This document shows positions 1 through 30,683 of a DNA stretch of 30,683 nt, piece by piece (within the stretch, counting starts at the first letter, position 1; each line of letters begins with the position of its first letter). The notes under the pieces are model-generated. The model was given only the letters and a program-made list of their open reading frames with translations. It made no database searches and had not been told where the DNA came from. The position numbers were made by a program, and so were the translations under genes. Source of the stretch: Candidatus Altimarinota bacterium. GTDB lineage: Bacteria > Patescibacteriota > Gracilibacteria > JBDHUY01. The DNA lies in NCBI GenBank assembly GCA_039809385.1, contig JBDHUY010000018.1, forward strand, positions 1 to 30,683. Reading direction: 5' to 3'.

Positions 1-40
1 TAAAGAATAAACAGAAGTTCGGTTTGTATCTTATTTTTTG

Positions 41-68
41 TTGACATTTGATTAAAAATATTTATCAT
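41..68 (+). promoter_or_regulatory. sigma70-type promoter (TTGACA-16 bp-TATCAT)
   Basis: Perfect TTGACA at 41-46 and TATCAT at 63-68 upstream of ORF 154; an additional TATAAT at 84-89. Confidence 0.6.
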
Positions 69-153
69 GGAGCACTTTTTATGTATAATGTAATGATAAT
101 TTAAAAAATCAAATTATATTTGTATTTTCTTTAATTCTTTTTATCTCCCTATT

Positions 154-1200
154 ATGGAAACATCCACGCAGCACCCTCGGCCTGATTTTATTCAATTGTT
201 AAACTTGTTTCCTGGTTTAACTCATCGTATTGATACGATATATGGTGGGGAATTAAATCCTGCTATAGCAACTCCTGAAGATTATACAATCGGTTCTGCG
301 ATAAACAATCTCGTAGAAGCCGGAGTATGCATTGATATCGATTTGATTCAAACTTCATCGTTACAAAAAAGCGATGAAATAGAACAGGAGATATTGGGAA
401 TGAATCAGCAATATCAGGCTTGGTATGAAATGATTAATAGTATTAAACTAGATGACGAGATTATTGCTCAACGTCTGAAAGGTGTTCTTGATCCTATCCG
501 CAGGAAAATGGCGAAGCTTGAAAAAAAATATGATTTCCTGGATTTCTTTATGCCTCAAACAATCAAAAGGCTCAGTATAAGCCAAGAAGACTATAACATC
601 TTCTATGCATTACTAACAGAAAGAGGAATGCAGGACCCGGAGATACTCCAGGTTTTATTGGCTATTAGAACATTTAGTCGTTCGTGGATGACTGAGCTGA
701 ACAACCAGCGCAATGATGCCAGGACTGCTTTTTACCAGGATGTCAAAATCATAAGAAATGTTGTAGGGAGAAATATAAAAGGTGAACTCTTTGGATATGA
801 CAATAATGATAACAGACAAACAGAAAGTCCAGTCGCAGAGGTTCCAGTACAGAGAGGGGTCAATCTGTCCAGTCTGGCTGAACGATTGAAATTCAAATCT
901 CCAGACTACCTCCTCTCACAAACTGATTTTAGGAAACTAATAAATGATGTATCAGGTTATAATGTTTCTGATATTGATCCTCGGTTTGCAAGCCAATTTC
1001 GCGACAATCTTACAAGGATGACTAAACTGACATCAGACCGTAAATCTCAACATTCCATGAGGTTACAGTCTTTTATTGATGGTGATGATGCTAGCCAGAT
1101 GGAGATGATAGATGCAGGACTTGTAAATAAGTATATAAAGTTACTTGAGGCTCAAAATGAGCTTATCCGAAAAACTAGAAACCTTCAAAATCTAGAATAA
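154..1200 (+). CDS. hypothetical protein (348 aa, helical)
   Basis: Long ORF with an upstream promoter and a pyrimidine-rich start context; no recognisable motif. Confidence 0.75.
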   Translation: METSTQHPRPDFIQLLNLFPGLTHRIDTIYGGELNPAIATPEDYTIGSAINNLVEAGVCIDIDLIQTSSLQKSDEIEQEILGMNQQYQAWYEMINSIKLDDEIIAQRLKGVLDPIRRKMAKLEKKYDFLDFFMPQTIKRLSISQEDYNIFYALLTERGMQDPEILQVLLAIRTFSRSWMTELNNQRNDARTAFYQDVKIIRNVVGRNIKGELFGYDNNDNRQTESPVAEVPVQRGVNLSSLAERLKFKSPDYLLSQTDFRKLINDVSGYNVSDIDPRFASQFRDNLTRMTKLTSDRKSQHSMRLQSFIDGDDASQMEMIDAGLVNKYIKLLEAQNELIRKTRNLQNLE

Positions 1201-1238
1201 AATCTTTCAGATCTTATTACTTTTTTATCATTCTATAT

Positions 1239-3998
1239 ATGGCTGTTAATAAAAAAACAGAATCAGCAAATACTTATGTCGATCCGGAAATACAACGAGA
1301 GCAAATGGAGGAATATGTCGGTGAAGTTTTGGCTATTATTGCTCGCCAAATACGGAATACAAAGCCTAACTATCCTCAAATAGCGACAGATATTTTCGAA
1401 AACGAGCAAACTCAACGGCGATATCCGTGGATAAAAGAAATAGCTAAAGGGAAAAACTATAATGCTTTTAAACAGCACGTTTCGGTTCTTCTCAAAAATC
1501 GTATTGAGTATGCTAAGAAAGCAGGTGAAGAGAATAAGAATCAGAAAGAGATAGAGTTGGAGCGCATCGTCCCGGCCATATTTGAGGCGATGATGAGGTA
1601 CCAGATTATTCCTCCGATGGAAAATGCTCCGAATGTCCCCCTGGTAATGGAAAATAATTCTTCTCTGGCGCTTAATCCGGATGGTTTTGTGAGGCTGGAT
1701 CAAATGGACATTTGGCGTAAAACGCTTAAATCCCTTATATCTACAGGAACATGGGGATTCGGTACACTTACTTCTGTACTTGGTCTTGCAAATATGGTCG
1801 GACCTACTACTTCCGAAATATTTAAAAACTTTGAACCATCTACTCAAGAAGCCGTGCGTTGGACGGCTGCTCTGATCCTCGGATTTGCATGTACTGGTCT
1901 TATTCAGACTATCAAAAATGAATTCGATAAAAAATACTTTCACGAATTGGAAGATTTTCGTTCTTCCATATCACATGCAATGCGGTGGGGTACTAAGACT
2001 ACAAAGAAGTCTGCTCAAATAGCTCTTATTTTAGCCTCTACACTGGTGGTAGCTTTTGACTTGGTAACAAATGCGGGTGGTGTTGGAGCATTGTTTTTAC
2101 AAAAAAAAGCTCAGGCTGCTGAGATTCAACAGGTAAAAGATGATATTGGAGATGCAGAAAGAAATATCCGAGCAAAATTGAAAGAATTTCAGGCGCTTCC
2201 GCAAAAAGCCACTGATTTGGGAGAGCAAATCAGAAGGGATGAAGAAACGGGTAAGCAATCAAAAAAGCCAGGAGTAGGTCCGCTCACAGACATCAAACAA
2301 GATCTGTTTCAGGATACTCCGGCTTCAAGACAAAAAGTGGAAGCATATGGAGATCAATTTTCCAAAGATTTATTGGCGGCAGTTGATAATTCCGGGGTGA
2401 GAAATGAAAAACCGATTGGTCAAGAAGTCCGCGAAGTTGTGGATCCTGCAGTTGAATCTGTCAATCGAGAGTTGGATGAATTAAAGCAGTTATTGACCCA
2501 GCTCAGTAATACAGACTCTCCGGAAGTTGCTAATCCAAAGTTAAAAGTAATTAGTGATAAACTTGCTTCTATTATTTCTAAACTGAAAGACGATACACCC
2601 CATGATTTGGATGCAATTTACGCTAAATATCGCAAAGCTATGGAAGATATTGGGCGGACTGCTATTACTAGTGGTAGATATGAAAATTATGATCCTGCTT
2701 TGCTGCCTGATATGGGAACGCCAAAGGTTGAGATATCTGTCCCGCCGATGAAGGTCACCCAATTCTTTTTTCTTACGCTGGATAGATTGATTGATGCTAT
2801 AAGACAGGAACCTTCTAAATTATATGCCTTATTTTCTGCATTAATTGCTATTGTTGGGGCTGTCTTGTCCGGATATGGTGAGTATTGGAATACTCGTGCG
2901 CAGCGAAGAATGCATGTAAAACATTCTGAAGAGGTAAAGAATCGTGAAAAAGTTTTAGCAAATATGATAGAACATCTTACAACTATTATAGACAATGTGA
3001 TTAATTCTAAAGCTATGGCCAGTTACTTCTCTAATGTTCCTGTTAGCCGCGGGGCTATTCATAAAGCTTTACAGGTAAAATTGGGAGAATTGTTTGACCC
3101 GATTGATCAAGGAAAAATTTCTACTGGTGGGCGGAAATTTCTAGATTTTCTGAAAAATTACTTTTTGCCTGATGTCCCTATCCCTCCGACACCAGCCGAA
3201 ATTAAAGTGCATTTGACGGAAACTGAGATCAGCAAAGAACATAATAAAAGAGCTCAGGCAATGACAGATTTATGTATTTATGCAGGTGAGTATATAAAAG
3301 ATATACTTCGTCTTATTATGCCCAGTAATAAATCGGTTGATGTGGTTGGCAATCCGGATAAAGATTTCGATATACCAACATTACGCGAAAAGAATAGCAT
3401 TTCTATCTTTAAGCAAAATTTGAGTGAAGCGATCGATATTCGTCGTCAGCTTGAAAAGGGTATGGAATATTTAAAGTCAGCTCTCCCTGCGAAATTCGGT
3501 GTTGTCAGCGCAAATGAAAAACAAAATCAAACAGATTTTTTTACCAGATATGGAGCAATATCTCGGAGTATTCACGCTTTAAAAGATCAATATCCTATAT
3601 CGTTTCGTTCAGTACCTCTAGAAACTGCGGATCAGAAAAAATTAGGAGAGTTAAACACGGATCTCGACAAAATGCTTGCGACTCTACAGTCACTACATAA
3701 CGAAATGCTTGATAATTTGCATGATGAGCTTCAAAACGACATCGGCAATGAAATGAAACAGATCATAAAAGATTTAGATGATCAGGATTTAGATCTTCAA
3801 ACATTAAATAAATCTGAGTCTGATTTTCGTACCTATCAGAACCGCATTGATACAATTGAGAGTCTAATAAAAAATTACAGTCTCGAATTAAATATCCAGG
3901 TATCTTCCGAAATCGCTCGCATCTCAGAGTTTACTAGTGAACTCAAAGAAAAAATTCGTTCGAAAAAAACATGGATGAATACTGCTATAAGATCTTAA
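1239..3998 (+). CDS. large membrane coiled-coil protein with a DUF4407-like central region
   Basis: Three hydrophobic segments (~aa 165-290), a coiled coil with 'DEETGKQSKKPGVGP' resembling the E..G...G.GP motif of DUF4407, a fourth TM at ~aa 528-546 and a helical C-terminus. Confidence 0.7.
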   Translation: MAVNKKTESANTYVDPEIQREQMEEYVGEVLAIIARQIRNTKPNYPQIATDIFENEQTQRRYPWIKEIAKGKNYNAFKQHVSVLLKNRIEYAKKAGEENKNQKEIELERIVPAIFEAMMRYQIIPPMENAPNVPLVMENNSSLALNPDGFVRLDQMDIWRKTLKSLISTGTWGFGTLTSVLGLANMVGPTTSEIFKNFEPSTQEAVRWTAALILGFACTGLIQTIKNEFDKKYFHELEDFRSSISHAMRWGTKTTKKSAQIALILASTLVVAFDLVTNAGGVGALFLQKKAQAAEIQQVKDDIGDAERNIRAKLKEFQALPQKATDLGEQIRRDEETGKQSKKPGVGPLTDIKQDLFQDTPASRQKVEAYGDQFSKDLLAAVDNSGVRNEKPIGQEVREVVDPAVESVNRELDELKQLLTQLSNTDSPEVANPKLKVISDKLASIISKLKDDTPHDLDAIYAKYRKAMEDIGRTAITSGRYENYDPALLPDMGTPKVEISVPPMKVTQFFFLTLDRLIDAIRQEPSKLYALFSALIAIVGAVLSGYGEYWNTRAQRRMHVKHSEEVKNREKVLANMIEHLTTIIDNVINSKAMASYFSNVPVSRGAIHKALQVKLGELFDPIDQGKISTGGRKFLDFLKNYFLPDVPIPPTPAEIKVHLTETEISKEHNKRAQAMTDLCIYAGEYIKDILRLIMPSNKSVDVVGNPDKDFDIPTLREKNSISIFKQNLSEAIDIRRQLEKGMEYLKSALPAKFGVVSANEKQNQTDFFTRYGAISRSIHALKDQYPISFRSVPLETADQKKLGELNTDLDKMLATLQSLHNEMLDNLHDELQNDIGNEMKQIIKDLDDQDLDLQTLNKSESDFRTYQNRIDTIESLIKNYSLELNIQVSSEIARISEFTSELKEKIRSKKTWMNTAIRS

Positions 3999-4030
3999 TT
4001 GTTTCGTTTTCATTATTCCATTCACTATAT

Positions 4031-4081
4031 CCCCCGAACTCCACCAGTTCCTCCGGGAACTTCTCATCGACGCCGGCCAGA
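4031..4081 (+). repeat. 51-bp direct repeat, copy 1 (start-less copy of the 5' end of gene 5378..5701)
   Basis: cccccgaactccaccagttcctccgggaacttctcatcgacgccggccaga is identical to 5382-5432. Confidence 0.95.
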
Positions 4082-4120
4082 AGTCGTGATAAAGTTTTAT
4101 TTCTCTGATTCAAATGTCTA

Positions 4121-5341
4121 ATGCCTAATGCAAAATTATCACCATCAACTGAGAATGAACCGAAAGTTATTGAAAATCGGGAAAGTCAGATCCGAGAACT
4201 TTCAGAAGAAATGAGCGCATATTACTTGAGCTATGCAAAAACGTTGAAAAATCACGGGCAATCTTCAACACCGAAGGTTCCAAGTGTCGTGGATCATGCT
4301 TTCTCTAAAAAATCCGCATACCCATGGCTGCAAACTATACGTGAGACCGATACAAATAAGGTTTTCTATGACGGATTAGTTACCCTGGTGCAGAACATAA
4401 CTGATAAGTGCATCCAAGAAAAAATACCCCAGGAGCAGTTACAACAACGACTGACCCGAGAAGTTCAAGAATTCATATCCGCATACTGCGATGTATTGGA
4501 GAAAAAAGGATTTCTTATTCCTGTTGAAGGGAATAACGACCAGACAGTGGGAACCATAGGCCATGAACGGCGTATTTCAACCTTTAAAAAAGCATTGTTT
4601 GATACTCAAACCACAGTTAACCAACTATCGGAATCTCTTGACCAAATACATAAAAAGATACAGGATTCACTAAAAAACGAGTTATCTTTCTCTGGAGAAT
4701 TAGATTTCCTGAAACGACAAATAATACAGGATGTCGGAAATGTTGCTAATGAAATCGCATTCATAAAAAGGCAAAATGATACAATCCCGAGTACCGTTGA
4801 TCAATATGACCAGGCACATCTTGAGACTCTGAATACGAAATTATCCGAACTGGAGAATAAGCTCGTTGAGATTAATACGGAGATCGGGGGTAAACTTTTA
4901 GAACATCTTCGCAAAATCGATAAAAGACTGCTTATAATAGAGCACGTTGATTCGAATTTGAGTCAAATGGATCAACTTAAAGAATTTTCCTCGGAATACG
5001 GTCTCCTTGTAAAGACACAAGAGATCATTTTCGATCGGAATTTTAGACCACCGAACGAAGAAGTGTATAAGCTTTTTGAACGTGTAAAATCCTCCATTAC
5101 AGATAAAGGTATTCACATGATTTCCGAAAGACTTGTCGAAACAGAAGAAATATTATCTCAGATCCTTGATGGTACAGTAATTCAGGTCGGCAAGGTGCCT
5201 TATCATCCTGAGCATGTACTGGATGCAATTAGACAGATGTTCCAGCAGAATTTCATACCAAATACAGCAGTACTTCAAAAGTTTATTCGTGTAAAAAAAC
5301 TTTTTGAGGAATGTAAATTGCTGGTAGAATTCACATATTAA
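4121..5341 (+). CDS. hypothetical soluble coiled-coil protein, paralog of the N- and C-terminal parts of 1239..3998
   Basis: Shared blocks YPWLQTI/YPWIKEI, RRISTFKKAL/NSISIFKQNL and DQAHLETLNTKL/DQKKLGELNTDL; no TM segment. Confidence 0.75.
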   Translation: MPNAKLSPSTENEPKVIENRESQIRELSEEMSAYYLSYAKTLKNHGQSSTPKVPSVVDHAFSKKSAYPWLQTIRETDTNKVFYDGLVTLVQNITDKCIQEKIPQEQLQQRLTREVQEFISAYCDVLEKKGFLIPVEGNNDQTVGTIGHERRISTFKKALFDTQTTVNQLSESLDQIHKKIQDSLKNELSFSGELDFLKRQIIQDVGNVANEIAFIKRQNDTIPSTVDQYDQAHLETLNTKLSELENKLVEINTEIGGKLLEHLRKIDKRLLIIEHVDSNLSQMDQLKEFSSEYGLLVKTQEIIFDRNFRPPNEEVYKLFERVKSSITDKGIHMISERLVETEEILSQILDGTVIQVGKVPYHPEHVLDAIRQMFQQNFIPNTAVLQKFIRVKKLFEECKLLVEFTY

Positions 5342-5377
5342 AACAATTGAGTTCTATCTTTTTAAGCATGATATCCT

Positions 5378-5701
5378 ATGACCCCCGAACTCCACCAGTT
5401 CCTCCGGGAACTTCTCATCGACGCCGGCCAGACCGACATGCCTCCCGAACTTGAGGAGCAAATGATCAAGGACCTCTACACCCGCCTCGAGGATCGTCTC
5501 ATGCTGGCCGCCCTCGAGCGCCTCACCGAACAGCAGCAAGAAGAGCTTGAACGCATGGCCGAACGGAAAAAATCTGCCGAAGCCGTCGAGATCTACCTCA
5601 AACAACACATCCCAGACTACGACAAATTCTTTGCCCAAGTTCTGGAAGACTTCCGCGCACTCTACGTAGAAGCCTCGAAAGATGGAGAAGCGGAAGAATG
5701 A
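5378..5701 (+). CDS. DUF5663-like small acidic helical protein
   Basis: Pattern 'LLIDAGQTDMPPELEEQMIKDLYTRLEDRL...LTEQQQEEL...YLKQHIPDYDKF' resembles the CPR-typical DUF5663 family. Confidence 0.7.
   Translation: MTPELHQFLRELLIDAGQTDMPPELEEQMIKDLYTRLEDRLMLAALERLTEQQQEELERMAERKKSAEAVEIYLKQHIPDYDKFFAQVLEDFRALYVEASKDGEAEE
5382..5432 (+). repeat. 51-bp direct repeat, copy 2
   Basis: Identical to 4031-4081; lies within codons 2-19 of 5378..5701. Confidence 0.95.
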
Positions 5702-5728
5702 TTGAGGTATACCTTTGAACCGTGAATC

Positions 5729-5768
5729 AAAAAAGAGCCCACCTAAAAACATGGTAGGCTCTTTTTTT
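5729..5768. terminator. intrinsic terminator (bidirectional form)
   Basis: aaaaaagagcc-cacc...ggta-ggctctttttt hairpin with A and T tracts. Confidence 0.75.
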
Positions 5769-5853
5769 GCTGCTTTCTTATAAAAATTTTAGGTTTGGTC
5801 ATTGCATCACCCCACCTCCTTTGCTATCCTCCCCATGCAGCTATATCAGAACC

Positions 5854-6465
5854 ATGACCATGACAACTACCACCTTTCAAAAACAGGTTTTAGCAAAATT
5901 GAGCGCCTATGATAAAATCCTCGAAAGGATTGTTGATCGGCTGGGAACAAACGATACATTCCAGAAACACATACTTTCGAAACTTGAAGCAAACGATACA
6001 TTCCAGAAATATGTACTTTCGAAACTCGAAGCGAATGACAAATTCCAAGAACACGTTCTTTCCAAACTGACAGCCCTGAGCAATGCCCAAGACCAGATAT
6101 TCAAGCGATTGACCTCCCTTGAGAAAACGCAGGAATATATTCTGGGAAAACTGGCAGTCAACGATAAGTTCCAGGAACATGTCCTTTCCAAACTCACGGC
6201 CTTGAGCAACGATATCTCCGGACTGCGTGAAGACATGAATCTGCGCTTCCGGGTCGTGGACGATCGTTTTGCGCAACTGTATGAGGATTTAGAGGATATG
6301 CGTAGTTCTATGACAAATCTCCAGCATAAGGTTGACGAGCTTGATGAAAATATGGAAGAGCATAGAATGATCACCGAAACAAAATTCGACTCATTGGTCT
6401 TTACGTTCGGTCATGAAAAGCGCATTCAAGGCTTGGAAAAACGCGTGGCGGTTTTGGAGAAGTGA
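5854..6465 (+). CDS. 14-aa-repeat coiled-coil (probably trimeric fibrous) protein
   Basis: Repeats NDTFQKHILSKLEA/NDTFQKYVLSKLEA/NDKFQEHVLSKLTA and C-terminal RIQGLE/RVAVLE; start moved to ATG 5854 because the ORF-track start overlaps the terminator. Confidence 0.75.
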   Translation: MTMTTTTFQKQVLAKLSAYDKILERIVDRLGTNDTFQKHILSKLEANDTFQKYVLSKLEANDKFQEHVLSKLTALSNAQDQIFKRLTSLEKTQEYILGKLAVNDKFQEHVLSKLTALSNDISGLREDMNLRFRVVDDRFAQLYEDLEDMRSSMTNLQHKVDELDENMEEHRMITETKFDSLVFTFGHEKRIQGLEKRVAVLEK

Positions 6466-6478
6466 TAGGTGTATTGTA

Positions 6479-7174
6479 CTACGCTGCCTGTTTTGTCGCA
6501 GGCGGATTGATCTTGGCCTCAAGGTCAGCTCTCTCCTGACTCAAACGTTGCGTAATGCTTTGGATATTTTCTCCGCTTGAACCGGTCGCTGCAGCCGCTT
6601 GTTTCATCAGACTTTTCCGCTCAATTTCGACATCCGCCAGTTCTTTTTTGATCCTTCTTTTCTGGATAAAATTGAACCAGCTTAGTTCTTCTCGCGTCTC
6701 TTCCAGCGTACGTTTCTTCGTATCCAGCGTATTCATCGAATTTGTAAGTCCGGACAGCGTGTCCAACATCTTTTGCACCTCTGCCAGTCTATTTTTGGCA
6801 GCCAATAGCTCTGTTTCTTTTCTGACTTTCGCTTCAGCAGTTTCCCTGTTTTCGATAAAGGACCGAATATCGGCGATCTTGGTAGTCTGATCCTCCGTAG
6901 CTTTTTTTTGTTGCTCGGCGGTTATTTTTGCCTGTTCTGAAAAATTGGTGAACAATCCCAGCAGTTTCTCGATTTTTCCGTGCAAAAAGTCTTTGGTATC
7001 ACCAATAGCTTTTAGAACAGCGCTTTGGTTTTGGATTTCACGTTTTTTTCTATCTTTTTCTGCGTTGTCATTTGCCGTATCGGAAGCTGCAGTCGGATTT
7101 TGATTCTCTGAAGTTGTCGTAGAAGTATCTGGATCCAAACTTTCTACTTGAGTGGGAACTTGATCCTTTCCCAT
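6479..7174 (-). CDS. hypothetical coiled-coil protein (231 aa)
   Basis: Last gene of a co-oriented - strand cluster; disordered N-terminus followed by heptad helices. Confidence 0.75.
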   Translation of the reverse strand: MGKDQVPTQVESLDPDTSTTTSENQNPTAASDTANDNAEKDRKKREIQNQSAVLKAIGDTKDFLHGKIEKLLGLFTNFSEQAKITAEQQKKATEDQTTKIADIRSFIENRETAEAKVRKETELLAAKNRLAEVQKMLDTLSGLTNSMNTLDTKKRTLEETREELSWFNFIQKRRIKKELADVEIERKSLMKQAAAATGSSGENIQSITQRLSQERADLEAKINPPATKQAA

Positions 7175-7206
7175 GATAATAAAAGATAGAGCAAATAATA
7201 TACAAA

Positions 7207-7455
7207 TTATTTCAAAGGAATCTGTTCATCCTTCTGCTGTTGAGAGGTATCTTCGGCTTTCATCACCTTTTGCGCGTATTCGACTGCCTCCAGATCTTTT
7301 CGCAACACTTCCAGAATATGATCCAAGTCCTTTTGATCGAATGTTCCTTCCTTAATTTTGCCAATCCAAAATTCCTGTTCCGCGATTGGCAGACTGGATG
7401 TTTGGATCTGGGTGATCAGGAGGCTGGCGTACTCGGTAGGGGAGGTTGTTTTCAT
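7207..7455 (-). CDS. hypothetical protein (82 aa)
   Basis: ATGA overlap with the upstream 749-aa gene; protein-like composition. Confidence 0.7.
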   Translation of the reverse strand: MKTTSPTEYASLLITQIQTSSLPIAEQEFWIGKIKEGTFDQKDLDHILEVLRKDLEAVEYAQKVMKAEDTSQQQKDEQIPLK

Positions 7456-9701
7456 GCTGGTTCGGGAATTGCTTGCTCATGTAAAATATGTGTACTCAGG
7501 CGTAAAAACTGTAGTCGTTCTTTTGCATCTTCCAAATTTACTGTTGGTTTCAATCTATCTTTTACTTTATCGTATAACCATCTTGCAAAGAGCGCGCTCT
7601 GTTTTTCCGCTCTCCCGGCCACACAGTTTTTAAAGAATAGTAATTGATTGCGTATATCGTCTCTTAAATCTCTATACCAGGTTTGCTCCACGGTTGTGGT
7701 CTTTTCCTGGAGCAGTGTTGTTTGATTTTTTCGTAGATCTTCGACTAAAAGGTCGTAATTTTGTTTCTCTGCAAAAGACATCCGGGCCTCGTATTCGCTA
7801 ACGGCGTTTTGTTGTTGTTCCTCTATCTGTTGCTGCTGGATTCTTGTAACGGCCGCCAAGTCCTGGTTCTCTAATGCCTGATACATCTGTTGTAGCTGTT
7901 CTACGCGTTTTTGATAATTTTCCATCTTGGCAATATAGGCCTGTAAATTTTGACGCCGATCTTCCAGATCGGTCAGTTGCTGATCGATTTCCTGCAGTTC
8001 GGTCATATCGCTTCCGGGGTTGAGCTGGACTTGCCTGAGCAGCATTAATTTTCGTTGGTTCAATCGACTTTCTTGGAGTTTGGTGCTATCAAGTCGATTT
8101 TTAAATACGGCAGTTGATCGCTGTACTTCTGCTTGTAACTTTTCAGGACTGCTATTAAAAGAAAATGTCTCTTTCAGTCCCTGCCAGCTTTGTTGAATGC
8201 CGAGGGAAATTTCGTCTAGTCCCAGCGCCACATTCCCTTTGGCAAATATGACCAAATTACGAATCCGGTTATACGCGAGATATCCTGCTATTCCGGCGGC
8301 ACCGACAGGGAGGGCGGCCAGCGCCGTTCCTAAGAGAAGATAACTGGCGGCAGCGGTTCCGGCTGCCGTCAAAATAGCTTGTCCTTTATGTTCTTTGAGC
8401 CGGTCCACCAGTCCGCGATTTTCGGTCAGGAGGTTCAGACTTTCTCTTTGATTCGCAATGTTCATTTCCATCATGGCCAAGTCTAATTTTCTTATTAAAC
8501 TGGCTTCTTGATCATTTAAAATTCCTGACATCCTGTTTTCTGCTCCCGCCAGATTGTCCGCGTAGCCTTTTTTCCGGAATTCTTTTTCCACGACACGTTC
8601 GCCCAATCGGGCTTCGGCAAGGCTGTTTTTTGGTTTTAATGTGTCTGGTCCCTGTGAAGTAATCGAAGACGAAAATCTGAGACGGTAGGTTTCCAGGGTC
8701 TCATCGTTGGCATTTTGTAAAGAGGTAAACACTTGTTTCTTTCTGTTCCACTCCTGAAATACATCCGATATTTTATCCGTTGTAGTGATTTGATGTCCGT
8801 CTTTCCCAATAGCTAGCAATAAACTGTTTGTATATTCAAATAAGGCAAGTTCTTTACTAGTCGTATTCTTTTTATGTACGAATGCTTCTTTGAACTTTGA
8901 TTTGCTATTCGCTACTTTTTTCAGATCATCCGACCAGTCCATATCGAGTTCTCGAATCTTGGACAGGGCTGCTTCAGATTTTTTCTCCAGCAGACTGGCT
9001 ATGTCTTGAGTTTGCAAAGCCTTAATTAAATCCGGAGTTACCGTATTGTATCCGAAAATATCTATTGCATGTTGTACCGCTTTGATCCTGTCCTCAGGTG
9101 TTTTTCCTGTTTCCGACTCAACTTTTTTGGCGATCGCTCGAGAGATATCGCCGGCTTTAACCGTTACTTTATCCTGATGTTCTTTTTGTAAACGTTGCCT
9201 TTCCCGTAAAGCTTCGAATTTTGCCGTAATGTATGCTTTCAGAGCCTGAATTGTATCTGGTTGGGCATTCGTGAGATGTAATGTTTTTATCAGATCATCT
9301 TGTTCTACGCTGGTAATTTCATTCTGTGTTATTTTCGGTACAATTTTCTGATTAATCTCAAGTCTGATTGTATCTTCTGCAATCGAATGAGGCGGATTTG
9401 TTAAAATTTGCAGTTTTTCGCGTGCATTTTTCCTACTTATGGGTTCTATTGCTTGTATAAATTTATTTGAGTCTATTTTGTTGGTTGTAGAATCAACAAT
9501 ATTCGTATCTATTCCTCGCAATAATTCGATTGCTCTCTTCTTACGATCCGTATCCGGAGCTTGGGGAGAGATTCCGGCTGTTTGAGCTAACTCAATGCTA
9601 TCCGAACGATCCTCCAATTTCGAATTCTGCAGAAAAACAACCAACATCTGGCTTAGCTTTTTCGAGAAATGCAACTCGTCTTTCAGCGTAGGTATGCGCA
9701 T
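7452..9701 (-). CDS. large coiled-coil protein with a Gly/Ala-rich hydrophobic hairpin
   Basis: 749-aa ORF; AILTAAGTAAASYLLLGTALAALPVGAAGIAGYLAY flanked by coiled coils. Confidence 0.8.
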   Translation of the reverse strand: MRIPTLKDELHFSKKLSQMLVVFLQNSKLEDRSDSIELAQTAGISPQAPDTDRKKRAIELLRGIDTNIVDSTTNKIDSNKFIQAIEPISRKNAREKLQILTNPPHSIAEDTIRLEINQKIVPKITQNEITSVEQDDLIKTLHLTNAQPDTIQALKAYITAKFEALRERQRLQKEHQDKVTVKAGDISRAIAKKVESETGKTPEDRIKAVQHAIDIFGYNTVTPDLIKALQTQDIASLLEKKSEAALSKIRELDMDWSDDLKKVANSKSKFKEAFVHKKNTTSKELALFEYTNSLLLAIGKDGHQITTTDKISDVFQEWNRKKQVFTSLQNANDETLETYRLRFSSSITSQGPDTLKPKNSLAEARLGERVVEKEFRKKGYADNLAGAENRMSGILNDQEASLIRKLDLAMMEMNIANQRESLNLLTENRGLVDRLKEHKGQAILTAAGTAAASYLLLGTALAALPVGAAGIAGYLAYNRIRNLVIFAKGNVALGLDEISLGIQQSWQGLKETFSFNSSPEKLQAEVQRSTAVFKNRLDSTKLQESRLNQRKLMLLRQVQLNPGSDMTELQEIDQQLTDLEDRRQNLQAYIAKMENYQKRVEQLQQMYQALENQDLAAVTRIQQQQIEEQQQNAVSEYEARMSFAEKQNYDLLVEDLRKNQTTLLQEKTTTVEQTWYRDLRDDIRNQLLFFKNCVAGRAEKQSALFARWLYDKVKDRLKPTVNLEDAKERLQFLRLSTHILHEQAIPEPA

Positions 9702-9758
9702 GTTTTTCTATTTTGAAATTTTGTTGTTTATGATTTCGAGAAACCGTATCTTACAAGA

Positions 9759-10136
9759 TTATGCTTGTAGATGAGCGCTCATCTCGGGAAATCGTTCTAT
9801 CAGCTTCGATTTTGTCATTCCGGCTTCCTGACTGGCCTTGATCACTTGCGTTGCTAACAAAGGATTCGCTTTAATCAGCGCAGGAAAGATCTCTTTGATC
9901 TCCTGCTCGAACGAGATCTGCGCAGTACCTTCCTCATAGATCAGAAAATCTTTGAACACCGGATACACTTCTCCCAACCCGGCCATGATCACTTCGCTTT
10001 CCAGCTCGTTTTCGGCCTCTTTCAGCATACTCACCGTTATATAGAGCTCGTCCGTGGAAAGGCGATTATTCTGTAACGCGGTAACGAGGAGATCTCTGAG
10101 TTTTTTCGGTAAATAGACCTGTGCGGTAGTTTCCAT
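9759..10136 (-). CDS. hypothetical acidic protein (125 aa)
   Basis: ORF preceded by an extended -10 (TGgTATAAT on the - strand at 10165-10173). Confidence 0.75.
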   Translation of the reverse strand: METTAQVYLPKKLRDLLVTALQNNRLSTDELYITVSMLKEAENELESEVIMAGLGEVYPVFKDFLIYEEGTAQISFEQEIKEIFPALIKANPLLATQVIKASQEAGMTKSKLIERFPEMSAHLQA

Positions 10137-10211
10137 GATCCGGTTGATAAACTAAAATCTTTTTATTATACCAGAAAAAAGCGCTTTTGTGCAAAAAACT
10201 CTTCTAAACGA

Positions 10212-11303
10212 CTACCCCCGTACCCATCGTCCTCCCCCCAGATTTCTGGCCAGCCGGCGTATTTCGAGCACCGTCAGAATCGCATTCACGCGGGCCGCAT
10301 CCAGCTTGCTTTTCCGGATAACCTGATCTGCTTCCTGGGCCTCGCTCCCCAGAGCGAGATAGACGGTTTCCTGCTCATTGGTTTCGAACCGTAGGATTGG
10401 CTTGGTATCCTGCACGAGGGCAGTATTCGGCTCTATCCCCAGTTCTCTCAGAATATCGCTTCCCGCAGTTATCAGCGAAGCTTCGCCGCTGCGGATCAGA
10501 TTATGGACGCCTTGACTATTGGGAGAAAACAAGTTACCGGGAACGGCAAATACTTCCCGGTTTTGCTCCAACGCCAGCTGCGCGGTGATCAGCGATCCCG
10601 ACTTTTCTTTGGCTTCCACGATGACCACCCCCCTTGAAAGGCCGCTGATGATCCGATTGCGAATCGGAAAGCTATACGGCGTTGGTTTCATATTGGGCGG
10701 AAACTCTGAGATCAGATTCCCGTCTTTCTCCGCGATCTCTTCGGCCAGTCGGCGATTATTGGTCGGAAAGATCTGATCGATCCCCGAACCCAGTACCGAA
10801 ACCGTATGTCCGTTCAAATCCAGCGTGGTACGATGCGTATACGCGTCGACGCCCATCGCCAGACCGCTTACGATAGTTAGCCGGGCGCCTACCAACTCCG
10901 GTAACAGGTGCTGAATGACTTGTTTCCCGTAGGAAGACATGAGCCGGGTTCCTACGATTCCCAGGCAGATATGCCGAAGGTTCTCCGGATTCCCGCGAAT
11001 ATACAGCAGGGGCGGGGGATCGGCTATCTCTTTGAGCAACGTCGGATACTCTGATTCTTCTTTGAGTACCACATGAACCTGCTTTTTTTGCAAATTGAGC
11101 CACTCCTGCTCCGGATCTATCTTTGTTTTTTCTCGAACGAAGCATTCGGCTATGTCGCTCTCCATGCCCCACGCTACCAGTTCGCTCTGCCCGGCTTTTT
11201 CCCAGGCATAGCGCAGATCTTTGTCACAACCCCGCAGAATTTTGAAAAAACGGGCGTTGGTAAATTTAGACAGGAGATGGAAGGCAACATAGTACTGTTT
11301 CAT
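10212..11303 (-). CDS. dprA: DNA-protecting protein DprA
   Basis: YPTLLKEIADPPPLLYIRG, GIVGTR, IVSGLAMGVD, FPIRNRIISGLS, VEAKEKSGSLITA, REVFAVPG. Confidence 0.97.
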   Translation of the reverse strand: MKQYYVAFHLLSKFTNARFFKILRGCDKDLRYAWEKAGQSELVAWGMESDIAECFVREKTKIDPEQEWLNLQKKQVHVVLKEESEYPTLLKEIADPPPLLYIRGNPENLRHICLGIVGTRLMSSYGKQVIQHLLPELVGARLTIVSGLAMGVDAYTHRTTLDLNGHTVSVLGSGIDQIFPTNNRRLAEEIAEKDGNLISEFPPNMKPTPYSFPIRNRIISGLSRGVVIVEAKEKSGSLITAQLALEQNREVFAVPGNLFSPNSQGVHNLIRSGEASLITAGSDILRELGIEPNTALVQDTKPILRFETNEQETVYLALGSEAQEADQVIRKSKLDAARVNAILTVLEIRRLARNLGGGRWVRG

Positions 11304-11451
11304 GTGTATGGTTTTTTAGTATCTTCCGGCAGCTTACAGAGAAGAGGATTAAAAAAATATAAAATCTCGTTAAAATACTACTTTATTTGTTGTGTAGTGA
11401 TCATTTTCAAAATACAATAAAAATGTTCCTCCTTTTTAAACAGTTCAGGTT

Positions 11452-11709
11452 ATGCATCTTTTTTTACAGCGCTATATTGAGCGATACTTAAGGAAAGCCG
11501 AGTATGAATATGATCCAGAGACGCAAAGCTGGCTTGGTTCGATCAATCAGCTTCCTGGTGTGTACGCACAGGCGGATAGCGTTGAGGAATTGCGTACCAA
11601 GTTAGTTGAGGTTATTGAGGATTATGTATATGTTTCTCTGCACGAGGGACACTTGTTGCCAAACTTTAAGCGGTTGTCAAAAATGAGCTATGCCAAAGCC
11701 GATCAGTAG
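11452..11709 (+). CDS. hicB: HicB-family antitoxin (short, partial RNase H fold only)
   Basis: WLGSINQLPGVYAQADSVEELRTKLVEVIEDY...LP motif; overlaps hicA. Confidence 0.85.
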   Translation: MHLFLQRYIERYLRKAEYEYDPETQSWLGSINQLPGVYAQADSVEELRTKLVEVIEDYVYVSLHEGHLLPNFKRLSKMSYAKADQ

Positions 11710-11902
11710 GACCGATCTTATTAAAAGACTCAAAAAACTAGGCTTCTCGGGCCCATTTATGGCTACACGCCATCAGTATATGCTGAAAGGAACTCATAAG
11801 ATATTTATTCCCAATCCTCATGGAAAAGATATAGGAGCTCCTCTCTTATCAAAAATCTTACGTCAAATTGATATCTCATTTCGCCAATGGGAGCAACTTT
11901 GA
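11690..11902 (+). CDS. hicA: HicA-family mRNA interferase toxin
   Basis: LIKRLKKLGF, RHQYM, IPNPHGKDIGAPLLSKILRQIDI. Confidence 0.88.
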   Translation: MPKPISRTDLIKRLKKLGFSGPFMATRHQYMLKGTHKIFIPNPHGKDIGAPLLSKILRQIDISFRQWEQL

Positions 11903-11921
11903 AATAGGCAGGAATCTCTTG

Positions 11922-11949
11922 TTGCATTTTTGCCTCATTCCCTTACACT
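11922..11949 (+). promoter_or_regulatory. putative gatCA promoter (TTGCAT-16-TACACT)
   Basis: Hexamers at 11922-27 and 11944-49, upstream of the gatC ATG at 11987. Confidence 0.5.
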
Positions 11950-11986
11950 AAAAGGCGTATACTTATGTTTTTCTTTAGAATGCTCT

Positions 11987-12271
11987 ATGCATATCGATAT
12001 CGACAAAATTGCCTCTCTGGCTAAATTACGGCTCTCTGCCGATGAAAAAAATAAACTTTCCGGCGATCTGGAAAATATTCTCGGCCATTTTGACGCACTT
12101 CAGGAAGTTGATACATCGGGGGTCGTCCCCACCTCGCAGGTCACCGGCCTCATGGATGTGAACCGCAATGACGCAGTGGGGAACGGAATATTGCAACAGC
12201 AGCACCAGGAGCTGATATCTTCGTCGCCGCACGCCCGCGGGAAGTTGATCGAATTGCCACCGGTGTTTTAG
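11987..12271 (+). CDS. gatC: Asp/Glu-tRNA amidotransferase subunit C
   Basis: IDKIASLAKLRL, ILGHFDALQEVDTSGVVPT; directly upstream of gatA. Confidence 0.92.
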   Translation: MHIDIDKIASLAKLRLSADEKNKLSGDLENILGHFDALQEVDTSGVVPTSQVTGLMDVNRNDAVGNGILQQQHQELISSSPHARGKLIELPPVF

Positions 12272-12276
12272 TAGTG

Positions 12277-12499
12277 AAAAATGTAAAATGAAAAATGCAA
12301 AATTATAAAAACCAAGGAAAATATTATGTATTAACGTAGGAAGTATCTGGTATCTGGGAATAAATTTCTAACAATTTCTACTAAAATTTCCAGAAGTTTC
12401 TATCCATCATTTCAGAATAAAAAACAATTCATAATTCAGCATTTATCATTCATCATTTGTTCTCCTTTTTTGAATTTTGCATTTTTAATTTTGAACTTT
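12277..12499. repeat. heptamer-periodic inverted repeat arms bracketing the gatC-gatA spacer
   Basis: aaaaatgcaaaatt (12291-12304) is the exact reverse complement of 12473-12486, within longer imperfect arms. Confidence 0.8.
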
Positions 12500-12505
12500 C
12501 TCCCC

Positions 12506-13966
12506 ATGTCCCTCACCGATCTGACCCTGCTGGAGGCCAAACAAAAGCTTAAGAGCCGCGAAGTTACCAGTGTCGAACTGACAAAAAGCTGTTTCGACCA
12601 AATTCGTAAACTCGATTCGCAGGTTAAAGCTTTTATAACGCTCAATGAAGAAGCTGCATTACAAAGAGCTGCCGAGATTGATGCTGCGGGAGCCTACGAT
12701 ACACCTCTGGCTGGTATTCCGATCGCGGCAAAAGACCTTATCTGTACCAAAAATCTGCGTACCACCGCCGCATCCAAAATTCTGGAGAATTTCGTGCCGA
12801 CCTATAATGCGACCGTGATCGAACGTTTGAACCAAGCCGGCGCTGTTTTGATCGGAAAAACCAACTTGGACGAATTTGCCATGGGCAGCTCTACGGAAAA
12901 TTCGGCTTTTTTCCCGACCAGCAATCCGTGGGATCTTACTCGTGTACCGGGTGGTTCGTCGGGAGGTAGCGCCGCTGCGGTGGCTGCCCGAATGTGTTTC
13001 GCGGCTCTGGGAACCGACACGGGGGGAAGTATCCGGCAGCCGGCTTCTCTCTGCGGTGTTACCGGAATCAAACCCAGCTACGGACGAGTCAGCCGTTTCG
13101 GTGTCATGGCGATGGCTTCAAGTCTCGATCAGGTCGGTGTCCTGGCCCGCAACCCCATGGATACCGCGCTGGTTATGTCGGTGATCGCTGGTCATGATCC
13201 GCTCGATTCTACCACTCTGCCAGCCGAAGTTCCGACCTATCACGAGGAGGCGCAGAGCGATCTCTCCGGTATGCGGATCGGCGTTCCCAAAGAATATTTC
13301 GAAGCCGGAGGTATGGCCCCGGAAGATCAGCAAGTCATTCAAACAGCCTTGGAAACAATAAAAAAGCTCGGTGGGGAACTGATCGATATTTCTTTGCCCC
13401 ACACCAAATATGCGCTACCAGTTTATTATTTGCTGATGGCGTCGGAGGTTTCGGCGAATCTGGCCCGTTATGACGGTGTCCGTTTCGGCCTGAGTCCCTC
13501 GGAGGATCAAATCCGTCAATTGGACGACATTTATCTTTTATCCCGCTCCGCAGGATTTGGTGCCGAACCCAAGCGTCGGATCATGCTCGGAACATTTGCT
13601 CTTTCGGCCGGATATCAGAATAAATATTATCTGCAGGCGCAGAAAGTGCGTACGTTAATCAAACGTGATTTTGAACAGGCGTATGAGAGGGTTGACGCGA
13701 TCGTCACGCCGACTTCTCCAACGACCGCTTGGGAAAAGGGTGAAAAGGTTAATGACCCTTTCAAAATGTACTTGTCAGATATTTATACGATTCCGGCAAA
13801 TCTGGCTGGTATTTGCGGCCTGGTAGTTCCGGTCGGGTTGTCTCATTCCTTACCGGGCGGGTTGCAAATCCTCGGTCCTCAACTGGGCGAACAGGTTGTT
13901 TTCAACGTCGGCGAAGCTATATCCCGCGAAATTTCTTTTCAGGAAAAACCCGCTATTTTAGGCTAA
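12506..13966 (+). CDS. gatA: Asp/Glu-tRNA amidotransferase subunit A
   Basis: Amidase signature GKTNLDEFAMGSSTENS, PGGSSGGSAAAVA, GTDTGGSIRQPA; SANLARYDGVRFG; MYLSDIYT. Confidence 0.98.
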   Translation: MSLTDLTLLEAKQKLKSREVTSVELTKSCFDQIRKLDSQVKAFITLNEEAALQRAAEIDAAGAYDTPLAGIPIAAKDLICTKNLRTTAASKILENFVPTYNATVIERLNQAGAVLIGKTNLDEFAMGSSTENSAFFPTSNPWDLTRVPGGSSGGSAAAVAARMCFAALGTDTGGSIRQPASLCGVTGIKPSYGRVSRFGVMAMASSLDQVGVLARNPMDTALVMSVIAGHDPLDSTTLPAEVPTYHEEAQSDLSGMRIGVPKEYFEAGGMAPEDQQVIQTALETIKKLGGELIDISLPHTKYALPVYYLLMASEVSANLARYDGVRFGLSPSEDQIRQLDDIYLLSRSAGFGAEPKRRIMLGTFALSAGYQNKYYLQAQKVRTLIKRDFEQAYERVDAIVTPTSPTTAWEKGEKVNDPFKMYLSDIYTIPANLAGICGLVVPVGLSHSLPGGLQILGPQLGEQVVFNVGEAISREISFQEKPAILG

Positions 13967-14291
13967 TTTCCAGGTCGTACACGGCACAATATGCATTATC
14001 GGCTTCTAAATACCAAATGCCAAAGGAAACTCCAATATCAAAGTTCAAAACTCTACTATTGATGAAATTTATAGAAATTGGTTGTTTGTGGTCTATTTTT
14101 TGATCCGTCGCTGATTGAACTTTCAGTTTATTTTCGCATTTGATGTATGTCATGGCACGTCATAGCGACTGCTGCGACGGCATAGCATGATTGGGATTTT
14201 TAGTTTATTTTGAAATTTGGGCTTTGAACTTTGGATTTCTCTTAGTATAGTAGTGTCGCATTACATACACTCAATTTACCGTTTTTCTTTT

Positions 14292-14729
14292 ATGTTCGAT
14301 CCGATCCGTTTTCTTACCCCCGGTTATCTTTTTTCCCCCAATCCCAGCCACGATTTCGATTCGTACTGGCTGCTGCTGACATTGTTCGGTCTTATTCTGG
14401 CTGCCGGTCTGGTCATTTTTATCGCGCTGCGGGTCCGCAAATATAACCCGCCGTTGAAACGATTATTGCGGCCTCTCCCGGCGCATCTGGTAATTTTTGC
14501 GCTTATCGGCACGTTTCTAGTGCTTTTTCGTTTAAGCGAAGCTTATTATTTGTCAATGCGCTTCTGGCTGCTGGTTTGGGGGGGCGTGTTTGTATGGTAT
14601 CTGATCATGTTTTCGCGCAAAGTCCGCGCATATCCAGCCGAACTTCAAACCTATTTGCAGAAGAACGAGGAAAAACGGTATGTTGTACCAACCAAAGCCA
14701 AATCAAAGTCAAAAAAAACGAAGAAGTAG
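14292..14729 (+). CDS. hypothetical membrane protein (3 TM, basic tail)
   Basis: Three hydrophobic segments; promoter TTGAAC-16-TATAGT at 14224-14251 favours ATG 14292. Confidence 0.75.
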   Translation: MFDPIRFLTPGYLFSPNPSHDFDSYWLLLTLFGLILAAGLVIFIALRVRKYNPPLKRLLRPLPAHLVIFALIGTFLVLFRLSEAYYLSMRFWLLVWGGVFVWYLIMFSRKVRAYPAELQTYLQKNEEKRYVVPTKAKSKSKKTKK

Positions 14730-14944
14730 GGAGGCGGGGCAAGGGCTGACAGCTAGCAGCGAACAGCCGACAGCCAAAAAAACGAGAGTCGGGAGATCGG
14801 AGTGAGGAGTGGGAATAGTAGACTATCAGCTTGTAGCAGAATGCAGTCACTCTGACTCTGAGCGTATCGAAGAGGAAGCGTCTCGCACACACTTTACGCA
14901 ACCAGATACTTCATACCTAATACTTCATACTAACCACTGTCCCT

Positions 14945-15259
14945 ATGAAAAGCACCCTTCATGGCTTTCTCGAATTTGTCAGGCAACAAGGCGTGGTCGG
15001 GCTGGCGGTCGGGTTTATTTTAGGTGGTGCGGTCTCCAAAGTAGTCTCCTCGGTGGTCAACGATTTGATCAATCCGGTTTTGGGGTTGGTTTTGGGGTCT
15101 GCCGGGACTCTTTCTAACGTCAACCTTACCTTGGGAAATTCAGTCATCCGTATCGGCAGTTTCCTTGCAACAGCTCTTGATTTTATTGTTATCGCGCTCG
15201 TGGTCTATTTTGGGGTCAAATGGTTAAAACTTGACCAGTTGGATAAGAAGAAGGAATAG
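14945..15259 (+). CDS. mscL: large-conductance mechanosensitive channel
   Basis: FLEF..QQGVVGLAVGFILGGAVSKVVSSVVNDLINP; IGSFL...DFIVIA. Confidence 0.93.
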   Translation: MKSTLHGFLEFVRQQGVVGLAVGFILGGAVSKVVSSVVNDLINPVLGLVLGSAGTLSNVNLTLGNSVIRIGSFLATALDFIVIALVVYFGVKWLKLDQLDKKKE

Positions 15260-15361
15260 GGCACAGAGAATAGAGCATCTAGCATTTAGAACGGTTCTTC
15301 TGGAGACACTATCTTTAGGATTCCTGTTAGAACCCCGCTGAAAAGTAGCTTTTGTGTCCAC

Positions 15362-15387
15362 GTCATGCCCCGCCCCGGCGGGGCATC
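15362..15387. repeat. REP-like GC-rich palindrome
   Basis: gtc-atgccccgcc-cc-ggcggggcat between convergent mscL and pyrG. Confidence 0.6.
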
Positions 15388-15644
15388 CGTACTCGCACGA
15401 AGCTTATTTATGGAACTCAATGAAGAGTAACTTCCTGGAGGGATTTATTACAAGCTATTATAACGGAAACTACTCTCGTTTCCCTGAACCAACCGTACCC
15501 GGATCCGCCGCGGATGACGGATAATATTATGTATTGAACACTTTTCAGATACTCTCTTAGCAGATATGCAAATCTTCTCCCGAGGAAAAAAAAGCTTCCA
15601 GATATTGCTTGGCAACGTCAAATCTACAGAAATCAGCGCGGACA

Positions 15645-17273
15645 TTACTTTTTGGTAGGCATTTTCTCGCGTTCAATCGCCGCTTCCAGTACGGCTTTGA
15701 AAAGCGGGTGCGGACGATGCGATCGCGCTGTAAATTCGGGATGAAACTGTGTTCCCAGCATAAAGGGATGTTGCTTTATTTCTACGATCTCCATCAGCTC
15801 GCGGCTGGGTGATGTCCCGGAAAAGAGCATACCGGCTTTTTCCAGTAGCGATTTATAAGCGTTGTTAAATTCGTAGCGATGCCGATGCCGTTCCCACACA
15901 ACTGTCTTTTTGTACGCTCGGTAGGCATGCGAATCTTTGCTGATTCTACATTCCTGAGCACCCAATCGAAGCGTACCGCCCTTGGAGCGGCCCTCGTGCT
16001 GGTCGGGCATGAAATGCACAATCAGATTTTTGGCGCTCGGATCGAATTCCTCCGAGGTCGCATCTTTGATTTTGAGTACATTCCGCGCAAATTCGATCGT
16101 CATGATCTGGGCGCCCAGGCACAATCCCAAATACGGAATTTTCTGCTCACGGGCATAGCGGGCTACCTGAATTTTTCCTTCCACGCCGCGTTTTCCGAAT
16201 CCGCCGGGAACGACAATCGCTTGGCATTGTTTCAGCCGCTTCCATTCTTCTTTATCGCCCTCTTCTATCTTTTCGGTATCGATCCAGTGCAGTACCGGTC
16301 GCCGGTGCAGATAATAACAGGCGGTTTTGATCGCGCGGGTTACGCTTAAATACGCATCTTCGAGCGAGGTGTACTTGCCGGCCAACGCGATGTCCAGCGG
16401 CGGCTTTTCGGTATTGATGAGTTGTACCAGTTTTTTCCAGGGTTTGAGATCCGGTTTTTTGTTCTTCCAGTCAAAGTGTTTGCTGATAATTTCGCCGATA
16501 TGTGCTTTTTCGAAATTGATGGGCACTTCGTAGATGGTTTTGACATTCGGCGCCGGAATCACCGCTTCGGGCAGAACATCGCAATACATGGCTATTTTTT
16601 CGATATGTTCCCGTTCGATTCTACCTTCGGTTCGTGCCACGATAATATCGGGCTGGATGCCGACGCTGCGCAGCAGCATGACCGATTGCTGGGTGGGCTT
16701 TGTTTTTAGTTCTCCGGTTACTTCCATGTAGGGCAAGTATGAAACGTGCACAAACATAACATTCTGCGCCCCTTCTTCCCGGCGCATCTGGCGGGCTGCT
16801 TCCAGAAAATGAGTCCCTTCCATATCGCCGACGGTTCCGCCTACTTCGATGATCATGACGTCGCATTTGCTTTGGGCCGCGCCTTCGCGGATCTTTTCTT
16901 TTACCATATCCGTGATGTGGGGAATCACCTGGATATCCCGTCCCAGATAGTCGCCTTTGCGTTCCCTCTGGATCACATCGTAGTAGATCATGCCCGAGGT
17001 GACGAATGAATAACGGTTCAAGGACTCGTCGATAAAGCGCTCGTAGTGGCCCAAATCCAGATCGGTCTCGGTTCCATCGTCCAGCACAAATACTTCGCCG
17101 TGGCGGAATGGGTTCATAGTACCGGCGTCTATGTTTAAATAACGTTCCAGTTTTTGCATGAACACCTTATACCCTGCCGCTTTCAGGATCGCTCCGATCG
17201 AGGATGCTGTGATCCCTTTTCCGATGCCGGAGAGGACTCCGCCGGTTACAAAGATGTATTTGGTTTGGTGCAT
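15645..17273 (-). CDS. pyrG: CTP synthase
   Basis: KYIFVTGGVLSGIGKG, HGEVFVLDDGTETDLDLGHYERF, KTKPTQ, VPGGFG, GLCLG, RHRHRYE, QFHPEF; start at MHQTKYIF. Confidence 0.98.
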   Translation of the reverse strand: MHQTKYIFVTGGVLSGIGKGITASSIGAILKAAGYKVFMQKLERYLNIDAGTMNPFRHGEVFVLDDGTETDLDLGHYERFIDESLNRYSFVTSGMIYYDVIQRERKGDYLGRDIQVIPHITDMVKEKIREGAAQSKCDVMIIEVGGTVGDMEGTHFLEAARQMRREEGAQNVMFVHVSYLPYMEVTGELKTKPTQQSVMLLRSVGIQPDIIVARTEGRIEREHIEKIAMYCDVLPEAVIPAPNVKTIYEVPINFEKAHIGEIISKHFDWKNKKPDLKPWKKLVQLINTEKPPLDIALAGKYTSLEDAYLSVTRAIKTACYYLHRRPVLHWIDTEKIEEGDKEEWKRLKQCQAIVVPGGFGKRGVEGKIQVARYAREQKIPYLGLCLGAQIMTIEFARNVLKIKDATSEEFDPSAKNLIVHFMPDQHEGRSKGGTLRLGAQECRISKDSHAYRAYKKTVVWERHRHRYEFNNAYKSLLEKAGMLFSGTSPSRELMEIVEIKQHPFMLGTQFHPEFTARSHRPHPLFKAVLEAAIEREKMPTKK

Positions 17274-17404
17274 GGAGAGAGAGGAGTTGGGAGATCGGAG
17301 TCCGGAGTAGGGAGAAATTTCCACTTGATTATAGGCATCCCCGGGACGGGAGTAAAGACAAGTAACGGTATAAATTATGAAGGATGAATTATTAATTATA
17401 AGCA

Positions 17405-17635
17405 GTAGCGGCAGACCCGTGTGTCTGCCCAGGATAAGAACGGTCCTTAGTTTCCCAAGGCTACGGAGGGCAGGCAGTCGTTAGGTACCATGAGAGAAAT
17501 CGAGATTTGTGGTCTTTGTAATAGCTACCCCTGATAAGGCCTGTACTGAGTCGATGGGCTGGCTAGCAATACTGGCTTGTTCCCCCTGATAAGCGCGTTA
17601 GGGGGTTCAGGTTGGCACAGACACTCGGGTCTGCC
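17405..17635. repeat. inverted pair of REP-like palindromes (GTAG-headed)
   Basis: gtagcggcagacccgtgtgtctgccc (17405-30); 17618-35 is the reverse complement of 17410-27 at 17/18 nt. Confidence 0.7.
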
Positions 17636-17827
17636 TCGATTCGTATTAAACTCTTAGTCATCCTTATAAATGATCAATCATAAGTCATTCTGACAACGGA
17701 TCGGAGTTGTAAAAACTGGTAGTCTCGTTTTGCGCTTAGGGCAGGGGATAAGCGGCCATGGAAAAAAACTGACCTTTTTTTTCTATATCGGTACGGTATA
17801 CTGAAAGTGTTCTTATAACTCTTGTTT

Positions 17828-17902
17828 ATGAAATCAACCGTTGTGCCTTCAAAAACTGGCAGTATTGCTTCAGCGAACGGCTTGATTTCTACATTGCTCT
17901 AG
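17828..17902 (+). CDS. putative micropeptide MKSTVVPSKTGSIASANGLISTLL (24 aa)
   Basis: TATACT at 17797-802, U-rich start context (cttgtttATG), followed by a hairpin/T-tract and then the GNAT gene. Confidence 0.5.
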   Translation: MKSTVVPSKTGSIASANGLISTLL

Positions 17903-17914
17903 TCACAGTCTGCC

Positions 17915-17958
17915 AAGAAACGACTTTCTTTGAGAAAAATCGCTTCTTTTGTTTTTTT
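17915..17958 (+). terminator. imperfect hairpin plus T-tract between the peptide and the GNAT gene
   Basis: aagaaacgactttct-ttg-agaaaaatcgcttctt followed by ttgttttttt. Confidence 0.45.
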
Positions 17959-18000
17959 CAAAAAAAATACAAATACCAAATGAGCTGTTAACTCCTATGT

Positions 18001-18960
18001 ATGGGTAGTTCTCTGCGGTTTGAAGCGGTTCGAGATCTCGGGGTGGCCGAGAAACTCTGGAAGTATCTATCCCCGGCCCAGAGTTTGTACGACGATTGGG
18101 GCTTTCGGTTTACGTTTTATAAATATGATCCGGTTGAGATTTGTTTTGTGACGGCCTATGATGAGAATCATCCCGTAGGGTTATTGCCGTTGCAGAAAAA
18201 TAAAGAAGGTTTTTGGGAGTTTTTCGGCGGCGACTATATGGAGGATAACCTGCTGATGCTTTTGCCGGGAGTCCAGATCTCTTTGGAACGCTTTTTGGAA
18301 CATGTTCCGGCATTGCCGGTACGTCTGGAGTGGATGCGTTCTTTCTCTGCTCAAAGCGTTTTTCCTATCGTTCAGGATTATAAATATGTGCTGCCGTTGT
18401 CTTCGTATACGTCGGGGGGCGATTTTTTAGAAAAAGCGTTCGATCACGAGCATCGTTCGAAGATCAAACGGCGTATTAACCGTTTACAGGCCGAGCATCA
18501 AGTGGAGGTCTTCGAGAACCGTATGTCCGATCTGCCGCAGCTTTTCGAGCTGAATAAAAAACATTTCGGGGTGAATTCGAGTTTTTATCAACCGCATCGG
18601 GAGGATATTTTCCGCGAGCTTGCGGCTATTTTTTCGCTTTCTATGATCAGTATCGAGGTGGATGGTTCTTTGGAGGCGGTCTCGTTCTCGATTCTGTACC
18701 GGGGGCGGTATGTGGGGATGAACGGCGGAGTGAATACCGATATCGATTATTTGTCGAAGCTGTTGATGCTGAAGAAGCTGGATCAGGCGATTGCGGCGGG
18801 GGCAACGTTGTACGATGCGCAGCGGGGGGATTACGGATGGAAGAAGCAGTTTATGTTCAACGAAGTTCCGTTGTACAAACATCATGCGACCGTCCCTACG
18901 GTGTCGCGTTTTTACGGTTTTCGTCCCAGAACCGCTGGTGAAATGGCTGTATCTTCATAA
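18001..18960 (+). CDS. GNAT-superfamily protein (Acetyltransf_6/FemAB-like double-GNAT)
   Basis: VGLLPL, RSKIKRRINRL, LEAVSFSILY, LSKLLMLKKLDQAIAAGATLYD..RGDYGWK. Confidence 0.8.
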   Translation: MGSSLRFEAVRDLGVAEKLWKYLSPAQSLYDDWGFRFTFYKYDPVEICFVTAYDENHPVGLLPLQKNKEGFWEFFGGDYMEDNLLMLLPGVQISLERFLEHVPALPVRLEWMRSFSAQSVFPIVQDYKYVLPLSSYTSGGDFLEKAFDHEHRSKIKRRINRLQAEHQVEVFENRMSDLPQLFELNKKHFGVNSSFYQPHREDIFRELAAIFSLSMISIEVDGSLEAVSFSILYRGRYVGMNGGVNTDIDYLSKLLMLKKLDQAIAAGATLYDAQRGDYGWKKQFMFNEVPLYKHHATVPTVSRFYGFRPRTAGEMAVSS

Positions 18961-19013
18961 AAAGCGCTTTGTAATAAAAATCACATGAACTCTCTGGATT
19001 TTCACTTTTTCAA

Positions 19014-19022
19014 TGGTATAAT
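19014..19022 (+). promoter_or_regulatory. extended -10 promoter TGgTATAAT
   Basis: Perfect TGnTATAAT ~35 nt upstream of ATG 19057. Confidence 0.65.
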
Positions 19023-19056
19023 GTATACGTTCCTTTACTTTTTTACCCATTTTTTT

Positions 19057-19104
19057 ATGGTTAGAGGAGAAGGTTGCAAAACCGGAGATGAGAAAAGCCA
19101 TTAA
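19057..19104 (+). CDS. putative micropeptide MVRGEGCKTGDEKSH (15 aa)
   Basis: First ATG well downstream of the extended -10 promoter, U-rich context (ttttttATG), purine-rich coding-like sequence, followed by a perfect palindrome. Confidence 0.5.
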   Translation: MVRGEGCKTGDEKSH

Positions 19105-19117
19105 TCTTGGCTGCTAA

Positions 19118-19153
19118 AGGAAACAGACGTATTGTACAATACGTCTGTTTCCT
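19118..19153. repeat. perfect 36-bp palindrome
   Basis: aggaaacagacgtattgt|acaatacgtctgtttcct. Confidence 0.9.
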
Positions 19154-19178
19154 AAATATTTTAATTTCATAGATTTAT

Positions 19179-19604
19179 ATGTCACCTACACTCCAACAGG
19201 TTGATGCTTACTCAGTTCCCGAGTTTGTAGCCGCAAGAGTGGCTAAGCAATACGATCTTTCTCTTGAATATGCTGCTGATTTGGTACTTGAAGCTAAAAG
19301 GATGTTGTTTGTTAAAATACTATCAGGTCAAGACGTAGCTCCTTCTGCCCGAGTGGATATGGCGTGGCATGAAATGATGCTGTTTACAAGATTCTATAAG
19401 GAATTTTGTGAATTCTTGGGGGGAGGTTTTATCCATCACGATCCTACGCCTCCCGAAAGTGTGGAAGAGTATATGAAAGGTCCTTTCAAAACATTATCTT
19501 TGGCTATGGATGAGGGGGATGAGGAAGGCCCGACCTATACACAGACCAAAGTTAATTATGAAAAATTACTGGGAATAAAACCTAATCCTGAATATTGGCC
19601 ATAA
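19179..19604 (+). CDS. glycine-rich-domain (GRDP/DUF1399-like) family protein, core domain only
   Basis: EAKRML...PSARVDMAWHEMMLFTRFYKEFC.....FIHHDP...Y..T...YEKL.G..P...YWP motif set. Confidence 0.8.
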   Translation: MSPTLQQVDAYSVPEFVAARVAKQYDLSLEYAADLVLEAKRMLFVKILSGQDVAPSARVDMAWHEMMLFTRFYKEFCEFLGGGFIHHDPTPPESVEEYMKGPFKTLSLAMDEGDEEGPTYTQTKVNYEKLLGIKPNPEYWP

Positions 19605-19695
19605 AAAATTGATCAATTTCAGAGAATTTCCGTATGTCTCATTTGCAGTACGGCATGTATTGTTTTATAGTAATGCATGTACTTTACCGTAAGCC

Positions 19696-21522
19696 ATGAA
19701 TTCTCAGGATTTGCAAAAAAGATTTCCGGAAGTTTACAGGGGTCTTTTTTCATATTGTCCGATAGTGCTTTCGGCTCCGATTTGTTTTGCTTGGGTAGCG
19801 CATGCTTCACAAGCGTATAGAGGTTTGGCGATCCGTCAAAAAATCCCAAAGAAAGTTTGGCTTGGAATCAAATTTATCGATACTCCAGGGGTAAGATTCA
19901 AAGATATATCTTGTTATGCTGAAAAAGAGGATAAATTTGTCATCATGTCATTAGAAGGAGCTATTCCAAACCTAAACAATGTACTCTCCTACTTGCTTTT
20001 TTTGTATCCCGAATATCTGGATCAAAAAGGAATCGAAATTTGTGCAATTGCTGAACATCAAATACACAAAAGTACTATTATAATAGATATTTTTCTTGCT
20101 CTCGTGGTACTATCTTTCGAGATGGTCACGTCAAGTCTTTCTCTGGCATTTCTTAATGAATGGGCTAAATCTCGCCCTAATGAACTTTTAAATCAAAGAC
20201 ACTCACAGTTTTTTGATGTTGTTAATCGTATATGGAAGCTAAACTATATCGTAAACAATGCTAGCTGGGGATTTGGCTTTTTAACGTCTTTGGTGACAAC
20301 TTCCTATCCCTTAGTATACAGTCCAAGTATCTCTATGCGAAAATGTGATTTAATATCCCACCATCATCCGAACTTCCAACACTTACCCGATGCCTCTTTG
20401 TGGGTATATGACATGAGAGATTTGTATCCAGATTTGCCCGCCGAGTCATTTTTTCCGATTGATATAGCAACAATATTTTCTGGAAAAAGTCACTCGTCTG
20501 CCGAACTTACGCAGCGTAATCAAAAAAATGATTATAACGTTAACGATTTGTTCAATTCGATAGAAAAGATATTCAACTTGTCCCTGGATAAGAATGGACA
20601 CCTTCCTCGTTTTTATGAAATGTTTGATAAAAATAGGGACGGCGATCCGTATAACCTGACAGACACTGTTGCTATTATTTCGTTGCAATTTTTAGAATCA
20701 TTTTACAAGTTATTTACCCATAGCTTCGATGATCGAGTGATCACTGAGTTTATTAATCTACTTCTTAGGCGACATTCATCTTTAGATTGCCTTGGTAATA
20801 TGTCTTATCGCGTCCGTCAGGTAATCATGCGACTGAATTCCGATCTGTTTTCTTCCCATCCTCATAGTCCGTTTAGCATTTTTTCTTTATTGGATGTTTC
20901 AGTCGGCGGTTATCTGGGATTTGCAGGATTTCCAAATATTCATCGTCAGGCTCTGGAGGAAAGTGTTGCTCATCTCCAAAAGGAATACCCAGAGGTCTCG
21001 CTCGATTATGCCAGCTGGCGGGACGGTTTTTGCTCCGACGGTGTGATTGTCGAGCAGCACTTGGAGGAAGGCATCAAATCTCCGTATCTCAGCAGTTCAA
21101 GCTATGCGGTTGTTTCATATAGCAAAGATTCTCACAGTCAGCGACTGGTGGAAATGAAGGATATTCCCAAGATCGAATCCGCAGGAATTATTCTGCTTAA
21201 TTCGATCAATAATACCATCACGATTTCCGGTACCTCCTTAACCAGCAAAGAACTGCATTCCCAAAAAGCCACCATCCAGCTCCTGCAATCTTTGCTCGAA
21301 GCGAAAGGCCATCGCATTGAAAACACAGCCCTGCCGCGCTCAGCCTATTCCCTCAACAAAAACGACATGACCGGCAAACTGTTACTCCCTTTCAAGAAGC
21401 TGGTTCAGCAGCGTACCGGTAAAACAATCGAACTTCAGGCTACCGGCAGTCTCTCCGAATTCGTCATCGAACTCGTCCTGCCGGATGACTTGGAGATCTT
21501 GATTGTCTCTAAGAACCGTTAG
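19696..21522 (+). CDS. degenerate GHMP-kinase-like domain plus C-terminal winged-helix-like domain protein
   Basis: N-terminal SAPICFAWVAHASQAYRGLAI resembles the GHMP 'SAPG....GEH..YG..AI' start; the C-terminus has a beta-sheet/helix/beta-hairpin pattern like an OmpR-type wHTH. Confidence 0.55.
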   Translation: MNSQDLQKRFPEVYRGLFSYCPIVLSAPICFAWVAHASQAYRGLAIRQKIPKKVWLGIKFIDTPGVRFKDISCYAEKEDKFVIMSLEGAIPNLNNVLSYLLFLYPEYLDQKGIEICAIAEHQIHKSTIIIDIFLALVVLSFEMVTSSLSLAFLNEWAKSRPNELLNQRHSQFFDVVNRIWKLNYIVNNASWGFGFLTSLVTTSYPLVYSPSISMRKCDLISHHHPNFQHLPDASLWVYDMRDLYPDLPAESFFPIDIATIFSGKSHSSAELTQRNQKNDYNVNDLFNSIEKIFNLSLDKNGHLPRFYEMFDKNRDGDPYNLTDTVAIISLQFLESFYKLFTHSFDDRVITEFINLLLRRHSSLDCLGNMSYRVRQVIMRLNSDLFSSHPHSPFSIFSLLDVSVGGYLGFAGFPNIHRQALEESVAHLQKEYPEVSLDYASWRDGFCSDGVIVEQHLEEGIKSPYLSSSSYAVVSYSKDSHSQRLVEMKDIPKIESAGIILLNSINNTITISGTSLTSKELHSQKATIQLLQSLLEAKGHRIENTALPRSAYSLNKNDMTGKLLLPFKKLVQQRTGKTIELQATGSLSEFVIELVLPDDLEILIVSKNR

Positions 21523-21713
21523 TATTGACTATTCGTTCTTGCTTGTGTGTTATTCTCTGCCGTATTTCCACCGGGAGCCGTCATAAGCTGCTGAATTTTA
21601 TGTGCTATCTCTGCTCTTTTACCAGGATCAACGACGCCATCAAAAGGGCTGGGAGAAAGTTTTGGTATCGGAATTTTGGTAAGAGTCTCTCCAGGATCAC
21701 CTTCATAGTTCAT
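21519..21713 (-). CDS. hypothetical small protein (64 aa, MNYEGDPG...)
   Basis: Strong promoter TTGTCA-16-TATAAT with a TG extension on the - strand at 21745-21772; stop overlaps the stop of the 608-aa gene. Confidence 0.6.
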   Translation of the reverse strand: MNYEGDPGETLTKIPIPKLSPSPFDGVVDPGKRAEIAHKIQQLMTAPGGNTAENNTQARTNSQY

Positions 21714-22105
21714 TTTTGTATTTGTTAGGAAATATTTTTTTATTATTATAGCATGTATTTTTGTAATGACAAGTATCTCTGACAGGTATTGTATGCTTGT
21801 TGCGGTATGCATCGGTAGTATAGCTTGAATAGAGTGTCAATGGTGATGCGAGGAAGGGGGTCTGTTATTCTGAGCGAAAGCACGAAGGCTGTTGGGACGA
21901 GCAGGACGATCATTAATGAACGTGCCGATCACTGTAATCATTCGTCACTGAGTCTATGTAAAACGCTCCGAGTGTTCCCGGACCTCCGCCGTGGCGGGGC
22001 GGCAGGCAATCCGGGATGACAACGCCCAACCGAGACGATGCCGCAGGTCTCTCTCACTCTACAAAACCGAAGAGTTTCGTAGAGGACTCAAGGGCTGATC
22101 CATAA

Positions 22106-22137
22106 AAAAACACCCAATCGAATGATTGGGTGTTTTT
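22106..22137. terminator. bidirectional intrinsic terminator (ends the dipZ transcript)
   Basis: aaaaa-cacccaatc-gaat-gattgggtg-ttttt. Confidence 0.85.
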
Positions 22138-22159
22138 AGTGTAACAGACTTTCTTTTTC

Positions 22160-23953
22160 TTACCCAAACGTAAACGCATAGACCTCCACACCATCCTCGG
22201 TAAATTCCAGGCTGAGCGTATGATTCTCGTTTTTGGGCAGTTTTACCAGCTTGTAGAGACGATCCTCGACCACCGTTACCATGCCGTCTTTCACATCTTC
22301 TCCAGCAATATCCGCGGCAATCGGTTTCCCGTCCAGCAATACTTTTACCTGATTGCCCTGTTTGCTGGAGCGCATCACCAGGTAGACCTCCTGCGACTCG
22401 AAGTTAAATTCGAGTTTGGCTCCTTGCTTTGGCATGGCACGCTGATCGCCGACCAGCCATTTGCCAAGATAAGCAAAATCGTTTTTTGAGAGCGTTTCGG
22501 TCTTGAGCGTAAAATCGGTTTCCTTGTCGGTTGCATAATCTTCTTTCGACTGGAAGCGACTGGAATCAAGCCGTTCGTAGCCGAGATACGTTTCGGGACT
22601 TTGCTGTGTCGTCGGCGTTTTATCCTCAAGATCGACTACACTGTCTTCTACCTGGCTTCCGTTCTCTTCCAGCAGCATCTGGATAAACTTCTCCGATTCT
22701 TCGTATTCGCCTTCGCCGAAGTGGGTACGGCGGATCTTACCGTTTTTATCGATAAAGTACTCTGCCGGCCAGAAACGGTTTTTATAACTCTTCCAGATCA
22801 GGTAATCGTTATCCTGCACTACGGGGTACTCGATTTTATACTGTTCCATCGCTTTACGAACATTGTTCTCGTTCTTTTCGAACTCGAATTCGGGCGTATG
22901 AACCCCGATGATCACAAAGCCTTTGTCTTTGTATTTGTTGTACCACGCGGTGGTGTAGGGGAGGGTACGAATACAGTTGATACAAGTGTAGGTCCAGAAG
23001 TCTACTAACACGACCTTCCCTTTCAATTTGTCCAATGTCAGCGCTTCGCCGTTAAGCCATTTGGTGGCTCCTTCGAAATTCGGGTTCGGAGCTGCCGGGT
23101 AATTTTTAGAATCGTTCATGCTTGAAGTGTCTGAAGAAGTATTTCCCATTTGAGCTTTCACCGTATCCATCGGTTGTCCCATAGGCATATCCTCTATTCC
23201 TCCTCCGGCTAGGCGATTGAGTTCTTGCTGCACGGCACTATTTTCTTCGAATTTCGTCAGTCCGGTACCGTATTGAGGAAATGCCTCAAGTACGTACGCT
23301 TGTAATCTCTTATCGATATCGAAGGCTATTCCTACTGAAACCAGGATCATAAGGACGCCAAAGACCTGGCGGATGCGGGCGGAATTATTAAGCAGTCCGG
23401 GTACTTTTTTGATCAATGCGCGGCCTCCGTACATGATCAGGAGCATGGGCAGAGCCGTTCCGACTGCATATGAAAGAGCGATCAACACCGCTTCGATGGT
23501 CACGCTGCTGGTAGCGGCCAGGGTAATAACACCAGCCAAAATCGGGCCGACACACGGAGTCCAGAGCAGTCCAAGACTCAGACCGATCAGGATACCGCCC
23601 CCAAATCCGGAACGCTGCGCATTTTTTCCCTGCGCGCTAGTAGACATTTTGGAGACAGCATGTTCCAGCCATACCTGCACTTTCGAACTAAACAGAGCGA
23701 TCCCAAACAGAAACAAGGCCGCGATGGCTATGATCCGCAGCGATTCCTGGGAGAGCCCGAAGGCCTTCAGCAACGCGAACGAAAAAACCGTAAAAAAGGT
23801 AAAACTCAAGATAAACCCCAGAATGATCCCTAAGGGGCGTTGTTTCCCGCCCGTCGCGCCGCCCGAGAGGACGATCGGCAGTACCGGTAAAATACAAGGG
23901 GACAGAATCGTAACGACGCCGGCCAGAAAGGCAAAACCGATGAGGACGAACAT
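22160..23953 (-). CDS. dipZ: DipZ-type CcdA/DsbD membrane domain-thioredoxin fusion
   Basis: LSPCILPVLP, WTPCVGPIL, DFWTYTCINC, GVHTPEF, SPETYLGY, YAFTFG. Confidence 0.93.
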   Translation of the reverse strand: MFVLIGFAFLAGVVTILSPCILPVLPIVLSGGATGGKQRPLGIILGFILSFTFFTVFSFALLKAFGLSQESLRIIAIAALFLFGIALFSSKVQVWLEHAVSKMSTSAQGKNAQRSGFGGGILIGLSLGLLWTPCVGPILAGVITLAATSSVTIEAVLIALSYAVGTALPMLLIMYGGRALIKKVPGLLNNSARIRQVFGVLMILVSVGIAFDIDKRLQAYVLEAFPQYGTGLTKFEENSAVQQELNRLAGGGIEDMPMGQPMDTVKAQMGNTSSDTSSMNDSKNYPAAPNPNFEGATKWLNGEALTLDKLKGKVVLVDFWTYTCINCIRTLPYTTAWYNKYKDKGFVIIGVHTPEFEFEKNENNVRKAMEQYKIEYPVVQDNDYLIWKSYKNRFWPAEYFIDKNGKIRRTHFGEGEYEESEKFIQMLLEENGSQVEDSVVDLEDKTPTTQQSPETYLGYERLDSSRFQSKEDYATDKETDFTLKTETLSKNDFAYLGKWLVGDQRAMPKQGAKLEFNFESQEVYLVMRSSKQGNQVKVLLDGKPIAADIAGEDVKDGMVTVVEDRLYKLVKLPKNENHTLSLEFTEDGVEVYAFTFG

Positions 23954-24096
23954 GGGAAGGGGGATAAGGGTATAAAGTATGATGTATTACGTAGTATGTA
24001 TGGGGCCAAGGTTTAGTATACTATCGACATATAAAACGTTAATCCTCCCCCCGTTTTGGGGGGAGCTGGAGTGCGGACATATATTTCTTCTTGCAT

Positions 24097-24510
24097 CTAC
24101 TGTATTTGCTTGAGTATATCCGCCAGAGTCGGAGAACCGTTCCAGAGCTTTATTTTCTCGCCTCGCTCGTTGACTTGCACAAAGGTGTGCTGGCGCACGA
24201 CTCCGTATTTGGCCTTCAATGCGGTGGAAGTATCATAATTAACTTTGGCGATCGTGGTATTGGCCGGAATCTGCGTTAGGTTTTCGTTAATATCGTTGTC
24301 TACCGCCCGGCAAGTAGGGCACCAGTCGGCTTTGAAGAACAATACTAGTTTTCCGTCCCGGGCTTTGTCTAAAAGATTTTCTGTATAATCTGTATATTGA
24401 GCATTCCCCAAGCTCCCGGTGGGGGAGGGCGCAGTATTTGAATTTTGAGCCCCGCAAGCTGTGAGGAGAAGAACGGGAAGAGCCAGGAATAGCAGAGCGA
24501 TTTTTTTCAT
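24097..24510 (-). CDS. thioredoxin-family lipoprotein
   Basis: MKKIALLFLALPVLLLTAC lipobox; FFKADWCPTC. Confidence 0.9.
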   Translation of the reverse strand: MKKIALLFLALPVLLLTACGAQNSNTAPSPTGSLGNAQYTDYTENLLDKARDGKLVLFFKADWCPTCRAVDNDINENLTQIPANTTIAKVNYDTSTALKAKYGVVRQHTFVQVNERGEKIKLWNGSPTLADILKQIQ

Positions 24511-24675
24511 AGTAAAGAGTGAATAATGAATGGTGAATCGTGAATCATGCAGGACAGGCATCTAATGAGCCGTAGCTAAAAGTGAAATGTTAATTATTCT
24601 CAGATTTCTATTTCTCTCTATTCTTGATCTCCGCATGCTTTACAAACTTTAAGAACTTTATAACTTTAAAAACTC

Positions 24676-25659
24676 CTACTGAACTTGCTTTAAAATATCG
24701 CTCAGCGTCTTGCTACCCACCCACAGTTTTAGCTTGTTTCCGGTACTGTCTACCTGTACGAACGTATGCTGGTAGGTCACTCCGTATTTGTTTCTCAAAT
24801 CTTTGGAAGAATCGTAATCGACCTTTAAGATGGTGACATTCCCGGGGATATTGTCTTTATTATTTAGAATATCGGTATTGGTCTCTTTGCAATGCGGACA
24901 CCACGGAGCATGGAAAAACAGGACGACATCTCCCTCTGCTGCACGGGAGAGATAACTGGCATCGTAATCGACGTAGATTCCGGGACCGGTTACTGTTTCT
25001 GTGTTATTGCCGCTGCTGCCGTCCGAAGAGATGGTTCCTTCGATGCTGGAGCCGGTATTTCCCGACAATTGTTGATAATTTTTTGAAGGGAGATTCGTAA
25101 TCTTGGCTTTCATGCGGTAAACGATCTCGGCCATTTCGCCCCGGGTCAGCTTGTGATCAAACGATCCAATCGTGGTTGGAATTGCCGCCGTACCGGCCAG
25201 CTTTTCCACATATCCCTTATACCAGGGATCGGTTGCCGGGACCTGTTGTCCGAATGCATTCGCGATAATCTTGGCAGCCTCGGCGAAATTGATATCGCTG
25301 CCGGGCCCGAAACTCCCGTTAGGATAGCCGCTAATAAAGCCTTTTTCTTTGCCTTTACATAAATATTTGGCAAACCATTCGTCTTTCACGTCGCTAAAAC
25401 AGTTTTTGCCGTTGCCGATGTCGGCAACGACCGCCCCCACGATAATCTTGGTAAACTCGGCCCGGTTAATGCGATTGTCCGGTTTAAATGTACCGTCCGA
25501 ATACCCGCTGACTATTCCTTGTTCTTTAACGTAATCAATCGCAGTTTTGTTCGGGTGCTCGTTAGAAACGTCACCGAAGGTGCCCACGGCCGATACGCTC
25601 GCAGTGGCAGTCCCGGCTAGGATAAGTAAGGATAATATTGTTATTATACGATGCCTCAT
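24676..25659 (-). CDS. secreted SLH-domain protein with a C-terminal thioredoxin
   Basis: Signal peptide; SLH motifs FGDV...GIVSGYSDGTFKPDNRINRAEF, FSDV...GFISGYPNGSFGP, LTRGEMAE; WCPHC. Confidence 0.9.
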   Translation of the reverse strand: MRHRIITILSLLILAGTATASVSAVGTFGDVSNEHPNKTAIDYVKEQGIVSGYSDGTFKPDNRINRAEFTKIIVGAVVADIGNGKNCFSDVKDEWFAKYLCKGKEKGFISGYPNGSFGPGSDINFAEAAKIIANAFGQQVPATDPWYKGYVEKLAGTAAIPTTIGSFDHKLTRGEMAEIVYRMKAKITNLPSKNYQQLSGNTGSSIEGTISSDGSSGNNTETVTGPGIYVDYDASYLSRAAEGDVVLFFHAPWCPHCKETNTDILNNKDNIPGNVTILKVDYDSSKDLRNKYGVTYQHTFVQVDSTGNKLKLWVGSKTLSDILKQVQ

Positions 25660-26075
25660 AGTATAGGGTGTTAAAGTGTTTCTAGGATCTGGTAACAGCA
25701 TAATGTATCGGGCAGTATATGGAAAGTGATACTTGTCACATAAATTTGTTTTTCACGAATAGCAGTACCTTCCTCGGGCCAATTCCAAATCTCCACGAGA
25801 AAGTTCACATCGCAAAGCTCAAATATCAAATCAAGTTTAAAAATCAAATAACCAATGAAATGCAAAGTCCAAAATCCAAATTTATCAGCTCACAATGTAA
25901 AAGAGAGACAACAAATATTCCCATCAATCCCATTTAGCCTATACTCTTTAATAGTTGGATTTTGGTGTTTTTTGAATTTTGAGCTTTGATAGTACGCTCA
26001 CCATGTCGAGACAATACCGAAAACTACCCACGTATTTGCTTGTAGGTTCTTACCGAGTGCTTGATGTCGCGTTAT

Positions 26076-26450
26076 TTAATTTTTCTGGTTATAGTAAATA
26101 CTTCCCAGAATCTTGGCCATCAGCATCATTGCCAATGATAGAACCAGCCAGAGATTGACTACTCCGGTCGTCCAGCGTTCGACGAAAATGCCGATGATCA
26201 ACGAAGCGGTACCCACCAGAAACGACAACCGGCCGATTTTGAGACGAATCATCTCTTCGCGTTCGTCTTTCGGGTGTTCTTTCCAGATCAACGATGCGAA
26301 AAAAATGAATACCACCGTTATAATCAACAGGTGCGGTTTTTGTAAAAACTCGGGCATGAACCAATTGAGCGGATCGACCAGCCAGCTGATCAAAAAAACC
26401 AGGACGGCGGCAAAAATGATTTCGGTTTTATACTGTTTGAACGCATTCAT
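26076..26450 (-). CDS. 4-TM membrane protein (DERE motif) coupled to the XRE regulator
   Basis: Four hydrophobic helices, PKDEREE motif, ATGA overlap with the HTH gene. Confidence 0.8.
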
Positions 26451-26647
26451 AACGAAAATATCTGTTCAACTGGTAAATTAAATTTTTGGGCTATTTTTAA
26501 CGCCAAAAGCACCGACGGCGTATAATTTCCTTTTTCGATGGCAATGATAGTTTGACGTGTTACTCCCACGGCTTGCGCCAGTTCTTCCTGAGTCATGCCC
26601 AGATCTTTGCGGATCCGCTGCATATTGTTTTTGACGTGTTGGGTCAT
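26447..26647 (-). CDS. XRE/Cro-C1 HTH transcriptional regulator
   Basis: [36 protein letters not shown]. Confidence 0.95.
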
Positions 26648-26696
26648 GAGCTTTGCCTATGAAACATGTAGTAATCTTATCGTTTTTTTTGATTTA

Positions 26697-26712
26697 GTAA
26701 AGTACGTTTTAC
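26697..26712. promoter_or_regulatory. putative autoregulatory operator GTAAA-N6-TTTAC
   Basis: Palindrome overlapping the -35 (TTTACT-16-TAAGAT, - strand 26674-26701) of the HTH gene. Confidence 0.55.
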
Positions 26713-26928
26713 ATAAATGGTAATGTTACGGTATAATTTTTGTACAAAAAAATCAAGCCATTTTTTTAATTTTTCGTTATTCTGTAGAGAATCCTTTACG
26801 GGATGCCCCAAAAACACTACTGACTTTTGTTGGCAAATGGCGGATTATATTTTACCGTTAAGCGAGCTTGAGTTTTTGCGACGAGTTTTTATAATGAGAC
26901 AGAATACTTTCTTATCATTCCTTCCGAC

Positions 26929-27366
26929 ATGAATCTTGAATCTCTGATGAGTGCGGCACAAAGCTTTTTTAGCAGCAATGCTTTTTCGCTTTTTCTCCAG
27001 GGGCTTATTCTGTATATTGCGGTGCTGTGGATCGCCATCATCGTCTGGGTAACCCGTGACGTCAATAATCGCAGTAACAGCCTCTTTTTTCAGGTATTTT
27101 CGATCCTGATCGTTATTTTTCTTACGCCGCTTTTCGGTCTGCTGATCTATCTGATTTTGCGTCCGGGCAAAACGCTTACCGAAAAATATATCGAGGAGAT
27201 GCAGATGCAGCTTTTGGCCGAAGCTGAGGAAGAGGAGCGTATGAAATTGGCGGCTTTGCAAAAAGGAGAGGTTTCGGCGCTTGATGAGGAACTTGCAAGT
27301 AAAAAAGGAAAACTGAAAAAAGTTTTGTCAAAGCAAAAAGACACTGAAATGAAAGAAGAAGAGTAG
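26929..27366 (+). CDS. PLDc_N-like two-TM membrane protein
   Basis: WVTRDVNNRS...PLFGLLIYLILRP; promoter TTGAGT-16-TATAAT at 26868-95. Confidence 0.8.
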   Translation: MNLESLMSAAQSFFSSNAFSLFLQGLILYIAVLWIAIIVWVTRDVNNRSNSLFFQVFSILIVIFLTPLFGLLIYLILRPGKTLTEKYIEEMQMQLLAEAEEEERMKLAALQKGEVSALDEELASKKGKLKKVLSKQKDTEMKEEE

Positions 27367-27470
27367 CCGGTACGTATCAGCATTAGTTCCCTGAAAAATA
27401 TTTCCGGGGAGTTTATTGCGCTTCAGCTCCCGGGAACTCTTTGGTTCTTTTTATTTGTAAACTTGTTTTT

Positions 27471-28769
27471 ATGAAATCCGTTCGTCTGACGTTATTGGTC
27501 ATTTTGGTAAGTATCGTGTTTGGTACGCTGTCGAGCGTATTGTCCTATCAGTATATCATTCCCAATCTTTATCGTAACTACTGGAACGGTACTGATACGG
27601 CGTCGGGAGCACTGCCCCCGATTATTCAACCGAAGCAAGAAGTGGTGGCCGAGTCCAGCATTATCGATGTGGCCAAAGAGGTCAGTCCTTCGGTCGTCAG
27701 TATTGTGGTGACCAAAAATCTCCCGACGTACTATAACGATCCTTTCGATCTGTTTTTTAACGATCCGTTCTCGGGTGATCCTTTTGGCAATCCGAATCGT
27801 CGTTCGATTCCTCAGCAGGATCAGCCCGAAACCCAGAAACGCAAAGTTGGCGGGGGGTCGGGGTTTATCATTACGCAGGATGGTCTGGTCTTGACCAATA
27901 AGCATGTCGTCGACGATACCCAGGCCGATTATACGGTTATCACCAAAGACGGTACCGAATACAAAGCCGAAGTCGTAACGAAAGATCCGCTCAATGACAT
28001 GGCCTTGATTCGTATGAATACTAAAGACGGTAAAAACGTTACCGGAATGCCGGTCGTCAAATTTGTTTCCCGTATCGACAGTGTGCGGGTAGGGCAGATG
28101 GCGGTTGCCATTGGGAATGCCCTGGCCGAATTCGACAACACTGTCACCGTGGGAGTGATCAGCGCCAAAGGGCGCGAAATAACCGCATCGGGCGGCTACG
28201 GAACTGAGTCCGAAGTGCTGAAAGGTTTGCTCCAGACCGATGCTTCGATCAACCCGGGTAATAGCGGGGGACCGCTGGTTAACTTGAGCGGCGAAGTCGT
28301 CGGCATGAATACGGCCATTGCCTCTAATGCTCAGGGGATCGGGTTTGCTATTCCATTAGACGAAGAATTGATCACCAAGTTGCTTTCCCAGATACAAAAA
28401 TATGGTCGGATCGTGCGACCGTTCTTGGGGGTACGGTATACCATGATCACCCCCGAACTGAACAAGCAGTATAATCTCGGAACCGACAGCGGGGCCTGGA
28501 TCAAGGCCGAGCAGGATTTACCTTCTGTCGTAGCCGGTACTCCGGCGGCCAAAGCCGGCCTCAAGGGAGGCGATATCGTGGTAAAAATCAACGGCAAAAA
28601 GATCGATACCAAGTATACGCTTCAGGATGCCATCGCCGAGATGAGTCCCAACGATGTTGCTACGCTTACCGTGTTGCGCGATGGGAAAGAACAGGAAATA
28701 AAGGTTACCCTGGAAGAGCGTCGAGATAGTGCAAATACTGAAAACAATAACGAAAATGTCAATTCGTAA
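27471..28769 (+). CDS. htrA: HtrA/DegP-family serine protease with one PDZ domain
   Basis: GSGFII, LTNKHVV, QTDASINPGNSGGPL, PAAKAGLKGGDIV; N-terminal TM anchor. Confidence 0.95.
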   Translation: MKSVRLTLLVILVSIVFGTLSSVLSYQYIIPNLYRNYWNGTDTASGALPPIIQPKQEVVAESSIIDVAKEVSPSVVSIVVTKNLPTYYNDPFDLFFNDPFSGDPFGNPNRRSIPQQDQPETQKRKVGGGSGFIITQDGLVLTNKHVVDDTQADYTVITKDGTEYKAEVVTKDPLNDMALIRMNTKDGKNVTGMPVVKFVSRIDSVRVGQMAVAIGNALAEFDNTVTVGVISAKGREITASGGYGTESEVLKGLLQTDASINPGNSGGPLVNLSGEVVGMNTAIASNAQGIGFAIPLDEELITKLLSQIQKYGRIVRPFLGVRYTMITPELNKQYNLGTDSGAWIKAEQDLPSVVAGTPAAKAGLKGGDIVVKINGKKIDTKYTLQDAIAEMSPNDVATLTVLRDGKEQEIKVTLEERRDSANTENNNENVNS

Positions 28770-28898
28770 GCTGCTATGATGTAGGTAGGAGATTTCATGT
28801 CAGTTTGGGAATGGCTCTTGTTTGATTCAAACAAAAGATGGAGAGTATGTACCTTCATGCTAGCTACTTCTGATTCCTATTTCTCATTGTATTTTTCA

Positions 28899-29339
28899 AT
28901 GTCTGATCTCTCGTGTGCTTTTTGCGATCAACCCGAAATTCGGGCCCGAACCGTTATCGAAAACGATTTCGCATTTGCTTTTCCGACCAACATTCCGATT
29001 GTTCCCGGTCATTTGTTGATTGCCCCCAAACGCTGTACAGCAACGTTTGAGGAACTTACCCCTGAGGAAGTCGCGGACGTCTTTGAACTGGTCACGAAGC
29101 TTCGTCCCGTTTTGGTAAAGACGTTTGGAGCAGAGGGGTTTAATTTCGCTTGGAATGAAGGAAAACTGTCAGGTCAGAGCGTACCCCACTACCATTTGCA
29201 TATGTTGCCTCGCAAAGAAGGAGATACCGGAGTCTTGGAATACGAACCGCGTAAGTTTTTATACCGACCCGGGAGCCGGGAGCCCACACCCGAGGCTGAA
29301 TTGCTGGAAGTTTCCAGAGTTATTCGTTCTTTCTTCTAA
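28899..29339 (+). CDS. HIT-family nucleotide hydrolase
   Basis: CAFC, PGHLLIAPKR, GQSVPHYHLHMLPR. Confidence 0.92.
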   Translation: MSDLSCAFCDQPEIRARTVIENDFAFAFPTNIPIVPGHLLIAPKRCTATFEELTPEEVADVFELVTKLRPVLVKTFGAEGFNFAWNEGKLSGQSVPHYHLHMLPRKEGDTGVLEYEPRKFLYRPGSREPTPEAELLEVSRVIRSFF

Positions 29340-29674
29340 GCCCCATTCCAGGATAACGTAGGCATGGAATATATTTTTGCAAAATAACCTGATCGACCAA
29401 ACAAACTTTTGTTTTAGCGAAGTCGGGTCTCATTTTTGAGAGAAAAAAATAAGCATCTTCAGCTGAAAGATCACAATCGGCAAAAAAACCTTAAGGGGGC
29501 ATTTTTAGGCTGATCGCTATTGTTCATACGATCTCGTAAGCTTGATTCGTCTTGTCTGTGGCCTAGGTTAGATATATACTGAGCTTACTCGCAGTGGGAA
29601 CCATGACAAAAGAAAGAAGGCGAATGTTTTTTCATGTAGAAATGAAAACCTGGAATTGTCTATTCTCTCCAAAC

Positions 29675-30268
29675 ATGCCTAAAATAGTTCTTTTTGACGT
29701 CGACGGCGTTTTAATCCGGGAGGGAGAAATGTTTTCTCGACGGTATTGTCGCGATTTTCATTTATCCATCGAAAAGATGTTGCCGTTTTTTCATGGGATC
29801 TTTCAAGAATGCATGCTCGGGCGAGCCGATTTGAAGCAAATTCTGCACCAATACGTCGCCGAATGGGGGTGGCAAAGGAGTATCGATGAGTTACTTGAGT
29901 ACTGGTTTGGGGCGGAAAACGACGTAGATGCCACTGTATTGGAAACAGTTGCTACGTTGCGCAAAAATGGAATCCGATCTTTTATAGCGACGAATAACGA
30001 GAAGTATCGGGTCATGTATTTGTGGGAAAGGCTCGGGTTTCGCAATCATTTTGACGGTGTTTTTTCCTCATCCGGGGTTGGCGTCAAGAAGCCTGCCCCC
30101 GAGTTTTTCGAGAGCGTGTCGCAATCTCTGGCAGCGTATTCCAAACAGGAGATCTTGTTGTGCGATAACGAACCGCAGAATATAGATGCGGCCCGGCAGT
30201 ACGGCTTTCAAACCCATTTGTTTACCGATACCATAAATTTCAGGCGGGAATTTGCTGATCTGTTGTAA
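29675..30268 (+). CDS. HAD-superfamily hydrolase (subfamily IA)
   Basis: LFDVDGVL, IATN, KKPAPEFF, CDNEPQNIDAA. Confidence 0.92.
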   Translation: MPKIVLFDVDGVLIREGEMFSRRYCRDFHLSIEKMLPFFHGIFQECMLGRADLKQILHQYVAEWGWQRSIDELLEYWFGAENDVDATVLETVATLRKNGIRSFIATNNEKYRVMYLWERLGFRNHFDGVFSSSGVGVKKPAPEFFESVSQSLAAYSKQEILLCDNEPQNIDAARQYGFQTHLFTDTINFRREFADLL

Positions 30269-30273
30269 AGCCC

Positions 30274-30301
30274 TTGTCATCTTTTCGATAATATTTATAA
30301 T
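30274..30301 (+). promoter_or_regulatory. tRNA promoter TTGTCA-16-TATAAT
   Basis: Near-consensus hexamers 30 nt upstream of the tRNA. Confidence 0.7.
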
Positions 30302-30330
30302 TGCTAAGCGATTTGTATTTTTAGGATTGT

Positions 30331-30415
30331 GCGGACGTGGCGGAATTGGTATACGCGCACGCTTGAGGTGCGTGTGCCGCAAGGCGTGAGGGTTCAAGTC
30401 CCTCCGTCCGCACCA
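30331..30415 (+). tRNA. tRNA-Leu(GAG), encoded CCA
   Basis: Acceptor gcggacg/cgtccgc, anticodon arm cacgc-ttGAGgt-gcgtg, long variable arm, T arm gaggg-ttcaagt-ccctc, ACCA end. Confidence 0.97.
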
Positions 30416-30683
30416 GTAAAAAAGAAGGATCGGTAGTTGAAGCTTGGCGCTGGGGGCGACATGTGTTTTTTCTGTTTCAAAAAAACATGATGACACGGCG
30501 GAATTGGTATACGCGTCCCGACCGAAGCGTCGGGGTGCCGCAAGGCGTGAGGGTTCTTCCTGCCGTCCGCACCAGTAAAAAAGAAGGATCGGTAGTTGAA
30601 GCTTGGCGCTGGGGGCGACATGTGTTTTTTCTGTTTCAAAAAAACATGATGACACGGCGGAATTGGTATACGCGTCCCGACCG
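30404..30683 (+). repeat. 159-bp tandem repeat containing remodelled tRNA-Leu copies (truncated at the window end)
   Basis: accagtaaaaaagaagg at 30412 and 30571; ggcggaattggtatacgcg at 30339, 30497 and 30656. Confidence 0.9.
30489..30574 (+). pseudogene. tRNA-Leu-derived copy with a replaced anticodon arm
   Basis: D arm, variable arm and 3' cgtccgcacca retained; anticodon arm is tcccgac-cgaagc-gtcgggg; T loop and 5' acceptor strand altered. Confidence 0.75.

What the first reader, a model, noticed from the sequence alone, without database searches (positions are those of the whole stretch)
17797..19604. Two tandem 'promoter - KTG micropeptide - hairpin - enzyme' units (GNAT and DUF1399-like): candidate peptide-modification or leader-peptide system
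Seen: the same architecture occurs twice. Unit 1 is TATACT, MKSTVVPSKTGSIASANGLISTLL (17828-17902), a hairpin/T-tract and the GNAT gene. Unit 2 is TGgTATAAT, MVRGEGCKTGDEKSH (19057-19104), a 36-bp palindrome and the GRDP/DUF1399-like gene. Both tiny ORFs fall below the ORF-track cutoff, have the same U-rich SD-less start context as real genes here, and carry K-T-G at nearly the same position (aa 9-11 and 8-10) using different codons. Known: RiPP precursors are often followed by a stem-loop that sets a high peptide:enzyme ratio, and GNAT/FemAB-like folds acylate or aminoacylate amines. Inference: these are either minimal RiPP-like or signalling peptides modified by the adjacent enzymes (Lys of KTG as acceptor), or attenuator leader peptides.
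Basis: partly seen in the sequence, partly recalled or inferred. Interest (0 to 1): 0.78.

Follow-up and report, generated by a model that had tools for sequence, protein, structure and literature searches.

The report
Cysteine micropeptide gene beside GRDP-like protein
Only the second of the two proposed units holds up: a tiny cysteine-bearing peptide gene, a terminator hairpin and a small uncharacterised protein form a module also seen in related uncultured bacteria, and most relatives of that protein carry a cysteine/glycine-rich tail fused to themselves.

Summary
All the sequence elements sit at the stated coordinates, but the "same architecture twice" idea fails.

**Unit 1 is chance.** This is the 24-aa ORF at 17828-17902 before the GNAT gene.
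- In 36 of 50 homologous GNAT loci the gene starts within 15 nt of an upstream same-strand gene. The six of these I scanned were double ATP-grasp ligases or paralogous GNATs.
- The peptide has no counterpart in 49 loci.
- Its "hairpin" folds no better than shuffled sequence.
- GNAT and the 141-aa protein never co-occur in 90 related loci.
- The shared K-T-G is chance-level.

**Unit 2 is real and conserved.**
- In 9 of 13 non-redundant loci of close homologues of the 141-aa protein, a small ORF with G/S-C-K/S/E-G/T motifs lies upstream. One locus carries SCKTGD, against GCKTGD in the window.
- The ORF ends 56-74 nt before the gene in eight of the nine and overlaps its start in one.
- A stable hairpin follows in all 12 spacers folded.
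- The longest pair shows coding-type divergence (pS 0.61, pN 0.28).

**The protein.** It belongs to the uncharacterised PF27765 (UCP032817-like) family and is linked by transitivity to GRDP/DUF1399. In 87 of 150 family representatives a Cys-rich tail, usually Gly-rich too, is fused at the C-terminus. The stand-alone clade has no such tail. The conserved residue is Cys, not Lys. The function (thiol or metal chemistry on the peptide) is inferred, not shown.

The parts
19014..19022 (+). Extended -10-like element TGGTATAAT. It is a candidate promoter of the small ORF and would start transcription about 27 nt before the ATG.
   Evidence: Read from the sequence. The two-hexamer scan does not report it, and there is no good -35. 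Canonical TTGACA/TTGACT + 17 nt + TACAAT promoters precede the small ORFs of L065 and L069, and promoter-like boxes precede others.
19057..19104 (+). Small ORF, 15 aa, MVRGEGCKTGDEKSH. It is the shortest member seen of a family of Gly/Cys-motif micropeptide genes. An in-frame ATG at 18985 would give 39 aa, but that start lies upstream of the promoter-like element and its extra part resembles nothing in the other loci.
   Evidence: Searches show the ORF. One search shows the counterparts in other loci, and one search gives their coordinates and sequences. One search finds the motif in 9 of 13 loci on the + strand and 0 of 13 on the - strand. One search shows CKTGD shared with L055.
19118..19153 (+). 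Perfect 36-nt palindrome forming a 16-bp hairpin with a 4-nt loop, followed by AAATATTTTA. It looks like an intrinsic terminator. It begins 13 nt after the small ORF's stop and ends 25 nt before the 141-aa gene.
   Evidence: An equivalent hairpin is present in all 12 spacers folded, with z <= -3.5 in 11 of them. The hairpin sequences are not conserved between loci, but the structure is.
19179..19604 (+). 141-aa protein of the PF27765 'UCP032817-like' family, a distant relative of GRDP-like/DUF1399. It is helical. The invariant residues include D60, W63, H64, E65, H87, P89, Y120 and T123.
   Evidence: The AF2 model has pLDDT 83.9. No PDB fold match was found.
17828..17902 (+). 24-aa ORF of 'unit 1'. 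I judge it a chance ORF.
18001..18960 (+). GNAT (Acetyltransf_6, CelD/FemAB-like) gene. It is unrelated to the peptide module. Elsewhere it lies directly behind a double ATP-grasp ligase (an L-amino-acid-ligase-type half plus a D-Ala-D-Ala-ligase-type half) or a paralogous GNAT.

Best explanation
Positions 19014-19604 hold a two-gene module. A promoter drives a very small gene whose product, MVRGEGCKTGDEKSH, carries one copy of a Gly/Ser-Cys-Lys/Ser/Glu-Gly/Thr motif. A strong hairpin stops most transcripts. The 141-aa PF27765/GRDP-like protein gene follows 25 nt later, so its message most likely arises by read-through, which would make peptide exceed protein.

The peptide is the free-standing counterpart of the Cys-rich (usually also Gly-rich) tail that most members of this protein family carry fused to their own C-terminus. 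The helical domain, with its invariant Asp/Trp-His-Glu and His-His cluster, therefore most likely binds the Cys-bearing segment and acts on it. Candidate actions are thiol or metal chemistry, or maturation of the peptide.

What is shown: the conserved arrangement, coding-type constraint in one long pair, and the split between fused and separate forms. What is inferred: binding, the chemistry, and the read-through stoichiometry.

The upstream 'unit 1' is a chance ORF before an unrelated GNAT gene. The shared K-T-G has no meaning.
For: **Conserved arrangement**
- Close homologues of the 141-aa protein came from metagenome contigs. Redundant or truncated loci L056, L059, L063, L064, L068 and L074 were dropped.
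- 9 of the 13 remaining non-redundant loci have an upstream + strand ORF with [GSAK]C[KSE][GT]. Six have it two or more times. It occurs in 0 of 13 on the - strand. In 500 dinucleotide shuffles a mean of 0.008 loci had two or more hits.
- The ORF's stop lies 56-74 nt before the gene start in 8 of those 9 loci and overlaps the start in L065. In the window the distance is 74 nt.
- All 12 inter-ORF spacers folded contain a stable hairpin, mostly flanked by an A-run and a T-run.

**Coding-type constraint**
- L054 against L055: 67 aligned codons, pS 0.61 against pN 0.28.
- In a frame-blind nucleotide alignment of the same pair, mismatches fall 13/13/23 by codon position.

**Match to the window's peptide**
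- The window's GCKTGD matches SCKTGD in L055.

**Fused versus separate forms**
- All 19 close-clade loci have 0 Cys in the last 40 aa.
- Of 43 more distant homologues with a complete 3' end, 28 have >=2 Cys and 38 have >=1 Cys in the last 40 aa, and 0 have an upstream motif ORF.
- Of the 150 best family representatives, 87 have >=3 Cys in the last 40 aa, and 73 of those also have >=10 Gly.
- The alignment shows the tails beginning a few residues after the YWP end at which the window's clade stops.

**No other conserved partner**
- No other gene is shared among the 13 loci and the window.
- The family is large, with 7190 representatives at E <= 1e-3.
Against: - The window's peptide has one motif copy and is only 15 aa. 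By itself it is near chance: the genome has about 1.5e-4 motif hits per six-frame codon (535 stop-to-stop frames with a hit), which is roughly 1-2% for the ~100 codon positions before the hairpin.
- 4 of 13 loci lack a Cys-motif ORF. L060 has none. L062, L066 and L067 have acidic or Lys-rich low-complexity ORFs without Cys.
- The motif was defined after seeing the data.
- The pN/pS values for short pairs come from alignments chosen by amino-acid similarity.
- The peptides match no Pfam or NCBIfam model. A database search with the L055 peptide found only itself.
- No expression data cover the ORF.
- The protein's fold matches nothing solved, so no chemistry can be read from structure.
- In a fused relative the tail is modelled as disordered, with pLDDT about 47.
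- -10-like boxes 6-7 nt before the protein's ATG in L054, L055 and L057 would allow an own, leaderless transcript instead of read-through.
Confidence: 0.62

Rival explanations
1. Leader-peptide attenuator. The small ORF is translated only to sense something (for example Cys-tRNA supply or ribosome pace), and by ribosome position it decides whether the hairpin terminates transcription before the 141-aa gene. The peptide itself has no function.
For: - The layout of ORF, 13-20 nt spacer, terminator-like hairpin and then gene fits attenuation.
- A ribosome at the stop codon would reach the 5' arm of the hairpin.
- Three loci have ORFs without Cys but keep the hairpin. So the common denominator could be 'any translated ORF plus terminator'.
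Against: - Relatives carry the same kind of Cys/Gly segment fused to the protein, where it cannot be a leader.
- The flanking Gly/Ser/Lys residues recur, not just Cys codons.
- The window has one Cys codon, not a run.
- No alternative antiterminator pairing stands out in the fold.
- The downstream gene is not a known amino-acid biosynthesis gene.
Confidence: 0.15
2. The window's 15-aa ORF is a chance or decayed ORF. Here the hairpin simply terminates the GNAT transcript, and the 141-aa protein works alone. The peptide family exists in other lineages but not in this genome.
For: - It has a single motif copy and is the shortest ORF of the set.
- No terminator lies between the GNAT stop (18960) and the hairpin, so the hairpin could serve the GNAT gene.
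- No second copy of such a peptide is seen in the genome.
- There is no RNA evidence.
Against: - It has the same position, spacing and hairpin as in the other loci.
- It shares a CKTGD match with L055.
- An extended -10 lies 35 nt before its ATG.
- The stand-alone clade has no Cys tail of its own.
Confidence: 0.18
3. One reading: two parallel peptide-enzyme units (GNAT and the DUF1399-like protein), each modifying the Lys of a K-T-G peptide.
For: Both small ORFs exist and share K-T-G at a similar position.
Against: - In 36 of 50 GNAT loci the gene abuts an upstream gene within 15 nt. The largest upstream gaps (218 nt) belong to the two most distant relatives, L051 and L052.
- The best similarity of peptide 1 to anything upstream in 49 loci scores 25. 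Shuffled peptides give a mean of 28.5, and 185 of 200 shuffles score as well or better.
- There is no structure beyond chance after peptide 1.
- The two enzymes never co-occur.
- The K and T positions vary in the real family.
- The GNAT was found in 0 of 40 related genomes searched, so it is a sporadic gene here.
Confidence: 0.03

Closest known systems
Buf_EGKCG / oxazolin precursors, modified by MNIO (DUF692) enzymes. I read passages of PMC12452194.
   Same: Both are short or repetitive peptides whose repeated unit is a Cys flanked by Gly, Lys and Glu. EGKCG compares with KCEG, GKCKG, GKCTG and GCKTG here. In that paper the Cys residues are the proposed targets and the products bind copper.
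   Different: - Those precursors carry Sec signal peptides and sit next to MNIO and DUF2063 genes.
- The peptides here show no N-terminal hydrophobic signal on reading.
- No MNIO gene was found in this 95%-complete genome.
- The partner protein belongs to another, uncharacterised family.
- The paper's own HMM was not available. Pfam and NCBIfam scans of 9 peptides gave no meaningful match.
TIGR04222 'near_uncomplex' membrane proteins with C-terminal Ser/Gly/Cys-rich tails
   Same: Representatives of the window protein's family (P0056, P0059) carry the same N-terminal domain, then the TIGR04222 membrane domain (E 2.7e-44 and 4.4e-39), then a GGCGGC-type tail. PMC12452194 proposes that the tail is modified and that the N-terminal part may take part in its biogenesis.
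   Different: The window's protein has no membrane domain and no tail. The Cys segment is a separate upstream gene. A third of the genomes with TIGR04222 genes lack MNIO according to that paper, so the modifying agent is unknown there too.
Plant GRDP proteins (DUF1399 / PF07173 plus a glycine-rich domain). I saw only the search listing and abstracts.
   Same: Both are distantly related domains with a WH.H ... HH/HD signature, paired with a Gly-rich low-complexity segment. More distant relatives of the window protein reach the PF07173 cut-off: L106 scores 28.1 bits against a cut-off of 22.7, and P0043 scores 46.6 bits.
   Different: The window protein itself does not hit PF07173. The plant proteins are multi-domain, and only stress and developmental phenotypes are reported. 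No biochemical function is known for either.
RiPP operons with a stem-loop between the precursor and enzyme genes, for example lanthipeptide clusters. This comparison is recalled, not taken from any call.
   Same: Both have a small peptide gene, an attenuating hairpin and then the gene of the protein that handles the peptide.
   Different: There is no known RiPP enzyme family, no recognisable leader/core split in the 15-aa peptide, and no protease, exporter or immunity gene conserved nearby. An ABC exporter lies nearby in only 2 of 13 loci.
Leader-peptide transcription attenuators of the trp or his type. This comparison is recalled, not taken from any call.
   Same: A short ORF is followed closely by a terminator hairpin before the regulated gene.
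   Different: There is no run of regulatory codons and no evident antiterminator. The peptide's sequence type recurs as a fused protein tail.

Membership tests
PF27765 UCP032817-like (141-aa protein) | Match to the family model | tested here: met
   The precomputed Pfam label PF27765.1 is on the window's protein and on all 9 close homologues. In the Atlas, the nearest clusters carry PF27765 on 78-91% of their members. The local Pfam copy lacks this model, so I ran no scan of my own.
GRDP-like / DUF1399 (PF07173) | Match of the protein to the PF07173 model | tested here: not met
   There is no Pfam hit at E <= 0.1 for the protein, and none at E <= 10 for 10 family members.
GRDP-like / DUF1399 (PF07173) | Homology by transitivity through intermediate sequences | tested here: met
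   Sequences retrieved with the window family's profile hit PF07173: L106 at 28.1 bits (cut-off 22.7), P0043 at 46.6 bits, and L113, L101 and P0047 below the cut-off. One Atlas cluster carries both PF27765 (78% of members) and PF07173 (10%).
RiPP precursor-enzyme pair | A short precursor gene next to the gene of a protein that acts on it, conserved across loci | tested here: met
   Adjacency is conserved in 9 of 13 loci.
RiPP precursor-enzyme pair | The partner belongs to a known peptide-modifying enzyme family or has a recognisable RRE | tested here: not met
   The partner has no Pfam or NCBIfam function. Foldseek and VIA-align found no solved-fold match for two models, with best Z of 3.8 and 4.7. 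Those absences do not exclude a distant relation.
RiPP precursor-enzyme pair | A demonstrated post-translational modification | not testable with these tools
   This needs co-expression and mass spectrometry.
Buf_EGKCG / oxazolin (MNIO substrates) | An MNIO (PF05114) gene in the cluster or genome | tested here: not met
   There are 0 matches in the window's own genome, which is 95.3% complete. The control genome Caulobacter was detected.
Buf_EGKCG / oxazolin (MNIO substrates) | A Sec signal peptide on the precursor | tested here: not met
   On reading the 10 peptide sequences, none begins with a basic-then-hydrophobic stretch. I ran no signal-peptide predictor.
Buf_EGKCG / oxazolin (MNIO substrates) | EGKCG repeats or a match to the family HMM | tested here: inconclusive
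   Similar but not identical motifs are present. The authors' HMM is not in the libraries. NCBIfam gave no hit, and Pfam gave only one meaningless hit (E 2.5).
Leader-peptide attenuator | A short ORF followed by a terminator before the gene | tested here: met
Leader-peptide attenuator | A run of regulatory codons and an alternative antiterminator | tested here: not met
   The window's ORF has one Cys codon. The minimum-free-energy and centroid folds show the terminator alone. I did no dedicated search for alternative pairings.
TIGR04222 membrane proteins | The TIGR04222 membrane domain | tested here: not met
   The window's protein has no NCBIfam hit. The domain is present in the relatives P0056 and P0059.
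Acetyltransf_6 (CelD/FemAB-like GNAT), gene 18001-18960 | Match to PF13480 above its cut-off | tested here: met
   60.4 bits against a cut-off of 22, E 2.8e-16.

The most novel reading that the evidence does not exclude
The PF27765/GRDP-like helical domain is a previously unrecognised handler of Cys/Gly-rich segments. It could be an enzyme, or a metal or redox partner.

It would act in cis on the tails fused to thousands of bacterial proteins, including the TIGR04222 membrane proteins. By extension this may include the Gly-rich domain of plant GRDPs. In a clade of small-genome uncultured bacteria it would act in trans on ribosomal micropeptides as short as 15 aa.

The window would then hold the minimal form of a new peptide-maturation or metal-peptide system that does not depend on MNIO enzymes.
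Probability: 0.3. Interest if true: 0.85.

Novelty: new variant of a known kind. Interest (0 to 1): 0.6.

Why it matters
The 141-aa protein's family is large (7190 cluster representatives at E <= 1e-3). I could not find it in print. Searches for UCP032817, PIRSF032817, IPR017001 and PF27765 found no paper holding those terms. The DUF1399 papers listed appear to concern plants and fungi.

The split form found here separates the domain from its Cys-bearing segment into two small genes. That turns the question of what this domain does with its Cys/Gly tail into a simple two-component experiment: a 15-79-aa peptide plus a 120-141-aa soluble protein.

It also bears on the open question raised in PMC12452194 about how the Cys-rich tails of TIGR04222 proteins are handled in genomes without MNIO enzymes.

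For annotation, it shows that a 15-aa gene far below ORF-calling cut-offs can be recognised by context.

Tried and rejected
**Complex prediction.** I submitted the L057 protein (30-row alignment) with its 57-aa peptide. The verdict was "no answer": score 0.00 in both runs, and the controls were not folded. This is evidence neither for nor against binding.

**Public sequencing runs.** Ten runs hold parts of 17700-19800. Four were laid.
- Only low-depth contigs identical to the window were found, with no variants.
- The one RNA-library contig covers 18265-18416, inside the GNAT gene.
- This says nothing about the small ORFs or about transcript ends.

**Database search with the L055 peptide.** It found only its own cluster.

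**Family scans.**
- Rfam at gathering thresholds found only a tRNA at 30331. Rfam at E <= 1 on 17300-19720 gave one weak hit to fungal U3, 22.4 bits against a gathering score of 95, which I judge spurious.
- NCBIfam found nothing for the 141-aa protein or the GNAT.
- A PDB sequence search with the family profile gave one marginal aminotransferase hit (E 0.009), which I judge spurious. The same search for the GNAT family found nothing at E <= 0.001.

**Fold searches.** Foldseek found no match at E <= 0.001 for either model. The best VIA-align Z was 3.8 and 4.7. This does not show that the fold is new.

**Tail docking.** The AF2 model of the fused relative P0102 leaves the Cys tail disordered, at pLDDT about 47, so it gives no docking hint.

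**Further peptides in this genome.** Ten stop-to-stop frames have two or more motif hits, and none looks like the family.

**Remnant of the ATP-grasp partner near the GNAT.** tblastn finds only a Ddl-like gene on contig C1 and a weak hit on C9. Nothing is found in the window.

- Supplements of PMC12452194 were not seen. Its Tables S1-S4 and Figs S2-S3 may describe the N-terminal domain of TIGR04222 proteins.

**Failed scripts.** Searches were scripts of mine that failed or gave a trivial alignment. They were redone.
Full report
**What is in the window**

- The neighbourhood runs: CTP synthase (15645-17324, - strand), a 675-nt gap, the GNAT gene 18001-18960 (Acetyltransf_6, E 2.8e-16), a 141-aa gene 19179-19604, then a 608-aa gene 19696-21522 with no family.
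- The genome is 1.87 Mb in 26 contigs. Its relatives are small (0.7-2 Mb) uncultured bacteria.
- 20 of 21 larger ORFs in the window lack a Shine-Dalgarno-like motif. The SD-less start context of the two small ORFs is true but uninformative.

**Unit 1 does not survive comparison**

- The GNAT was found in 0 of 40 related genomes searched. It has relatives at 30-39% identity in other uncultured bacteria.
- I examined 51 homologous loci from species genomes. A start could be set in 50.
  - In 36 of the 50, a same-strand ORF of 80 aa or more ends within 15 nt of the GNAT start.
  - In 7 more the gap is 25-56 nt.
  - The other 7 are: one locus with no upstream sequence; gaps of 92 and 129 nt behind opposite-strand ORFs; a 28-nt gap behind an opposite-strand ORF; one overlapping opposite-strand ORF; and 218 nt in the two most distant relatives.
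- Six of the upstream genes were scanned. Three are ~800-aa double ATP-grasp proteins (an L-amino-acid-ligase-type half plus a D-Ala-D-Ala-ligase-type half). Three are paralogous Acetyltransf_6 proteins.
- So there is normally no room for a leader ORF. In the window's genome only a Ddl-like match exists elsewhere (contig C1), so this GNAT is an orphan of its usual partner.
- The unit-1 peptide has no counterpart in any frame of the 300 nt upstream in 49 loci. Its best score is 25. Shuffled peptides give a mean of 28.5, and 185 of 200 shuffles do as well or better.
- The segment after the ORF folds no better than shuffles (z -0.6).
- The shared K-T-G occurs by chance in 0.8% of random pairs of short ORFs from this genome. 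A window with dozens of such ORFs offers hundreds of pairs.
- GNAT, the 141-aa protein and the 608-aa protein never co-occur in the 51 + 39 loci fetched.

**Unit 2 is a conserved module**

*The protein's close relatives.* The 141-aa protein has nine close relatives (46-78% identity). A pattern scan of metagenome contigs returned 39 loci. In the close clade the gene stands alone, with variable neighbours and 200-450 nt of upstream spacer.

*The upstream ORFs.* Translating the upstream DNA showed small ORFs rich in a recurring unit:

| Locus | Peptide, or the part of it shown |
|---|---|
| L053 | ...AKCEGAKCEGKK... |
| L054 | 72 aa with six units |
| L055 | 79 aa including SCKTGD, ACKTAD, TCKTA |
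| L057 | ...ACKGEGKCKGGSCKGEGGSCKGNA |
| L058 | ...SCSGGSCSGK |
| L061 | ...DAKCKGGECTGSK |
| L065 | ...DAKCEGGKCTGNAASC... |
| L069 | ...GGSCEGGSCEGGSCDG... |
| L091 | MLKLNDGGSCKGSGSCGGGAK |

The window's MVRGEGCKTGDEKSH is the shortest version.

*Statistics.* I first dropped redundant or truncated loci (L056 = L055, L059 = L058, L068 = L067; L063, L064 and L074 have under 50 nt upstream).
- 9 of the 13 remaining loci carry [GSAK]C[KSE][GT] in a + strand frame. Six carry it at least twice.
- None of the 13 carries it on the - strand.
- Dinucleotide shuffles give a mean of 0.008 loci with two or more hits.
- The motif was defined after seeing the data, so the exact figure should not be over-read. 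The contrast is nevertheless large.

*Geometry.* The ORF's stop lies 56-74 nt before the protein's start in eight loci (74 nt in the window) and overlaps it in L065.

*Hairpins.* Every one of the 12 spacers folded contains a stable hairpin, with z <= -3.5 in 11. L053 has z -1.6. Most are flanked by an A-run and a T-run. The hairpin sequences differ between loci, which fits a terminator rather than a protein-binding operator. The window's 36-nt perfect palindrome at 19118-19153 is one of them.

*Promoters.* Canonical -35/-10 promoters precede the ORFs of L065 and L069, and promoter-like boxes precede others.

*Exceptions.* Four loci do not fit. L060 has nothing. L062, L066 and L067 have low-complexity acidic or Lys-rich ORFs without Cys, though the last three keep the hairpin.

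**The small ORFs look translated**

- L054 and L055 align over 67 codons with 40 identical residues, pS 0.61 and pN 0.28.
- In a nucleotide alignment made without regard to frame, mismatches fall 13, 13 and 23 on codon positions 1, 2 and 3.
- L057 and L065 also share an N-terminal T.EEL..M..EDLV stretch.
- The short pairwise values are biased by how the alignments were chosen, and I give them little weight.

**The decisive context: fused tails**

- A profile search of 1.84 billion representatives finds 7190 family members at E <= 1e-3. Only 9 reach E <= 1e-30.
- Of the best 150, 87 have three or more Cys in the last 40 residues, and 73 of these also have ten or more Gly. A typical ending is ...GGCGGGCGGCGGGGD.
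- Many are ~485-aa proteins with the TIGR04222 membrane domain between the N-terminal domain and the tail.
- Among the loci in hand there is a clean split.
  - All 19 close-clade loci have no Cys in the last 40 residues.
  - Of 43 more distant homologues with a complete 3' end, 28 have two or more Cys and 38 have at least one, and none has an upstream motif ORF.
- An alignment shows the short fused forms continuing a few residues past the YWP end, where the window's clade stops, into C..C-rich tails. An example is ...KYWPKKNNGSECEGGNCGLRCSNCNN.
- The Cys-bearing segment is therefore either part of the protein or a separate gene beside it. This is the classical signature of a functional link.
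- The order differs (the tail is C-terminal, the gene is upstream), so this is not a simple gene fission.

**What the protein is**

- It carries the precomputed label PF27765, named UCP032817-like. The local Pfam copy lacks that model and gives no hit.
- More distant members reach PF07173 GRDP-like/DUF1399.
- AF2 models are confident: pLDDT 83.9 for the window's protein and 86.1 for a fused relative. They are all-helical.
- Neither Foldseek nor VIA-align finds a convincing solved relative.
- The invariant residues cluster in D..WHE and HH(D)P. This suggests a metal or acid-base site, but that is inference.
- No MNIO enzyme, the known modifier of EGKCG-type peptides, is encoded in this genome.
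- No other gene is shared among the loci.
- A DsbD/thioredoxin-like protein lies nearby in the window (22160-23953, - strand) and directly before the small ORF in L057. ABC exporters lie near in L058 and L067. These are too few to count as evidence.

**Literature**

- PMC12452194 (passages read) describes EGKCG-repeat precursors and TIGR04222 tails as proven or putative MNIO substrates. It notes that a third of genomes with TIGR04222 genes lack MNIO genes.
- The DUF1399 papers listed appear to concern plants and fungi (listing and abstracts only).
- No paper holds UCP032817, PIRSF032817, IPR017001 or PF27765.

**Mechanism proposed**

1. Transcription starts at the extended -10 (19014-19022).
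2. The 15-aa peptide is translated from an SD-less start.
3. Most transcripts end at the hairpin.
4. Read-through yields the protein.
5. The protein binds the Cys segment and acts on it.

The last three steps are inferred. The attenuator reading and the "decayed ORF in this genome" reading remain open at roughly 15% and 18%.

**Verdict**

One of the two units is an artefact. The other is a real, conserved micropeptide-protein module of unknown chemistry, tied to a large uncharacterised family.

Noticed in passing
window 19696-21522 (+): The 608-aa protein downstream has no Pfam family. tblastn finds further matches at 27-43% identity in seven places on contigs C1, C2, C3 and C6 of the same 1.87-Mb genome, one of them partial. 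It is not found next to homologues of the 141-aa protein in 39 loci.
   Followed up: partly
window 17369-17397, 17403-17430, 17579-17611: Three short motifs in the 675-nt gap between the CTP synthase and GNAT genes recur at about 6-9 other places each in the genome. Two of them are hairpins: GGCAGAC...GTCTGCC and CCCCCT...AGGGGG. They look like dispersed REP-like elements. Nothing similar was found in 30 related genomes searched.
   Followed up: partly
L002-L052 (GNAT homologue loci): The GNAT family usually lies directly behind a ~800-aa fusion of an L-amino-acid-ligase-type ATP-grasp with a D-Ala-D-Ala-ligase-type ATP-grasp, or behind a second Acetyltransf_6 gene. This suggests a peptide or peptidoglycan-branch synthesis cluster. 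The window's genome has only the Ddl-like half, on another contig.
   Followed up: partly
L054, L055, L057 (spacer before the protein gene): -10-like hexamers (TACAAT, TAGAAT, TATAGT) lie 6-7 nt before the ATG of the protein gene, just after the hairpin. This would fit a leaderless transcript of the protein's own. The window has no clear equivalent.
   Followed up: no
window 22160-23953 (-) and L057:942-2117: A thiol-disulfide oxidoreductase (DsbD-type membrane part and/or AhpC/TlpA-like thioredoxin plus the Thioredoxin_10 domain) lies near the module in 2 of 14 loci. In L057 it ends 60 nt before the small ORF. This may be a coincidence.
   Followed up: partly
L062:820-918, L066:1350-1514, L067:3722-3841: Three close-clade loci have upstream ORFs without Cys but with other repeats: MIGEQKKP three times, PATD-type repeats, and an acidic Ala/Pro/Glu-rich peptide. 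L062 and L066 keep the hairpin directly after the ORF. In L067 the hairpin lies in a longer 150-nt spacer. L058 combines such an acidic N-terminal part with C-terminal SCSG units, so these ORFs may be leader-like parts that have lost the Cys segment.
   Followed up: no
window 18985-19104 (+): An in-frame ATG 72 nt upstream would extend the small ORF to 39 aa with a strongly hydrophobic, aromatic N-terminal part (FHFFNGIMYTFLYFFTHFF). If transcribed from the GNAT gene, this would resemble a membrane anchor followed by the Cys motif. No other locus shows this.
   Followed up: no
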